A stretch of 64,000 nucleotides of DNA, from contig OZ220090.1 in assembly GCA_964291625.2 (NCBI GenBank), forward strand, positions 992,001 through 1,056,000, written 5' to 3'. Of the stretch, positions 1 to 64,000 are shown piece by piece. Under the pieces are notes generated by a model, which was given only the letters and a program-made list of their open reading frames with translations, was not told the origin of the DNA and made no database searches. The translations under genes and the position numbers were made by a program. This DNA is from Candidatus Latescibacterota bacterium (GTDB taxonomy: Bacteria > Latescibacterota > UBA2968 > UBA8231). Numbering within the stretch: position 1 is the first letter of the stretch; every line of letters starts with the position of its first letter.

Positions 1-223
1 GCCCTCAGCGGTGGGAGAGCCCTGCCCCGCCGGGAGCGTGCCCGGGCCAGGACCGGCAGGCAACTGGCGCCCTCGGGCCGTCGAGGCCCGCCGGAGACCG
101 CCGCCACGCGCGCCGCCAGGGCCGCCAGGCCGGTGAGGACGCCGCCAATCGGGCGGCGCGGACCGGCGGCGGAGGGTGGCGCGGGGCTCCGGGAGGCGCC
201 GCGGCGGAGGCGGATGCCGTGGA

Positions 224-949
224 TCATGCCTCGCCCGTCTCCCGGCGGTAGAAGGCGTCCCAGTCGCGGGTCGGCTCGAAGCCGAGGATGCGGCGCGCCT
301 TCTCCCACGTGTAGGTCCCGGGACCGCGGTAGGAGAGGACGGGGAAGCACTGGAAGTCGTCGGGGATCGCCTCCGCCTCGAGGGCCAGCTTGCAGATGTG
401 GTGAAGGTCCTCCCAGACCACGGTGAAGGGGGGCGCCGCCCGCGGCCCGTCCGCCGGCTCCGGCGCCGGGCCCAGGCCGTTGAAGACGAAGTAGGCGGTC
501 TGGATGCCGTGGGCCCGGGCGAAGACCCGGCAGATCTCGGCGCTCAGCCACTTGGAGAGCATGTAGCAGCTGCTGCCCGGAGCGGCCGGCGCGTCGTCGA
601 CGGCGAAGTCGTGATCGTAGGCGTAGCGCAACCCCTGGGGCCCGGAGTGGATCACCTTGCCGATGCCCAGCTCGGCGGCGGCCTTCATCACGTGCCAGGC
701 GCCGGCGGTGTTGACGTCGTAGCTGTCCACCGCATGGTCGCGGACGACGGTGAAGTTCATGATCGCCTCCATCCCCCGCGCCGCCCCCAGCACCTGCTCG
801 TAGCAGCGCACGTCGACATGCTCGATGGGGAGGCCCGCCGGGTGAGGCTTCACGTCGGTGAGGCGCAGGTCGTAGTCCTTCTCCAGTCCCGGCGTGAGAT
901 CGGGCCCCACCAGGCCGGAGGCGCCCAGGAAGAGGACCTTCTTCTTCAC
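224..949 (-). CDS. NAD-dependent epimerase/dehydratase (extended SDR)
   Basis: GTG start overlapping upstream stop (GTGA); Rossmann motif LGASGLVG; catalytic YxxxK (YMLSK); C-terminal KARRILGFEP. Confidence 0.85.
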   Translation of the reverse strand: MKKKVLFLGASGLVGPDLTPGLEKDYDLRLTDVKPHPAGLPIEHVDVRCYEQVLGAARGMEAIMNFTVVRDHAVDSYDVNTAGAWHVMKAAAELGIGKVIHSGPQGLRYAYDHDFAVDDAPAAPGSSCYMLSKWLSAEICRVFARAHGIQTAYFVFNGLGPAPEPADGPRAAPPFTVVWEDLHHICKLALEAEAIPDDFQCFPVLSYRGPGTYTWEKARRILGFEPTRDWDAFYRRETGEA

Positions 950-1716
950 GCGGCCCCCCGCGCCGCCCACTGGCGCCGGAAGTTGTGCCGCGGCTCGAAG
1001 CCCATCCCGCGGATGCCGTCGAGGAGGAACTTCGGGTGCGGCGGGAGATGGCATACGTGCCGCACCTGCCAGCGCCCGATCCAGTTGCGGGCTCCGGCGT
1101 TGTCGCCGCCCAGGGCCAGCTCGACGGCGGCCGCCGCATCCCGCGGGTCGAGCCAGCTGAGGTCCGGCTCGCTGCCCGCCGGTACCTCGTCCTCGCGGAC
1201 CAGGCGTCCCAGCCGCAGCACGGTGACGCCGAGAGCGTAGTCCCGGGCGAACTCGCGGGTGACCTGCTCGGCCAGGTGGTGGCCCAGGCGCCGCATGGCG
1301 GTCCCCGGCAGCGGCCGGTGCTGCTCGGAGATGTACACGTCGTCCGGCACCTCGTGGAAGACCTCCAGGGAGCTGCAGTGGACGAGGCGGGACACGCGGG
1401 CCTCGACGGCGGCCTGCAGCAGCACGCTGGTCCCCCGCGCGGCGCGGTCGAGGAGGGCGCGCTCGCCCTCGTAGGAGTCGCCGGGAGGAAGGGCGGGCGG
1501 TCCCGCGGGACCCGTATGGACGATGGCGTCGACGCCGCTCACGGCGGCGCGGGCGCCTTCGGGGTCGTGGATATCCGCGTCGACGACGTCGACGCCGGGG
1601 GCTTCGGGAGTCTCGCCGCCCGGGGGTTTCGAGACCCGGAGCCGGTGTTCCCCGGAGAGCCTCTGGAGGAGGATGCTGCCCATGCGGCTCGTACCCTCGG
1701 ATACAAGAATCCGCAT
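946..1716 (-). CDS. NAD-dependent epimerase family protein with degenerate motifs
   Basis: SDR layout (DADIHD, GVDAIVH, HCSS, TVLRLG) but ILVSEGTSRMG replaces GxxGxxG and there is no YxxxK. Confidence 0.75.
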   Translation of the reverse strand: MRILVSEGTSRMGSILLQRLSGEHRLRVSKPPGGETPEAPGVDVVDADIHDPEGARAAVSGVDAIVHTGPAGPPALPPGDSYEGERALLDRAARGTSVLLQAAVEARVSRLVHCSSLEVFHEVPDDVYISEQHRPLPGTAMRRLGHHLAEQVTREFARDYALGVTVLRLGRLVREDEVPAGSEPDLSWLDPRDAAAAVELALGGDNAGARNWIGRWQVRHVCHLPPHPKFLLDGIRGMGFEPRHNFRRQWAARGAA

Positions 1717-1844
1717 GTCGGGGACGACTCCTGGGGGGCCCGCCGAGAGACGGCGCAGGGGCCTGCGGGCGAGTGGAGGGAAGGGCTGCCGGCAGAATGA
1801 GTTACCGCTTGCAGCGGCAACCTACCGACGCCCCGGAGGGGCTG

Positions 1845-2848
1845 TCAAGTTGATGTCACGAGCGCTCGCAGCCGGTCCAGGTGCCGGGGGAGATCGCGCA
1901 CGTGGTCCAGCAGGATCGGCAGCCAGCTCGCGTGCCTCGCCTTGAGCTCGGCGGAGACCAACGGGTCGCGCTCGGTGTCGATCCAGTCGTCGCTGGTGGC
2001 CCACTGCAAGGTCTGCACGACGCGGTGGATGCTGGTGTTGGGCTCGACCGGTGCCGAGCCGTAGCCGTCGAAGAACGCCGGGCGGAGTCCGGCCCGGTTG
2101 AAGAGCGACGCGTGCTTGTCCAGCAGCGCGATCTCCTTGGCCGGGTCGCTCACGCGCGGCGAGTCCCAGTCGATGGGCGTGGCCCGGTCGTGCGCGACGA
2201 GGACGTTCCACATGTGGTTGTCCCCGTGTCCGAGCGTGGAGGGCGCCGACCGCAGCGCCGGCGCTGCCGCCCGGACCACCTCGTGCAACTTGGGCAGGTA
2301 CGCCTCGTGGCCCGGCAGCAGGCGACGCAGCCCCGGCTCCGCCTCGTCGATCAGCGCGTGCAGTTCCTCGGCCGGGTCGTACGGGGTGAGGACGAACCGC
2401 TCCGGCCCCAGCTTCTCCTCGGCGAGGCCGGACGGGAAGCGGACGGCGTGGACGCGGCGAAACGCCTCGCCCACCAGGCGCCAGACCCGGCCGGTGTCGA
2501 GCCCGGTCTCGATCAGGTCGCCGAGGGTCTCGCCCTCGACGAACTCCTCCAGCGAGGCGCGCTCGGTGGCGGCCAGCAGCGCCGGCGCCGGAACGCCGTG
2601 GGAAGCGAAAACCTCGAGCGCGCGAAGGCGGGAGGGCGGGGCTTGCGCAGCTCCCGGAGCACGACCCGCCGCCCGCCGGCCAGGGTCACCTTGCTGATCC
2701 GGTTGACGAATCCCCGCCCGGTCAGCGGTGTCACCGACACGGCCGCCGGCAACCCGGCCTGCCGGAGCAGCTCTGTCAGCAGGGCCTCGGACGGAGTCGC
2801 GCTCGCACCGTCAGCCTGGTGTCCCGTCGCGGGAGAGGCGCTATCCAC
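1845..2848 (-). pseudogene. Aminoglycoside phosphotransferase (APH/kinase-like) family protein, frameshifted near 2608-2611
   Basis: ORF 2513..2848 supplies the N-lobe (GRGFVNRISKV..VVLR); the other frame continues ASHGVPAPALLA..EEFVEG into ORF 1845..2474 with HGDNHMWN and IDW motifs; one added base restores a single ORF. Confidence 0.75.
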
Positions 2849-4037
2849 CGGAGCCGTGGGCGGCGTCCTGTCCGCAGAAGTTCAGGGCCGTGGCCGCGTA
2901 GACCCGCGCCACCCGCACCAGCTCGGCCACGGGGACCCGCTCCTCGGTGGTGTGGGCGCCGGTCGCCGCCGGACCGTGGGTGACGGCGGGGATCCCGGCC
3001 TGGGCGCAGAAGCGGTTGCCGTCGTCGAGGAAGGGCTTGTCCGCCCAGGGCAGGGCGGCGCCGTCGTTGGCCTCCACCGCCGCCTGGAAGGCCTCCACGA
3101 GCGGGTCCTCCCGGCGCAGCTCGAAGGCCTCCCCCACGACCTGGAACTCCACGGCGGCCTCGGCGCCGAAGCGGGAGGCCACGGACTCGGCGAGGGCCGT
3201 CAGCTCCCCGCGGGCCTCCTCCCCCCGGCCCTGGGAAACCCACCGGCGCGTGCCCCGCAGCCGGCAGGCGACCGGCGCCTGGTTGAAGATCTCCCCCGAC
3301 TCGAGCTGACCGACGAAGACGGAGTCGCGGCCGCTGACCTCGTGGCGGATGCGGCCCAGGCGGGCGTCGAGGTCCTTCAGCTCCCCCACCAGCGCGGCCC
3401 CGGCGGCGACCACGTCCGGCGTCTCCGGGGGCCGCAGGACCTCGTGCACCGCCTCGCCCGGACGGGTCAGGCGGATGTCGAAGACGCCCATGCCGCGGCC
3501 GGCCCCCGGCAGCCGGTCGGCCAGGTACTCGGGCAGGAGCACGCCGTCGCCGACGTATCCCTCGCGGATCAGGGCCCGCAACTGGCGGCCGTCCCCCCAG
3601 GGCGCCTCGTGGTGGTCGTGGGCGGTGAGCAGGATCCCGCCGGCCCGCGGCAGGCCGGAGTCGCGCAGGGCCCGCATCGCCTCCACGGCGGCGGCGATAC
3701 CCCCCTTCATGTCCGACGACCCGGAGCCGGTGAGCACGCCATCGCGGACGGCCGGGGGCTCGAAGGGCAGGTGCACCGTGTCCAGGTGGCCGTTGAACTG
3801 CAGCCAGCGCCCCGGGGCGCCGCTGTCGAGACGGGCGACCACCGCCGGCGATTCCGGCCAGTCGGCGTCCGGCCGCTCCACCTGGAAGCCGTCCGCCCGC
3901 AACCGCCGATCCAGCCGGTCCGCCGCTTCCCCGGCGGATCGGGTCGGGCTCGGTGCGGCGACGAGATCCACTGCGGTTTCCATCAGGCGGGCCTCGTCGA
4001 CGGCCGCGGCTGCGGCCTGGCGGGCTGCGTCTGTCAT
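2841..4037 (-). CDS. M20 family metallo-amidohydrolase (ArgE/DapE-like)
   Basis: NGHLDTV, GSSDMKGG, HHE in place of the usual DEE, AHTTEERV. Confidence 0.85.
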   Translation of the reverse strand: MTDAARQAAAAAVDEARLMETAVDLVAAPSPTRSAGEAADRLDRRLRADGFQVERPDADWPESPAVVARLDSGAPGRWLQFNGHLDTVHLPFEPPAVRDGVLTGSGSSDMKGGIAAAVEAMRALRDSGLPRAGGILLTAHDHHEAPWGDGRQLRALIREGYVGDGVLLPEYLADRLPGAGRGMGVFDIRLTRPGEAVHEVLRPPETPDVVAAGAALVGELKDLDARLGRIRHEVSGRDSVFVGQLESGEIFNQAPVACRLRGTRRWVSQGRGEEARGELTALAESVASRFGAEAAVEFQVVGEAFELRREDPLVEAFQAAVEANDGAALPWADKPFLDDGNRFCAQAGIPAVTHGPAATGAHTTEERVPVAELVRVARVYAATALNFCGQDAAHGSGG

Positions 4038-4105
4038 GTCGTACTCCTGTCCACGGGTCCCTCCCCTTTCACCATCGCGGGAAGTTTGGTAGTCTAAGCC
4101 GCCCC

Positions 4106-5698
4106 ATGCGCCCGACACCACCACCCTACGGCATCATCTACAACTGGGACGGGGCCCCTCACGGGTACGACGAGGTGCCCCAGTCGATGGCGTCCTTCCT
4201 GGAGCGCGCGTACGCGCCCCTGGAAGAGACCCAGGTGGGCGCCCTGTTCTGGTGCGTCGGCGAGCACGCCGCGCGCTGGCCCTCCGAGACGCTGGAGCAG
4301 CTGGGCGACATCCACCGCCGGCGTTACGAAGGGGCCTATTCCCTGACCCACACCGAGAACATCCGCCTCATGCTCGAGCGCGGCGAGGACCCGCAGGCGG
4401 CCCTCATCGAGCGGGGCCGGAGCCTGGGCCTGCAGGTCTACGCCTCGGTGCGCATGAACGACAACCACTTCAACGGCGCCCAGATCGCCGACCTGCCCAC
4501 CCTGCACCACACCGAGCTGACCGAGCTGCGGCGCCGGCACCCGGAGTGGCTCCTCGGCTCGCGCACCTCCGAGTGGTTCGCCCTCTCCTGGGACATGTCG
4601 GTCCCCGAGGTCCGCCGCCACCGCCTCGACCACATCCGCGAGGTCTGCGAGCGCTACGACTGGGACGGCGTCGAGCTCGACTGGCAGCGCCACGCCTTCC
4701 ACCTGCCCGTGGACGACGCCTTCCGCCTGCGCTACGTCATCACCGACCTGCAGAGGGCCGCGCGCCGCTGCGCCGACGAGATCGGCCGCCAGCGCGGCAG
4801 GCCCCTCTTCGTCGCCGCCCGGGTGGCCGGCAACCTCCACGTCTGCGAGCAGATCGGCTACGACCTGCCCGCCTGGCTGGAGGAGGGCCTGGTGGACATC
4901 GTGATCCCCGCCGGCAACGGCGGCACCGACGACGACGTGGACGTGGCCGGCTTCACCGACCTCTGCCGGCCCCACGGCGTGGCGGTGTACCCCGGCTTCG
5001 ACGGCGGCCTCCCCGGCCCCTGGGTGGGGCCCGAGCCGGAGGCGGAGAAGGACCGCTTGCGCACCCGCGCCATCGCCGCCCGCCACTGGCACCACGGCGC
5101 CGACGGGATCTACGCCTTCAACTGGCACGCGGGCCGGGACAACCGCCGGGAGCTGCTCAACCAGGTCGGCAGCCCGGAAAGCCTGGCCGCCACCGACAAG
5201 GTCCACGCCGCCACCCACCGGGTCCTGCGGCACGAGGGGGAGTGGCGCGGCGCCTACGACAATGACCGCGTGCGGGGCACGGTCCCGGTGGCCCTCAAGG
5301 AGACGATCACCGGCGGCGGACCGGTGATCCACCTCGACGTGGCCGACGACTTCGAGACCCACCCGCCCCGCGCCCTGGAGCTGCGCCTCCACCTGAACGA
5401 CTGGGTCCGGGGGGACGAGGTGGCCGTGCGCTGGGACGGTGGCGAACTGGCGGAACCCACGGTGACCTACGACACCACCGGCGACCGCCACGGGCTTTCG
5501 GGGGTGCACGCCGCCGCGTGGGTGCGCTTCGCCCTGAGTGCAGGACAGGTGAAGGGCCGGAGGCACCGGGTCGAGGTCATCCTGCGGCAGCGGCACCCGC
5601 AGCTTGCCAGCGATCTCGTGCTGACCGATGTGGAGCTGGTGGTGGCCTACTCGGAAGCCCTGGCCGGCACGCTGCTCGGAGCCGCCGAATCCCCCTGA
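4106..5698 (+). CDS. GHL10/DUF187-like TIM-barrel putative glycoside hydrolase
   Basis: IYNWDG, ASVRMNDNH, YDWDGVELDW, ADGIYAFN, C-terminal beta-sandwich-like region; no signal peptide. Confidence 0.7.
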   Translation: MRPTPPPYGIIYNWDGAPHGYDEVPQSMASFLERAYAPLEETQVGALFWCVGEHAARWPSETLEQLGDIHRRRYEGAYSLTHTENIRLMLERGEDPQAALIERGRSLGLQVYASVRMNDNHFNGAQIADLPTLHHTELTELRRRHPEWLLGSRTSEWFALSWDMSVPEVRRHRLDHIREVCERYDWDGVELDWQRHAFHLPVDDAFRLRYVITDLQRAARRCADEIGRQRGRPLFVAARVAGNLHVCEQIGYDLPAWLEEGLVDIVIPAGNGGTDDDVDVAGFTDLCRPHGVAVYPGFDGGLPGPWVGPEPEAEKDRLRTRAIAARHWHHGADGIYAFNWHAGRDNRRELLNQVGSPESLAATDKVHAATHRVLRHEGEWRGAYDNDRVRGTVPVALKETITGGGPVIHLDVADDFETHPPRALELRLHLNDWVRGDEVAVRWDGGELAEPTVTYDTTGDRHGLSGVHAAAWVRFALSAGQVKGRRHRVEVILRQRHPQLASDLVLTDVELVVAYSEALAGTLLGAAESP

Positions 5699-5749
5699 CC
5701 TCCCGCCTGGCGCCTCGACGCGCCTGACACCCGTGCGGCCTCCCCTCCC

Positions 5750-6853
5750 TTGAAGATCACCGCCCTCGAGCTGACGCCGGTGCGCACCCACCGCGAGATG
5801 GGACGCCGGGCCCCGAGCGATCCCGAGCCGGCCGAGTCCCGTCACCTGGTCGTGCAGCTCCACACCGACGCCGGCGTGACCGGCCTCGGGGAGATGTCGG
5901 ACGTCCCCTGGGATCTGGACGCCGGGTCCGCCGCCCGCCTGCAGGCCGCCCTCGAGCCGCTGCTGCTCGGCGCCGACGCCCGCCAGCGGGGCCCGCTGCT
6001 GGAAGGGCTGTCGCGCCGGCCCTGGGAGCACCAGGTCCTGTGCGGCATCGACATGGCCGTGCACGACGCGGTGGCGCGCCGGCTCGGCGTGTCCCTGGCC
6101 GCCCTCCTCGGAGGCGCTTTCCGCGACCGCGTCCCCTTCGCCTATCCCCTCTCCTGTTGCCGCGACGAGGCCGACGTGGCGGCCAACCTCGACCGCATCG
6201 AGCGCCGCCTCGGCGAGGGGCACGGCGCCTTCCGCTACTACTTCGGGATGGACCTGGACCGCGACGAGAGCCTCCTCGACCGGGCCCGCTCCCGCTGGGC
6301 CGACGGCATGAGGCTGACCGCCCTCGACGCCAGCGGCCGCTTCACCCCGGCGGATGCCATCGCGGCGCTGAAACGGCTGGCGCCCTTCGGCCCGGACGTC
6401 TTCGAGTCCCCGGTGCAGGGCCGGCACCGGGCGCCGGCGGAGGACTTCCTCGCCGTGAAGGCCGAGATCGACGTGCCGATCTCCGAGCACACGGCCGACG
6501 AAGCGACGGCCCTGCGGCTGGCCCGGTCCGGCGCCGTGGACGTCTTCAACACCGGCCTCGGGTACGCCGGCATCGAGCCCTGCCGCCGCACCTTCGCCAT
6601 GGCCCGCCAGTTCGGTCTGCGGACGCTGATGGGCAGCACCGTGGAGATGTCGATCGGCACCGCTGCCAGAGTCCACGTGGCGGCCGCCACGGCGAACCTC
6701 GATCACGGCTGCTACATGGCGGGACCCCTCGTGTACCACGAGGACGTCACCGTCGAGCCGGTCCGGTATGTAGAGGGCCAGGTGCTGCTGCCCGACGGCC
6801 CGGGGCTGGGCGTCGAGCTGGACCCGGAGAAGCTGCGGGCCCTGCGGATCTGA
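5750..6853 (+). CDS. Mandelate racemase/muconate lactonizing enzyme family (enolase superfamily)
   Basis: TDAGVTGLGE, GIDMAVHD, LDAS / FESP / ISEH metal-ligand strands, PDGPGLGVELD. Confidence 0.88.
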   Translation: MKITALELTPVRTHREMGRRAPSDPEPAESRHLVVQLHTDAGVTGLGEMSDVPWDLDAGSAARLQAALEPLLLGADARQRGPLLEGLSRRPWEHQVLCGIDMAVHDAVARRLGVSLAALLGGAFRDRVPFAYPLSCCRDEADVAANLDRIERRLGEGHGAFRYYFGMDLDRDESLLDRARSRWADGMRLTALDASGRFTPADAIAALKRLAPFGPDVFESPVQGRHRAPAEDFLAVKAEIDVPISEHTADEATALRLARSGAVDVFNTGLGYAGIEPCRRTFAMARQFGLRTLMGSTVEMSIGTAARVHVAAATANLDHGCYMAGPLVYHEDVTVEPVRYVEGQVLLPDGPGLGVELDPEKLRALRI

Positions 6854-6940
6854 GCGGAGCCGGGATCAGGCGCGGAGCGGTCTGCGTGGCTGGCCCGCAA
6901 GGATGCTTCGTCCGCACTCACTCCTGCGCGCTGATACCCC

Positions 6941-8284
6941 CTATCGCTCCCTGAGCTGGTCCAGCAGCCGACCCAGTTGTCCCACCAGGTAGAGCGGCAG
7001 CGAGAGCAGGGTCATTTCCACGCTCTGCCTCGTTCCGCTCACTTGGTGCCGGATGGATTGGACGGTGGGCGGATTGAGGTCGAAGCGCACGGCGAGGCGC
7101 GCCCCTCTGGCCAGGGCGAACTGGTGCAACGAGCGCAGGGTGCCGCTGGTGCCGGCTTTGACCTCGACCGGCACGATCCAGGCCCCCCGGGCAATCACGT
7201 AGTCAACTTCGGCGTTGGCGCTCTTCCCTTCCCGCAGCCAGTAGTTCAGCCGGGGCGTTTCACTACCCTCTTCCAGGTAGAGCAGGTGTTGCCCGACGAA
7301 CTGTTCGGCCAGGGCTCCTTCATTGACCAGTTGGCGGTCGTCCAACTCCTTCAGAGCCAGCCAGTCCAGGCCGCACAGACGGTTCATCAGGCCGATGTCC
7401 AGGAAGAGGAGCTTGTAGGTCCTCCAGTCGACATCGGCGTGGAGGGGCACCCCGGCACAGGTACTGTGGAACACGGGTGCAATGACCCGGGCCTTGGACA
7501 GCAAGTCGATGGCGGCCCTCAACTCGCGGGCGGTCTCCTCGCGGTTGATCTGGGTGTACTTGACTTTTCGTCCCACGGCGCGGGGAACGTAGTTGAAGAC
7601 TCGCTGCAGGCGCAGCCGGACTCGGGCCGAGGCATACTCGGCAAAATCGTCCTGGTAGGTATCGACGATGGACCGATGCACCGGCGTTACGTCGGCGAAG
7701 TGGCCGCTGGAGCTATAGGCGGCTACGGCTTCGGGCATGCCACCCACCAGCAGGTATTCCCGCTGATACGCCGACAAGCGGGTGTGGACGGTATTGGGCA
7801 GGGAATCTTCGAGGCTGTAATCCTGCAAATGGGCCAGGAGGGGAGGGTCCAGTTCGGCGAGAAATTCCTCAAAGCTCATCGGGCCCAGATGGAAGTACTG
7901 TATGCGCCCTACCGGTTCGAGCAGGGAGCCCGCGGCGATGACCGGCAGCTCGGGGTGGTCTTCGAAGAAGTAGCGCAGCGCGGGCAGGGCATGGGGGGTC
8001 GCCTGGATCTCGTCGAGGAAGAGGATGCTGCCCGGTGCCAACAGCGGTCGATCCAGGAGCCCTTGGAGTTCCCGGCGGATGTGCGTCAGGTCCAGGGTCT
8101 GGAACACGGGGTCGAGGTCCGGGTGGCGCTCGAGGTTGATCTCGTTGAGGTGCAGGTGGTGGGACCGGGCAAATTGCCGCACCAAGGTGGATTTTCCCAC
8201 TTGGCGGGCACCGCGGATGACCAGCGGCTTTCGCTGTGGGGCGGCCAACCATTGGGCCAGAGCGCGTTCGGCCGATCTATACAT
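6941..8284 (-). CDS. AAA_14 ATPase with DUF4143 domain
   Basis: Walker A GARQVGKS, Walker B LFLDEIQ, GGMPE, KLLFLDIGL, EVDY..PVEVK; lower GC than flanks. Confidence 0.9.
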   Translation of the reverse strand: MYRSAERALAQWLAAPQRKPLVIRGARQVGKSTLVRQFARSHHLHLNEINLERHPDLDPVFQTLDLTHIRRELQGLLDRPLLAPGSILFLDEIQATPHALPALRYFFEDHPELPVIAAGSLLEPVGRIQYFHLGPMSFEEFLAELDPPLLAHLQDYSLEDSLPNTVHTRLSAYQREYLLVGGMPEAVAAYSSSGHFADVTPVHRSIVDTYQDDFAEYASARVRLRLQRVFNYVPRAVGRKVKYTQINREETARELRAAIDLLSKARVIAPVFHSTCAGVPLHADVDWRTYKLLFLDIGLMNRLCGLDWLALKELDDRQLVNEGALAEQFVGQHLLYLEEGSETPRLNYWLREGKSANAEVDYVIARGAWIVPVEVKAGTSGTLRSLHQFALARGARLAVRFDLNPPTVQSIRHQVSGTRQSVEMTLLSLPLYLVGQLGRLLDQLRER

Positions 8285-8294
8285 GATGAATATT

Positions 8295-8339
8295 AATGCC
8301 CCCTCTTTCGGACATATAGAGTACGAAAAAGGGGGCATT
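8295..8339. promoter_or_regulatory. 16-bp inverted repeat (operator or SD-occluding hairpin) upstream of the DUF4143 ATPase
   Basis: aatgccccctctttcg (8295-8310), 13-nt spacer, cgaaaaagggggcatt (8324-8339), one mismatch; ends about 10 nt before the ATG. Confidence 0.6.
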
Positions 8340-8403
8340 TCTGCATGGCGGACGCCTCCCGCAAGGCGCATCGTCCGCGCTCTGGTCGACTGACCGCCCG
8401 CCC

Positions 8404-9117
8404 CTACCCCAGTACCTCCACCGTCGCCGCCAGCAGCACCTCCCCCTTCATCAGCTGGCACTTCGCCTCGCCGATCGTCCCGTCGACGATCTGCCCGCGC
8501 CCGCGCAGCAACTCCTCCATGCGGTCGAAGGCGGGGGTGTGGCCCATCATCTCCGTCAGGGCGACCTCCTGCTCGCCGTGCTCGGGATGGTTCAGGATCA
8601 CCACCCCGGGGTTCTCCGGCGAGAACCTCCCGTGGCGGTCGGCGCCGGCGTAGTCCTCGCCGATGTGGATCGACGAGTTCGAGGACTGACTCACGCCGAG
8701 GAGGAAGATGTAGCCCCCCTTCTTGATGAGGCGGTCCAGGGCGCAGTCCCTGCCGAGGGCGCCGCGGTTCAGGTCGTCCTCGACCAGGCTTGCCGCGTCG
8801 GGGCCGATGGCGGTCACCGCGTGGGTCGGGTGGAGGCTCCGCACCGCCCCCGGGAACCGCCGGGCCGCTTCGGTGACGGCCCCGTTCAGAGAGGGCGACT
8901 CCAGGGGATCGAAGTACTCGCAGCTGCTGTGGGTGAAGGTCGGCACCATCAGGGTGCCCTGAGGCCCGAGGACGTCCAGGAAGGCCTCCACCACCGTATC
9001 CGCTCCGCCCTCGACGTGCCCCATGCTCGACAGGGAGCTGTGGACCATCACCCGGTCGCCGGACTTCAGGCCCATGGTCCCCAGGCTGCTTGCGATGTCG
9101 GCCCGCGTGACGTTCAT
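8404..9117 (-). CDS. AAC(3)/YokD family N-acetyltransferase
   Basis: VMVHSSLSSMG, GTLMVPTFT, RSLHPTH, NSSIHIGE. Confidence 0.88.
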   Translation of the reverse strand: MNVTRADIASSLGTMGLKSGDRVMVHSSLSSMGHVEGGADTVVEAFLDVLGPQGTLMVPTFTHSSCEYFDPLESPSLNGAVTEAARRFPGAVRSLHPTHAVTAIGPDAASLVEDDLNRGALGRDCALDRLIKKGGYIFLLGVSQSSNSSIHIGEDYAGADRHGRFSPENPGVVILNHPEHGEQEVALTEMMGHTPAFDRMEELLRGRGQIVDGTIGEAKCQLMKGEVLLAATVEVLG

Positions 9118-10577
9118 CGGTCCCACACGCCGTACTCGACGACCAGCTCCACGTCCTCGATCCCCACCTTGCTGCGCAGGTCCGAGGGCCGCTCCAGCAG
9201 GCCGACCTCGAGCCGGTTGGTCCCCTGCCTCAGGGCTGTCCGGTCGACCTCGATCTCGAGCCACATCCCGGCGTAGGGGGCGACCGCCTGCATGGGGCTG
9301 CGACGCGCCCCGTCGAGGGAGACGGCCTCCCCGTTGAGGCGGACCTCCAGCCGGTCGTCCCGCACCAGGTCGTTGAAGCACAGGCGCAGGCGGGTGGAGC
9401 CGATGCGGGCGTTGCCCTCCACGTCGTCGGCGATGGTCAGGGGGATCTGGTGCATGCGGCCGAGGTCGGCGGCGGGATCGATCGACACGGGCAGGTGGGA
9501 GGGGTAGTCGACGCCCTGCACGTGCTCCACGTCGGTGCGGCGCCGCAGGAAGTAGTGCTTGTCCCCCTCGGCGATCTGCTCGGGCCCCGAGAGCTGGCCG
9601 AGGACGGACCGCTCCTGGTCGCCCAGGGGCCAGGACATGAACCAGGTGTAGAGGCCGTCCACCCCCAGGCGCCAGGCGTTGGCCGCCGCCGCCCGGAACA
9701 TGGCCGGCGAGGGATACATCCGGGCGTTGAAGCGGCGGCTCTCGTCGGCGTAGTAGGGGTGCAGCATGTAGTAGACGGAGACGCCCCGGTCGTGGGCCGC
9801 CTCCACGAGCCACTCCACCGGCATGGCGGAGTCGAGGATCATGTGGGCGTAGACCATGGGCACGAGGTAGTCCACGAGCCCTTCCTCGAGCCAGCGCTCC
9901 ACCTCGAGGCCGGTCCTGTGGTTGACCTCCTGCGTCGGGTAGACCCGGGCGCCGACGATGCCCGCGTCCTTCCCCGGGCGGCTGCGCACCGCGTCGGACG
10001 CGCGCCTGAGCCACTCCGTCATCACCGGCCCCCTGGCTTCCGCCTCCTCCGGCGGGAACCAGAAGGCGGTGCCGCCGGGGGCGGCGGCGAAGTCCAGCTC
10101 CACGCCCTCGGTGTCATAGTCGGCGGCCAGCTCGGTGACGCCGCGCAGCATGAAGTCGCGCACGTCCTCCCGCGCCATGCCCGGCCCCCCCTCCCGGGGG
10201 GAGACCTCCTTGGGCAAGCCGGCGTAGGCGCCCATGCGCAGGGAGGCGATGAAGTCCATGCCGCGGTCGTGGGCGCGGTCGACGAGGACCTGCAGCGGGT
10301 CGAGGCCGCGGTCGATGAGGCTCTGCATGTTGTGCCACACCCGCCAGTAGGCGCACTGCTCGAAGCCGCCCTGCATGTCCTGGCCGAAGGGCAGGCCGAC
10401 CTTGGACGGGTAGAACCAGCCGTCGTCCCGGGCCATGCCGTAGACGAAGGTGTCGACGCCGGTGTCGGCCACCTCGTCCACGGGGGCCCAGGCGTCCTCG
10501 AGGCGCATGGGCGGCTCGTGGACGAAGAGGTAGTAGTGGCGGGCGTCGTTGAAATAGATGGTGCGGCGCTGGCGCAT
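9114..10577 (-). CDS. GHL10/DUF187-like putative glycoside hydrolase
   Basis: IYFNDARH, ASLRMG, YDTEGVELDF, VDGLYTW; ATGA overlap with the AAC(3) gene. Confidence 0.7.
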   Translation of the reverse strand: MRQRRTIYFNDARHYYLFVHEPPMRLEDAWAPVDEVADTGVDTFVYGMARDDGWFYPSKVGLPFGQDMQGGFEQCAYWRVWHNMQSLIDRGLDPLQVLVDRAHDRGMDFIASLRMGAYAGLPKEVSPREGGPGMAREDVRDFMLRGVTELAADYDTEGVELDFAAAPGGTAFWFPPEEAEARGPVMTEWLRRASDAVRSRPGKDAGIVGARVYPTQEVNHRTGLEVERWLEEGLVDYLVPMVYAHMILDSAMPVEWLVEAAHDRGVSVYYMLHPYYADESRRFNARMYPSPAMFRAAAANAWRLGVDGLYTWFMSWPLGDQERSVLGQLSGPEQIAEGDKHYFLRRRTDVEHVQGVDYPSHLPVSIDPAADLGRMHQIPLTIADDVEGNARIGSTRLRLCFNDLVRDDRLEVRLNGEAVSLDGARRSPMQAVAPYAGMWLEIEVDRTALRQGTNRLEVGLLERPSDLRSKVGIEDVELVVEYGVWDR

Positions 10578-10588
10578 TGGAGCCTCCT

Positions 10589-12181
10589 TCAGGTGACGCC
10601 CGTGTTCCAGGGGCCCAGGTCGAGGTCGACGAAGCCGCGGTGGAAGTGGCGGCCCATGAGATAGTGGACCTCCAGCTCCACGTCGCGCAGGAGCAGGGGC
10701 GGGATCACCTCCGGCTCGCGCTTCACCAGCTCCACCTCGATCTCGTTGGCCCCCTTCCGAGGCCAGTGGTCGGGCCCGAGGCGGTAGATGAACCAGTAGC
10801 AGGTGCCGGTGCGGTAGCGCGGCCCCCCCATGCGGTACGACTCGTTGATGGTGCGCAGGCCCTCGGCGGGCAGCTCGCGGCCGTTGAGGCGCATGCGCAC
10901 CACGTCGGTCTCGGTGGCGTTGAGCAGACGCAGGCGCAGGATCACCTCGTGGACGCGGCCGTCGGCGTGCCAGCGCGGCAGGTCGTCGGAGACCTGGAGA
11001 GGGATGCGCAGCGGCTCTCCCTCGGACAGCTCCGCCGGCAGCGGGCAGCGGGCCCCCGGCTCCAGCTCGGGGTTGGGGTACCGGTGCGTGCCGGTGGGCA
11101 CGTAGTAGTACTTGTCCTTCGGCGCCATGATCTCCGGGTGGGGCAGCTCGCGCAGCTTCTCGTAGAAGTCGGCCTTGTAGGGCCAGCAGCCGAACCAGTG
11201 CCCGAGGTAGAGGCCGTCGACGCCCTGCTCCCAGTAGTTGTTGGCGCAGGCGCGGATCATCTCGATCGGCGCCTGGTTGAGCCGGTCGGAGTCGACCAGG
11301 CTCTGCACCGTGGCCAGGAGGTGCACGTCCCGGCCTCGGGTCTCGCCCACCAGCTCCCGGTAGTCGGCGTTGCAGTCGACCAGCTCCGGCCCGTGGAAGG
11401 TCTGGCCGATGACGATGTCCACCAGGCCCTCCCGCATCCAGCCGGCCAGGTCGAGGCCGATGTCGTAACAGCCCTGCAGGCTGGTGGGCACGCGCATGGC
11501 GAGGCGCCGGCCCTCGCCGCTGCCGCGAACGGTCTCGGAGACCTGCCGGATCCACTCCGTCATCACCTGCCGTCCGTCGGCGACCTCGTCCGGGTGGAAG
11601 TAGTAAGGCTGGTAGTTGAGCTGCAGCTCGAAGCCGTCCACCGGGTAGCGCCGCACGGCTTCCTCGACGAGGGCGAAGCGCTCCTGCCTCACCTCCTCGT
11701 GGGCGAAGTCGAGGCAGGTGAAGCCCTTCCACGACTCGTCGACGCCGCCCTTGGCGCCGATCTCCAGGTGGGCGTTGTCGAAGCGGAACTCGGAGCAGCG
11801 CACGTCCTCCTCGCGAGGCGCCCTCCCCTGCTGCACCAGCAGCGTCGGATACACGGGCAGACCCTTGGCCCGGGCGCGCTCGCAGATCACCCGCAGGGGG
11901 TCCTCGCCGCGGGCGATCATGCCGCGGGCGTTCTGGTGGGCCCGCCGGAAGATCAGGTGCGGCCAGCGGTCGACGTTGTCGCCCCACAGCTCGCCGACCT
12001 GGGTGTCGTGGAGCACGGTGCGGCCGTCGCCGAGGCAGAACATGATGGCGTCCACGGGCGTGCCGACGAGCTCGTCGACTCCCTGCTCGTACTCGACGCG
12101 CTGCATGGGGGGCTCGTACATGTAGATCAGCGGATGGCGGCCGTCGTGGTAGAAGGCCAGCCGGGGGAGTGCGGTGGTCAT
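10589..12181 (-). CDS. GHL10/DUF187-like putative glycoside hydrolase
   Basis: AFYHDGRH, CLDFAHEEVR, YPVDGFEL, GVDGLYL, C-terminal GANEIEVEL; paralogous to the downstream gene. Confidence 0.7.
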   Translation of the reverse strand: MTTALPRLAFYHDGRHPLIYMYEPPMQRVEYEQGVDELVGTPVDAIMFCLGDGRTVLHDTQVGELWGDNVDRWPHLIFRRAHQNARGMIARGEDPLRVICERARAKGLPVYPTLLVQQGRAPREEDVRCSEFRFDNAHLEIGAKGGVDESWKGFTCLDFAHEEVRQERFALVEEAVRRYPVDGFELQLNYQPYYFHPDEVADGRQVMTEWIRQVSETVRGSGEGRRLAMRVPTSLQGCYDIGLDLAGWMREGLVDIVIGQTFHGPELVDCNADYRELVGETRGRDVHLLATVQSLVDSDRLNQAPIEMIRACANNYWEQGVDGLYLGHWFGCWPYKADFYEKLRELPHPEIMAPKDKYYYVPTGTHRYPNPELEPGARCPLPAELSEGEPLRIPLQVSDDLPRWHADGRVHEVILRLRLLNATETDVVRMRLNGRELPAEGLRTINESYRMGGPRYRTGTCYWFIYRLGPDHWPRKGANEIEVELVKREPEVIPPLLLRDVELEVHYLMGRHFHRGFVDLDLGPWNTGVT

Positions 12182-12276
12182 GGTGACCCCTGTCTGCAGG
12201 ATTGGGTTGAGGGGGTGGTCGAGGCCGACGGCCGGACCGAGCGAAGTCCTGTGGGAAGGGACCTTGGCGGAAGGCC

Positions 12277-13629
12277 CTACGCGGCTCTTGCCTCGGGGTC
12301 GGGCAATTCTTCCCTGTCGAGTCTGCGGTTGTAGACAAGCATCGTCGTGACGACAAGCGGTGACACCTTGAAACGTTCGGCGGCGTCCTGCCGTCTGTCT
12401 TCCGAGAAGTCCTCGCCCAGGAAGTCCAGCAAAGAGCGCAGAGGACAAAGGAACTCGGCGGCGAAGGCCCTCTGCATTTTCTGTCGATAGGTGCTCGCGC
12501 GAGTAGCCGGACGAAGTCTCTCCTCGCAGCCGGCCAGGAGCCGATCCCCGAGAAGACGGGCGACGTCAAAGCGGCGTCCGTATCGCGAACGAGGCCGCAG
12601 CACAAGGCGGCCTGTTCCTCGATCCTGGGTATCGAGGGAGAAGGACAAGCTGCCCGCTACGCTCGAACGAGACAGGACCTGGTCGCTGATGCCGCACAGC
12701 CTGGCCAGCTTGGGGTTGGAGATGGAGGATTCTCCCAGTTGCTCCGTCTGCCGCAGTCTGCCTGCGGCCTCCACCCCCACTCTCCAGGCGGGGACTTGAC
12801 CACGCTCCCCGGGATGCCTGGGCGCCTCATCCGGAAGAGGGACGGAAGCCTCGAAGCCCCGAAAGCCATCCTCGGGAAAGATGTCGAAACCGGACTCCCG
12901 GGCCGCCCTCTGCAGCTTTGGCACAACCTGGTGGTTCTCAGCCACGACCTCCGATACGGCATCCAGCCCCAGGTCGTTGCCTTCTTCAATCAATCGCCCG
13001 ATCAACTCGGGCGGGGCCTCGTCAGGGTCATGGCCCAGGCAGGCTTCGAATCTCCTGTAGAGCGAAACCTCCGGGTCCTCCCTCTCCAGAGACAAGTCGT
13101 GCCAGATGGACTGAAGGTCCGTATCTCCGAGAGAGCATCCATCGAGGCGATCCAGAACACTCCCCATGAATTCTTCGACACCCTCTTCAAATGCCTGGGA
13201 CGGGATGACCCCCGTTTCCTCTGCCTTGTAGTAGAGCGGCTCGGTCTGCGCTATCTCGGACGGTCTCGCAATCAGGGCAATGCGAGAGCCGTCCGACTCG
13301 ATGGTGATGTTCGGCCACAGCCACCCACCCCCGATGGAGGCCATACCGTGCGCTTGAGTCCATCCTGGTTCCGGAGGGGCCGGACGCCGCGAGGGTTCCC
13401 AACGCAGTCGCCACCAGTTCCATGCCAACCACTCGGCCAACCTGCAAGCCGGGAGGTTGGCCGTCTCCCGTAGATCATTCGTTTCACGATCAAGAGCCTG
13501 GGTGAAGCAGGTCCCGTCGACATGGATGCCGAGCTCTCCCAAGGTCGCCTCATCCTCGGCCGGCAGGAATTCGTCTCCGAGACCTCCCCTGGTCTTGCCC
13601 AGCCACCGGGATTCGATTTGCAGCGTCAT
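12277..13629 (-). CDS. ImmA/IrrE (Peptidase_M78/DUF955)-like protein lacking HExxH, with an uncharacterised N-terminal domain
   Basis: C-terminal GRRFDVARLLGD and QRAFAAEFLCP..AERFKVS match the RxRFTxAHELGH / ANxFAAELLMP scaffold; Trp-rich N-domain LAEWLAWNWWRL. Confidence 0.7.
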   Translation of the reverse strand: MTLQIESRWLGKTRGGLGDEFLPAEDEATLGELGIHVDGTCFTQALDRETNDLRETANLPACRLAEWLAWNWWRLRWEPSRRPAPPEPGWTQAHGMASIGGGWLWPNITIESDGSRIALIARPSEIAQTEPLYYKAEETGVIPSQAFEEGVEEFMGSVLDRLDGCSLGDTDLQSIWHDLSLEREDPEVSLYRRFEACLGHDPDEAPPELIGRLIEEGNDLGLDAVSEVVAENHQVVPKLQRAARESGFDIFPEDGFRGFEASVPLPDEAPRHPGERGQVPAWRVGVEAAGRLRQTEQLGESSISNPKLARLCGISDQVLSRSSVAGSLSFSLDTQDRGTGRLVLRPRSRYGRRFDVARLLGDRLLAGCEERLRPATRASTYRQKMQRAFAAEFLCPLRSLLDFLGEDFSEDRRQDAAERFKVSPLVVTTMLVYNRRLDREELPDPEARAA

Positions 13630-14054
13630 TGACTGCGCTCTCCCCATACCCTCTTCACGAACCCGGTGAACCCATCGTACCGCTTCATGGGGTATCCGTG
13701 ATACTCGCCGACACCACGGTTCGAGAGCTGTGCTTCGTATGCAACACCTTCGTCATCAACGGCCCACACATTCTGGGGCCAGTCTCCACGGCGGGTCTCG
13801 CTGACCATTCCCAGGCGAATGCCCAACCTGAGCAGCCTGACAGCGTCTCGACGCCCCCCGATGGTTCCCGCCTCACAGAGTGTCGTGTCGGGACGGTGAA
13901 CGGCTCGCGACAACCCCCATCTCTCTGCTTCCTGAGCGGACTTGTGGTACGGACTGGGCTCGTACCGGGCTTTGCGGGCCATCTGCTCAAGTTCACCCTC
14001 TCCAAGTTCGGCCAGTGACGCTACTGCAGACTTCCTCTTGATCTTGCCGCGCAT
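13626..14054 (-). CDS. Small basic hypothetical protein with SPYHK and YHGYP motifs (putative toxin/RNase)
   Basis: ORF of about 142 aa whose stop overlaps the next ATG (ATGA at 13626-13629); start could extend to 14123. Confidence 0.65.
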   Translation of the reverse strand: MRGKIKRKSAVASLAELGEGELEQMARKARYEPSPYHKSAQEAERWGLSRAVHRPDTTLCEAGTIGGRRDAVRLLRLGIRLGMVSETRRGDWPQNVWAVDDEGVAYEAQLSNRGVGEYHGYPMKRYDGFTGFVKRVWGERSQ

Positions 14055-14234
14055 CCGGGGACGCTTCAAGCCCGCTTGCCTCCTGCCAGGGCCCAAGACC
14101 CGAGCAACTTCCATGCCCACCAAGGATCGCCTTCGTAGAAAGGACCGTCAACCACTCCTGTCGCCTGACATTTGCACCTGACTCCTGCCTGCTCTGCCGG
14201 CGCAACCGGAGGATGCTCCATCAGCACTCTTGCC

Positions 14235-15359
14235 TCAGGTCCAGTTGCGGGGGTCGGGAACGGCGACCCAGGTCGAGCCTTCGGCGATCGACTGCTGGCT
14301 CGCCAGGCCGGGCAGGGTCATGTCCATGGCATGGTCGATGCCGACGGCCGGCTCGACCTCGCCGCGGATGGCGGCGACGAAGTCCTGCACCTCCCAGTAG
14401 TCGCCGCCGCCGTGGCCGGCCTGCAGGGCCTCGGGCGGCGGGCTCTTCCAGAAGTCGGGCAGGAACTCCTCCTCCAGGGCCGCCAGGGGCTCCCACTTCT
14501 GCTGGGGGCCGCGGGAGCGCAGCCACACCTTGGGCTCGGCCTCGTGGCCGTCGCCGGACTCGTAGGCGCCGTCGGTGCCCTGCAGGGCGTAGCGGGCCGT
14601 GTGGTGGGGCCGATCCGAGAGCATGTCGACGCGGATCTGCACGAGGCCGCCGCTGGTCATGCGGCACATCATGGTCACCGAGTCCTCCATCTCGTAGCGG
14701 TCGCCCCGGGGGTCGAGGTAGTGGTGGCCGGTGCCGGCGGCCCACACGGCGGCGACGCGGTCGGGGCGCGCGCTCCCGGCGTTGAACCACTGGTAGACCG
14801 GGCCGAGGCTGTGGGTCGGGTAGGTGCAGCCGTTGACGCCGGTCTGCCAGCGGCGCCGCCAGGGGGTCGCCTCGTTGAGGCCGCGGAGCTGGTGGATGTA
14901 GGCGCCCTCGCCGTAGTAGGGGTCGCCGAAGAGCCCCCGCCGGGCCAGCTCGCGCACAAGGACGTTCGGCTTCATGTAGGTGAAGTTCTCGGCCATCATG
15001 TAGGTGGCGGTGCTGCGGCGGGCGGAGCGCACCAGGTCCCGGCACTCCTCGATGGAGACCCCGGCGGTGACCTCGCTCAGCACGTGGATGCCGCGATCGA
15101 GGGCGAGGATGGCCTGGGGCGCGTGCCACTGCATCGGCGTACCGATGATCACGGCGTCCACCGCGCCGGAGTCGAGCAGCTCTTCGGCGTCGGTGAAGGC
15201 GTGCTCGACGCCGAGCTCGGCGGCGTTGGCCCGCAGAGGCTCGAGGCGCACGTCGCAGAGGGCGGTCAGCTCGGTGGCGGGGTTGGCCCCCAGGGCCCGG
15301 ACGAAGCTGTTGCCCCGGCCGGCGGCGCCGATGATGCCGAAGCGGATGCGGTCCGCCAT
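14235..15359 (-). CDS. Gfo/Idh/MocA family oxidoreductase
   Basis: FGIIGAAGRG, DAVIIGTP..H, HVLSEV, YPTHS, GHGGGD. Confidence 0.9.
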   Translation of the reverse strand: MADRIRFGIIGAAGRGNSFVRALGANPATELTALCDVRLEPLRANAAELGVEHAFTDAEELLDSGAVDAVIIGTPMQWHAPQAILALDRGIHVLSEVTAGVSIEECRDLVRSARRSTATYMMAENFTYMKPNVLVRELARRGLFGDPYYGEGAYIHQLRGLNEATPWRRRWQTGVNGCTYPTHSLGPVYQWFNAGSARPDRVAAVWAAGTGHHYLDPRGDRYEMEDSVTMMCRMTSGGLVQIRVDMLSDRPHHTARYALQGTDGAYESGDGHEAEPKVWLRSRGPQQKWEPLAALEEEFLPDFWKSPPPEALQAGHGGGDYWEVQDFVAAIRGEVEPAVGIDHAMDMTLPGLASQQSIAEGSTWVAVPDPRNWT

Positions 15360-16366
15360 CACTCCTCGTCCCAGGGCAGGGGCACGCCGAGGCGGTCACC
15401 GGCGCCGCGCACCGACTCCTGCTCCGGCGGGCCGAAGGGGATGCCGTCGCGGCGGTAGCGCTCGAAGCGCTCGGCCTCGATGGCACCGGGCAGCAGGGCC
15501 CGGTCATGGCCGGGGAAGGGCTCGTACGTGGCGGCCACGTCGCGCACCATGCGGTCCACCTCGGCGCGGAAGGCCTCCTCCGAGACCGCCGAGCCCACGT
15601 GGACGGCCAGGATCGTGCCGCCGCTGGTGGCCTTCGGCCAGCGTTCGGCGGTGGCCGGATCGGCTTCGGTGATCCCGGCCAGGCCGCCGCCCATGAGGGA
15701 GGCCACCGCGGTGTAGCCGACGCTCTTGAAGAAGGCCGCGGGGATCATGGGGATCAGGGCGTCGAACTCCGGCCCCTTCTGGTAGTCGGCGAGGATCCGC
15801 GTCGCCGCGTCGAGGACCACGCCCGGCGTCTCTGCCCCCGGCAGGGCGAAGCAGATCGGCGGGTTGCCGTAGTAGGCCAGCTGCGGCTTGGGGTCGGCGC
15901 CGGCGGCGTTGCCGTGGCCCCGGGGGCCCTGCGCCGAGAACCCGATGCAGCCGGAGGCCGCGGCCCGGCGGCAGTAGTGGCCGGCGGAGCCGTAGTGGCC
16001 GATGGAGCGCACCGTGGCCATGCCCAGACCAAGCTCCCGCGCCCGGGCGACGGCCAGGTCCGTGGCCTCCAGCATCGGCACGTACCCGAGGCCGCCGTCG
16101 CCGTCGAGGGCGGCCACGGCCGGGGTCTCGTGGATGACGGACGGCCGCGGGTCGGGGTTGAGGAGGCCGGACTCGAGGGCGGCGCAGTAGCCGTTGAGGG
16201 CGCGGCAGCCGTGGCTGCGGACGCCGCGCAGGTCGGAGTCGACGAGCAGCCGGGCCACGGCGCGCGCCTGGGAGGGCGGCGATCCGGCCTTCTCGAAGCA
16301 GGCGGCGGCAAAGGTCAGCAGCCGTTCCTCACGCACGTTGACGGACGTATCCGGCGGCCGGTTCAC
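15359..16366 (-). CDS. Ldh_2 family oxidoreductase (malate/L-lactate/ureidoglycolate dehydrogenase type)
   Basis: SDLRGVRSHG, LDGDGGLG, GHYGSAGHY, GNPPICFA; GGAGG SD upstream. Confidence 0.88.
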   Translation of the reverse strand: MNRPPDTSVNVREERLLTFAAACFEKAGSPPSQARAVARLLVDSDLRGVRSHGCRALNGYCAALESGLLNPDPRPSVIHETPAVAALDGDGGLGYVPMLEATDLAVARARELGLGMATVRSIGHYGSAGHYCRRAAASGCIGFSAQGPRGHGNAAGADPKPQLAYYGNPPICFALPGAETPGVVLDAATRILADYQKGPEFDALIPMIPAAFFKSVGYTAVASLMGGGLAGITEADPATAERWPKATSGGTILAVHVGSAVSEEAFRAEVDRMVRDVAATYEPFPGHDRALLPGAIEAERFERYRRDGIPFGPPEQESVRGAGDRLGVPLPWDEE

Positions 16367-16450
16367 GGCCACCTCCTCCTTGCTCCGCCCCAAGGGCGGG
16401 AGCTACCTTGCCCCGCTCGCATTTCTCACCTGCAACCGAGCTGGATCCGG

Positions 16451-17593
16451 ATGAAACTCGAAGTCGTGGAACTGACGAGAGAGCTCGTAAGCTACAGATC
16501 CGAGAGCCGCCTGAGCAACGTCGCCGTCACCGAACGGGTCGCCGCGATTCTGGAGTCGCTCGAGTTCGAAGTGGAGCGGATCGCCTACACCGACGACCGG
16601 GGCGTGGACAAGCTCTGCGTCGTCGGCCGCCTGGGGAAGGGCGGCGGCGGGCTGACGCTGATGAGCCACGACGACGTGGTGCCCGCGGCCCTCGAGGACG
16701 GCTGGAAGCAGGACCCCTACAAGGCCCGCGTCGCCGGGGGCAAGCTCCACGGCCGCGGCGCCTGCGACATGAAGGGCCCCCTGGCGGCCTCGATCTGCGC
16801 CGCCGCGAAGTTCCGCGCCCGCGACCTGAAGCAGCCCCTGTTCATCGTGGTCACCGCCGACGAGGAGGTGCAGGCCCGCGGCGCCCGGGAGGTGACCCGC
16901 AAGTCGAAGCTCTTCGACGAGGCCAGCTCCGGGTACGGCGTGATCTGCGAGCCCACCCTGCTGCGCGTGGTATACGCCCACAAGGGCTCCATGGCGATCC
17001 GCGCCACCGCCAGGGGCCGCGCCGCCCACACCAGCACTCTGAAGGGGGTCAACGCCAACCTCGCCATGATCCCCTTCCTGGTGGAGATGAGGAAGATCAA
17101 CGACCTCGTGCTCTCCTCGAATCGCTACCGCAACGACGAGTTCTCGCCGCCCCACTCGGAGTGGAGCATCGGCATCAACGACGGCAACGTGGCGACCAAC
17201 ATCTCGCCGGTGCGCAGCGTCTGCACCGTGAGCTACCGCCTCATGCCCGGCATCGACCCGACGCGGCTGCTGGAGCGCACGAAAGCCAAGGCCGAGGAGT
17301 GCGGCCTGAAGGTGGAGGTCAGGTTCCCGGGCGAGCCCGTCTACACCCCGCCCGACGCCCCCATCGTGCGCACCGCCCTGCGCCTGAGCGGCACCCGCAA
17401 GCCGACGACCGTGGCCTACGGCACGGACGGCCTCGCCTTCCGCGAGAAGATGCGGGACCTGGTCGTGCTCGGACCCGGCAACATCGCCCAGGCCCACACC
17501 GTGGACGAGTGGGTGCGGCTCGATCAGCTGCGCAAGGGGGTCGACCTGTACGAGCGCTTCATCGACCACGTCTGCGTACGCGGAGAGAGCTGA
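16451..17593 (+). CDS. argE: Acetylornithine deacetylase-like M20 hydrolase
   Basis: SHDDVVP, GRGACDMKG, TADEE, ICEPT, AHKG, AHTVDEW. Confidence 0.75.
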   Translation: MKLEVVELTRELVSYRSESRLSNVAVTERVAAILESLEFEVERIAYTDDRGVDKLCVVGRLGKGGGGLTLMSHDDVVPAALEDGWKQDPYKARVAGGKLHGRGACDMKGPLAASICAAAKFRARDLKQPLFIVVTADEEVQARGAREVTRKSKLFDEASSGYGVICEPTLLRVVYAHKGSMAIRATARGRAAHTSTLKGVNANLAMIPFLVEMRKINDLVLSSNRYRNDEFSPPHSEWSIGINDGNVATNISPVRSVCTVSYRLMPGIDPTRLLERTKAKAEECGLKVEVRFPGEPVYTPPDAPIVRTALRLSGTRKPTTVAYGTDGLAFREKMRDLVVLGPGNIAQAHTVDEWVRLDQLRKGVDLYERFIDHVCVRGES

Positions 17594-17731
17594 GGGAGGG
17601 TCCGCCGGGAGAGGCGGCCCCGGAGTCCAGCCGCCCGCCGGCGGTCACGCCTCGGCGACCTGCACGGCGATCAGCGCCGCGCCCTTTCTCTGCAGGAGAA
17701 GACGCCAATGGCGCTCTGCCACAATCCGCCG

Positions 17732-18919
17732 GTGAGAGTACGGCGTTCTGCGACGATGGCAGGGTTGCTGCTGGCCACTCTTGGCATGGCCTGTCAGGGC
17801 GGGCACGAGGCCCCCGAGCCAGGCGACCCCGGGTTTTCCGACGACCATGTCCTCTTCGGTCAGTCCGCCGCCTTCACCGGGCCGGCCCGGGAACTGGGCC
17901 AGGCGATGCGCCTGGGAATCGAGGCGGCCTTCCGCGAGGCCAACGAGGGCGGGGGCGTCCATGGCCGCGAGCTGAAGCTCAAGGCGCTGGATGACGGCTA
18001 CGAGACCGACTTCGCCGCTGCCAACACCCAACGGTTGATCGAAGATGAAGGGGTGTTCGCGCTGATCGGAGCGGTGGGCACGCCCACGTCCCGCGCCGCA
18101 TCACCGCTGGCCCAGGCGGCCGGGGTGCCCTTCCTGGCCCCGTTCACGGGGGCCGAGTTCCTGCGCGGCCCGGAGTTGGACCATGTCCTCAACCTCCGGG
18201 CCTCGTACTACCAGGAGACCGAGGAGATGGTGGCGCGGCTCACCGAGGACCTGGGGATCACCCGCGTGGCCGTCCTCTACCAGGATGATTCCTTCGGCCT
18301 GAACGGGCTGGAAGGCGCGCGACTGGCACTCGAGCGCCGGGGCCTGGAGCCGGCAGCGGCGGCCCACTACCCGCGCAACACCCGCGCCGTGAAGGGAGCC
18401 GCCCTCGAGATCACCGCGGCCAGGCCGGAAGCGGTGATCCTGATCGGCTCCTACATGCCGGTGGTCAAGACCATGGAGCTGGTGCGGCGGGAGCTGGACC
18501 CGGTCTTCATGACGGTCTCCTTCGTGGGGAGCAACGCCCTGGCGAAGGAGTTGGGGCCCGGAGGGGCCGGCGTGTACGTGACCCAGGTGGTTCCTCCCCC
18601 CGACGACGAGAGCATCCCCGTGGTGGCGCGCTACCACAGGGCCCTCTCCGGGTACGACCCCCGGGCGGAGCCCGGATTCGTCTCGCTGGAAGGCTACCTC
18701 GCCGGACGCCTGGCCGTGGCCGGTCTCGAGGCCTGCGGCCCCGACCTGAGTCGAGAGTGCCTTCTCCACGCGGTGCGAAATGCCGGCGCCATGGAGATCG
18801 ACGGCCTGCGGCTCCAATACGGGCCGGACGACAACCAGGGATCCGACGCCGTGTTCCTCACCGTGATCGGTACGGACGGCAGCTACCACGGAGTCGAGAG
18901 ACTCAGCGACCTGTACTAG
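17732..18919 (+). CDS. Periplasmic binding protein type 1 (branched-chain amino acid-like), probable lipoprotein
   Basis: Lipobox-like LGMA-C, GQSAAFTGP, LDDGYE, VGTPT, NLRASY; start uncertain (17708-17756). Confidence 0.85.
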   Translation: MRVRRSATMAGLLLATLGMACQGGHEAPEPGDPGFSDDHVLFGQSAAFTGPARELGQAMRLGIEAAFREANEGGGVHGRELKLKALDDGYETDFAAANTQRLIEDEGVFALIGAVGTPTSRAASPLAQAAGVPFLAPFTGAEFLRGPELDHVLNLRASYYQETEEMVARLTEDLGITRVAVLYQDDSFGLNGLEGARLALERRGLEPAAAAHYPRNTRAVKGAALEITAARPEAVILIGSYMPVVKTMELVRRELDPVFMTVSFVGSNALAKELGPGGAGVYVTQVVPPPDDESIPVVARYHRALSGYDPRAEPGFVSLEGYLAGRLAVAGLEACGPDLSRECLLHAVRNAGAMEIDGLRLQYGPDDNQGSDAVFLTVIGTDGSYHGVERLSDLY

Positions 18920-18961
18920 AGACCCCCAATAACGGCACCTACGGAGAGCTTCAGGATATCC

Positions 18962-20707
18962 ATGGAAGGCTTCTCGCTCCAGGCGATCGTGGATCTGTTC
19001 AGATTCGCCGAGCATACCCATGAACTGCACCAGTCGCTGTTGACCCTCGGGATGCTCATCATCGTCGCCAAGCTGGCCGAGGGGGTCTTCCGCAGGCTGC
19101 GGCTGAACTCCATCATCGCCTATGCGGCGACGGGCATGCTCCTCGGGCCGGTCATGGAACTGACCGGCCTCTGGTGGATCGAGTCCACGCTGCACCTCGA
19201 GCTGGTCCTGGCACTGGGTGTGTTCATCTTCTTCTTCCTCATCGGTCTGGACGAAGTGGACATCTCCAGTTTCATGTCGTCCCTCAAGGGCCACTACTTC
19301 CTCGCCGCCGTGCTCTCCGTGACCGTGTCGCTGAGCATTTCGATGCTGGTCACCACCGATCTGGTCTTCGATTTCGGACTGCAACTGAACTTCACCGAGT
19401 CCCTGGCGCTGGCCGGCGTGCTGTCCATGACCAGTCTGGGCATCGTGGCCAAGGTGCTGACGGACGGCGGATACCTGAAGCAGCCGGTTGGACTGCAGAT
19501 CTTCACGGTGGTGATCATCGCCGAGTTGATCGCCCTGCTGCTGATCGGCTTCAGCATCGGCGAGCACGCCCACCAGGTCTCGCCCTTGGGCATACTGATC
19601 CTGCTGGGCAAGGTGGCCGGTTTCTCGGTGGTGACCTGGGTATTGTCGTCGCGGGTGCTGCCGCCGTTGGTGGCGCTGTTGCAGCGGGTGATCCAGGTGC
19701 CGCAGCTCTCCCTGGGTCTGCTGCTCGGTATGCTCTTCCTGACGGTGTTCGGCGCGGAGTTGGTGGGCCTCCACGGATCACTCGGCGCCCTGCTGTTCGG
19801 GGCGTCGCTGTCGGGCCTTCCCTACCAGGTGCAGCGGGAGATCATCCCGGGGATTCGCAGCGTCGCCGAGGGGTTCTTCGTGCCCCTCTTCTTCGCCTCC
19901 GCCGGACTGAGCTTCAGCTTCACCTTCGTGACCCTGCCGCTGGAAGCCATGGCGGGGCTGGCGCTGATCCCGTTGCTCGGCAACTTCACCGGCGCCTTCA
20001 TCGGCGCCTACGTCTCCCGCCTCGCCGTCCCCTACGCCGTGGCCACCGGCCTGATGGGCAAGGGAGTGGCCGAGATCGCCCTGTTGCTGGTCATGTGGGA
20101 TTCCGGAATCATCGACGAGGTGGTTTTCTCGTTCCTGGTGCTGGTCATGTTCTGCTACATCCTGTTCATGCCGGCGGTGATCAACTTCGCCGTGGGCCGG
20201 GCCAGCCACAGGACCGACCTGCCGGCGCAACTCGACGACATTCCGTTGGGAATCGTCCGCTTCGCCCTGGAAGACATCAGAGTCGATGACATCCTGGACC
20301 GCTCCCATCCGCATCCGGCGCCTTCGGTCACGGTCCGTGACTTCACGGAGCAGTGGATCGTTCCCCACCAGCCCGACTACGTCGTGGCCGACAAGGGAAC
20401 GCTGGTGGGGATCGTCTCCCTGGAGATGCTCCGCTACCTGCCCAAGGACGCCTGGGGCAAGACCCGGCTCGACGCCGTGGTGCGCGGCCAGACCCCGTTG
20501 GCCCGGCCCGACGAGCACGTGGAAGACGTGCTGCAGCGCATGTCGGAGAGCTCTCTCTCCGTCATGCCCGTCGTGGAAAGGGACTCGGAGAGGTTCCTGG
20601 GCGCGGTCACCAGCAACGACATCATCCAGCTCATGACCATGGACACGATGGACGAGAGCCGTTCGCCGCGCGGGCCGGTCTCGGCGCGGTCTCGACAGAA
20701 TCCCTGA
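18962..20707 (+). CDS. Cation:proton antiporter (CPA) with C-terminal CBS pair
   Basis: About 12 hydrophobic segments, FLIGLDE, FFVPLFF, MGKG.AE, then CBS-like LVGIVS and FLGAVTSNDI. Confidence 0.85.
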   Translation: MEGFSLQAIVDLFRFAEHTHELHQSLLTLGMLIIVAKLAEGVFRRLRLNSIIAYAATGMLLGPVMELTGLWWIESTLHLELVLALGVFIFFFLIGLDEVDISSFMSSLKGHYFLAAVLSVTVSLSISMLVTTDLVFDFGLQLNFTESLALAGVLSMTSLGIVAKVLTDGGYLKQPVGLQIFTVVIIAELIALLLIGFSIGEHAHQVSPLGILILLGKVAGFSVVTWVLSSRVLPPLVALLQRVIQVPQLSLGLLLGMLFLTVFGAELVGLHGSLGALLFGASLSGLPYQVQREIIPGIRSVAEGFFVPLFFASAGLSFSFTFVTLPLEAMAGLALIPLLGNFTGAFIGAYVSRLAVPYAVATGLMGKGVAEIALLLVMWDSGIIDEVVFSFLVLVMFCYILFMPAVINFAVGRASHRTDLPAQLDDIPLGIVRFALEDIRVDDILDRSHPHPAPSVTVRDFTEQWIVPHQPDYVVADKGTLVGIVSLEMLRYLPKDAWGKTRLDAVVRGQTPLARPDEHVEDVLQRMSESSLSVMPVVERDSERFLGAVTSNDIIQLMTMDTMDESRSPRGPVSARSRQNP

Positions 20708-20719
20708 GGCGACCGCCTG

Positions 20720-20735
20720 CCCCGCCATGGCGGGG
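20720..20735. terminator. Perfect 16-bp palindrome between convergent genes
   Basis: ccccgccatggcgggg just after the antiporter stop; no U-tract. Confidence 0.35.
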
Positions 20736-20892
20736 TGCTCACCAGCGCCGTCGCGGCCGCCAACGGCGCCCCATGGACGAGTGAGGTGTGGATCGATCCG
20801 CCGCGCCGGGGGGTCGACCTGTGCGAAACGCCTTGCCGGCGACGCCCGCTGCGCGCGGAGAGGGCTGAGGGAAGTCCCGCCGGAGAGGCGGG

Positions 20893-21915
20893 TCAGGAGC
20901 CCAGGCGGCCGGCGGCGGCCAGGACCTCGGCGATCTGGACGGCGTTGAGAGCGGCGCCCTTGCGCAGCTGATCGCCGCAGAGGAACATGCTCACGCTGGT
21001 GCCGTCGGGCCGCGACAGGTCCTGGCGGATGCGGCCCACGAGCACCTCGTCGCGGCCGCTGGCCTCCAGGGGCATGGGGAAGTGGTTGGCCTCGCGGTCG
21101 TCGACGAGAGCCACCCCCGGCGCCTCTTCCAGAATCCCCCGCACCTCCGCCTCGCTCACCGGCCCCTCGAACTCGACGGTCATCGCCTCGGAGTGGGCCC
21201 GCAGGATGGGGACGCGCACGCACGTGGGCGCCACCAGGATCGACTCCTCGTGGAACATCTTGCGCGTCTCCCGGATCATCTTCACCTCCTCCTCGCAGTA
21301 ACCGTCGGCGTCGATCTCGGTGTTGTGCGAGAACAGGTTGAAGGCGATGGGGTACGGCAGCTCGCGGGGCACGGCCGGCCGGTCGTGAAGCACGTCCCGC
21401 GTCTGCTCCACCAGCTCCTCCATGGCGGGGGCGCCGGCGCCGGAGATCGCCTGGTAGGTGGAGACGATCACGCGGCGCACCCGGTGGGCCCGGTGCAGGG
21501 GCCACAGGGGAACGACCATGATGATGGTGGAGCAGTTCGGGTTGGCGACGATGCCCCGGTGGGCGCCGAGGTCGCCGGGATTGACCTCGGGCACGACGAG
21601 AGGCACTTCCGGGTCCATGCGGAAGGCGGAGGTGTTGTCCACGACCACGGCGCCGGCCGCCACCGCCGCGGGCGCGTACCGCCGGCTGAGGCTGCCGCCG
21701 GCCGATGACAGCACCAGGTCGATGCCGGCGAAGGAGTTCTCCGTCAGCTCCTGCACCGTCAGGCTCTCGCCGCGGTAGTCGATCTGCCGGCCGGCGGAGC
21801 GGCTGGAGGCCAGCAGGCGCAGCTCCTTCACCGGGAAGTCGCGCTCGGCCAGGATCTCCAGCATCACCCGGCCCACGGCGCCGGTGGCGCCCATGACGGC
21901 GACGTCCCAGCTCAC
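20893..21915 (-). CDS. asd: Aspartate-semialdehyde dehydrogenase
   Basis: GATGAVG, DNTSAFRM, ANPNCST, TYQAISGAG, DQLRKGAALNAVQIAE. Confidence 0.97.
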   Translation of the reverse strand: MSWDVAVMGATGAVGRVMLEILAERDFPVKELRLLASSRSAGRQIDYRGESLTVQELTENSFAGIDLVLSSAGGSLSRRYAPAAVAAGAVVVDNTSAFRMDPEVPLVVPEVNPGDLGAHRGIVANPNCSTIIMVVPLWPLHRAHRVRRVIVSTYQAISGAGAPAMEELVEQTRDVLHDRPAVPRELPYPIAFNLFSHNTEIDADGYCEEEVKMIRETRKMFHEESILVAPTCVRVPILRAHSEAMTVEFEGPVSEAEVRGILEEAPGVALVDDREANHFPMPLEASGRDEVLVGRIRQDLSRPDGTSVSMFLCGDQLRKGAALNAVQIAEVLAAAGRLGS

Positions 21916-23210
21916 AGGTCCTGCATCCGGATCAGGCGGGCGCCGCGGGTCACCATGGGCAGGGCGTCGATCGCCCCCACCGCCTGCTGCATGGCCCGCT
22001 CCCGCGCCTCGTGGGTGACGATCACGAGGGGCACGGCGCCGCCCTCGAGGTCGCGCTCCTTCTGCAGCACCGAGGCGATGCTGATGCCCTCCCGGGCGAG
22101 GATGCGGGCGATCTGCTCGAGGACGCCGGGGCGGTCCTCCACCAGCACCCGCAGGAAGTAGCGCATCTCCACGTCGCAGATGTCGGCGAAGCCCACGGCC
22201 TCCTCGCCGAGGATCATGTCCTCGATGGAGGTCGAGGCCTTCCGCCGGCGGCGCTCGGCCAGCTCCACGAGATCGGAGACCACGGCGCTCGCCGTGGGCA
22301 TGCGGCCGGCGCCGGCGCCGGAGAACACCTGGGTGCCCACGGCGCTGCCCACGACCTCGATGGCGTTGAACTCGTCCTGGATGTTGGCCAGCTGCGAGTC
22401 GGCGGGGACCATCACCGGGTGCACGCGGGCCTCCACGAGGCCGCCGTCGGCTTGCCGGGCGATGGCCAGGAGCTTGATGGCGAAGCCCAGCTCGCGGGCG
22501 AACTCGATGTCGCTGGCCTCGATGCCCTCGATCCCCTCGCAGTAGATGTCGGCCGGCGTGCCCCGCGTGTGGAAGGCGATGCGGCTGAGGATGGCGAGCT
22601 TGGCGGCGGCGTCGGCGCCGCTCACGTCGGCCGTCGGATCGGGCTCGGCGTACCCGGCGGCCTGGGCCTGGGCCAGGATCCCTGCATAGTCGCCCTCGCC
22701 GCGGGCCATGCGCGTGAGGATGTAGTTCGTGGTGCCGTTGAGGATGCCGTAGAGGCTCTCCACGTGGTTGGCCACCAGACCGTTGCGCAGGGAGCGGATG
22801 ATCGGGATGCCGCCGGCGACGCTGGCCTCGAAGAGCAGGTCCACGTCGCCCTCGGCGGCCAGGTCGAACAACTCGTCGCCGTGCCCGGCGATGACCGCCT
22901 TGTTGGCGGTGACCACGTGCTTGCCCGCCTGCAGGGCCTGGCGGATCCAGCCGAAGGCCCCCGGCGCCCCGGTCAGCTCGACCACCACCTGCACCGCCGG
23001 GTCGGAGATCACCCCCTCGGCGTCGCCGGTCACCACGCCCGGGGCGAGCTGCACGTCCCGGGGCTTGCCGGGGTCGCGCACGGCCACCCGCCGCACCTCG
23101 AAGCTGGCCTTGCGGCGGCGCACGGCCGCGGGCGCCTCGCGCAGGAGCTGCACGACGCCGGTGCCGACCGTGCCCAGGCCGATGAGGCCGATGCCGAGGG
23201 ATGCGCTCAT
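21912..23210 (-). CDS. hom: Homoserine dehydrogenase with ACT domain
   Basis: GLGTVGTG, VVTANK, EASVAGGIP, NGTTNYIL, GYAEPDP, C-terminal DRPGVL. Confidence 0.97.
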   Translation of the reverse strand: MSASLGIGLIGLGTVGTGVVQLLREAPAAVRRRKASFEVRRVAVRDPGKPRDVQLAPGVVTGDAEGVISDPAVQVVVELTGAPGAFGWIRQALQAGKHVVTANKAVIAGHGDELFDLAAEGDVDLLFEASVAGGIPIIRSLRNGLVANHVESLYGILNGTTNYILTRMARGEGDYAGILAQAQAAGYAEPDPTADVSGADAAAKLAILSRIAFHTRGTPADIYCEGIEGIEASDIEFARELGFAIKLLAIARQADGGLVEARVHPVMVPADSQLANIQDEFNAIEVVGSAVGTQVFSGAGAGRMPTASAVVSDLVELAERRRRKASTSIEDMILGEEAVGFADICDVEMRYFLRVLVEDRPGVLEQIARILAREGISIASVLQKERDLEGGAVPLVIVTHEARERAMQQAVGAIDALPMVTRGARLIRMQDL

Positions 23211-23553
23211 GGCCTGGCGGGGGCCCGCACCTCGGACGGGGCCCGGGGGCTCCGGGAGCCCGTCCGGACATCCGGGCCGGCGCCCGCGCCCGAAGGCCCT
23301 CGGCGGCGGCGCGGAGCGGAGCGGCCCTCGGGGCCGGTGGAGTGACACCTCTCGGCGGTCATCTGCGAATCGTTCGGCTCGGTGTGGGGGTTGCGGTCGG
23401 CCGCCCGACGAGGCGCGGTGCGGCAGAACGGCACAAGCGGTTCCAAGTTACCGGGGGCTCAGAATACCGTCAATCAGAGGCCGCCCCTGGGCGCAGGGCC
23501 CTTCGTTGCCGCCCCGGACGGCGGCGGGTAGGTTGATTCGGGAGGAGAGTCAA

Positions 23554-24510
23554 GTGAGAGGATTCCGCCGCATCGCCGTCGCCACTACGGCCGCAACCTA
23601 CCTGCTGATCGCGGTGGGGGGCTTCGTCCGCGCCGCCGGCGCCGGCCTCGGATGCCCCGACTGGCCGCGGTGCTTCGGGCGCTGGATCCCGCCCACCGAC
23701 GTGAGCCAGCTGCCGCCGGAGATCGACCCCGAGAGGTTCGACTTCGCCCTCGCCTGGATCGAGTACGTCAACCGCCTCCTGGGCGTCGTCGTGGGGCTGC
23801 TGATCGTGGCCGTAGCGGCCGCCGCCTGGCGCGTGCACCGCCGCCGGCCCGCCATCCTGCGGCCGGCCCTGGCGGTGGTCGCGCTCGTCGCCTTCCAGGG
23901 GTGGTTCGGCGGCCAGGTGGTGGCCCACGAGCTCGACCCGAGGCTGGTCACCGTCCACCTCTTCGTGGCCCTCGCCATCGTCGGCCTGCTCCTGCACCTG
24001 GTTGTGCAGGGCTTCGACGCCGAGGGCGGCCGCCTGCCGCGTCCCCCGGCCGGGGCCGCTCCCCTGTTCCGGGTCGCCCTGGTGGTCCTGGCGGCGGCGG
24101 TGGTGCAGGTGATGCTCGGCGCCTTCCTGCGCGGCGGCCTGGAGGGGGTGGTGGCTGCAGACCCGGACCTGGAGCGCTCCCGGCTTCTCGGCCGCGTCGG
24201 CGCGGCGGACGAGGTCCACAAGACCGGCGCCCTCGTCGTCGCCCTGCTGTGCGGCTGGCTGTTGTGGCAGGCCCAGGTCCGCCTGCCGGAGAGCCCCGGT
24301 CTGCGGCGGCTGCTGCAGGCGCCCGCCTGGCTCACCCTGGCGCAGATCGCCGCCGGCCTGGGCCTGACCTCCCTCGCCCTGCCCCCGGTCCTGCAGCTGG
24401 CGCACCTCGTCCTGGGGAGCCTGTTGTTCGGCTGTCTGGTGTTGTCCGTGCTGCTCCTGGCCCCGGCCCGTGGAAGCCCCCCGGGGCAGCCTGAGGCGGG
24501 TTCCCCTTGA
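23554..24510 (+). CDS. ctaA: Heme A synthase (COX15/CtaA)
   Basis: AGLGCPDWPRC, WIEYVNR, QGWFGG, conserved His residues in about 8 TM helices. Confidence 0.85.
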   Translation: MRGFRRIAVATTAATYLLIAVGGFVRAAGAGLGCPDWPRCFGRWIPPTDVSQLPPEIDPERFDFALAWIEYVNRLLGVVVGLLIVAVAAAAWRVHRRRPAILRPALAVVALVAFQGWFGGQVVAHELDPRLVTVHLFVALAIVGLLLHLVVQGFDAEGGRLPRPPAGAAPLFRVALVVLAAAVVQVMLGAFLRGGLEGVVAADPDLERSRLLGRVGAADEVHKTGALVVALLCGWLLWQAQVRLPESPGLRRLLQAPAWLTLAQIAAGLGLTSLALPPVLQLAHLVLGSLLFGCLVLSVLLLAPARGSPPGQPEAGSP

Positions 24511-25010
24511 GAGCAGCCCGCGGCATCCTGCCGATCCTGCTCGTATGGGGGGCAGGTGCCCAGGCTCAACTCGCCGCGCCCGACTCTGTCTGGAGCGACG
24601 AGGAGTGCTGGTCCATGGCCGCCGAGGAGCCGACGGATGCCCAGGGGGACTTCGTCTGTCTGTGCTGGACCACCGTCGAGGAGGCCGACTCGTATCGCGT
24701 CTGGCGGGAAGTCATGGTCACCCAGGGCCAGGACGAGGCCGGCAACATCGTGGAGCTGGACACGCCGAAGGTGGCCTGGGTGTCGTGGGGAAAGGTGGCT
24801 CGACCGGAGGACCAGGGGCCGGTCCTCTGCGCCAGGATAGCCAGCCTCGATGGTGAGCCCACCCGATGGGGCGTGTCCAGCGTCCGGGACGAAGAGGACT
24901 CGGAGCCGACGACGGCGGGCGACACGGAAACGGCCGTCCGGCGGACCGGCTGGGGTCAGGTCAAGGAACTCCTCAGAGCCGCAGCCGGCCGGGATTGGCG
25001 TAGACGTTGA
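24507..25010 (+). CDS. Secreted hypothetical protein with C-terminal TAV..WGxxK motif
   Basis: Signal peptide (ILPILLVWGAGAQA), acidic beta-rich core, TAVRRTGWGQVK near the C-terminus. Confidence 0.65.
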   Translation: MRAARGILPILLVWGAGAQAQLAAPDSVWSDEECWSMAAEEPTDAQGDFVCLCWTTVEEADSYRVWREVMVTQGQDEAGNIVELDTPKVAWVSWGKVARPEDQGPVLCARIASLDGEPTRWGVSSVRDEEDSEPTTAGDTETAVRRTGWGQVKELLRAAAGRDWRRR

Positions 25011-25803
25011 ACCCCCGGCCGCGGACGAACCCCGCGAGGGTGACCCCGGCTTCGAGGGCCAGGTCGACGGCCAGGCTCGACGGGCCGGAGACCGAGGCGA
25101 TGAAGCCGATCCCCGCCAGACGCGCCTTCTGCACGATCTCGAAGCTGGTGCGGCCGCTGACCATGAGGATCGACGCCGGGGGCGGCCAGCGGCCGGCGGC
25201 GACGTAGTGGCCCACGAGCTTGTCCACGGCGTTGTGACGGCCCACGTCCTCGCGCAGGGCCAGCAGCTCGCCGGCGGGGTCGAAGAGGCCGGCGGCGTGG
25301 AGGGAGCCGGTGCGCTCGAACTGGTCCTGGGCGGTGCGCAGCCGGTCGGGCAGGCCGTGGAGGGTCTCGCCGGCCACCTCGAAGTCGGCCAGGTCCCGGC
25401 GGGCCTGGAGGCGGACCTGGTCGATGCTGGCCTTGCCGCAGACCCCGCAGCTGGAGGTGGCGTAGAAGTTGCGCTTTATCCCGGCGCCGTCGAAGGGGAC
25501 GCCGTCGGCGAGGCGCACGTCGACAACGTTGCGCTCGTTCGGCGGCGACGCCGAGGGGCAGTAGGAGAGGGTGCCGAGAGCGGCCGGCTCGGGGAGGATC
25601 GCCTCGGTGAGCAGGAACCCGGCCACCAGATCGAAGTCGTCGCCGGGGGTGCGCATGACCACGGCCACCGGCTCGTCGTCGATGCGGATCTCCAGGGGCT
25701 CCTCGACGGTCACCGCGTCCGGCTCCGGATCCGCGGCGGCGCCGTCGCGCACGACCACGCGCCGGCGCTCGGCCAGGCCCTGGGCGGACGAGGCCGGCTT
25801 CAC
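24973..25803 (-). CDS. fdhD: Formate dehydrogenase accessory sulfurtransferase
   Basis: EEPLEI, MRTPG, SSCGVCGK, TGSLHAA, EDVGRHNAVDK. Confidence 0.95.
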   Translation of the reverse strand: MKPASSAQGLAERRRVVVRDGAAADPEPDAVTVEEPLEIRIDDEPVAVVMRTPGDDFDLVAGFLLTEAILPEPAALGTLSYCPSASPPNERNVVDVRLADGVPFDGAGIKRNFYATSSCGVCGKASIDQVRLQARRDLADFEVAGETLHGLPDRLRTAQDQFERTGSLHAAGLFDPAGELLALREDVGRHNAVDKLVGHYVAAGRWPPPASILMVSGRTSFEIVQKARLAGIGFIASVSGPSSLAVDLALEAGVTLAGFVRGRGFNVYANPGRLRL

Positions 25804-26018
25804 GCGGAACGCCTCCGGCGAGGGGCGGTGAGGGTTTCCGCCTTCGACGGCGCAACCACCCGCGTCCGGACGGGAGGTGCCTCGGCGAGGTTGTCTGCTG
25901 GACCGGGGAAGGGATGCACGGGCTCAAGAAGCCAATCGGCGGGACGGGAGGTACGGGGCGAATCTACCTTGACCCCCGGCGCCCTGCAATCGCCCCGGCG
26001 GCGGACGGGAGGGGCTGA

Positions 26019-27929
26019 ATGACGGCCTTCCTCGAGGCCCTGCGAAAGGGCCCCCTGCTGGCCGACGGAGCCATGGGCTCCTACCTCTTCGAGCTGACCG
26101 GCCGCCTGTCGGAGGAGAACCACGTGTACGAGGCCTTCGGCGCCGACCGGCCGGAGGTCCTGCGGCAGGTCGGCCTCGCCTACCTGCAGGCCGGCAGCCG
26201 CTGCCTGACCACCAACACCTTCGCCGGCAACCACGCCTGCCTGGCCGCCGCCGGCCTGGGCCACCGCACCGCCGAGCTGAGCGCCGCCGCCGCCGCCGTC
26301 GCCCGCGACGCCATCGACGAGTACTGCCGCGCCGCCGGCGAGGACCGGGAGCGGTTCTTCGTCCTCGGCTCCGTGGGCCCGACCCCGGCCGGGGACGAGT
26401 CCGGCGACGCCCTGGACGAGGCCTACGCCGACCACCTCGCCGCCCTCGTCGCCGGCGGCGTCGACGCCCTCCTGCTGGAGACCTTCCGCTCCCTCGATCA
26501 GCTCCTCGGGGTGCTGAACCTCGTCTCCCGGCAGGCCCCGGGACTTCCGGTGATCGCGCAGATGGCCCTGCAGCAGGACGGCGAAGGCTGGTCCGTCGAC
26601 CCTCTCGTCTTCGCCCGCGGCGCCGCCGACGCCGGGGCCCACGTGATCGGCATCAACTGCTGCACCCCCTGGGAGGCGGAGCGGTTCGTGGCGCAGGCGG
26701 CGGGCTCCGAGGAAGCGGCCGACCGGCAGCTGCTGCTCTCGGCCATGCCCAACGCCGGCGGCTTCCAGCACATCGGCAACCGCTACATGACGCGGGTCAA
26801 CCCGGAGTTCATGGGGCGCCTGGGGCGCACCCTCTGCGAGTCGGGGGCCAGTCTGGTGGGCGGCTGCTGCGAGATCCACCCGCCCCACGTGGCCGAGATG
26901 GCCAGCTACCTGCGGAGCCGCGCCGCCGGCGCCCGGTCCGTCGCGGTCGAGTGGACCGGCGAGCACCCTCCCGCGAGCCGTGAGACCAAGGCCGGCAACG
27001 GGGGCTTCTCCCGCAGGATCTTCGGCGGCGGGTTCGCCGTCAGCGTCGAGCTCCTGCCGCCGCGGGGGACGGCGCCGAAGCAGCTGCAGGGCCGCGTCGA
27101 CTTCGTCGGCCGCCTGGCCGCCTCGGGACTGGCCGACGCCCTCGACATCACCGACGGCTCGCGGGGCATCCCGCTCATGCCTCCGGGGGACTTCGTGCAC
27201 CTCCTGCGCCGGCGCCTCGGCTGGTCCGCCGACGAGGGCGACGGCCTCGAGCTGATCCCCCACTTCACCTCCCGGGACCTGAACCTGATGGGCGTGCAGG
27301 CGCGGCTGATCGGCTACTGGGCCAACCGCATCCACAACGTCCTCTTCATCACCGGCGACCCCCCCAAGATGGCGCCCACCTACCCGCGTTCGACGGCGGT
27401 CTTCGACATCGACTCGGTGGAGATGGTGCGGCTGACCCACACACGGCTGAACGCCGGTCTCGACTTCGGCGGCCAGCCCCTCGGCCGCCACCGGGACCCG
27501 CGCACCCGCTTCACCATCGGCACCGGCTTCGAGCCGGAGGCCCCCGCCCGCGAGCGCGAGCTGGACAAGCTCCGGCGCAAGGTCGACGCCGGCGCCGACT
27601 ACGTCATGACCCAGCCCGTCTTCCGCCGGGAGGCGCTGAACGGCCTGGAGCCCTTCCGGGAGCGGGTGGCGGTCCTGGCGGGGGTGCTCGTCCTGCGGGG
27701 GCTGGACCACGCCCTGCGCATGCGCGCCGTGCCGGGGATGGTCGTGCCCGACGAGGTGGTGGAGCGCCTGGGCGCAAGCCGGGAGGCGGACGACCAGGCC
27801 CGGGTGGGGGCGGAGATCGCCGCCGGGCAGATCCGGCGCCTGCGCGCCGAGGGATGGTCCGGGGTCTACCTCATGTCGCCGGCCGGACACGGACCCGTCC
27901 TCGAGGTGCTGGCCGCCGGCCTCGGGTAG
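26019..27929 (+). CDS. yitJ: Bifunctional homocysteine S-methyltransferase / methylenetetrahydrofolate reductase
   Basis: DGAMG, TNTF, GINC and GGCC Zn ligands, then VELLPP, ITGDPP, MTQP. Confidence 0.9.
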   Translation: MTAFLEALRKGPLLADGAMGSYLFELTGRLSEENHVYEAFGADRPEVLRQVGLAYLQAGSRCLTTNTFAGNHACLAAAGLGHRTAELSAAAAAVARDAIDEYCRAAGEDRERFFVLGSVGPTPAGDESGDALDEAYADHLAALVAGGVDALLLETFRSLDQLLGVLNLVSRQAPGLPVIAQMALQQDGEGWSVDPLVFARGAADAGAHVIGINCCTPWEAERFVAQAAGSEEAADRQLLLSAMPNAGGFQHIGNRYMTRVNPEFMGRLGRTLCESGASLVGGCCEIHPPHVAEMASYLRSRAAGARSVAVEWTGEHPPASRETKAGNGGFSRRIFGGGFAVSVELLPPRGTAPKQLQGRVDFVGRLAASGLADALDITDGSRGIPLMPPGDFVHLLRRRLGWSADEGDGLELIPHFTSRDLNLMGVQARLIGYWANRIHNVLFITGDPPKMAPTYPRSTAVFDIDSVEMVRLTHTRLNAGLDFGGQPLGRHRDPRTRFTIGTGFEPEAPARERELDKLRRKVDAGADYVMTQPVFRREALNGLEPFRERVAVLAGVLVLRGLDHALRMRAVPGMVVPDEVVERLGASREADDQARVGAEIAAGQIRRLRAEGWSGVYLMSPAGHGPVLEVLAAGLG

Positions 27930-27943
27930 AGTCCCCGCGCGAG

Positions 27944-28178
27944 GGCGTCGCCGCCGGCCCGGGGGTGAAGCGGGTCCTGGGGGTCGAGGTGCCGGTGCCC
28001 TCACGCGCGTCCGGCCCGGCTCGCGGGGGTGCGATCTGTCGGTGATCCCCTGCCCACTCCCGGCGTCGCCACCGGCCCGGGGGTGGAAGCGGGTCCTGAG
28101 GTCAGATGCAGATGCCCTCGCGCTCGTCCGGCCCGGCTCGCGGCGTTGCGCTCTGTCGGTCGGTCCCCTGCCCCCAGC
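27944..28178. repeat. Imperfect tandem duplication, two units of about 118 bp
   Basis: ggcgtcgccRccggcccggggg..gaagcgggtcctg..gtccggcccggctcgcgg..tctgtcggt..tcccctgccc at 27944 and 28062. Confidence 0.8.
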
Positions 28179-28245
28179 GCGCGCCTGGCGGCCCCGGCGC
28201 TCTCCCCCGTGCGGGAGTCCGAGCCCGCATGCACCAGGACCACGA

Positions 28246-29607
28246 TTACTCCACCCAGCGGCGGCGCACCGCCTCCAGGGCCGAGTCCCGGTCCCGGAGG
28301 CGGCCCTCGAGCTGCTCGTCCTCCACCCAGCGCAGGATCTCGCCGAAGGTCCGGCCCGGCTCCAGGCCGAGGGCGATCAGGTCCCGGCCATCGAGCAGCG
28401 GCGGCGGGCGCAGGCGCTTCCCCTCCTCCTCCTCGGCCGCTCTCAGCGCCTCCTGGCAGAACTCGTGGAGGTCGAGCATGCCGTGGCTCGCCCCGCAGTC
28501 GATGCGGTGCAGCTCGAGGAGCTCGTCGAAGCCCTCCTGCCGCAGGAAGCGCTTGAGCTTGCCGGGGCGCATGCTCCGGGCGTTGCGGAAGCGCATGTGC
28601 TGGGCCGTGAGCATTCGCAGGCGCCCGGCGTCGCGGTTGGAGAACCGCAGGCGCCGGGCGATCACGTCGACCATCTCGGCGCCGATCTCGTCGTGGCCGT
28701 GGAAGCGGATGCGGTCGGACTCGCTGAAGGTGGGCGGCTTGCCCACGTCGTGGAGCAGGACCCCCCAGGCCAGGGTGGGCTCTGGCTCGTCGAGAGCGTC
28801 CACCTGCTCCAGCATGATCAGCACGTGCTGCCAGACGTCGCCCTCGGGGTGGTGCTCCGGGGGCTGCTCGACCCCCTTGAAGGCGGCCACCTCGGGCAGG
28901 ACCCGCTCGAGCAGACCCGAGGCCAGCAGCAGCTCGAAGCCCTTGGCGGCGGCCCCCTCGACGAGGATCCGCGTCAGCTCGTCGCGCACGCGCTCGGCGG
29001 CGAGGGCGTCCACCATGTGGGCGCACTCCCGGATGGCCTGCCAGGTGCCGGCCTCTATCTCGAACCCGAGGCTGGCGGCGAGGCGCACGGCCCGCAGGGT
29101 GCGCAGCCCGTCCTCGGCGAAGCGCTCGGCGGGATCGCCGATGGCGCGGATCCGTCGGGCCTCCAGGTCCTTCACACCCGCCACGTGGTCGATCACCCCC
29201 GCGCCGCCGGGATCGTGGAACAACCCGTTGACGGTGAAGTCGCGGCGCCGGGCGTCCTCCTCGGGGCCGGTGAACTCGACGCGCTCCGGGCGGCGGCCGT
29301 CGGCGTAGGGCCCCTCCCGCCGGAAGCGGGCCACGTGGTACTCCCCCTGCGGCAGGCGCACGAGGACGATCCCGAACTGCGCCCCCACGGGGACGGCGTG
29401 CTCGAAGAGCTCCATCACGCGGCCGGGGTCGGCGTCGGTGGCCACGTCCCAGTCGTGGGGTGGGCGGCCAAGCAGCAGGTCGCGGACGCACCCCCCGGCG
29501 AGGTAGGCCGTGTGGCCGGCGCCCCGGAGCCGGTCGACCACCTCCGCAGCGCCGGGATCGACCTGCCCGGGCTCGATCCGATCCACTATCCGGCGCACTT
29601 GCCCCAC
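28246..29607 (-). CDS. cca: CCA tRNA nucleotidyltransferase / poly(A) polymerase family with HD domain
   Basis: GGCVRD, DWD, DARRRDFTVN, RFAEDGLR, LLHDVGK; start approximate. Confidence 0.88.
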   Translation of the reverse strand: MGQVRRIVDRIEPGQVDPGAAEVVDRLRGAGHTAYLAGGCVRDLLLGRPPHDWDVATDADPGRVMELFEHAVPVGAQFGIVLVRLPQGEYHVARFRREGPYADGRRPERVEFTGPEEDARRRDFTVNGLFHDPGGAGVIDHVAGVKDLEARRIRAIGDPAERFAEDGLRTLRAVRLAASLGFEIEAGTWQAIRECAHMVDALAAERVRDELTRILVEGAAAKGFELLLASGLLERVLPEVAAFKGVEQPPEHHPEGDVWQHVLIMLEQVDALDEPEPTLAWGVLLHDVGKPPTFSESDRIRFHGHDEIGAEMVDVIARRLRFSNRDAGRLRMLTAQHMRFRNARSMRPGKLKRFLRQEGFDELLELHRIDCGASHGMLDLHEFCQEALRAAEEEEGKRLRPPPLLDGRDLIALGLEPGRTFGEILRWVEDEQLEGRLRDRDSALEAVRRRWVE

Positions 29608-29668
29608 TCCGGCGCCCCGGCTAGGCTCTGGGCCCGCCCGGCCCTCGGGCGGGGAGGACGGAGACGAG

Positions 29669-30286
29669 ATGAGCGGGAACCGCGTGAAGGCGGCCAGGGC
29701 GCTGTTGAGCACCTCGGACCGGTCGGGGCTGGCGGAGTTCGCCGCGGCCCTGGTGGAGCTGGGCGTCGAGCTGGTGAGCACCGGCGGCACGGGGCGGGCC
29801 CTGCGCGAGGCGGGCCTCCAGGTGACCGAGGTCTCGGAGGTGACGGGGTTCCCGGAGATGATGGACGGACGGGTGAAGAGCCTGCATCCGAAGATCCACG
29901 GCGGCCTCCTCGGCCTGCGGGGCAACGCCGATCACATGGCCACCCTTCAGCGCCACGGGATCGCCCCCTTCGAGCTGGTCTGCGTCAACCTCTACCCCTT
30001 CGAGGAGGCGATCTCCCGCCCCGGCTGCACCCTGGCCGAGGCGATCGAGAACATCGACATCGGCGGACCCGCCATGCTGCGCTCGGCGGCCAAGAACCAC
30101 GCCTCGATCTACGTGGTCAGCTCGCCGGACCAGTACCCGGAGACGATCGAGCGGCTGCGCGCCGACGGCGGCCGCATCGACCCGGCCTACGGCATGCGCC
30201 TGGCCGTGGAGGCCTACCGCCTCACGGCGCGCTACGACACCGCCGTCAGCGGCTACCTCGCGGCGCAGGCGGCCTCGGCCTCCTGA
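29669..30286 (+). CDS. purH: Stand-alone IMP cyclohydrolase (PurH N-terminal MGS-like domain)
   Basis: STGGT, GRVKSLHP, VNLYPF, NIDIGGPAMLRSAAKNH; ends at about 205 aa with no AICAR transformylase domain. Confidence 0.85.
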   Translation: MSGNRVKAARALLSTSDRSGLAEFAAALVELGVELVSTGGTGRALREAGLQVTEVSEVTGFPEMMDGRVKSLHPKIHGGLLGLRGNADHMATLQRHGIAPFELVCVNLYPFEEAISRPGCTLAEAIENIDIGGPAMLRSAAKNHASIYVVSSPDQYPETIERLRADGGRIDPAYGMRLAVEAYRLTARYDTAVSGYLAAQAASAS

Positions 30287-30293
30287 ACCCGGG

Positions 30294-31415
30294 TCACCGC
30301 CCCTCCCCCGCCAGCACCTGCCGCAGGCGCCGGGCGACGACCTCCTCCTCCCCCTCCTCCATCATGTAGGGGTTGAACTCGACGGACCGCTCCCCGTGGA
30401 AGACCTCGATCCGCGGCTCTCCCGACGACAGGGCCCCGGCCGCCCCGGCCCCGTCGAGGCCCACGGCCTCCGGGTCCCAGGCGACGTTCAGTCCCGGGGC
30501 GACGTTGGAGCGCCCCGTCTGCTCGTTGACCGCGGTCTCGACCGTGTCCAGGCCCCGCACGGCGCCGCCGATGACCTCCAGGCGCCGCAGCCAATCCCGC
30601 CACTCGGCCTCGTGGTCCCGCCGCACCCACATCTCCACGGCGGCCAGCAGCCCCATCACCTCCTCCTTGCCCGCCTTCATCGGCCGGCCCAGGGAGTGGT
30701 GGGGGGCGCCGTTGCGGAACGCCGCCTCGAGCAGCTCCCTCTCGCCGAGGATCAGGCCGGAGGCCTGGGGCCCCCGCAGGCACTTCCCGCCGCTGTAGGC
30801 GACGGCGCTGGCGCCCTCGGCCAGGTAGCGGTTGGGCACGTCCGGCCGCTCGGCGGCGGCGTCGACGAGGCTCGGGATGCCGTGGCGGCGGCCGACGGCG
30901 GTCATCTCCGGCACCGGGATCGGGCCGCGGTCGCCGGCGTCGCCGAAGATCAGCAGCATCGCCGTGCGCTCGCTCACCGCCGCCTCCAGCTCGTCCATGG
31001 TCTCGACCTCGACCAGGCGGGCGCCGGTCATGCGCACGGCGCGGTCGTACCCGTGGCGGTGGCTCTTCTGCACGATCACCTCGTCCTTCATGCCCGTCGC
31101 GTCGGGCAGGCGCTCCATCTTCTCGGGATCGGTGCCGGCCACGCACGCGGCGGCCACCTGGCAGAGGGCGGCGGCGCAGCCGTTGACGACCAGGCCCCAC
31201 TCGCACTCCATCAGCTCGGCGATGCGCTCGCCCACGGCCTCGGCCAACTCGTCGAGGTGGACGTAACGCCTCGAGGCCTCCTGCATGGCCGCCCTCGCCT
31301 CGGGCAGCAGCAGGGAGCCGCTGATGATGGTGTAGGTGCCGCGGCAGTTGATCAGCGGCCGCACGCCGATGGAACCGTAGGTCGGAAACCGCAGGCCGGG
31401 GGCCTCTCCACTCAC
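30294..31415 (-). CDS. SelA/DgaE-like PLP-dependent enzyme
   Basis: PLINCRGTYT..SGS, VDAAAE, YSGGKCLRGPQ, RPMKAGKEE. Confidence 0.85.
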   Translation of the reverse strand: MSGEAPGLRFPTYGSIGVRPLINCRGTYTIISGSLLLPEARAAMQEASRRYVHLDELAEAVGERIAELMECEWGLVVNGCAAALCQVAAACVAGTDPEKMERLPDATGMKDEVIVQKSHRHGYDRAVRMTGARLVEVETMDELEAAVSERTAMLLIFGDAGDRGPIPVPEMTAVGRRHGIPSLVDAAAERPDVPNRYLAEGASAVAYSGGKCLRGPQASGLILGERELLEAAFRNGAPHHSLGRPMKAGKEEVMGLLAAVEMWVRRDHEAEWRDWLRRLEVIGGAVRGLDTVETAVNEQTGRSNVAPGLNVAWDPEAVGLDGAGAAGALSSGEPRIEVFHGERSVEFNPYMMEEGEEEVVARRLRQVLAGEGR

Positions 31416-32632
31416 AGTACGTCCTCCGCGTGTTCGGCCAGGTGGGCCTCCATGGAGGCCATCCCGGCGCTGGGGTCGAGGTTCACGCCCTGGCGGGCGA
31501 AGGCCACGCCGAGAGCGTGCAGGGTTCGGAACAGGTTCGGCGCCCGGCACTGCTCCCCCATCTGGCCGATGCGCACGGCCGGGATGCCGAAGGAGTCGGC
31601 GATGAGCACCTTGAAGCGGTCGGTCATGTACTTGCGGGCCACGCCGTCGTCGACGCCGTCGGGGACGCGGATCGCCAGGACCGAGTTGAGGCGGTACGCG
31701 GCGGGGGCGTAGAGCTCCAGGCCCATGGCCTCGACGCCGGCCTGCAGGGCCAGGGAGCTGTGCAGGTGGCGCTTGAAGCGGCGCGGCAGGGTCTCCTCGA
31801 TGATCAGGCGCAGGGCCTCGTGCAGGGCCAGCAGGGCGGGCACCGGCGCCGTGTAGTGGTAGGCGTCCTCCCCCCAGAACCGCTCCGCCCGGGCCGCGTC
31901 GAGGCACCAGTGGGGCCTGGGGCCCTCGCGGCCCTGGATCACCTCCCAGGCCCGGGGGGAGAAGGAGATGAGGGAGACGCCGGGCAGCGACGACAGCCCC
32001 TTCTGGCTGCCGGTGACGACCACGTCGATGCCCCACTCATCCTTCTTCAGCGGCATCGTGCTCAGGGTGCAGACGGCGTCGATGATGGTCAGGGCGCCGT
32101 GGTCGCGGGCCAGGGCCACCATCTCCTGCAGATCTCCGGTGAGCACGCCCGAGGAGGTCTCGCCCTGGACCAGGGTCACGGCGTCGAACCGCCCCTTGCC
32201 CAGGGCCTCCTCGACCAGGCCGGCGCACACGGGCCGGCCGTCGGGCCCGTCCAGGACCGTCACCTCGGCGCCGACGCCGGCGGCCATCTCGGCGAAGCGT
32301 CCGCTGAACAGGCCGTTGCGGCAGACCAGCACCCGCCGGCCGGGCCACAGCAGGTTGCCCACGGCCATCTCCATCGCCGCCGAGGCCGGCCCGGAGACGC
32401 CGTAGATGCGCTCGTCCCGGGTCTGGAAGACGTAGCGCGACATCTCGCGGATGTGGCGCACCACCATGGCCATGGTGTCGCCCACATGGTTGATGACCAT
32501 GCCGCCGGCGCGCGCCACCTCCGCCGGCACCGGCACCGGGCCGGCCGTCATCAGCAGCAGGGGCTCGGCCGGCAGGACCTGGGTCAGGGGGGGCGGCTGC
32601 GGCCGCCGGATGTCCTTGTCCACGGGGGTCAC
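31412..32632 (-). CDS. Alanine-glyoxylate / serine-pyruvate aminotransferase (class V)
   Basis: LMTAGP, ETSSGV, IDAV, GSQKGL..PG, RIGQMG. Confidence 0.9.
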   Translation of the reverse strand: MTPVDKDIRRPQPPPLTQVLPAEPLLLMTAGPVPVPAEVARAGGMVINHVGDTMAMVVRHIREMSRYVFQTRDERIYGVSGPASAAMEMAVGNLLWPGRRVLVCRNGLFSGRFAEMAAGVGAEVTVLDGPDGRPVCAGLVEEALGKGRFDAVTLVQGETSSGVLTGDLQEMVALARDHGALTIIDAVCTLSTMPLKKDEWGIDVVVTGSQKGLSSLPGVSLISFSPRAWEVIQGREGPRPHWCLDAARAERFWGEDAYHYTAPVPALLALHEALRLIIEETLPRRFKRHLHSSLALQAGVEAMGLELYAPAAYRLNSVLAIRVPDGVDDGVARKYMTDRFKVLIADSFGIPAVRIGQMGEQCRAPNLFRTLHALGVAFARQGVNLDPSAGMASMEAHLAEHAEDVL

Positions 32633-32644
32633 GGCGGGTCCTCG

Positions 32645-34048
32645 TCAGATGTTGATCGACCGGCCGAAGGCGGCGGCGGCCGCCTCCATCACCCCCTCCG
32701 AGAGCGTCGGGTGGGCGTGCACGGTGCCGGCCAGCTCCTCCCAGGTCGCCTCCAGGGTCAGGGCCAGACCCAGCTCGGCGATCAGCTCGGTGGCCTCGGG
32801 CCCGACGATGGAGGCTCCCAGCAGGTCGCCGTAGCGGGCCCCGAAGACCAGCTTGATGAGCCCCGCCGTGTCGCCCGAGGCGCGCGCCCGGCCGCTGGCG
32901 GTGAGGGGGAAGCGGCCCACCTTCACCTCGATCCCCCGGGCCTCCGCCTGGGCCTGGGTCAGGCCGACGCCGGCCACCTCCGGGTCGCTGTAGATGCACC
33001 GCGGGATCGAGGCCGGGTCCGGTCTTCCCCGCCCCTGGCCGGCCATCGCCTCGGCCGCCGCGGCGCCCTCGGCCGAGGCGGCGTGGGCGAGTTGCGGCGG
33101 CCCGATGAGGTCGCCGATGGCGAAGACCCCCGGCACCGGGGTCTGGTAGTCGTCGTCCACGGGGATCCGGCCGCGGTCGGCGCGCAGGCCGAGGGCGGCC
33201 AGTCCGAGCCCTCCGGCGTTGGCGGTGACGCCCACGGCCATGAGCACACGCTCGCCCTTCACCTCGGCGGCGCCCTCCGGGCCTTCGAAGGTCACGGTGG
33301 CGCGCCGGGCCCTGGACGTGGTCTTCACGCCCGTGACCCGGACCCCGGTGCGCACCTCGACGCCGTCGGCCTCCAGGGCGGCGGTGAGGACGGTTGCCGC
33401 TTCCGGATCCTCCCCCGGCAGGATCTGCGCCTCGGCCTCCAGCAGGATCACCCGGGTGCCGAAGGCGCCGTAGAACGACGCGAACTCCACGCCGATGGCG
33501 CCGGCGCCGATGATCACCAGGGTACCGGGGCGCTCGGGCAGAACCATCGCCTCGCGGCTGGAGATGACGCGCTCGCCGTCGATGTCGACGCCGGGCAGGC
33601 TCACCGGCCGTCCGCCGGTGGCCAGCAACACCCGCTCCGCCCGCAGGCGGACGGGGTCGCCGTCGTCGGGCGCCACCTCGACCTCGCGGGTGGGGGTGAG
33701 CCTCCCGCGGCCGCGCACCACCTCGACCCGGTTCTTCTTCATCAGGGCGGCGACGCCGCCGGACAGCTCCTCGACGATGCGGCGGCTGCGGCCGATGACC
33801 TGTTGCCAGTCGTGGCCGATCTCGCCGGTGGTGAGGCCGAACTCCCCGGCCCGGCGCAGCAGCCGCAGCACCTGGGCCTGGCGCAGCAGGGCCTTGGTGG
33901 GGATGCAGCCCCAGTTGAGGCAAGTGCCTCCGAGACGTTCATCGGCCTCCACCAGCGCGACGCGCAGGCCGAGCTGGGAGGCGCGGATGGCGGCGGCCGA
34001 GCCCCCGGGGCCGCCGCCGATGACTACGAGATCGATAGAGTCGCTCAT
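32645..34048 (-). CDS. lpdA: Dihydrolipoyl dehydrogenase
   Basis: GGGPGG, GGTCLNWGCIPTK, GAGAIGVE, HAHPTLSE. Confidence 0.95.
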   Translation of the reverse strand: MSDSIDLVVIGGGPGGSAAAIRASQLGLRVALVEADERLGGTCLNWGCIPTKALLRQAQVLRLLRRAGEFGLTTGEIGHDWQQVIGRSRRIVEELSGGVAALMKKNRVEVVRGRGRLTPTREVEVAPDDGDPVRLRAERVLLATGGRPVSLPGVDIDGERVISSREAMVLPERPGTLVIIGAGAIGVEFASFYGAFGTRVILLEAEAQILPGEDPEAATVLTAALEADGVEVRTGVRVTGVKTTSRARRATVTFEGPEGAAEVKGERVLMAVGVTANAGGLGLAALGLRADRGRIPVDDDYQTPVPGVFAIGDLIGPPQLAHAASAEGAAAAEAMAGQGRGRPDPASIPRCIYSDPEVAGVGLTQAQAEARGIEVKVGRFPLTASGRARASGDTAGLIKLVFGARYGDLLGASIVGPEATELIAELGLALTLEATWEELAGTVHAHPTLSEGVMEAAAAAFGRSINI

Positions 34049-34090
34049 GACGTTGACGGGAAAAGAGGAAAGAATCTAATCTAACGCGCC

Positions 34091-34561
34091 GTGAATCCCG
34101 CCGCCGACCGCCCCCTCGTCATCTACAGCGACGGCGCCTGCTCCGGAAACCCCGGACCGGGCGGCTGGGCCGTGGTGATGCGCTACCCCGACGGCCGCAC
34201 CCTGGAACTGGGCGACGCCGTGCCCGACACGACCAACAACCGCATGGAGATCCAGGCCGCCATCGAGGGCCTGAAGGCCGCGGGCGATGCCGGCGCCGTG
34301 GTCATGGTCACCGACAGCGAGTACCTGCGCAAGGGCATCACCGAGTGGATCCACGGGTGGAAGCGGCGGGGCTGGCGGACGGCGGCGAAGAAGCCGGTCC
34401 TCAACCAGGACCTGTGGCTCGAGCTGGACCGCCTCAACTCCGCCGCCGTGGAGTGGCGCTACACCCGCGCCCACGCCGGGGACCCCGGTAACGAGCGCTG
34501 CGACGAGATCGCCCACGCCTTCTCCCAGGGCTGGGAGCCGCAACTGACCCGGACCGCCTGA
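34091..34561 (+). CDS. rnhA: Ribonuclease HI
   Basis: YSDGACSGNPGPGG, TTNNRME, TDSEY, HAGDPGNERCD. Confidence 0.97.
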   Translation: MNPAADRPLVIYSDGACSGNPGPGGWAVVMRYPDGRTLELGDAVPDTTNNRMEIQAAIEGLKAAGDAGAVVMVTDSEYLRKGITEWIHGWKRRGWRTAAKKPVLNQDLWLELDRLNSAAVEWRYTRAHAGDPGNERCDEIAHAFSQGWEPQLTRTA

Positions 34562-34576
34562 TCGCCGCGCGCCGGG

Positions 34577-35353
34577 TCACAGCCAGCCGCGCAGCCGGTA
34601 GACCACCAGACCCGCGTACTCCTTCACCGCCCGGGTGCTGCCGTCGAGGGCCTCCAGGTCCGGCAGCAGCCGCCAGGGCGAGAACGGCTTGTCCACGACG
34701 CGGAAGTCCGTCGGCGCCGGCACCACGTCGACCCCCGCCTTGCGGAAGACCGCCGCCGCCCGCGGCATGTGGCGGGCCGAGGTCACCAGCAGCACCCGCT
34801 TCAGGCCGCGCTCTTCCAGGAGCCGCGCCGTGTACACGGCGTTCTCGCGGGTGTTGCGCGACCGGCTCTCCAGCAGCAGCTGACCGGGCTCGACGCCGAG
34901 CTCGGCCGCGAGGCGGGCCAGGCGCGCCGCCTCGGGCAGGGTGGAGCCGGTCAGGTAGGGAATGGTCCCGCCGCTGAGGACCAGTCTCGGCGCCCGGCCG
35001 GCGCGCAGCAGCCGCAGGCCGTGGAGCAGCCGGTCGAAGGAGGCGTTCACCTCGACCTCGATGCGGGGCGGCAGCGGCGGCAGGGTGGCACCGCCGAGGA
35101 CGACGATGGCGTCGGCCCGCCGATACTCCTCCACCGGCGCCGGCGGGTGGCGCGACTCCAGGGAGCCGAGGAGCCGGTCGGCGGCCATGGGGTTGCTCGC
35201 CACCAGGACCACGGCGATGCCGGCCAGCAGCGACAGCCGCGCGGCGGCGGTCCGGCCCCGCCAGCGCAGCAGGGCGGCCGCGGCCCACAGACAGGCCGCC
35301 GCCCCCAGGGGGTAGACCAGGGGCGCCAGCAGCTTCGAGAGGAAGAGGAACAC
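34577..35353 (-). CDS. YdcF/ElyC (DUF218) family envelope protein
   Basis: N-terminal TM segments, AIVVLGG, ESRSRNTRENA, LVTSARHMPRA, KEY. Confidence 0.9.
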   Translation of the reverse strand: MFLFLSKLLAPLVYPLGAAACLWAAAALLRWRGRTAAARLSLLAGIAVVLVASNPMAADRLLGSLESRHPPAPVEEYRRADAIVVLGGATLPPLPPRIEVEVNASFDRLLHGLRLLRAGRAPRLVLSGGTIPYLTGSTLPEAARLARLAAELGVEPGQLLLESRSRNTRENAVYTARLLEERGLKRVLLVTSARHMPRAAAVFRKAGVDVVPAPTDFRVVDKPFSPWRLLPDLEALDGSTRAVKEYAGLVVYRLRGWL

Positions 35354-35895
35354 TCAGTCCGGCAGGGGCAGGCGCAGGCGCCGGGCCATCTCGCAGGTGA
35401 CCGCCGCCAGCTGCTCGACGCGCTGGCGCACCTCGCCGCTGGAGATCGACTCGCCGTCGAAGTCGTCGGTCAGGGCATAGACCTGGCGGGGCACGATCCA
35501 GGCGCGCAGGTCGAACATCAGGCTCTGCACCACCGACAGCACGCTCATGTAGCCGAAGCGCCCCCCGGCGGTCGCCATGAGGCCCACGACCTTGCCCGCC
35601 ATGGCGGGTCCGCAGTGTTCGATGACCGCCTTCAGGGTGGCGTTCATGTTGAAGTTGTACACCGGGAAGCAGAGGATCACGCCGTGGGCCCCGGCGAGCA
35701 GGTCCCGCATCTTCTCGGCGCCGTCGGAGGCTCCCTCCCCGTAGGGCAGGATGCTCCCCCCTGGGCCTCGAGCATCAGGGCGCTGGCCCCCTGGCCGCGC
35801 AGGGCCTCGCCCATGGACCGGCAGAGCACGGCCGTGAGGCTGGAGGGCGCGGCGCCGGCGTCGACGACGGCGATGCGGGGGGCGGTCTCGGTCAT
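35354..35895 (-). pseudogene. NAD(P)H-dependent FMN reductase, frameshifted at a homopolymer (35756-35761)
   Basis: ORF 35677..35895 gives the N-terminus (RIAVV..SSLT); other frame has FPVYN..ATLKAVIE, GKVVGLMATAGG; one extra G restores the frame. Confidence 0.8.
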
Positions 35896-35951
35896 GGCGG
35901 GGTCCGGGCGGCGGTGTAATATATGCCGACCACAACCGAGGAGAGATCCCC

Positions 35952-36710
35952 ATGCCCACGCTCCGCCTCACCGCCCTGCTGCTGCTCGCCGCCGCCCCCG
36001 TGCTCTCCGAGCGCGTCCAGGACCCTCCACCCCAGGTGCCGGAGACGGTGATCCCCAGGGCCGCCGGAGCCATCGTCGTCGACGGCGACCCCGGGGACGC
36101 CGCCTGGAGGCAGGCCCCGCCCCTGGAGTTCATCTTCCCCTGGGACGACGTCTCCGGCGGCGGCGCCCAGAGCACGGTGGCGCGCATGCTCTACGACGAC
36201 GACGCCCTGTACCTCCTCTACGAGTGCGTCGACCCCTACCTGGACGCCGAGGTCACCGAGCACGACGGGCCGGTCTACGAGGAGGACGCGGTGGAGATCT
36301 TCGTCACCCCCAACCCGGCGGACGTGAGCGCCTACTTCGGGTACGAGATGAACATCCGGGGGGTGTGGCTGGACTACCTCGCCTTCGGCGGCGGCGAGCA
36401 CGGCACGAAGAGCATCCACTTCGAGTGGCAGGCCGAGGGCGTGCTCATGGGCACCTCCCACGACGGCACCCTCAACGACCACTCCGACACCGACACGGGG
36501 TGGGTGCTGGAGATGGCCATCCCCTTCGACAACTTCCGTCACCTCGGGGGCCGGATCCCGCCCGAGCCCGGCGACGAGTGGCGTCTGAACCTCAACCGCA
36601 CCAAGGGCTACGAGGGGCAGTTCAGCATGTGGTCGGACTCGCACGCCGACGAGGCCTCGTTCCACCACTCGGCGTTCTTCGGGCGGGCCTTCTTCGGCCG
36701 CAGGCCCTGA
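35952..36710 (+). CDS. Secreted carbohydrate-binding family 9-like (CBM9/DOMON-like) protein
   Basis: Signal peptide, IVVDG..W, LYDDDALY, EDAVEIF, WVLEMAIPF, WRLNLNR. Confidence 0.85.
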   Translation: MPTLRLTALLLLAAAPVLSERVQDPPPQVPETVIPRAAGAIVVDGDPGDAAWRQAPPLEFIFPWDDVSGGGAQSTVARMLYDDDALYLLYECVDPYLDAEVTEHDGPVYEEDAVEIFVTPNPADVSAYFGYEMNIRGVWLDYLAFGGGEHGTKSIHFEWQAEGVLMGTSHDGTLNDHSDTDTGWVLEMAIPFDNFRHLGGRIPPEPGDEWRLNLNRTKGYEGQFSMWSDSHADEASFHHSAFFGRAFFGRRP

Positions 36711-36726
36711 GGGAGCGGGAACGGCG

Positions 36727-37470
36727 CTACTCCGTCCAGGTCTCGCCGCCGTCGGAGGAGCGCCGCGTCGTCTGCCTCCACAGGCGGAAGTCCTCGCCCT
36801 TGATGCGGCGGATGTCGGCCACCTCGGCGACGGCCTGCTCGACGCCGACCTCGCCGGAGCCGTCGGGGCGGTTGGTCTCGACGCGCAGGCTCTGGAACTC
36901 CACGTCCTCGCGGAGCAGTTCCCAGACCGCGTGCTGCACCCGCATCTGGCGCCGTTCCAGGGCCTCGCGCTCGAGGTCGCGGACCCGGAAGCGGACCTGC
37001 ACCTGGCCCATGTCCGGATCGAGGCGCATGCCGTAGAAGCGCCCGAAGCCGTCCTCGATGAGGTCGCGCACGTCGTCGAGGCGCAGGGCCAGGGCGGTGC
37101 GCGGCTTGCGCGTCGCCTCGTCGTCGTCCTCTTCCTCCTCGCGGCTCTCGGCGGCCCTCTCCTCCTCCCTCGGCCGGTCGCGGTAGCCCTCGAGGGAGGG
37201 CCCCCAGATCCAGGCCTCGATGCGGAACTTCACCCACTTGCCGTCGCGGGCCACCTCCTCGACCCGGGCGCCTTCGAGGAGGGTGCCGATCTGCCGGCCC
37301 TCGGGGTCGGCGCGGATGTTCTCGGAGGGCTTCTCCACCTCGAAGGTGCGCGAGGCGTAGAGCTGCACGGCGCCGGCGCCGGTGAGGCCGCCGGCCAGCA
37401 GGGCGAGCAGAACGGGCCCGGGCACGAGGAGGCGCCGCCAGGGGCGCCGGGAGCTTTGGTCTGGTTTCAT
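36727..37470 (-). CDS. Exported hypothetical protein with SH3b-like domain
   Basis: Hydrophobic N-terminus; NIRADP..IGTL..G.RV....GKWVK..AWIW pattern; acidic linker. Confidence 0.6.
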   Translation of the reverse strand: MKPDQSSRRPWRRLLVPGPVLLALLAGGLTGAGAVQLYASRTFEVEKPSENIRADPEGRQIGTLLEGARVEEVARDGKWVKFRIEAWIWGPSLEGYRDRPREEERAAESREEEEDDDEATRKPRTALALRLDDVRDLIEDGFGRFYGMRLDPDMGQVQVRFRVRDLEREALERRQMRVQHAVWELLREDVEFQSLRVETNRPDGSGEVGVEQAVAEVADIRRIKGEDFRLWRQTTRRSSDGGETWTE

Positions 37471-37685
37471 GGCAGCGGAGGGGGCCGGTGAGGCCCGCGG
37501 GCGTTCGGAGGGATGTTGCGACGGCGCGGCGTCGGCAGGCTAGCTTACCCGGGGCCCGACGCAGTGTCAAGATGACAGGCCGGCCGCCGCGAATCGTTGA
37601 GCCGGCCGCTGAACTTGCCCATATTCCCGGCCGGCGCCGAGCCGCCCCCCGGGCTCCCTTCCCGCACCCCGGGGTCGGCGGGCTT

Positions 37686-37700
37686 TGGCACGACGCGCGC
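37686..37700 (+). promoter_or_regulatory. Possible sigma-54 -24/-12 promoter
   Basis: TGGCACG then GC at GG-N10-GC spacing, 30 nt before ATG 37730; lacks the TT of TTGC. Confidence 0.3.
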
Positions 37701-37729
37701 CACCGACTCCCTCACAAGGCCCTTCCACG

Positions 37730-39678
37730 ATGACCGATCCGGCCGCGCGCGGCTCCGGTGTCACCTTGCGATCCCTGCTCACCGGCGTCGTCCTGTCGGT
37801 CTGCATCAGCACCGGCGCGCCGTACGGGAACATGGTGCTGCGCGGGTCGTACATGGCCCTCGACTTCTCCACCGCCGCGGCCATCTTCGTGTTCTTCCTC
37901 CTCGTCTTCCTGGTGCACACCGGGCTCGGGCTGATCGACCGGCGCCTGGCCTTCCGGCCGGAGGAGCTGGTGGTGGTCTACATCATGGCCATCGTCGCCT
38001 GCTCGATCCCGACGATGGGCCTCACCGAGTACCTCCTGCCCATCATCAGCGGCGCCCACTACTACGCCACCCCGGAGAACGAGTGGGCCATCCTCGTCCA
38101 TCCCTGGATCCCGTCGTGGATGGTGCCCCAGGACTTCACCGCCGTGAAGTACTTCTACGAGGGGTCGCCGCGGGGCCTCGGCATCCTCTGGGAGGCCTGG
38201 ATCACCCCCCTGCTGGCCTGGGTGCCCCTGATCCTCGGCATCTACTTCTCCATGGTCTGCCTCATCGTCGTGCTGAGAAAGCAGTGGATCGTGCGCGAGC
38301 GCCTCGCCTTTCCCCTGGTGCAGGTGCCCCTGGCCATGATCGAGGAGGACGGCCGCGGGCGCGCCCTGAAACCGTTCTTCCGCAGCTGGCTCATGTGGAC
38401 GGGGTTCCTCGTCCCCGTCGTCGTCGGCACCATGAAGGCGCTGCACAACTACTACAACTTCATACCCACCGTCGTCACCCAGACCTCGATCCCCCTGTTC
38501 CGCAACACCGCCAGCCTGTCGATCGCCCTGAGCTTCCCCATGCTCGGCTTCAGCTACCTGGTCAACACCGAGATCGCCTTCTCCATCTGGTTCTTCAGCC
38601 TCCTGGCCCGCGCCCAGGAGGGCGTCTTCGGGGTGCTCGGCGTCTCCTCCCCCGAGAGGCTGTGGTACGCCCCGCCCGAGCCTATCGTCGCCCACCAGGG
38701 CATGGGCGCCTTCGTCGTCATGGTCCTCTTCGGCCTGTGGACGGCCCGGGACCACCTGCGGGACGTATTGCGGAAAGCCTTCCGCGGGGACCCCGACGTC
38801 GACGACGGCGACGAGATCCTCTCCTACCGCACCGCCGTCCTCGGGTTCTGCGGCGTCAACGTGCTCACCGGCTGGTGGCTGTGGATGGCGGGCTTGGCCC
38901 TGTGGGCGGTGCCCGTCTACCTCGGGGTGATGTACCTCGTCTTCCTGGCCATCACGCGCATCGTCGCCGAGGGCGGCGTCGCCGCGGCCCGGGCGCCGCT
39001 GATCCCCTCCGACTTCATGCACTCCAGCTTCGGCAACACCGTCCTCGGCCCGCAGAGCCTGACCGCCCTCGGCTTCACCTACGTCTGGGCCGCCGACGTG
39101 CGCACCTTCGTCATGGCCTCGGCGGCCAACGGCCTGCGCCTGGCCGAGGACCAGCTCGCCCGCCGCAAGCGGGCCTTGTTCTGGGCCATCGCCCTGGCGG
39201 TGGTGGCCAGCATCGCCTCGTCGATCTGGGCGGTGATGCACATGAGCTACTCCTACGGCGGCATCAACCTGAACAGCTGGTTCTTCGGCCCCACCGGCGG
39301 GCCCGCCTATCCCTTCAACTTCATCACCCACCAGATGAACAACCCCGACGGCCCCGACGGCGTCGGCTGGCTCTCCACCGGCATCGGCGGCGGCGTCATG
39401 GCCGGCCTGATGTTCGCACGGCACCACTTCCTGTGGTGGCCCCTGCACCCCCTCGGCTTCGCGGTGAGCACCATCTCCATGACCAACTACCTGACCCTGT
39501 CGGTCTTCCTCGCCTGGCTGATCAAGTCGGTGATCCTCAAGTACGCGGCCCCCGCCTGTTCTACCGGGCCCGGCCCTTCTTCCTCGGCCTCATCCTGGGC
39601 CAGTTCTTCATCGCCGGCCTGTGGCTGGTCATCGACTGGGCGGCGGGGATGACGGACAACAACATTTACTGGGTCTAG
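37730..39678 (+). CDS. DUF6785/DUF6784-type polytopic membrane protein (putative transporter); frameshift near 39545
   Basis: LRKQW..ERLAFPL, RIVAEGG, WWPLHPLGF; the C-terminus GPRLFYRARPFFLGLILGQ is in another frame and KY[G]GP restores it. Confidence 0.75.
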
Positions 39679-39699
39679 ACGGAGATTCGAGAAATCGGG

Positions 39700-40614
39700 A
39701 TGACCTCGAAAATGGTGATCGACTGCGATCCGGGCGTCGACGACGCCGTCGCCCTGGTCCTGGCCCACCGCCACGCCGAGGTGATCGGCATCACCACCGT
39801 GAGCGGCAACGCGCCCCTGGCCGCGACCACGGCCAACGCCCTCCTCGTGACCGCCCTCCTTGGGGCCGACACCCCCGTGCACGCCGGCGCCGCGGGTCCC
39901 CTGGCCGGCGAGCCGGTCCACGCCTCCGAGGTGCACGGGGAGTCGGGCCTGGGAGGGGTCGCGCCCGTGGAGCACGACCGTACCCCGGCGAGCGACGACG
40001 CCGTCTCCTTCCTCCTCGACGCCGCCGGCGAGGACGTGTGGGTCGTCGCCCTCGGACCGCTGACCAACCTCGCCCTCGCCATCGAGCGCGATCCCTCCTG
40101 GCCGCGGCGGATCGCCGGCCTCTCCCTCATGGGCGGCGGCATTGGTCCGGGCAACTCCTCGGCGGCGGCCGAGTTCAACGTCTTCGCCGATCCCGAGGCC
40201 GCGGCGCGGGTCTTCGACTCCGGCGCCGATCCGGTCATGTGCGGTCTGAACCTCACCCGGCAGCTGCGCACCGACGACGCCTTCACCGCGCGCCTGCGCG
40301 GCCTCGACTCACCCGCGGCGCGGTTCGCGGTTCCGGCCTTCGACTTCCTCCACGGCCGGGTGGTGGCCCTCACCGGCCGCCGCAGCGCCGCCCTGCACGA
40401 CCCGTGCGCCGTCCTGGCGGTGACCCATCCGGAGCTGCTGGAGACGCGGCCCCGGCAGGTCCGGGTGGAGCTGGAGGGCCGGCTGACGCGGGGCATGACC
40501 GTGGTCGACGAGCGCCTCCTGAAGCAGCCCCCCGCGGCCAACGCCAAGGTGGCGTACTCCATCGACGCGGAGCGGGCCCTGGACCTGGTGGTGGAGGCGC
40601 TGGCCGCGGACTGA
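39700..40614 (+). CDS. Inosine-uridine preferring nucleoside hydrolase
   Basis: DCDPGVDDA, VHGESG, GPLTN, AEFN..DPEAA, LHDP. Confidence 0.93.
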   Translation: MTSKMVIDCDPGVDDAVALVLAHRHAEVIGITTVSGNAPLAATTANALLVTALLGADTPVHAGAAGPLAGEPVHASEVHGESGLGGVAPVEHDRTPASDDAVSFLLDAAGEDVWVVALGPLTNLALAIERDPSWPRRIAGLSLMGGGIGPGNSSAAAEFNVFADPEAAARVFDSGADPVMCGLNLTRQLRTDDAFTARLRGLDSPAARFAVPAFDFLHGRVVALTGRRSAALHDPCAVLAVTHPELLETRPRQVRVELEGRLTRGMTVVDERLLKQPPAANAKVAYSIDAERALDLVVEALAAD

Positions 40615-40615
40615 C

Positions 40616-41251
40616 ATGGAAGAAGCCCTGATCTGGGACTGCGACGGCGTCCTCGTCGACAGCGAGGGGCTCAGCACCGCCGCCTGGCAGGCCGTGCTCC
40701 TGCGCCGGGGCGTGCGAGCCACCTCGGCCGACCTGGATCGCTTCACCGGCCGCTCCGACGACGCCGTCCTCGAGCACTACCGCCGGCTCACCGGCGACCT
40801 CCTGGAGGGGATCCTGGAGGAGCGCGAAGCCGAGTTCGAGCGCCAGGCCCGCGGCACCCTGAGAACCTTCCCCGGCCTCCCGGAGCAGCTGAGACGATTG
40901 CACGGCCAGGACCGCAGGATGGCCGTGGCCTCTTCCGGGCGGCTGCCGAGGATCCGGTTCTCCCTGGCGGAAGTCGGGCTGGACCGGTACTTCGAGACCG
41001 TGTGCTCCGCCACCGAGGTGGAGCACGGCAAGCCGGCGCCGGATCTCTTCCTGCTGGCGGCCCGGCGTCTGGCGGTGGCGCCGGGGCGGTGCGTGGTCAT
41101 CGAGGACTCGGTGCCGGGGCTTCAGGCGGCGGCCCGGGCGGGCATGCGCGGCCTGGGGTTCACGTCGAGTCACCCGGCTGGCGTGCTGAGGGAGGCCGGC
41201 GCCGCCGAGACGTTCGATGACTATGGGCGGCTGGAAGGCCTGCTGGGCTGA
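40616..41251 (+). CDS. HAD family phosphatase
   Basis: WDCDGVLVDSE, VASS, GKPAPDLF, IEDS..G. Confidence 0.93.
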   Translation: MEEALIWDCDGVLVDSEGLSTAAWQAVLLRRGVRATSADLDRFTGRSDDAVLEHYRRLTGDLLEGILEEREAEFERQARGTLRTFPGLPEQLRRLHGQDRRMAVASSGRLPRIRFSLAEVGLDRYFETVCSATEVEHGKPAPDLFLLAARRLAVAPGRCVVIEDSVPGLQAAARAGMRGLGFTSSHPAGVLREAGAAETFDDYGRLEGLLG

Positions 41252-41343
41252 GGGGCTGGAGAGACGGCGGAGACTCCGCAGGGCGCAGGCCGCGGCCGGC
41301 GACGCTGCAAACGCAATCGAACCGAGCTGGACCGGGGAGCGCG

Positions 41344-42564
41344 TCAGGCCGCCCGGGCGACTCTCCCGGCTCCGTCACGCAGGCGGCGGACCCTCCGGGC
41401 GAGATCGGCGACGAAATCCAGCAACTGGCCGACCTCCCCGGACAGGTCGAGGGACACGACCTCCAGCCGCTTCCCCGAGTGGCGGACCTGGTACTCCGCC
41501 GGCTGCGCCTCTCCCTTCGCGTAGATCAGCAGGCCGCCGGGCAGATCGAGGGCGGTGGCGTAGGCCAGGAGCTGGTAGAGGTCGGCGTTGGGGACTTCTC
41601 GCCCGCCGCTGATGTTCTTGTACTTCGCATCGCCGACGAAGGTGCAGGTCCGGCCCTCCCACCACGACAAGTCGGGCCTGAGCCGGATGTCCCCACCCTC
41701 GTCGAGGGTGACCCGGGGAGTGCGGTCATCGGAGCGGAAGGTATGCTCGGAGGCCCCGAGTTCCTCCCGCAGCGCCCGGGTCACGAAGCCCTGGAAGACC
41801 TTGTTCATGTCCATCAGGAAGCCGGGCGCGCGCAGGCCGCCCCGGTCGGTCTCGAAAGCTGTGTGCCGCAGGATGAGGCGTGACAGGGCCACGACCTCGC
41901 GGTAGTGCTCGTTCAACCGGTCGAACTGGATATCCGGCACCTCCTTCGGTGGGAAAGAGACCCGCGATACGTTGTCGAGCATCGCCGCGACCCAGCGGAG
42001 TCCGCCGCGGGAAGGCGCGTGCCGGATGCGCATCTGCCCGAGCAGCACGGCCGCCGCCTTCACCAACTGGTTCGCCAGGATGTCCTCCGTGAACTCGTCG
42101 TACCGAACCTCTACCGGAAGTGGCCGATCGAACCTGCGCCGGAGCTGCTCGGCGACCAGGATCCGTCCCCGGACCGTGTGCAGCGCCTCCTCCTCGGTCC
42201 GGTACCCGTGGAGCAGCCCGCGCGCGAAGGCCCGCCGGGCGGCGGAGACAAAGGCGGGAGCCAGCGTCTCGGTCAGCGTATCCGCCTCCTCGAAGGCGAA
42301 GCGCTCCTCCCGCAGATCGACCTCTCCCATCGCGTAGGAGGCGAGGAACAGCACCCGCGATATCTCCAGCTTGGGGCGGATGGATACCGAGAGATCGCCG
42401 AGCTCGAGGGCGCCGATGGTGGAGCCGGGTGTCAGGTACCAGGAGTCGTCGCCCGGAGCGGGCTCGATGTTCAGGGACGGTACCACACGGAGGGCGTCGC
42501 GCTCCGGCGGGGACAATGGCTCGGGGCCGCACCTCGTGTGCTCCTGAAGATCAAGCCTCCGCAT
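41344..42564 (-). CDS. mcrC: McrC family restriction nuclease subunit
   Basis: IRPK, DMNKVFQ, LRPDL..GDAKYK, DLYQLLAY; overlaps the McrB stop. Confidence 0.9.
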   Translation of the reverse strand: MRRLDLQEHTRCGPEPLSPPERDALRVVPSLNIEPAPGDDSWYLTPGSTIGALELGDLSVSIRPKLEISRVLFLASYAMGEVDLREERFAFEEADTLTETLAPAFVSAARRAFARGLLHGYRTEEEALHTVRGRILVAEQLRRRFDRPLPVEVRYDEFTEDILANQLVKAAAVLLGQMRIRHAPSRGGLRWVAAMLDNVSRVSFPPKEVPDIQFDRLNEHYREVVALSRLILRHTAFETDRGGLRAPGFLMDMNKVFQGFVTRALREELGASEHTFRSDDRTPRVTLDEGGDIRLRPDLSWWEGRTCTFVGDAKYKNISGGREVPNADLYQLLAYATALDLPGGLLIYAKGEAQPAEYQVRHSGKRLEVVSLDLSGEVGQLLDFVADLARRVRRLRDGAGRVARAA

Positions 42565-44077
42565 CGTCGGCCCCGGTACTCTCGGAGTCGATCTCCTCGG
42601 GGCCGCCTTCCAGGGCCGCGCGCTCGACTTCACGCCGCAGCCTGTCCAGATCGAACCCGTCGATGCGGTCCTGCTGCCCGAAGAGCTGCTCCTCGATGTA
42701 GGGACGGACGTTGTGCTGCCAGGTCAGGCGGATCATCTCTTCGTCGAGCCCGTTGCGCATGAAGTAGCTCGGACCGATGGCCCCCTGCTGGTCCTCCAGC
42801 TTCTCGTTGGCCCGGTCGACGAGGTCCGCGACCCAACCCATCCCGCTGGCGTTTCTGGCCAACCAGCGCCTGAGAAGCCCCTTGACGGGCGGTTCCTTCG
42901 GGTGGAACTCCACGAAATGGAACCGCCGCCGCAGGGCGAGGTCCACCAGCGCGATGGAGCGGTCGGCGGTGTTCATGGTGCCGATGATGTAGAGATTCCC
43001 AGGGAGGGAGAAGGGCTCGTCGGAGTATTGGAGGCGCATCTCCTCGTCGCGGTACTCCAGCAGGAAGTACAGCTCGCCGAAGACCTTGGCGAGGTTGCCG
43101 CGGTTGATCTCGTCGATGACGAGGAAGTGCCTGGCCTCCGGCTCTTCCCGGGCCCTCTCGGCCATGTCGCGCAGGGGCCCGTTCCTGAGCTCGAAACCTG
43201 CCTGGCCGTCTCTCAGGGTTGGGCGGTAGCCTTGGACGAAGTCCTCGTAGGCATACGACGGGTGGAACTGGACGAGCCGCACCCGCTCGGCCGATCCGGC
43301 CAGGCACGCCGCTATCCTCCGGGCGGCGTAGGTCTTGCCCGTGCCGGGGGGGCCCTGGAAGATGACCTGGCCCTTGTCGTCAAGCAGTTTCTCGATGACC
43401 TGAAGGGAGCCGGTGTCGAACAGGAGTTCGTCCGCCAGGGCTGCCAGGGACGCCGTCGGCTTCGCGGAAGGCCTGGTGGAAGGAGCTGACCACCACCACA
43501 CGATCCCCTGAGCGTCGAGTCGGTTGGCGGGTCTGTCCAATTTCAGCGCCCTGGCTCTGTCCACGAGCCGATCGAGGAATCGAAGGGCATGCTCATAGCT
43601 CGCCACTGTATCGGCGCCCATGGGCGGCTTGTCATAACCTGCCTGGCGATAGGCCTTGTCGAAGGACCTGAATCTGATGGGTGCATACGCTGGGTCCAGT
43701 GCCATCAGCAGGACCGAGACCGGTCTCGGATGGACCCTGGGCTCTCCTGGTGTGGATGCCTTGGCAATGAAAGCCCGCATCCGCTCGCCGGGCGCCGTGT
43801 CGCCTTCTGCCCACAGCGCTCGCAGGGCTTGCAGCGCGTCTTCCGGACGGGACTCGATCCAACTCAGTATGGCGCCTGTCATGAGCTCCGTTGATAGTTT
43901 CTCGAGCCCTTTCTCTACGAGTGAGACCCACTCGCTGTCACCGGAGAGCACCGCCCGGCGTGCCTGGCGAAGGTTCTCGACTATCTCGGGGATGTCCTGC
44001 TGCGCCTGGTCGAGCTTCCCAGATTCGATGAACCGTTGGGCTTCCCTGAGGTAGGCGTCGAATCTCGACTCGCTCAT
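42551..44077 (-). CDS. mcrB: McrB family AAA+ GTPase
   Basis: GPPGTGKT, QFHPSYAYEDF, IDEINRGN, GTMNTADRS, LRRRF; N-terminal domain unidentified. Confidence 0.93.
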   Translation of the reverse strand: MSESRFDAYLREAQRFIESGKLDQAQQDIPEIVENLRQARRAVLSGDSEWVSLVEKGLEKLSTELMTGAILSWIESRPEDALQALRALWAEGDTAPGERMRAFIAKASTPGEPRVHPRPVSVLLMALDPAYAPIRFRSFDKAYRQAGYDKPPMGADTVASYEHALRFLDRLVDRARALKLDRPANRLDAQGIVWWWSAPSTRPSAKPTASLAALADELLFDTGSLQVIEKLLDDKGQVIFQGPPGTGKTYAARRIAACLAGSAERVRLVQFHPSYAYEDFVQGYRPTLRDGQAGFELRNGPLRDMAERAREEPEARHFLVIDEINRGNLAKVFGELYFLLEYRDEEMRLQYSDEPFSLPGNLYIIGTMNTADRSIALVDLALRRRFHFVEFHPKEPPVKGLLRRWLARNASGMGWVADLVDRANEKLEDQQGAIGPSYFMRNGLDEEMIRLTWQHNVRPYIEEQLFGQQDRIDGFDLDRLRREVERAALEGGPEEIDSESTGADDAEA

Positions 44078-44457
44078 GCCGCGCCTTGCCGAACCTGCTG
44101 TCCTCCGTTGCCTGGCTGCCATCGTCGCCTTTCCTGTCGGTAACGCGAAGCCACGCCGCCACCCGCCACGACGGCAAGTGCCAACCAGCGGACAACCCCG
44201 CTGCGACACCCGATGCGGCGGGCATAACGGGACCCCACCCGCCGTGTCCAGATCTGTGCATCGAGTACTCGTGCGAGGAGCCGGTCGGATGCGGCCAGCT
44301 CGTCCTGGTCGATCTCATAGGCTCCCGTTTCGATGTCGATGACCGCGAACTTGCCTTCGTCCTCGGATCCGACGTTTGGACTCACTTGCCGGTCGTAGAT
44401 CTCATCGCCGCGACGGGCGAACTCCTCTTTGCTGTACCGCGGACTTGGTGCGCGCAT
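44074..44457 (-). CDS. Small conserved-type hypothetical protein (EEFARRG..IY..GK..IDIETG family)
   Basis: RYSKEEFARRGDEIY, GKFAVIDIETGAYEI, AQIW..RVG; stop overlaps the McrB ATG. Confidence 0.65.
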   Translation of the reverse strand: MRAPSPRYSKEEFARRGDEIYDRQVSPNVGSEDEGKFAVIDIETGAYEIDQDELAASDRLLARVLDAQIWTRRVGSRYARRIGCRSGVVRWLALAVVAGGGVASRYRQERRRWQPGNGGQQVRQGAA

Positions 44458-44458
44458 T

Positions 44459-44833
44459 CTATCCCCTTTCCTGGGAACGAGCCGGCTTGCTGAGGACGAC
44501 CTCGGTCCCCCGCCTCAGCGTCAACCGCAGGTAGTCCTCCGTCGTCTCGAACTCCGGGTCGACACCGTTGTGGGCGCGCATCTGGGGGATGATCTTGTTG
44601 CGCACCCCCATGCCCCGCGCATCGGAGTAGCTGTAGTCCCGCAGCGTCTCGGAGATGAGGAGATTGCGGGGCACCCGCTGGCCGGCCACCATCTTCTCGA
44701 CGGTCATGCCGTTCTGCAGCGCGCCGGGGCTGAGGATCTCGATGCGGTCCGAGTAGCGGACCACCTCGATCTCCTCGTACCGCGTCCAGTCGCGGTGGGT
44801 CAGGGTGCGGACTTCGCGCTCGCCAGTGCTCAC
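44459..44833 (-). pseudogene. HATPase_c_4 (RecG-C-terminal-like) fragment lacking the N-terminal AlbA domain
   Basis: HRDW, DRIEILSPG, RNLLI..LRD, RGMG; only about 10 residues precede HRDW; GTGA overlap with the upstream stop. Confidence 0.7.
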
Positions 44834-45698
44834 GTCCGGGAGCTTCCCGGGTCCAGGGCTGTGACCGCGGCCCAACCCTCGTCCGTCAACCGATACTGCT
44901 GGAGCCGGCTCCGGGGCTTGTCGGGAATCGTGTATGCGATTCTCCCGTCAGCAACAAGCAGCCGGATCACCTTGTTGAGCTGACCGGAGATCTTCTTCTG
45001 TCCCAGACGGCTGGACAGCTCCGTCTTCGACATCGGCCCATCCGCCAGTTCCTTGAGCACTCTCAGCACCAGCGACTCTGGCTGTGGCTCTGCTGACTCT
45101 GGCTGCGACTCTGGCTGCGACTCTGGCTGCGACTCTGGCTGCGACTCTGGCTGCGACTCTGCTGACTCTGGCTGTGACTCTGGCTGTGGCTCTGCTGACT
45201 CTGGCTGGTCCGCGGCTTCAGCCTCACCGACTACCCCTGCCTGGGTAGTCTTCGGGGTGGTGGCGCTGCCGGCCTTGGAATCGGCGGCCCGGTACGCGGC
45301 GGAGAACGGGAACCGCAACCACAGACCATCGCCACTCGATTCCACCCTCCACTCCGGTGTGGGGTTGCCAGCCTCCCGGCACATGTCCACGATCCGGCGG
45401 ATGCCCCGCCCCCAGGCTTCGATCATTCCGGCCCGGAAGAAGGCGTAGGCGATCCGCGGGTTGTACGGCTTCGAGGAAAGATCCCCGGCAAGTGGATCGG
45501 CAGTCCATTCCGGCGGCAACTGCACCGCATTCCAGATCGCAATCCGGTCGTCGTACACGCGGATCTGAATCGTGGTGGGGCTGGCGTAATCGCGGTGGAT
45601 GACGGCGTTGATCACCGCTTCCCGCATGGCTTCGCGCGGCACGGGGAAGTCACGTCCCGCCAGGTCTCCTTCCACTCGATGTTCTGACTCTCGCTCAT
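44830..45698 (-). pseudogene. AlbA_2-HATPase_c_4-HTH gene with large internal deletion
   Basis: ATG 45698 reads MSESQNIEWKETWRD (AlbA_2-type start) then joins out of frame to FPVPREAMREAVINAVIHRDY..SKPYNP..WGRG and a C-terminal wHTH (TIPDKPRSRLQQYRLT). Confidence 0.75.
45074..45207 (-). repeat. 12-bp tandem repeat (gactctggctgc) encoding QPES units
   Basis: Nine QPES units interrupted by 9-bp AEP/AES spacers, in the linker before the HTH. Confidence 0.9.
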
Positions 45699-45915
45699 GT
45701 CGTCCGTCAGGGCCCCGGGTCCCCGGGGAGGTCGTCGCCCTCACCGCGGTTGGCCCGCGAGTCGAGCCGGCCGGCGATGGCGATGATATTGAAGTATAGT
45801 GAAACCAACTGTCGGTCCGGCCGGGCCAGGCCCGCCACCAATCTCCCTTGACCACGATCACCTTCGCCGTTACCCTCAACTCCGTCAACCACTTACGTCG
45901 CCTGGCCAGGCGCTG

Positions 45916-46590
45916 ATGGACGGTCCCCGGCGCCGGGTGGCGTGGATCCCGGCCCTTCTCATCTTCGCTGCCATCCCCCTCATACCCGATCCGCCGGCGC
46001 CCGTGGAGCGCGTCCCGGCCCTCGACCTGGAGTCCGTGCGCTCCGCCGAGTGCGAGTACCGGGGGATCACCGCCTCCTTCGACGAGATCACCCGGGCCTA
46101 CGCCCTCACCGCCTTCGACAACCCCCGCCTCCAGGGCTGGGAGGCCCGGCCGAACCCGGCCAGCCCCGAGACCGAGGCCCTGGTGACGGCGGCCTTCCTC
46201 GTCGACGGGGTCCGGCCGCCGGAGGACGGCGCGGAGGTCCCGGACCTGCGCCGCCGGGCCGGCGAGACCCTGCGGGTCACGTGGAGGCTGAACAACCTGG
46301 CCGCGGTCCCGGTGAACGCCTTCGACGACTATTCCCGCGACGCCCTCGACAGCTTCCGCCGCACCGTGGACGGGATGCTCGAGCGCATGGTCTACCTCGC
46401 CTGGCCGGCGGGCCTGCGCACCTCCCCCGGAGCCGCCGACAGCACCCGTCTCGAGGCGGCCACCGTGCTCCTGCTGGAGGAGGACCCGGACAGCCTCGGC
46501 GGCGGCTGGACGCGGGTGCGGGTGCCCGCCGACACCACCGCCGGCTGGGTGCGGTCCGACCTGCTGCGCCCGGTCCACGGGAACGACTGA
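45916..46590 (+). CDS. Exported hypothetical protein, possible C-terminal SH3b-like segment
   Basis: Hydrophobic N-terminus; [16 protein letters not shown]; stop overlaps the ABC ATPase start. Confidence 0.55.
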
Positions 46591-47321
46591 TGGCCCCCGC
46601 GGCGTCCCTCATCCAGATGGAGGGGATCACCCGGACCTACGACATGGGCGGCACCCAGGTGCACGCCCTGCGCGGCGTCGACCTGGAGATCGCCGCCAAC
46701 GAGTACGTGGCCGTCATGGGCCCGTCCGGCTCGGGAAAGTCGACGCTGATGAACATCATCGGCTGTCTCGACGTGCCCACCGCCGGGGCCTACCGTCTCA
46801 ACGGCCAGCTGGCCAGCGACATGGACGACGACGAGCTGGCCCGCATCCGCAACGAGGAGATCGGCTTCGTCTTCCAGACCTTCAACCTCCTGCCCCGCTC
46901 CGACGCCCTGCGCAACGTCGAGCTGCCCCTGGTCTACGCCGGGGTCACCGGCGCCGGGCGCCGCGAGCGCGCCGAGCAGGCCCTGGAGGCGGTGGGCCTC
47001 GCCGACCGCATGAGCCACCGGCCCAACGAGCTGTCCGGCGGCCAGCGCCAGCGCGTGGCCATCGCCCGGGCCCTGGCCAACGACCCCTCCATCCTGCTGG
47101 CCGACGAGCCCACGGGGGCCCTGGACTCGCGCACCGGAATCGAGATCATGGAGCTCTTCGGCCGCCTGCAGGAGGCCGGGAACACGATCATCCTCGTCAC
47201 CCACGAAGAGCACATCGCCGCCTGCGCCCGCCGCGTCGTCCGCTTCCTCGACGGCCGGGTGGAGAGCGACGCCGCCGCCGGGAACGCGCCGGCGGCGGCC
47301 CTGCCGGCGGCTGGAGGCTGA
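46590..47321 (+). CDS. ABC transporter ATP-binding protein (MacB/LolD-like)
   Basis: [38 protein letters not shown]. Confidence 0.95.
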
Positions 47322-47324
47322 GGC

Positions 47325-48557
47325 GTGGGCCGGGCGGCGAGGCGATGGGTCGGCGCCGGGTGCGTGACGGCCGCGGCCACCGGGGCCGTCCTGGCCGGCA
47401 CCACCTTCCTCGGGGAAGACGCGGGCGCCTCGGTGCCCACGGCCGCCGTCACCCGGGGGGAGTTCCGCCGGACCCACGTGGAGGCCGGGCAGCTGCGCGC
47501 CGCCCGCGACGAGAAGGTCGTCTCCCCCCGGGTGCGGGGCGACCTCAAGATCGTGCACCTGTGGCCCGATGGAGAGCAGGTCGAGGCGGGGGACCTGATC
47601 CTGCAGTTCGACCGCGCCTGGCATGCCCAGGAGATCAAGGACAAGGTCAGCCGGCTGAAGCAGGCCAGGGCCGACCTGGTGAAGTTCGAGGCCGAGCAGA
47701 AGCGGCGGCGCGCCGAGCTGACCATGCAGGTGGCCCAGAAGGAGGCGGCCCTGGAGCTGGCCCGGATCAGCCTGGACAAGGCGGAGTACGGCTCGGCCAT
47801 CGAGCGCGAGGAGGCCCGCATCGGCGTCGGACAGGCCGAGCGCGCCATCAAGGACGCGCGCGCCAACCTCGAGGCCCAGGAGATCGTGGAACGCGTCGAG
47901 CGGTCGAACAGGGAGATCCACATCGGCCACCGGCAGCAGAGCTACGACCGCGCCGTCTCCGACTACGAGCGGCTCAGCGTGCGCGCCACCCGGCCGGGCC
48001 TGGTCGTCCACGAGGTGATCCGCAAGCGCGGCGCCGGCCGCAGGGAAAAGGTGAAGGAGGGGGACGTGGTCTGGAGCGGCATGAGCCTGGTGGCCCTGCC
48101 GGAGCTGGACTCGATGCAGGTCGTCTCCCAGGTGGGCGAGATGGACGTGCACTCGGTGGCGGCGGGACTGCCGGCCCTGATCCGGCTCGAGGCCCTGCCG
48201 GGCCCCGTCTTCCACGGCGCCGTCCGCGAGGTGGCTCCCATGGCCGCCGAGAAGGAGGGCGCCCCCAACGTGCAGGTCTTCGAGATGATCGTCGACATCG
48301 CCGAGCAGGACGACCGCCTCTTCCCGGGGATGTCCGCCTCGGTGGAGGTGATCCTGCAGACCCGGCCGGACGTCCTGACCCTGCCCCTCGACGCCGTCCA
48401 CCCCCGGGGGGAGGGCACCATCGTCTGGCGCCGGGGGTCCGGAGGCTTCGAGGCCGTGGAGGTAACGGCAGGCGAGGCCAACGGCCTCCGGGTCGTCATC
48501 GAGGCGGGCCTGCAGGAGGGCGATGTCGTCGCCCTTCGCGACCCGGGCCTGATATAG
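47325..48557 (+). CDS. Periplasmic adaptor / membrane fusion protein (MacA-like) 1
   Basis: N-terminal anchor, G.QVEAGD lipoyl half, coiled-coil hairpin, PGMSA, GLQEGD. Confidence 0.88.
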   Translation: MGRAARRWVGAGCVTAAATGAVLAGTTFLGEDAGASVPTAAVTRGEFRRTHVEAGQLRAARDEKVVSPRVRGDLKIVHLWPDGEQVEAGDLILQFDRAWHAQEIKDKVSRLKQARADLVKFEAEQKRRRAELTMQVAQKEAALELARISLDKAEYGSAIEREEARIGVGQAERAIKDARANLEAQEIVERVERSNREIHIGHRQQSYDRAVSDYERLSVRATRPGLVVHEVIRKRGAGRREKVKEGDVVWSGMSLVALPELDSMQVVSQVGEMDVHSVAAGLPALIRLEALPGPVFHGAVREVAPMAAEKEGAPNVQVFEMIVDIAEQDDRLFPGMSASVEVILQTRPDVLTLPLDAVHPRGEGTIVWRRGSGGFEAVEVTAGEANGLRVVIEAGLQEGDVVALRDPGLI

Positions 48558-48568
48558 GAGAGCCGGAC

Positions 48569-49930
48569 ATGGCCGCCAACCACCGTTTCGCCGCTCCCCG
48601 GACCCTGCTGCTGGCCGCGGGCCTGCTGCTGCTGGTGGCCGCGGGGGTGGCCGCCTCCCGGCTGCTGTTGCAGGAGCAGAGCGCCGCCGTCGCCTCCTTC
48701 CCCGTGCAGCAGGGCGAGTTCGTCATCTCCCTGCAGCTGAAGGACGGCGAGCTGGAGGCGATCAAGTCCGAGCAGATCACCTCGCCGAGGGTGCGCGGCC
48801 AGCTCAAGATCACCCACCTCTTCCCCGAGGGCGAGGTCGTGGAGGTGGGCGACCTGGTGATCGAGTTCGACCGCGTCGAGTTCGAGAAGGAAGTCACCGA
48901 GAAGGAGCAGGAACTCGAAGCGGCCAGGGCCGAGCTGGGCAAGACCCTGGCCAACCAGGGCGTGGAGATGGCCCGCCAGGAGGCGGACATCGAGAACAAG
49001 GAGAACTCCCTGCGCCTGGCCGAGCTGCAGATGGAGAAGATGAAGTTCGAGTCCTTCGTCGACCGCGAGGAGGCCAAGCTCAAGGCCCGGCAGGCGGAGC
49101 TGGCCCTGGAGCAGGCCCGCAAGAAGATCGAGGCCCAGCGCATCGTCGACGAGGCGGAGCGCACCAAGCAGGAGCTGCGCGTGGCCGACGAGGAGCGGGC
49201 CATAGAACGCGCCACCAAGGACCTCGAGGCCCTCTCCATCCACGCCGAGAAGCCCGGCCTCGTGGTCTACCAGAGGATCTGGAAGGGCTCCCGGCCGGAG
49301 AAGATCCGGGTCGGCGACGAGCCCTGGGGGGGCCAGACCCTGATCACCCTGCCCGATCTCTCGCGCATGCGGGTCAAGACCTGGGTCAACGAGGTCGACG
49401 TGGACAAGCTCGAGGTGGGCAACGAGGTCCTGGTCCGCCTCGACGCCCTGCCGGGCCCGGTCTTCCACGGCAAGATCTCGAACATCGCCTCCCTCGGCCA
49501 CGAGAAGGAGGGCGACAAGAACGTGCAGGTCTTCGACATCCTCGTGGAGATCGACGAGGAGGACCCGCGTCTGAAGCCGGGCATGACCGCCGCCTGCGAG
49601 GTCATCGTCGAGACGATCCCGCCTCGTCCCCCGGAGGACGAGGCCGAGATCGAGGAGACCGAGGAGACCGACGCCGTCGAGATCCCCCTCTACATCCCCA
49701 TCGACGCCGTCTTCGAGAAGGGCGGGCGCACCCTCGTCTACCGGATGCAGGGCAGCCAGCCGGTGGAGCAGGAGGTCGCCCTGGGAGCGCGCAACGAGGA
49801 CTACGTCATCGTCGAGGAGGGCCTGGGCAGCAACGACCGGGTGGCCCTGCGCGACCCGACGGTGGTCCTGGAGAAACTCGGCGGCGTCGAGGAGGCCCAG
49901 GCGGCGGCGCCGGCCGCCGCCGTGGAGTAA
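48569..49930 (+). CDS. Periplasmic adaptor / membrane fusion protein (MacA-like) 2
   Basis: AGGAG SD, TM anchor, PEGEVVEVGD, long coiled coil, LKPGMTA; paralogue of the preceding gene. Confidence 0.9.
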   Translation: MAANHRFAAPRTLLLAAGLLLLVAAGVAASRLLLQEQSAAVASFPVQQGEFVISLQLKDGELEAIKSEQITSPRVRGQLKITHLFPEGEVVEVGDLVIEFDRVEFEKEVTEKEQELEAARAELGKTLANQGVEMARQEADIENKENSLRLAELQMEKMKFESFVDREEAKLKARQAELALEQARKKIEAQRIVDEAERTKQELRVADEERAIERATKDLEALSIHAEKPGLVVYQRIWKGSRPEKIRVGDEPWGGQTLITLPDLSRMRVKTWVNEVDVDKLEVGNEVLVRLDALPGPVFHGKISNIASLGHEKEGDKNVQVFDILVEIDEEDPRLKPGMTAACEVIVETIPPRPPEDEAEIEETEETDAVEIPLYIPIDAVFEKGGRTLVYRMQGSQPVEQEVALGARNEDYVIVEEGLGSNDRVALRDPTVVLEKLGGVEEAQAAAPAAAVE

Positions 49931-49935
49931 GCCCG

Positions 49936-51183
49936 GTGGACCTGCGCGAGACCTTCGACCTGTCGGTGGCGGGACTGATGTCCCACAAGCTGCGCACCAC
50001 CCTCACGATGCTCGGCATCATCTTCGGCGTCGGCGCCGTCATCGCCATGCTCTCCATCGGCGAGGGGGCCAAGCAGGAGGCCCTGCAGCAGATCAGCCAG
50101 ATGGGGATCCACAACATCATCGTCCAGCACTGGAACCCCGAGGAGGAAGAGGGGGGGGACGAGGAGGGCGGCAGCAGCAATCTGTCTCAGGGGCTGACCC
50201 GGGCCGACGCCCGGGCGGTGCGTGAGATCTGCCCCCTGGCGCGCATCGTCACCCCCCAGCGCGAGCTGAAGGTCAAGGCCCGCTACCAGAGCAACGCCTT
50301 CCAGACGATGCTCGTGGGGACCACTCCCGAGTACATCGAGGTGCTCAACGCCTCGATGAAGGAGGGGGTCTTCCTGACCGAGGAGGACCTGCTGGAGGCT
50401 CGCCGCGTCTGCGTCCTCGGCAGCGACGCCAAGCGCAACCTGTTCTACTTCGAGGAGGCCCTGGGCCGGCAGATCAAGGTCCAGGACCAGTGGTACACGG
50501 TCGTCGGCGTCCTGCGGGACAAGGGCGCGGCGGGCGGCAAGATCGGCGGCGTCCTCGAGGTGCGGAACACCGACGAGGACATCTACATCCCCCTGAACAC
50601 GATCCTCAAGCGGTTCAAGTGGGAGGCCACCGACCCCGAGCTGACGCAGATCACGGTGAAGGTGACCGACCCCGCCCGCCTGCAGGAGGCGGCCAACATC
50701 GTGCGCTCCATCCTGCAGCGGCGGCACCGCGGCGTCGACGACTTCAAGATCGCCATCCCCGAGGAGCTGATGCGCCAGAGCCAGCGCACCCAGGCGATCT
50801 TCAACGTCGTCATGGGCTGCATCGCCGGCATCTCCCTGGTGGTGGGCGGCATCGGCATCATGAACATCATGCTCGCCTCCGTTCTCGAGCGCACCCGGGA
50901 GATCGGCATCCGCCGGGCCCTCGGAGCGCGCCGGCGAGACGTGCTGGCCCAGTTCCTCGTGGAGGCGGTGATGGTGAGCCTCATCGGCGGCATCATCGGC
51001 GTGCTCCTCGGCTACTCCATGACCGAGGTCATCACCCTCTACGCCGAGTGGAAGACGATCGTCCAGCCCTGGACGATCGCCCTCGCCTTCGGGGTGGCCG
51101 CCGCCGTGGGCATCGGCTTCGGCTACTACCCCGCCCGCCAGGCGGCCCTGCTCAACCCGATCGACGCCCTGCGCTACGAGTAG
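49936..51183 (+). CDS. MacB-type ABC permease
   Basis: LTMLGIIFGV, VGGIGIMNIMLASVLERTREIGIR, PARQAA.LNPIDALRYE. Confidence 0.95.
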   Translation: MDLRETFDLSVAGLMSHKLRTTLTMLGIIFGVGAVIAMLSIGEGAKQEALQQISQMGIHNIIVQHWNPEEEEGGDEEGGSSNLSQGLTRADARAVREICPLARIVTPQRELKVKARYQSNAFQTMLVGTTPEYIEVLNASMKEGVFLTEEDLLEARRVCVLGSDAKRNLFYFEEALGRQIKVQDQWYTVVGVLRDKGAAGGKIGGVLEVRNTDEDIYIPLNTILKRFKWEATDPELTQITVKVTDPARLQEAANIVRSILQRRHRGVDDFKIAIPEELMRQSQRTQAIFNVVMGCIAGISLVVGGIGIMNIMLASVLERTREIGIRRALGARRRDVLAQFLVEAVMVSLIGGIIGVLLGYSMTEVITLYAEWKTIVQPWTIALAFGVAAAVGIGFGYYPARQAALLNPIDALRYE

Positions 51184-51187
51184 GGCC

Positions 51188-51988
51188 TCAGACCAGCCGC
51201 ACCAGCTCGATCCCCGTCTCGCCCCGGCGGGCCCGCTCGTGGGGGTAGGCGAGGGGCCGCTGCACGTAGCGGACCCCGTCGATGACGGCGTCCCAGGCGA
51301 TGTGGGTGTGGCCGAACAGGTGCAGCCGCGAGCCGGCGGCGCGCAGCTGCCGGTCGAGCCGCAGGGTGCCGGAGACGCGCGGCAGCTCCTTGAACCGCAG
51401 CCCCTCCAGCGGCGGGATCAGCTCCGGCCGCGGCACGAAGTGGGAGAAGCTCAGCACCCGGCGGCCCGGCGGCGGGCGCAGGACCGGCCGGTTGAGCTGC
51501 TCGAACCAGGCGCAGCGGTCGGCGTCGGTCGACTGCTCCGGCGGCCAGCGGCAGCGGTTGGGGTCGGACCAGTGGCGGGACATTTCGACGTCGGGTGCTC
51601 CCTCCGCGCCGAAACCGGGCTCGTACCAGCCGTGCAGGGGCAGGACCCACCAGTCCGGCCCGGCGGGGCCAGGCTCCATCTGGATGCCGAGGCGGCCGGC
51701 CAGGCGCCGCAGGGCCTCCAGCCGGTCGAGGGAGCTCTCCGGCGCCGCTCCCTCCGGGGCCGGCTCCCCGTTCTCCACCCACAGGTCGTGGTTGCCGGGC
51801 ACCAGGAAGACCCGCTCGAAGCGGTCGGCCAGCAGGCCGAGGGCCTCCTCGGCGCGGTCCAGCCGGTGGCAGATGTCGCCGGCCACCACCAGGGTGTCGG
51901 CGCGGTGGGGCCCCACGGGCAGGGAGGCGACCTGCTCCAGGTTGGGGGCGAAGTCGACGTGGAGGTCGGAGATGCCGAAGATGCGCAC
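51188..51988 (-). CDS. Calcineurin-like metallophosphoesterase
   Basis: SDLH, AGD, PGNHD, SHF, GHTH. Confidence 0.92.
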   Translation of the reverse strand: MRIFGISDLHVDFAPNLEQVASLPVGPHRADTLVVAGDICHRLDRAEEALGLLADRFERVFLVPGNHDLWVENGEPAPEGAAPESSLDRLEALRRLAGRLGIQMEPGPAGPDWWVLPLHGWYEPGFGAEGAPDVEMSRHWSDPNRCRWPPEQSTDADRCAWFEQLNRPVLRPPPGRRVLSFSHFVPRPELIPPLEGLRFKELPRVSGTLRLDRQLRAAGSRLHLFGHTHIAWDAVIDGVRYVQRPLAYPHERARRGETGIELVRLV

Positions 51989-52014
51989 GGGTCGTCAGCC
52001 GGCGTGGTGGGAGG

Positions 52015-52317
52015 TCAGCCGCCGCGCCCGCGGCGGCGCTGCAACCTGGCCAGCCGGGTCGAGTGCCGCGGGCTGCAGGTACGTGTCCAGGGCCAGCGCC
52101 GGAGGCGGTCCGGCGAGATCGACTCCTCGCAGCCGGGCAGAGCGCAGACGGCCGCCGCGTCGTCTTCGGCGGTCTCGGAGGTCTCCCGGTCGCCGGTCGT
52201 CCCGACGATCCGGACCGTCCACGGCCGGGTCCGGGAAGCCTGCCACATGACGACCAGACTCCACACCAGGATCCCGATGCCGACGCCCGTCACGACCAAC
52301 AAGAGGTCCTCCACCAT
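52015..52317 (-). CDS. Small membrane protein with DksA/TraR-like zinc-finger motif
   Basis: N-terminal TM helix; CALPGC-x17-CSPRH including I..DRL...P..RTC. Confidence 0.5.
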   Translation of the reverse strand: MVEDLLLVVTGVGIGILVWSLVVMWQASRTRPWTVRIVGTTGDRETSETAEDDAAAVCALPGCEESISPDRLRRWPWTRTCSPRHSTRLARLQRRRGRGG

Positions 52318-52529
52318 GCCGCCGTCCTCCCGGCGCCGAAAGTACCCGGCGCCGTCGGCGAGTCAAACCAGGGACGGCGGAGGCGCGGCCCGGCGGCCGG
52401 CCGCCGGCTGACGGGTCGTGACGCGGCTCCCGGCCCCCCCGGCGGGCGGCCTGTGGACAGGGGCGGCGGCGGCGCTTTCCTTGGCCCCCGTTCCCCCGAC
52501 GTGAGGCCTCGCTTCCAAGGAGAATCCCG

Positions 52530-53642
52530 ATGCCGTACCGCGCCGCCGTGATCGGCCTCGGCCGCATGGGCAGCACCTTCGACGACGAGATCGAGTGGGG
52601 CGGCTCGATCTTCCTGCCCTACTGCCACGGGCCCAGCTACCACGCCCACCCCGAGGTCGAGCTGGTGGCCGGCGCCGACCCCCACGACGAGCAGCGGGCC
52701 ATCTTCGGCGAGCGCTGGGGCCTGGAGTCCGGCCATCTCTACGCCGACTACCGGGAGATGCTCGCCGAGGAGCGGCTCGACCTGGTGAGCGTCTGCACCA
52801 CGGCGCGGGTCCGCCGCCGCATCGTCGTCGACTGCGCCGCCGCCGGGGTGCGGGCGATCTGGGCCGAGAAGCCCCTGGCCCTGACCCTGGCCGAGGCCGA
52901 CGACATGGTCGACGCCTGCCGCCGCCACGGCGCCGCCCTGGCCGTCAACTGCGCCCGCCGCTGGAACCCGTTCTACGCCGAGACCCGCCGGCGCATCGAC
53001 AGCGGCGACCTGGGGCGGGTCCTGCAGGTCACGGCCTACGCCCAGTGCGGCCTCTCCCACAACGGCTCCCACGCCATCGACATCATCCGCTACCTCGCCG
53101 GCGGCCGGGTGAGCTGGGTCTTCGGCGAGATGGAGTCCGACGAGGCCGCCGCCGGCGAGACCGACCTGCAGGGCAACGCCTACCTCGCCTTCGACAACGG
53201 CGTGCGCGCCTACCTGCGGTCCACGGAGGGCGGACTCGCCTCCTGGGAGGTGGACGTGATCGGAACCGGGGGCCGGGTGCGCTCCGGCGCCAACGCCCTC
53301 GACTGGGAGATGTGGCGGCCGGTATCCGGCGGTCCCCGCAACCGCGGCCTGGCGGCGCGGGTGCCCTTCCCCTGGCCGGCGCGCATGCAGGGCATGGGCC
53401 TGACCATCGTCGACGACCTGATCGACTGCATCGAGTCCGGCGGCGATCCGCGCTGCTCCGGCGACGACGGGCGGGCGGCGCTGGAGGTGGCCGTGGCCCT
53501 GCGCGAGTCCCACCGGCGGGGGTGCGTCAAGGTCGAGCTGCCCCTGGCCGACCGCGGCCTCGGCATCCTCTCCTCGGAGATCCGGGAGGACGACGTGCCG
53601 GCGCGGGTGCGCCGGGAGAGGGCGGCGGCTCAGTCCCGCTGA
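52530..53642 (+). CDS. Gfo/Idh/MocA family oxidoreductase
   Basis: VIGLGRMG, DLVSVCT, AEKP, HNGSHAID; AGGAG SD. Confidence 0.9.
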   Translation: MPYRAAVIGLGRMGSTFDDEIEWGGSIFLPYCHGPSYHAHPEVELVAGADPHDEQRAIFGERWGLESGHLYADYREMLAEERLDLVSVCTTARVRRRIVVDCAAAGVRAIWAEKPLALTLAEADDMVDACRRHGAALAVNCARRWNPFYAETRRRIDSGDLGRVLQVTAYAQCGLSHNGSHAIDIIRYLAGGRVSWVFGEMESDEAAAGETDLQGNAYLAFDNGVRAYLRSTEGGLASWEVDVIGTGGRVRSGANALDWEMWRPVSGGPRNRGLAARVPFPWPARMQGMGLTIVDDLIDCIESGGDPRCSGDDGRAALEVAVALRESHRRGCVKVELPLADRGLGILSSEIREDDVPARVRRERAAAQSR

Positions 53643-54388
53643 GGCAGCAGCCGGCGGGCGTTGCCGCCGAGGATCGCCCCCGCCTCGGGCGGCTCCAGGT
53701 CCAGCACCACGCGGGCGAGGCCGGCCAGGGGCACGAAGAACGGGGCGTGGGTGCCGAAGAGCAGGCGCGGCGTGAGGCCCGCGTCCACCATGCGCAGCAG
53801 GCTGTCCATGCCGTCGGCCTGGGAGACGTCGGCGTAGAGCCGTTCCAGGGAGAGGATCCGGGGAGCCAGGTCGAGGATCGCACTCCAGGGGGCCCCGCCG
53901 ATGACCACCGGCACCCGGGGATTCCGCCGCGCCAGATCCGCTATCTCCTGCGGATCCACGTCGTGGACCACCGCCCGGGGATGCTGCCGCCGGGGATCCT
54001 CCAGCCGGGCCTGCACGGACAGGACCAGTCCGGCCTCGCCCACGGCCGCGGCGCACTCGTCGGCGTCCCCCAGGTCGAATCCGCCGTAGGCCGGCAGCCA
54101 GCGCACCGCGGGCGCTCCCCTGTCCACGGCCAGGGTCAGCTCCTCGCCCCAGGTGGCCAGGCCCGGGTCGAGGACGGGGACGGGCCGCACCGACGGGAAA
54201 CGCTCCGCCGCCTCGTAGACGTCGGCGTTGGCCAGGTGCGGGTTGTGGGCGAAGGCGGCGTCCAGGGGCGACAGCAGCACGCTCCCGACGCCCACCTCCT
54301 CCAGCGAGGCCACCACCCGGTCCGCCGATCCAGGCAGCCGCAGCGACGCCCAGTGGCCGGTCCAGGCGCAGACGTCGACGATCTCCAC
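53630..54388 (-). CDS. Amidohydrolase_2-like protein with degenerate metal ligands
   Basis: TIM-barrel amidohydrolase layout, LFGTHAPF, ILGGNARRLL; DVCAW instead of DxHxH. Confidence 0.75.
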   Translation of the reverse strand: MEIVDVCAWTGHWASLRLPGSADRVVASLEEVGVGSVLLSPLDAAFAHNPHLANADVYEAAERFPSVRPVPVLDPGLATWGEELTLAVDRGAPAVRWLPAYGGFDLGDADECAAAVGEAGLVLSVQARLEDPRRQHPRAVVHDVDPQEIADLARRNPRVPVVIGGAPWSAILDLAPRILSLERLYADVSQADGMDSLLRMVDAGLTPRLLFGTHAPFFVPLAGLARVVLDLEPPEAGAILGGNARRLLPQRD

Positions 54389-54394
54389 GCTCCC

Positions 54395-55228
54395 TCAGTC
54401 CCCCAGGCCGGCCCGCGCCGGCAGCAGCCCCCGCAGGTTGTCCCACAGGATGCGGCGCCTGTCCGCCGCCGCCAGGTCCGCCCCGAGGACCTTGGCCAGG
54501 GTGACGCCGAAGTGGCGGATCGGCGCGTCCGACCCGTAGACCACGCGCCCCGCCCCCAGGCGCCGCACGGCCAGCTCCACCATGCCGCTCTCCGGGTCGC
54601 CTCCCGAGGTGTCCACGAAGACGTTGGCGCAGTCCCGGACATCCTCGACGCCCCGGGGGTTGCAGCCGTTGAGGTGGGCCATGACGATCCGCGCCTCCGG
54701 GTGGCGGCGGGCCAGGTGGGCCACGTCGGCCGGGAAGGACTCCCCCGCCAGGTTGCCCGTGGTCTTGCGCCAGGCGTGCTGCAGCACGGGCACGTCCAGC
54801 TCGACCGCGCGGCTCAGGATCGGGTCGAGGCCGGCCTCGCAGGCGCGCCGGGCGACCCACAGCTTGACGCCCACCATGCCCTCGCCGGCGACGCAGCGGT
54901 CGATCTCGGCCGCCGCCTCCTGCGGGTGCGCCGGCGAGACGTAGCAGAAGGGCAGGAAGAACCCCTCCGAGACGTCGCGCATGGCCAGGGCGTAGTCGTT
55001 GGCCTGGCGGCACTGGTCCGGCGTCGGCTCCCGGGGCGTGCTCGAGTGCAGGGAGAACAGGACCGCCCGGGTGATCCCGGCCCGGCGGGCGGCCTCGCCC
55101 AGCCGGCGCGCGTCCTCGGCCGGTCCCGACAGGGGGAAGCCGCCGAAGTTGTCCAGCGGGTGGACGTGGGCGTCGATGACGGGCCCGCCCGGGTCGAGGC
55201 GGCGGCGCAGGTCGGCGAGAGAGGTCAC
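54395..55228 (-). CDS. Amidohydrolase_2 family metal-dependent hydrolase
   Basis: IDAHVH, GVKL, LQHAW, MAHL, YGSDAP. Confidence 0.88.
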   Translation of the reverse strand: MTSLADLRRRLDPGGPVIDAHVHPLDNFGGFPLSGPAEDARRLGEAARRAGITRAVLFSLHSSTPREPTPDQCRQANDYALAMRDVSEGFFLPFCYVSPAHPQEAAAEIDRCVAGEGMVGVKLWVARRACEAGLDPILSRAVELDVPVLQHAWRKTTGNLAGESFPADVAHLARRHPEARIVMAHLNGCNPRGVEDVRDCANVFVDTSGGDPESGMVELAVRRLGAGRVVYGSDAPIRHFGVTLAKVLGADLAAADRRRILWDNLRGLLPARAGLGD

Positions 55229-55251
55229 GCGGGAAGGACGGCCGCCGAGCC

Positions 55252-56007
55252 TCAGCCGGCGGCGCGGACGTAGCGCGGACGCAGGTGCATGCGGCGGAAG
55301 CCGCGGCGGCGATAGACGCTCTCGGCCTCGCTGTCGGGCTCGGTCTCCAGCGTCGTCCAGCGGTTGCCCAGGGCCGCCGAGTCGGCCGCGGCGCGCGCCA
55401 CCAGGGCCGAGGCCACTCCCCGGCGGCGGTGCCCGGGCAGGGTCCCCACCAGGTCGACGTAGCCCATGCCGTGATCCGAGTAGAGCAGGGCCGTGCCCGC
55501 CGGCTCGCCGCGGCGGCGGGCCAGGTAGAGTTGCACCCTGGGGGTGTCGAGGACGCTGCGGCCCAGCTCTCCGGCCCCGGGCGGGAGGTCGAAGCTCCGG
55601 CACCACACCTGCGACCAGAGACCGTACTCCCCGGCCCCGGGAACGACGACCTCCACCTCCGGGGCCCGCAGCGGCTCGGCGGGACGGTCGCAGAGCATGG
55701 CGGTGGCCCGGATCGCGAGGTCGAACCCGCGCTGCAGCAGCCGCTCGCCGAGGTCGGCGGGCCGGTCCAGCGGCGTCAGGGTGAAGGCGCAGTCGAAGGC
55801 CTGGCGGCGGAAGTGGTCCAGGGCCGCGTCGATGAGCCGGTCGGCGTCGCCCGGTGCCGCGTCGACCTGCACCACCCGGTGCAGCATGGGGATCTTCACG
55901 TCTTCGTGGTGGAAGGCCCGCGCCCCGCCGAGGTCGCGGGAGACGCACCAGCGCGCCCGGAACTCGACCCAGAGCTGCTCGAAGACCCGGGTGAGGTCGT
56001 TCGTCAC
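55252..56007 (-). CDS. GNAT family N-acetyltransferase
   Basis: VGTLPGHRRRGVASAL acetyl-CoA motif, VYRRRGF. Confidence 0.88.
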   Translation of the reverse strand: MTNDLTRVFEQLWVEFRARWCVSRDLGGARAFHHEDVKIPMLHRVVQVDAAPGDADRLIDAALDHFRRQAFDCAFTLTPLDRPADLGERLLQRGFDLAIRATAMLCDRPAEPLRAPEVEVVVPGAGEYGLWSQVWCRSFDLPPGAGELGRSVLDTPRVQLYLARRRGEPAGTALLYSDHGMGYVDLVGTLPGHRRRGVASALVARAAADSAALGNRWTTLETEPDSEAESVYRRRGFRRMHLRPRYVRAAG

Positions 56008-56046
56008 CGGCGCGGCTCCGCCCCTCGGCAGGCCGGCCCCGGGAGG

Positions 56047-56919
56047 CTACTCCGCGCCATTGAGGATCCGGCCCATGCGCGCGTTGAAGGCGTCGATGCG
56101 CCCCTGCAGGAAAGCCAGCACCTCGCGCAGCTCCTGCTGTCTCGCCTTCAGGCGCTGCGACTCCAGCAGCAGAGGCGCCTCGGCGGGAGGCGCCACCGCG
56201 CCGTCCGGCGGCGTGTCGCCCACCTGCTGCCGCTGCGCGGCCGTGCCGCCGCGGGGGGCCAGGGCCGCCTCGCCGGGGCCGAACTGCTGCAGCAGCAGCA
56301 ACTTCCGCTCGATGGCGTCGAGGCGGTGGGAGACGCGGTGCCAGTCCTCCCGGGCCCGGGCCGCCATGTACTGGGCCAGCTCCTTCTTCTGGCGGATCTC
56401 CTCCGGGCCGTCCGCCTCGTTGAGGGCCAGCTCGTGCTCGTCGTCGAGGCGGTAGTGGCCCTGGCCGATGCTGTAGCCCAGCAGCCGGCGTTCCTCCTGG
56501 AAGACCTCCAGCTGCCGGTAGAGTCCGGCGTCCCAGCCGCCGTCCTCCAGGAGGCGGATCAGCTGGCTGATCTCCCAGTCGTAGGCGGCGCGCAGCTCCT
56601 CGTTCAGGGCTTCCATCTCGGCGGCGGCGCTGTCGAGGCGGACCTCCACGTTCAGCAGCCGCTGCAGAAGCTGCCGGGACTGGAGCTGCAGGCGCCCCAG
56701 CTCCGGCAGACCCGGGGCGCGGCTGCGGAGGCTGTCGATCCGGGAGGAGAGGGAGTCCCGGCGCGCCATGAAGCGGCTGCGGATCTTCTGCAGCGACTGC
56801 GAGACCCGGTCGATGCGCTCCCGCGAGGCCTTGAGATCGGCCAGCTCGTCCAGCTGGCCTCCCGCAGGCAGGAGCGTGCCCATGAGGGTCAGGAGCGTCA
56901 GGGGAAGGGATCGATTCAT
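56047..56919 (-). CDS. Secreted coiled-coil hypothetical protein
   Basis: Signal-peptide-like N-terminus, heptad-rich body; ATGA overlap with the response regulator. Confidence 0.65.
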   Translation of the reverse strand: MNRSLPLTLLTLMGTLLPAGGQLDELADLKASRERIDRVSQSLQKIRSRFMARRDSLSSRIDSLRSRAPGLPELGRLQLQSRQLLQRLLNVEVRLDSAAAEMEALNEELRAAYDWEISQLIRLLEDGGWDAGLYRQLEVFQEERRLLGYSIGQGHYRLDDEHELALNEADGPEEIRQKKELAQYMAARAREDWHRVSHRLDAIERKLLLLQQFGPGEAALAPRGGTAAQRQQVGDTPPDGAVAPPAEAPLLLESQRLKARQQELREVLAFLQGRIDAFNARMGRILNGAE

Positions 56920-58310
56920 GCCGGCTCGGCGTAGCTGACGCCGTGCTTCTTGAGTTTGTAGTCGAGGGTGGGGGTCTTCAAGCCGAGGATCTGCGCCGCC
57001 CGGGTCTTCACCCCCCGCGCTTCCTCCATGGCCCGGGTGATCAGCTCGCGCTCCAGCCGTTCCATCTGCTCGTTCAGGTGCCCGCCGCCGCCGTCGCCGT
57101 CGCCGGTCTCCACCGCCTCCCCCGTCCGGCCCATCGTCTCCAGGGGCAGGTCGGAGGGCTCGATCGCCTCGCCGTCGCTGAGGACGATGGTGCGCTCGAT
57201 GACGTTCTCCAGCTCGCGGACGTTGCCGGGCCAGCCGTAGTCGCAGAGGATCTCCAGGGCTTCGCCGGTCAGACGCCTGAGGGGCCGGTTGATTTCCCGC
57301 GACTTCTTCCTCAGGTAGTGGTCGACCAGCAGGGGGATGTCCTCCCGGCACTCGCGCAGGGGCGGCAGCTGGAGGGGGATCACCTCCAGCCGGTAGAACA
57401 GATCCTCGCGGAAGGTCTTCTGCTCGACCATCTCCTTCAGGGGGCGGTTGGTGGCCGCCACGACGCGCACGTCGGCGCGCAGGGTGCGCTCGCCGCCGAC
57501 GCGGTCGAACTCCCGGGCCTGGAGCACGCGCAGCAGACTCACCTGCAGCTCCGGCGACAGGTCGGCCACCTCGTCGAGGAAGATCGTCCCGCCCTCGGCC
57601 AGCTCGAACTTGCCCTTCTTCGTGCGCACGGCGCCGGTGAAGGCGCCGCGTTCGTGGCCGAAGAGCTCGCTCTCGGCCAGCTCCCGGGGCAGGGCGCCGC
57701 AGTTGACGCGCACGAAGGGCCCCTCCCGGCGCCGGCTGCCGCGGTGCAGGGCGCGGGCCACCAGTTCCTTGCCGGTGCCGCTCTCCCCGTAGATCATCAC
57801 CGAGGAGTCGGTGGCCCCCACGCGCTCCACCGCCGCCATCACCTGCCGCATCCGCCGCGAGTCGCCGACGATCTTCTCGTAGCGGTCGCCGATCTCCTCG
57901 CGCAGGTACTCGTTCTCCTCCTCCAGGCGGTCCCGCTCCCGGCGCGCCCGCCGGTTCTCCAGGACCGTGCCGACCTTCACGGGCAGCACCTTGTCGAGGT
58001 TGTCCTTGACCACGAAGTCGGCCGCCCCCCTCTGCATCGCCTGCACCGCCACCTCGATGCTGCCGTGGCCTGTGACCATGATCACGTCGGTCTCGGGGTA
58101 GAGCTCCTTCACCTTCGCCAGCAGCTCCAGCCCGTCCATGCCCTCCATGCGGTAGTCGGTGATCACCAGGTCGGCCTCGGACCGGCGCAGGCTCTCCAGG
58201 GCCTCGGCGCCGCTGCCGGCGGTGGCGGCCTCGTGGCCCATGCGGCCCAGGCGCAGGGCCCAGCCCTCGCGCAGGGGCTCGTAGTCGTCGACGAAGAGGA
58301 TGCGGTTCAC
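56916..58310 (-). CDS. Sigma-54-dependent response regulator (NtrC family)
   Basis: ILFVDD, ITDYRM, GESGTGKE, GAFTGA, FLDEV, WPGNVRELEN, Fis-type HTH. Confidence 0.96.
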   Translation of the reverse strand: MNRILFVDDYEPLREGWALRLGRMGHEAATAGSGAEALESLRRSEADLVITDYRMEGMDGLELLAKVKELYPETDVIMVTGHGSIEVAVQAMQRGAADFVVKDNLDKVLPVKVGTVLENRRARRERDRLEEENEYLREEIGDRYEKIVGDSRRMRQVMAAVERVGATDSSVMIYGESGTGKELVARALHRGSRRREGPFVRVNCGALPRELAESELFGHERGAFTGAVRTKKGKFELAEGGTIFLDEVADLSPELQVSLLRVLQAREFDRVGGERTLRADVRVVAATNRPLKEMVEQKTFREDLFYRLEVIPLQLPPLRECREDIPLLVDHYLRKKSREINRPLRRLTGEALEILCDYGWPGNVRELENVIERTIVLSDGEAIEPSDLPLETMGRTGEAVETGDGDGGGGHLNEQMERLERELITRAMEEARGVKTRAAQILGLKTPTLDYKLKKHGVSYAEPA

Positions 58311-59788
58311 GCGCCCACCTCCTCGGTCTCGGCCACGGGCACCGCCCCGGCGGCCGGCAGGACCAGGCGGAAGACCGAGCCGCGGCCGGGAGCGGACTCG
58401 ACCTCGACCCGGCCGGCGTTGGTCTCCGCCGCCTGCTGCACGATGGCCAGACCCAGGCCGGAGCCCTTCTCGCGGGTGGTGAAGAAGGGCTCGAAGAGGC
58501 GCTGCCGGACCTCCTCGGCCATCCCCGGGCCGGTGTCCTCCACCTCCAGGGCGACCTCGCCGGAGGCGCCCACGGCACGCACCGTCAGGGCCCCGCCCCC
58601 GGCCATGGCCTGCACCGCGTTCTTCATGAGGTTCACGACGGCGCGCTTCACCTGCTCGGGGTCGGCGTAGACCCGCGCCTCGGGAGAGACCTCGGTGCGG
58701 AAGGTGACGCCGGCGGCCTCCATCTCCGGCGACAGCAGGAAGCGGGCGTCGTCCACCAGCTGCGACAGCACCACCTCCCCGGGTTGGGGCGAGGGCGGCC
58801 GCGCGAAGTGGAGGAACTCGGAGATCACCAGGTTCATGGCGTGGACCTGGGCGATGACCTTGTGGATGTGCTCCCGCCGCGGGTCCTCGCCCGGCAGCTC
58901 GTCGGCGATGAGGCCGGCGTAGATCTCGATACCGCTCAAGGGGTTGCGGACCTCGTGGGCGACGCCGGCCAGCATCTGGCGCAGCTGGGCGTCGCGCTCC
59001 AGCAGCTTGCGGCGCATCTCCTCCATCGTCTGCCCGAGGTACCCGATCTCGTCGTGGGCCTCCACCTTCACCGCCCGGCGGAGGTTGCCGCGGCCGATCT
59101 CGCGCGCCGCCGTCACCAGGGTGTGGATGGGGCCGGTGATGTGACGGGCCACGGCGAGGCCCGCCAGGAAGGTCAGCAGGGTGCCGAAGCCGGCGAGGAG
59201 ATAGATGGAGCGCTTGAAGCCGAGGATGGAATCCATGTACCCGGCGCCGATGTCCACCCCCACGCCGGCGACGATCTTCCCCTTCCGGTCGTGGATCGGC
59301 GCGTAGCCCGTCATGTAGTGATCGCCCGTGCTCTCGTCGGTGAAGCGCGGCGTGTTCGCCGGCTCGCCCTCCCACATGGCCGCCACCTGGGGCTTGTGAA
59401 AGGCGAGGAGGTGGATCTCGCGGCCGATGCGCTTGCCCTCCTCCGTGTCGAGGAGGCTGCGGCCGCTGCGGTCGAAGACGTAGATGCGGCGCGCCCCCAG
59501 GGCCTCCCGGGTCTCGCCCATGCGCCTCCGGAGCAGCTGGTGCAGGAAGGTCCCCTCCATGCCCGGCTTCAGCTTGGTCACCTGGCCCCTCGCCAGCTCG
59601 GCGGCGATCATCTGCGACTCCACCTTCAGGTGCGAGGCGAGCTGGTTCTCGAGGCTGTCGAGGGCCTGCCGGTAGAGGACCCAGCCACTGCCTCCGAGGC
59701 CCGCCAGGGCCAGGGTGACGAAGATGAAGACCAGCCGCCGGCCGAGGGAGCCCTGGCCCCGGCGCGGATCCCCGGGCCCGCCCCTCAC
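58307..59788 (-). CDS. HAMP-domain sensor histidine kinase
   Basis: Two TMs around a Cache-like region, HAMP DEIG.L, AHEVRNPL, NAVQA, DTGPG, GSGLGL. Confidence 0.94.
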   Translation of the reverse strand: MRGGPGDPRRGQGSLGRRLVFIFVTLALAGLGGSGWVLYRQALDSLENQLASHLKVESQMIAAELARGQVTKLKPGMEGTFLHQLLRRRMGETREALGARRIYVFDRSGRSLLDTEEGKRIGREIHLLAFHKPQVAAMWEGEPANTPRFTDESTGDHYMTGYAPIHDRKGKIVAGVGVDIGAGYMDSILGFKRSIYLLAGFGTLLTFLAGLAVARHITGPIHTLVTAAREIGRGNLRRAVKVEAHDEIGYLGQTMEEMRRKLLERDAQLRQMLAGVAHEVRNPLSGIEIYAGLIADELPGEDPRREHIHKVIAQVHAMNLVISEFLHFARPPSPQPGEVVLSQLVDDARFLLSPEMEAAGVTFRTEVSPEARVYADPEQVKRAVVNLMKNAVQAMAGGGALTVRAVGASGEVALEVEDTGPGMAEEVRQRLFEPFFTTREKGSGLGLAIVQQAAETNAGRVEVESAPGRGSVFRLVLPAAGAVPVAETEEVGA

Positions 59789-61560
59789 AGTCCGATCCTC
59801 GACCGGAACTCCGGCCGGCCCGCGAGTCCGGGGCGCAGCCGGAAGAGGGCGCCGGCGCCCGGGCCTTCCGCCTCCCGGTCGTGGCCGCCGGCGGTGGTCA
59901 CGTAGAGCTCGTCGAGAGCGGGTCCCCCGAAGCCGGCGCTCGACACCTTGCGCGCCGGCAGCTCGATCCGCCGGTCCTCGCCGCCGTCGGGCCGGTAGCG
60001 GACCAGGCGGCCGCCGTTCCACAGGGCGCACCAGACCCCGCCCTCGGCGTCGACGGCGAGGCCGTCGGGGGCGCCATCGCCGCCGGAGAGGTCGGCGAAG
60101 ACGCCGCGGTCGGACAGCTCCCCGGTGGCGCGGTCGTAGGCGAACCTCCAGATGATGCCGGCCCTGGAGTCGACGAAGTACATCCGGCGCCCGTCGGGCG
60201 AGAACCCCATGCCGTTGGGCAGCCCCACGCCGTCGAGCAGCTCCGTCAGGGTGCCGTCGCGGTCGAGCCGGTAGAGCCGGCCGCCGCCGGCCGGGCCCGG
60301 CATGGTGCCGCAGAACACGCGCCCCTCGGGATCGGCGATGACGTCGTTGAAGCGTGAGCCGCGCTCCACGGGGATCTCCTCGACGACCGGGGACAGGGGC
60401 TGGTCCCGGCGCCAGACGGCGATGGCGCCGCGGGCCATGAACAGCAGCAGCGAGCCGTCGGCCTGCACCGTGAAGCCGCCGATGGGCTCGCCCTGAAAGA
60501 GCTGCTCGTGCGCCCCCGAGGCGGGATCGCAGCGGTAGAGGCGCCCCTCGGGGATGTCGACCCAGTAGAGGCGCTGCTCGTCTTCGTGCCAGAGAGGCCC
60601 CTCCCCCGTGCGGCAGCGGGTGTCGGCCACCCTCTCGGGTACGATGGCCGGGGCGGACGCCGGCGCCGGCAGCCGGCGCCTCTCCTCCTCCCAGGCCCGC
60701 CAGTAGCCCCGCAGGCGGCGGCGCAGGTGCTTCGGCCGCTCGGCGTAGACGCGCATCCCCAGGACGCGGGCCTCCTCCTGCAGCTCGTGGCGCCGTTGCG
60801 AGATCGGCCCGAGAAGCGCCTCCGCCTCCGGCTGGCCCTCCTCGCGCAGCACCCCGGCGAGGACGGCCAGGTCGTGATCGTCCCCCAGCAGCTCGCCGAG
60901 GCGGTCCAACTCGCCCCGCCAGGCGGACATCGCCGCCGGCCACAGCGGCTGCAGCAGGCGGCTGTGGTACCACAGGTACTTCACGCGCTTGCGCCACTCG
61001 TGGAGGCTCTCCACCGACGGGCGCCAGCTCGCCTCGCCGCCCTCGCGGCGGCCGCGGCGGTAGACGGCCAGCAGCCCGCCCCCCAGGCCGCTCCAGCCGG
61101 CGCCCTCCAGGGGCCAGTCGTCGACGCGCCCGCGGGCCTGGCGCAGGACCCCGGCACAGGCGCCGAGGACGGGCCCCCGCTCGCCGGCCCCGTAGGCCCG
61201 CCCCCGGCGGGCGGCCAGCCGCTCGCGGAGGGGGGTGTAGTGGGCCGCCCCGCCGTTGACGGGGCCCACCACCCGGTCGAGGGTGGCCACGAGCACGGTG
61301 GCGTCGCGCAGGCCGGCCAGCCGGCGGGCGGTGTCGCGGTAGGTCTCGTTCTCGCGCCGGTAGACCTCGCCGCCGAGGTCGGTGCGCACGAGTCGCACCA
61401 GGCCGCGCATGCACTTCATCGACTTGCGCGCCGAATGCACGTCGCCGTCGCGGTCGTCGGTGCCTTCGGTGAGTCGGAGGATGGACTGGTCGAGCTGCTC
61501 GCGGGCGATCCGCCGCACCCCGTCGGGGACGGATTCAGCCGGATCGAGACGGAAGGCCAT
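59785..61560 (-). CDS. CHAD domain - SMP-30/gluconolactonase fusion protein
   Basis: CHAD: VHSARKSMK, LRDA, LHEWRKRVKYLWY, LGDDHDL; SMP-30: GEGPLW, RFND, PNGMGFS, PDGLAVD. Confidence 0.85.
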   Translation of the reverse strand: MAFRLDPAESVPDGVRRIAREQLDQSILRLTEGTDDRDGDVHSARKSMKCMRGLVRLVRTDLGGEVYRRENETYRDTARRLAGLRDATVLVATLDRVVGPVNGGAAHYTPLRERLAARRGRAYGAGERGPVLGACAGVLRQARGRVDDWPLEGAGWSGLGGGLLAVYRRGRREGGEASWRPSVESLHEWRKRVKYLWYHSRLLQPLWPAAMSAWRGELDRLGELLGDDHDLAVLAGVLREEGQPEAEALLGPISQRRHELQEEARVLGMRVYAERPKHLRRRLRGYWRAWEEERRRLPAPASAPAIVPERVADTRCRTGEGPLWHEDEQRLYWVDIPEGRLYRCDPASGAHEQLFQGEPIGGFTVQADGSLLLFMARGAIAVWRRDQPLSPVVEEIPVERGSRFNDVIADPEGRVFCGTMPGPAGGGRLYRLDRDGTLTELLDGVGLPNGMGFSPDGRRMYFVDSRAGIIWRFAYDRATGELSDRGVFADLSGGDGAPDGLAVDAEGGVWCALWNGGRLVRYRPDGGEDRRIELPARKVSSAGFGGPALDELYVTTAGGHDREAEGPGAGALFRLRPGLAGRPEFRSRIGL

Positions 61561-61665
61561 GGCGCTGTCGAAGGTACCGGGGCCCTCTCGGAATGTCCAG
61601 CAGGGGACGATCCGCCGCAGGGGGGCCGACAGCGGTCGACCGAGTCCGCGGCCAGGGCGCCGTGC

Positions 61666-62958
61666 CTACCGGCCCGGGATCAGCTCCAGCAGGCGCCCGT
61701 CGCCGTCGGAGAGGATCAGCTTCAGCTCGCCGCCGGTCAGGTCGAGGGGCCTCACGGACCCGTCCGCACGCGACCGGTCGACCTCGGCCACGGCGACGCC
61801 CTCGGCAAAGGTGAGGGTCAGCTCGGCGGCCTTCATCGGGTCGCGGTTCACCACCATCAGGAAGCGGCGGCCGTCGGGCCCGTCGAAGAAGCCGAGCACC
61901 GCCGGCGCCCCCAGGCAACTGGTCAGACCGCCGTGGCCGTCGTGGATCCACGTCGTGCCCCGCGGCTGCGGGGAGGTGTGGAAGACCGCGGTGGAGGTCA
62001 GGGAGAGCAGGAGACGGCCCATGCCCTGGATCTCGCGGTTGATCCGCCTCGCCGTCTCGTACCAGGGGCCGCGGTTCCCCTTGCCGTCGATGAGGCCGTT
62101 CTCGCCCTCGGCCGGTCCGTAGGTGAAGTACTGCAACCCGCGGGCGCCGTAGGCCAGGCAGGAGTAGAGCTGGAAGCGCAGGTGTCCCTCGGTCGGCGTC
62201 GGGTAGGAGAACACGGGTGTGCTCAGCGTGAAGGCCCAGAACGGCACGCCGTGCTTCAGGGCCGCGGCGCGGATGATCTCCAGGTTCTCGTAGTACTCGG
62301 GGCGCACGCGGATGGCGTAGTCGGCCTCGCGGAACCGGTAGCCCTCGATACAGTAGTGGTCGTACATGAGGACCTCGGGCCGGAAGACCTCCATGTAGAG
62401 GTCGACGTACTCCTGGTAGTCGCGGGTGCCGATGTAGTTCTCCCGCTCGTTCACCGGCGCGTAGTTGGGGAAGAGGTTGACGTAGGCCCAGTGGCCGGGG
62501 TCCATGCGCGCCAGGAGCCGGCGGCTGTGGGCCAGGGCCGGGAAGCTGACCGCGTGGGGCTCGTCCTTGAGGACGTAGGCCGCGAAGGCGGGCTCCGCCG
62601 AGTAGAGGGCCGTGCGCTCCTTCAGACTCTCCACCAGCTCGTCCGCCTTCTCCGGCTTCTCCCCCCACTCCCAGTTCACCAGGCCGCCCAACAGCAGGCC
62701 GATGCCGTACCTCTCACCCAGGTCGAGGGTGCGCCGATACTCCTCGGCTGTTCCGTGGAAGGAGGGCAGGCACAGGTTGAACCCGGCCTCGGCGACGTCC
62801 CTCCAGACCTCGTCGGTGAGCAGCCCGCGGCCCGGGCCGTACCACGCAACCAGGGGGAAGGGCCGGTCGTCGGGCGGCTGCCACTTCCACCCCGGGACCG
62901 CCTCGCCGGCGGCGGCCGACGCGGCCAGCATCGACATCAGGACGGCGGCCCCCCGCAC
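61666..62958 (-). CDS. Secreted putative glycoside hydrolase (clan GH-A-like TIM barrel)
   Basis: Signal peptide, AGFN, YVLKDEP, YVNLFP, MYDHY, AYGARGLQYF. Confidence 0.65.
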   Translation of the reverse strand: MRGAAVLMSMLAASAAAGEAVPGWKWQPPDDRPFPLVAWYGPGRGLLTDEVWRDVAEAGFNLCLPSFHGTAEEYRRTLDLGERYGIGLLLGGLVNWEWGEKPEKADELVESLKERTALYSAEPAFAAYVLKDEPHAVSFPALAHSRRLLARMDPGHWAYVNLFPNYAPVNERENYIGTRDYQEYVDLYMEVFRPEVLMYDHYCIEGYRFREADYAIRVRPEYYENLEIIRAAALKHGVPFWAFTLSTPVFSYPTPTEGHLRFQLYSCLAYGARGLQYFTYGPAEGENGLIDGKGNRGPWYETARRINREIQGMGRLLLSLTSTAVFHTSPQPRGTTWIHDGHGGLTSCLGAPAVLGFFDGPDGRRFLMVVNRDPMKAAELTLTFAEGVAVAEVDRSRADGSVRPLDLTGGELKLILSDGDGRLLELIPGR

Positions 62959-62960
62959 CG

Positions 62961-64000
62961 TCAGCGGCTCGGACCCGCCGCCTCGGCCGCCCACGTATCC
63001 GCGACCTCGCCGCCGTCGACGACGGCATAGGAGCGCGCCAGGTTGGCCACCGGGCAGGAGTGGTTGGGCACGATCCGCAGGCGGCTGCCGAGGGGCAGGT
63101 AGGAGGAGCCGCGGGGGACGAAGCCGTGCTCCTCCGACAGCTTGGCCACGGTGAGGGGGCTCCTGCGGCCGGGGAAGTCGGCCAGGGTGTAGGCGGTGCC
63201 GTAGCCGGGGGCCCCTTGCAGGCCGTGGGCCCCCTGGTCGGAGGTCAGGCTCTTGGAGCCGGCGTCGGTGATGAAGTACTCGTCGTTGCGGCTGATGATG
63301 GTGGCCAGGACGGTGAGGGCCACCTGCTCGGGCTCGATCAGCCCCAGGCGCAGGGGCGTGTGGTCCATGAAGACGTAGTTGCCCGGCCGGATCTCGGTGA
63401 GGCCGGAGTACTCCTCCGCCGCCAGCACCGTGGGGGTGGAGCCCACGGAGAGCTCGGGTACGGGAAGCCCCTGCTGCACGAGGCGGTCGCGCACGGCCAG
63501 CAGGATGCGGCGCTCCTCCTCGGCGATGCGGACGACCTCCGCGGCGTCGGCGGCGCCGTAGGCGTGCCCGGCGTGCGAAAGCAGGCCGCACCAGCGCAGG
63601 TCCGGTCCGGCGTCGATGCGGCCGGCGAGGGCGGCGACGTCGGGGTCGTCCTCCCCCAGGCCGCAGCGGTGCAGGCCGACGTCGATCTTGACGAAGACCC
63701 CCGGCTCCCTGCGGTGCTCCCGGGCCCGGGACTCCAGCAGGTCCAGCCCCTCGCGGCTGTCGACGATCAGGCGCAGGTCCACCCCGAGGTCCCGGCACCC
63801 GGTCAGCAGGCGGTCGAGCTTGGCCGGCGTCATCAGCGGTTGCGCCAGGGTCACCGACGGGAAGCCGCCCCGGGCGAAGACCAGGGCCTCGTCGACCCGC
63901 GCCGCCGTGATCCCGCAGGCCCCCGCCGCCATCTGCAGCCGGCCGATCTCCAGGGACTTGTGGGTCTTGACGTGGGGCCTCAGACGCAGCCCGTGGCGCC
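62961..64000 (-). CDS. D-threonine aldolase / D-serine dehydratase (DSD1) family fold-III PLP enzyme, 5-prime end outside the window
   Basis: RPHVKTHK, HAGHAY, GSTPT, RPGNYVF, DAGSK, SEEHG, PNHSC. Confidence 0.92.
   Translation of the reverse strand, partial: RHGLRLRPHVKTHKSLEIGRLQMAAGACGITAARVDEALVFARGGFPSVTLAQPLMTPAKLDRLLTGCRDLGVDLRLIVDSREGLDLLESRAREHRREPGVFVKIDVGLHRCGLGEDDPDVAALAGRIDAGPDLRWCGLLSHAGHAYGAADAAEVVRIAEEERRILLAVRDRLVQQGLPVPELSVGSTPTVLAAEEYSGLTEIRPGNYVFMDHTPLRLGLIEPEQVALTVLATIISRNDEYFITDAGSKSLTSDQGAHGLQGAPGYGTAYTLADFPGRRSPLTVAKLSEEHGFVPRGSSYLPLGSRLRIVPNHSCPVANLARSYAVVDGGEVADTWAAEAAGPSR

Follow-up and report, generated by a model that had tools for sequence, protein, structure and literature searches.

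Proteins of the ImmA/IrrE/CapP type are known as repressor-cleaving proteases and also as the hub antitoxin in RosmerTA-like defence. The NetFlax study (PMC10440598) presents ImmA-type proteins as a validated antitoxin hub with diverse toxin partners, in which the toxin gene comes first in 58% of the cases, and its authors suggest cleavage of the HTH as the mechanism for Rosmer-like systems. Of the M78 switches (MEROPS M78: ImmA/ImmR, IrrE(PprI)/DdrO, CapP/CapH), CapP is reported to have an ssDNA-binding groove that lies between the peptidase domain and a second domain (PMC13228613). A further group to be compared are the CdiA-CT/CdiI pairs and the BECR pairs (RelE, YoeB, MqsR, colicin D); the CdiI immunity proteins are grouped with PurA, MRP and Whirly in one PC4-like superfamily in PMC9424270.

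Here we analyse two adjacent genes in a stretch of 64,000 nucleotides from a Candidatus Latescibacterota bacterium (the window). Most likely they constitute an undescribed toxin–antitoxin or phage-defence module. The pair is similar to RosmerTA and the ImmA hub (NetFlax node D25) in that a two-gene operon combines a varied, putative small toxin with an antitoxin of the ImmA/M78 fold, often in toxin-first order. It differs from RosmerTA in that gene 1 matches no RmrT model of PADLOC v2.0.0 and in that gene 2 has an acidic N-terminal half of 280 residues, PC4-like plus helical, in place of a small Xre HTH at the N-terminus. In contrast to classical type II systems the putative antitoxin is three times as large as its partner, and an obvious DNA-binding autoregulator is lacking.

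The gene pair resides on a recently inserted cassette

Both open reading frames of the pair are located on the minus strand of the window (Table 1). The original prediction had described a two-gene cassette of low GC content, coupled by an ATGA overlap and lying amid catabolic genes, and all three features were recovered. The GC content is 0.61–0.65 in the cassette versus 0.70–0.76 in the flanks, and the overlap was found at the predicted junction. The flanking genes code for an Ldh_2 enzyme, a Gfo/Idh/MocA oxidoreductase and GHL10-like hydrolases; the cassette is situated within a sugar-catabolic operon that has the same orientation as the pair.

Four genomes of the same genus (G002, G004, G006, and G007) contain an empty site at exactly this position. 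Their flanks are 92–97% identical to the window, on the left up to position 12184 and on the right from position 14233, and abut with only 0–4 nt in between. The cassette is a recent insertion and a horizontally mobile unit. The pair had been placed at 12277–14054; the inserted unit as delimited by the empty sites is wider. We searched for terminal repeats and for a recombinase that would explain the insertion and found only short two-copy repeats. A 13-nt repeat at 12285–12297 and 14227–14239 is probably due to chance. Promoter and terminator scans gave signals at the level of shuffled sequences.

Table 1. Positions in the window of the cassette, the two genes and their parts
Feature	Position	Strand	Remarks
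Inserted cassette, 2,048 bp	12185..14232	.	both genes, 92 nt downstream and about 163–178 nt upstream non-coding
Gene 1, putative toxin, small and basic	13626..14069	-	147 aa from TTG 14069
Gene 2, putative antitoxin/sensor, acidic, several domains, 450 aa	12277..13629 (with stop codon)	-	ORF
Gene 2 residues 1–160, Trp-rich acidic PC4/Whirly-like domain, CdiI-immunity-like fold	13150..13629	-	structural matches
Gene 2 residues 161–250, acidic helical domain	12880..13149	-	helices 171–246 in model
Gene 2 residues 284–450, M78/ImmA/IrrE-like fold without zinc site	12280..12780	-	structural and profile matches
Codons R358-L359-L360-G361-D362, in place of HExxH	12544..12558	-	hhalign alignment
Codon Q383, in place of third zinc ligand (Glu)	12481..12483	-	opposite invariant E422, M78-side alignment A3
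ATGA, overlap of gene 1 stop and gene 2 start	13626..13629	-	read from sequence; translational coupling
AGGAGG, Shine-Dalgarno-like hexamer	14079..14084	-	9 nt before TTG 14069; read from sequence

The start of gene 1 had to be revised. A length of about 142 aa had been predicted, and an open reading frame of this length does begin at ATG 14054 (13626–14054). Translation probably starts at the TTG 15 nt further upstream, since this codon is preceded by the AGGAGG hexamer and agrees with the N-termini of the homologues. The motifs quoted in the prediction were all found in the translations of the two genes, among them ARYEPSPYHK, DWPQNVWAV, YEAQLSN, and GEYHGYP in gene 1.

The two genes form a widespread operon

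The expected conservation of the genes as a pair was borne out from both sides. In a search seeded with gene 2, 75 of 80 genome loci showed a match to the gene 1 profile upstream and in the same orientation; after removal of five near-duplicate loci, 67 of 75 loci had an adjacent gene 1 of nearly full length. Seeding with gene 1 in 168 genomes of the phylum yielded 17 matches in 11 genomes, all 17 adjoined by gene 2. Likewise, in all six full-length matches on plasmids gene 1 is situated just upstream of gene 2. The overlap of the genes, estimated with a nearest-start heuristic for the 67 non-redundant loci, is 4 nt in 30 and 16 nt in 12 of them. No conserved third gene was found among 407 neighbouring ORFs of the 75 loci, where the largest cluster occurred in five loci. 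The two genes constitute an operon in which they are closely linked, translated together and moved as one.

Gene 1 has 802 cluster representatives at E≤1e-3 (clusters at 50% identity) and gene 2 at least 1,766 relatives (clusters at 90% identity). Species-representative genomes contain at least 376 relatives, spread over many phyla, and a few copies reside on plasmids; the genome of the window contains three divergent paralogous pairs. Unlike the M78 switches, the pair is not associated with prophages or ICEs: it is absent from 50,697 phage records and present at one locus in IMG/VR. A phage regulatory module was considered and rejected because the phage collections hold almost no copies.

The pair had been proposed to be undescribed, which agrees with the searches of curated families. 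Neither gene had a significant match in Pfam, NCBIfam, or PHROGs, and gene 1 had none in PADLOC v2.0.0 (PADLOC-DB, release of 2023). The sole PADLOC match of gene 2 is RmrA (E 0.006, 13.5 bits, residues 287–428 against positions 125–259 of the 363 of the profile), far too weak for membership. A description of the gene 1/gene 2 family was not found in the literature searched, mainly at the level of listings and abstracts; Dataset S1 of the NetFlax study could list the pair.

Gene 2 ends in an M78-like domain that has lost the zinc site

The assignment of the C-terminus of gene 2 to an M78 scaffold was supported by fold and profile comparisons. The AF2 model of gene 2 (pLDDT 88.8, pTM 0.89) was compared with solved structures using VIA-align, and the C-terminal domain matched CapP (7t5t_A) with Z 11.1 over 163 aligned residues at 20% identity, followed by PprI (8sln_A, Z 8.5) and a regulator of M. 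tuberculosis (6d2s_A, Z 8.2). CapP was also the best match in the PDB with Foldseek (probability 1.00, E 2.8e-3), with nothing at E≤0.001. In Pfam, PF06114 scored 15.9 bits on gene 2, below the cut-off of 22 bits, and 34.9 bits, above this cut-off, on the paralogue L116 of the same genome. With hhalign, the gene 2 profile (A2) aligned to six canonical M78 proteins encoded in the genome of the window with a probability of 90.6% (E 1.3e-6); neither this profile nor the C-terminal 171 residues had a match in the library of solved structures. By profile and fold, gene 2 is a homologue of Peptidase_M78, i.e. of ImmA/IrrE (PF06114, COG2856).

This alignment also confirmed that HExxH is replaced by RLLGD and that the downstream Glu ligand is lost, as had been read from the sequence. 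The zinc-site positions H, E, H, and E correspond to R358, L359, D362, and Q383 of gene 2. All 86 relatives share R358, D362, and Q383, and HExxH does not occur in the last 150 residues of any of them. As in the M78 switches, the context of the former active site is kept (RRF..A..... and.QRAFAAEFL.P in gene 2 versus ..RAFAAELLLP; the site itself reads RLLGD and QKMQRAFAAEFLCP). By these substitutions the M78 fold of gene 2 is catalytically dead throughout the family. Since HExxH and the Glu ligand are missing in all 86 relatives, the HTH-cleavage mechanism is not applicable to gene 2. Apart from the zinc ligands, gene 2 also lacks the C-terminal GAF-like domain of the M78 switches, only residues 7–205 of the 278 of CapP being alignable, and it is not accompanied by an Xre-type HTH repressor, its sole conserved partner being gene 1. 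Sensing of ssDNA or of a phage protein by the dead peptidase fold, as the original prediction had it, would be pure conjecture.

The N-terminal half of gene 2 resembles immunity proteins

Gene 2 is strongly acidic (pI 4.88, net charge -22; median pI 5.2 over 86 sequences), and the N-terminal domain and the helical domain each have a net charge of -13. The N-terminal domain contains the Trp-rich motif AEWLAWNWWRLRW. Its best matches with VIA-align are CdiI of B. dolosa (5ffp_B; Z 6.7, 121 residues aligned, rmsd 3.6) and CdiI of E. cloacae (4ntq_B; Z 5.3), and Pur-alpha (Z 5.2), the immunity protein NMB0503 (Z 5.2), and Whirly (Z 4.3) were matched as well. For residues 1–250 the ESM Atlas gave no usable match. 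The domain is predicted by the model to adopt a PC4/Whirly-like fold, which is also used by CdiI immunity proteins; this likeness to CdiI (4NTQ_B, 5FFP_A) fits the superfamily described in PMC9424270. Binding of ssDNA was dropped as a first guess for this domain because it is so acidic.

Gene 1 weakly resembles small toxins

The protein encoded by gene 1 is basic (pI 9.66; median 9.3 over 69 sequences). In its AF2 model (pLDDT 82.3) residues 1–60, including H37, K38, and C60, are of lower confidence, and the C-terminal 80 residues form a helix and a three-stranded sheet. Of the structural matches listed, the CdiA-CT toxin 5t87_E scores highest (Z 5.8, rmsd 2.9, 65 of 69 residues aligned), at a value below the level deemed distinctive for this comparison. 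TA, CDI, Maf, or colicin toxin entries account for 19 of the 50 matches listed (Z 2.4–4.0), and a second structural comparison with 34 matches listed gave the same toxin-dominated picture. Foldseek against the PDB yielded no match at E≤0.001, the ESM Atlas only unnamed clusters, and the gene 1 profile (A1) in the library of solved structures a best match at chance level (E 0.62). Of the predicted BECR-like nature of gene 1, the resemblance of the model to CdiA-CT and RelE toxins stands; with one Z of 5.8, all others at 4.0 or below and an empty Foldseek search, this resemblance to BECR/RelE-type toxins is only weak.

Six residues, H37, C60, A71, G78, P93, and W97, are invariant in all 69 sequences; E107 is kept in 68 of 69 and H119 at 66 of 66 non-gap positions. 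The two catalytic His residues that had been proposed are thus conserved within the close subfamily, but in divergent subfamilies H119 is replaced by K (YKGYP/YKGWP), and the invariant C60 had been overlooked. E107 is not kept in divergent subfamilies either (LWSGS). As both H119 and E107 are lost there, the catalytic assignment is unsure.

C60, unlike these two residues, is retained in all divergent subfamilies. Gene 1 could be neutralised by gene 2 without being an RNase: with C60 and either H37 or H119, it might have a target other than RNA and act on it as a metal-binding protein or as a thiol enzyme, such as a peptidase, amidase, or transferase. The order of Cys, helix, His-bearing strands, and D127 is reminiscent of minimal papain-like layouts. 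However, no papain-like or NlpC/P60 structure was present among the 50 and 34 matches listed, the model places C60 in a lower-confidence loop and not at the N-terminus of a helix, and D127 is found in only 52 of 69 sequences. We regard a thiol enzyme or metal-binding protein as improbable.

Since the top fold matches are CdiA-CT for gene 1 and CdiI for the N-terminal domain of gene 2, we also considered an orphan polymorphic-toxin/immunity cassette (CdiA-CT/CdiI-like) serving interbacterial competition or as an immunity reservoir. Both partners of 5hkq were matched (toxin Z 2.6, immunity protein Z 4.0), the genes are in the order toxin-then-immunity, the model of gene 1 suggests a small basic alpha/beta toxin-like fold as in the CdiA-CT/CdiI and BECR pairs, and the basic gene 1 and acidic gene 2 show a charge complementarity known from CdiA-CT/CdiI. 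This likeness is, however, structural only and weak, with no sequence match to the solved chains. Gene 1 lacks a delivery domain and begins at a start codon of its own, behind a separate Shine-Dalgarno site. The best 150 of the 802 relatives are 60–297 aa long, and among them no large secreted protein with a C-terminal toxin domain was found; a search among proteins of 250–2000 aa for fused or long forms was empty, which is weak evidence. Neither CdiA, CdiB, nor Rhs is among the 25 commonest Pfam families listed for 277 neighbours, and in gene 2 a dead peptidase is joined to the immunity-like domain, which leaves 290 further residues without counterpart in CdiI proteins. An orphan cassette of this kind appears very improbable to us.

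Genomic neighbourhood of the pair

The neighbours were tallied for 75 loci (277 neighbours, ORFs of at least 100 aa from a crude gene caller, the 25 commonest families listed). One copy of the pair is located near DptG/DptH, a patatin, and a PD-(D/E)XK nuclease, another near two restriction endonucleases and an integrase, and another near a methyltransferase, a dGTPase, a WYL protein, and a RecB-like nuclease. DISARM, Hma, AbiEii, and HEPN matches also occur among the neighbours, and according to the PADLOC and Pfam tallies real multi-gene defence systems are present at some loci. Most contexts, including that of the window, are metabolic. In a control, 132 random genes matched 67 PADLOC families as compared with 122 and 398 for the neighbour sets. 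Because random genes match PADLOC models too and the tally lists just the 25 commonest families, we do not claim the enrichment in defence islands that had been expected; the association is anecdotal.

The mostly metabolic contexts would suit a non-toxic regulatory or stress pair, in which the pseudo-peptidase of gene 2, as a scaffold or anti-repressor-like sensor descended from the ImmA/IrrE/CapP switches, sequesters a nucleic-acid-binding regulator encoded by gene 1 without killing or growth arrest. The cassette of the window lies within a same-strand sugar-catabolic operon, the M78 relatives nearest in fold (CapP, PprI/IrrE, and the Xre-COG2856 protein of M. tuberculosis) are regulators, and the basic gene 1 protein carries an N-terminal tail rich in Lys and Arg. 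On the other hand, gene 1 matched no HTH or other DNA-binding family in Pfam, NCBIfam, PHROGs, or PADLOC, and among the 50 and 34 structural matches listed, which are dominated by toxins, there was no DNA-binding regulator. The contexts share no regulated target gene, and the spread across phyla, the precise insertion and loss, and the multiple divergent paralogues fit selfish or defence modules better. A regulatory pair seems rather unlikely.

Proposed mode of action

Our preferred reading, to which we assign a probability of roughly one half, is that the pair is an autonomous, mobile, toxin-first type II toxin–antitoxin or abortive-infection module, kin to the ImmA hub (RosmerTA-like), with a pseudo-peptidase as antitoxin. 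Gene 1 would be the small basic toxin, its C-terminal 80 residues resembling toxins of the CdiA-CT/RelE type (BECR-like), and would probably be an RNA nuclease using some of the residues H37-K38, C60, E107, and H119. Gene 2 would be produced by translational coupling to gene 1 and would neutralise it by direct binding through the strongly acidic N-terminal half. The M78-like domain would be unable to cut anything; the former zinc site is now an invariant polar one (R358, D362, R382, and Q383), which may act as a ligand- or protein-binding switch governing the release of the toxin.

Direct binding is hinted at by the predicted complex of gene 2 and gene 1, for which no interface is given. It scored 0.48 (runs 0.64, 0.27, and 0.48; best of three controls 0.01), the runs agreeing in at least 69% of contacts with a partner pLDDT of at least 73. 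Among 80 solved complexes, 58 attained the mark for such scores, and so did 2 of the 110 mismatched pairs; passes at or below 0.60, comprising 7 of the 80 solved complexes and both mismatches, are more often wrong unless the guess was likely beforehand.

The switch could be taken further. The pseudo-peptidase might be a non-catalytic sensor whose Arg-Asp-Arg-Gln cleft binds an infection or stress ligand or a peptide, possibly SPYHK of the toxin, and thereby allosterically frees an unclassified nuclease toxin from the fused CdiI-like domain, making the pair a new and widely distributed class of defence or addiction module. We offer this extended version as a speculation with a small chance of being right. 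If it is true, a single polypeptide would be an immunity protein plus pseudo-enzyme switch, joining the immunity folds of polymorphic toxins with ImmA-type regulation.

The precise empty sites in the sister genomes provide a clean natural example of cassettes entering operons without a recombinase of their own. Gene 2 and its relatives represent a large branch of M78 in which catalysis has been fully abandoned, the rebuilt site is kept invariant, and the domain is fused to the fold of an immunity protein. Should the pair be a toxin–antitoxin or defence system, it would add a new toxin family, would mean that the ImmA scaffold is able to work without proteolysis, and would offer a compact and tractable model of a pseudo-enzyme controlling a toxin.

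Anatomy of the cassette and its insertion site

The cassette consists of gene 1, coding for a small basic protein and putative toxin, and gene 2, coding for a putative antitoxin or sensor. Every motif quoted in the original prediction was found in the two translations, and the ATGA coupling of the genes was located. The lower GC content was likewise borne out, with 0.61–0.65 across the pair compared with 0.70–0.76 on both flanks. Gene 1 more probably begins at the TTG than at the ATG codon, because the resulting MKRPR... fits the MKRPQKR... N-termini of the homologues and an AGGAGG sequence is situated 9 nt upstream.

A 4.8-kb query across the pair was compared with 31 genomes (the window's own and 30 relatives). 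In four genomes of the same genus (G002, G004, G006, and G007) the sequences on either side of the cassette, ending at 12184 on the left and beginning at 14233 on the right, are 92–97% identical to the window. There the two flanks abut with 0–4 nt in between, and the intervening 2,048 bp are absent. At these empty sites a GHL10-like gene starts a few bases after the stop codon of a Gfo/Idh/MocA oxidoreductase, so that the cassette entered the spacer between two genes of a sugar-catabolic operon and reads in the operon's direction. From this comparison the cassette is judged to be a precise and recent insertion. Neither a recombinase nor a tRNA-type target nor convincing terminal repeats were found for the insertion. 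A 13-nt direct repeat, CTCTTGCCTC(G/A)GG, may be due to chance or may be a relic of the recombination that brought the cassette in. The two adjacent GHL10-like (glycosyl hydrolase-like 10) genes are paralogous, one scoring under and one over the Pfam cut-off, and an Antibiotic_NAT ORF (Pfam, aminoglycoside 3-N-acetyltransferase family, E 5.4e-48) ends the row of sugar-catabolic genes.

Coordinates of the features in the window and at loci outside it
Feature	Locus	Position	Strand	Length
Gene 1, ATG start	window	13626–14054	minus	142 aa
Gene 1, TTG start at 14069	window	13626–14069	minus	147 aa
Gene 2	window	12277–13629	minus	450 aa
ATGA overlap of gene 1 and gene 2	window	13626–13629	minus	
Direct repeat, just inside the gene 2 3' end	window	12285–12297		13 nt
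Direct repeat, across the right insertion junction	window	14227–14239		13 nt
GHL10-like gene	window	9114–10556	minus	
GHL10-like gene	window	10589–12181	minus	
Antibiotic_NAT ORF	window	8404–9222	minus	
Second copy of the pair, same genome (G000)	L112	C1:1589879–1590241		
Third copy of the pair, same genome (G000)	L116	C1:3854903–3855274		
Decayed copy, same-genus genome	L117	G007:C1:2964362–2967556		
Unannotated gene 1 homologue, Tistrella mobilis pTM2	L090	5436–5963		
Overlapping hypothetical genes, Allorhizobium pseudoryzae plasmid	L098	8778–10129		297 nt and 1,059 nt

Linkage and distribution of the pair

The conservation of the pair, proposed as a check in the original prediction, was confirmed from both sides. 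With gene 2 as the starting point, a gene 1 profile match was seen upstream in 75 of 80 genome loci. When five near-duplicates are removed from these 80, a near-full-length gene 1 ends beside gene 2 in 67 of the 75 remaining loci, and eight are without an intact gene 1. The dominant overlaps are 4 nt (30/67) and 16 nt (12/67). A search of 168 genomes of the phylum that was seeded on gene 1 gave 17 matches, spread over 11 genomes, and gene 2 adjoins every one of them. In all six full-length plasmid matches, too, gene 1 is upstream of gene 2. One of the 17 pairs (L117) looks degraded in both genes: the gene 1 profile matched in two pieces with the middle gone, and gene 2 is broken into two ORFs.

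The window's genome holds three divergent copies of the pair. At the third (L116) the gene 2 paralogue has 452 aa and shows ARAVGY where HExxH would be, and its partner carries YKGWP for YHGYP. The same genome is unusually rich in ImmA/IrrE-type proteins, at least eight further ones (L081–L087) scoring over the Pfam M78 cut-off and six being seen with an intact HExxH. Hosts of the module are Latescibacterota, Acidobacteriota (Vicinamibacterales), Binatia, Alpha-, Beta-, and Gammaproteobacteria, Nitrospirales, Myxococcota, Dehalococcoidia, Spirochaetia, and Mycobacteriaceae; Afipia, Bradyrhizobium, Ancylobacter, Xanthobacter, Thauera, and Inquilinus are among the cultured ones. Plasmids carry few copies (8 of 72,556 records) and phages essentially none (0 of 50,697 records; one IMG/VR locus). 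The homologue on pTM2 reads SPEHK ... TYKGWP, and the gene downstream is recorded as 'ImmA/IrrE family metallo-endopeptidase', yet its protein is without HExxH. On the A. pseudoryzae plasmid a small and a large hypothetical gene overlap just downstream of the pair.

Gene 2 carries a degenerate M78 domain

Gene 2 has no significant match to any curated family: the Pfam Peptidase_M78 score is 15.9 bits (cut-off 22), PADLOC RmrA gives E 0.006, and NCBIfam and PHROGs gave no match. Its own family comprises at least 1,766 clusters among 8,000 candidates scored. The AlphaFold model, built with 45 relatives, is confident (pLDDT 88.8, pTM 0.89), and its C-terminal domain (residues 284–450) matches CapP (7t5t_A; Z 11.1, 163 residues aligned, rmsd 3.2), PprI (8sln_A; Z 8.5), and the M. 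tuberculosis regulators 6d2s and 6cyj (Z 8.2 and 7.5).

A profile–profile comparison with six canonical M78 (ImmA/IrrE-type peptidase) proteins of the same genome gave a probability of 90.6% (E 1.3e-6). H394, E395, H398, and E422 (numbering of the canonical alignment), kept in all six, align with R358, L359, D362, and Q383 of gene 2. The replacement of HExxH and of the downstream Glu, as originally predicted, was thus recovered at the ligand and catalytic positions, and HExxH is absent from all 86 relatives checked. All of these 86 share R358, D362, R382, and Q383; in divergent paralogous subfamilies the Asp is changed to Glu or Tyr, and the Arg and the Arg-Gln are retained. By this alignment the catalytic site is missing. 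Because the divergent paralogue at L116 exceeds the Pfam M78 cut-off (34.9 bits), we regard the homology of gene 2 to the M78 family as settled and the loss of the active site as ancient.

The N-terminal domain (residues 1–160) of the model has a PC4/Whirly-like fold, matching CdiI of B. dolosa (5ffp_B; Z 6.7, 121 residues aligned), CdiI of E. cloacae (4ntq_B; Z 5.3), Pur-alpha and the immunity protein NMB0503 (both Z 5.2), Whirly (Z 4.3), and MRP1/2 (Z 4.2). Precisely these CdiI structures are grouped with PurA, MRP, and Whirly in one superfamily in PMC9424270, where the PC4-like fold is described as a scaffold binding toxins and nucleic acids. The charge is about −13 for the N-domain, about −13 for the following helical domain, and about +6 for the M78-like domain; a PC4-like domain this acidic is better suited to binding a nuclease as an immunity protein than to binding DNA.

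Gene 1 and its predicted fold

Gene 1 matched no family in Pfam, NCBIfam, PHROGs, or PADLOC, and its profile matched no sequence of a solved structure. HMMER, run over all of 1.84 billion representatives, returned 802 relatives at E≤1e-3; the best 150 of these are 60–297 aa long, and a search for longer fused forms found none. With a pI of 9.66, compared with a family median of 9.3, the protein is basic. H37, C60, A71, G78, P93, and W97 are invariant in 69 sequences, and E107 is kept in 68 of them. The two His singled out in the original prediction hold in the close family (H37 in 69/69, H119 in all 66 sequences having a residue at that position), but H119 is replaced by Lys in divergent subfamilies (YKGYP, YKGWP), which retain H37-K38 (one Asn exception) and C60 and do not retain E107.

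Foldseek gave nothing significant for the model (pLDDT 82.3; residues 40–70 less confident). An exhaustive aligner placed the CdiA-CT toxin of Cupriavidus taiwanensis (5t87_E) on top, model residues 63–142 covering 65 of its 69 residues (Z 5.8, rmsd 2.9). Among the 50 matches listed, 19 are chains from toxin–antitoxin, CDI, Maf, or colicin entries (Z 2.4–4.0), including RelE, YoeB, MqsR, HigB2, ParE, BrnT, colicin D, several CdiA-CT, YxiD, and MafB, and a second comparison agrees. Since Z values of this size can, by the aligner's own warning, mirror a common structural arrangement, we consider the predicted BECR-like fold no more than likely.

Genomic neighbourhood and known systems

Among 407 neighbouring ORFs of the 75 loci no conserved third gene was found, no family occurring in more than five loci. 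Some copies lie in plain defence islands: on a Massilia plasmid the pair is flanked by DptG/DptH on one side and patatin and a PD-(D/E)XK nuclease on the other, on Agrobacterium pAt2 it lies between two restriction endonucleases with an integrase adjoining, and on a Rhizobium plasmid it occurs with IS256, a methyltransferase, a dGTPase, a WYL protein, and a RecB-like nuclease. Matches to DISARM, Hma, AbiEii, HEPN, restriction, integrase, or transposase families are present among the 277 nearest neighbours. Most neighbours are metabolic, including those in the window, and 132 random control genes also matched 67 PADLOC families (122 and 398 for two neighbour sets). We report an association seen in a subset of loci and claim no enrichment.

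The pair may be likened to RosmerTA and the ImmA hub in its way of working. The tests applied do not support its membership in these systems: the RmrA match is insignificant, gene 2 differs by the missing catalytic site and another domain architecture, and the partner gene 1 is new. Gene 2 is homologous to M78, yet without the defining catalytic feature of that family, and CdiA-CT/CdiI pairs resemble the two proteins in fold only. No description of the module was found in the family libraries (Pfam, NCBIfam, PHROGs, PADLOC) or the literature searched.

Proposed mode of action

The predicted complex of the two proteins scored 0.48 compared with 0.01 for the best control (run agreement at least 69%, partner pLDDT at least 73); 58 of 80 solved complexes come up to the mark for this score, as do 2 of 110 mismatched pairs, and the range up to 0.60 holds just 7 of the 80 and both passing mismatches. 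The prediction lends the pairing weak support. That the rebuilt site is invariant argues that the pseudo-peptidase cleft of gene 2 still binds something. The ssDNA groove of CapP is described as lying between its two domains (PMC13228613); because no counterpart of the second domain was found in gene 2, ssDNA sensing would not simply be transferable.

The pair is a real, widespread, and uncharacterised module. The reading with the best support is that of a toxin–neutraliser pair, toxin-first and coupled in translation, for three reasons. First, the anatomy fits: one protein is small and basic with a toxin-like fold, and the other is acidic and carries an immunity-like domain. Second, the genetics fit: the pair is strictly linked and autonomous, is patchily spread, was gained precisely, has paralogues, and is occasionally decayed. 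Third, there is precedent, since PMC10440598 describes ImmA-type proteins as a hub among antitoxins, with the toxin gene leading in 58% of cases. Gene 2, coupled in translation to gene 1, would neutralise the putative toxin.
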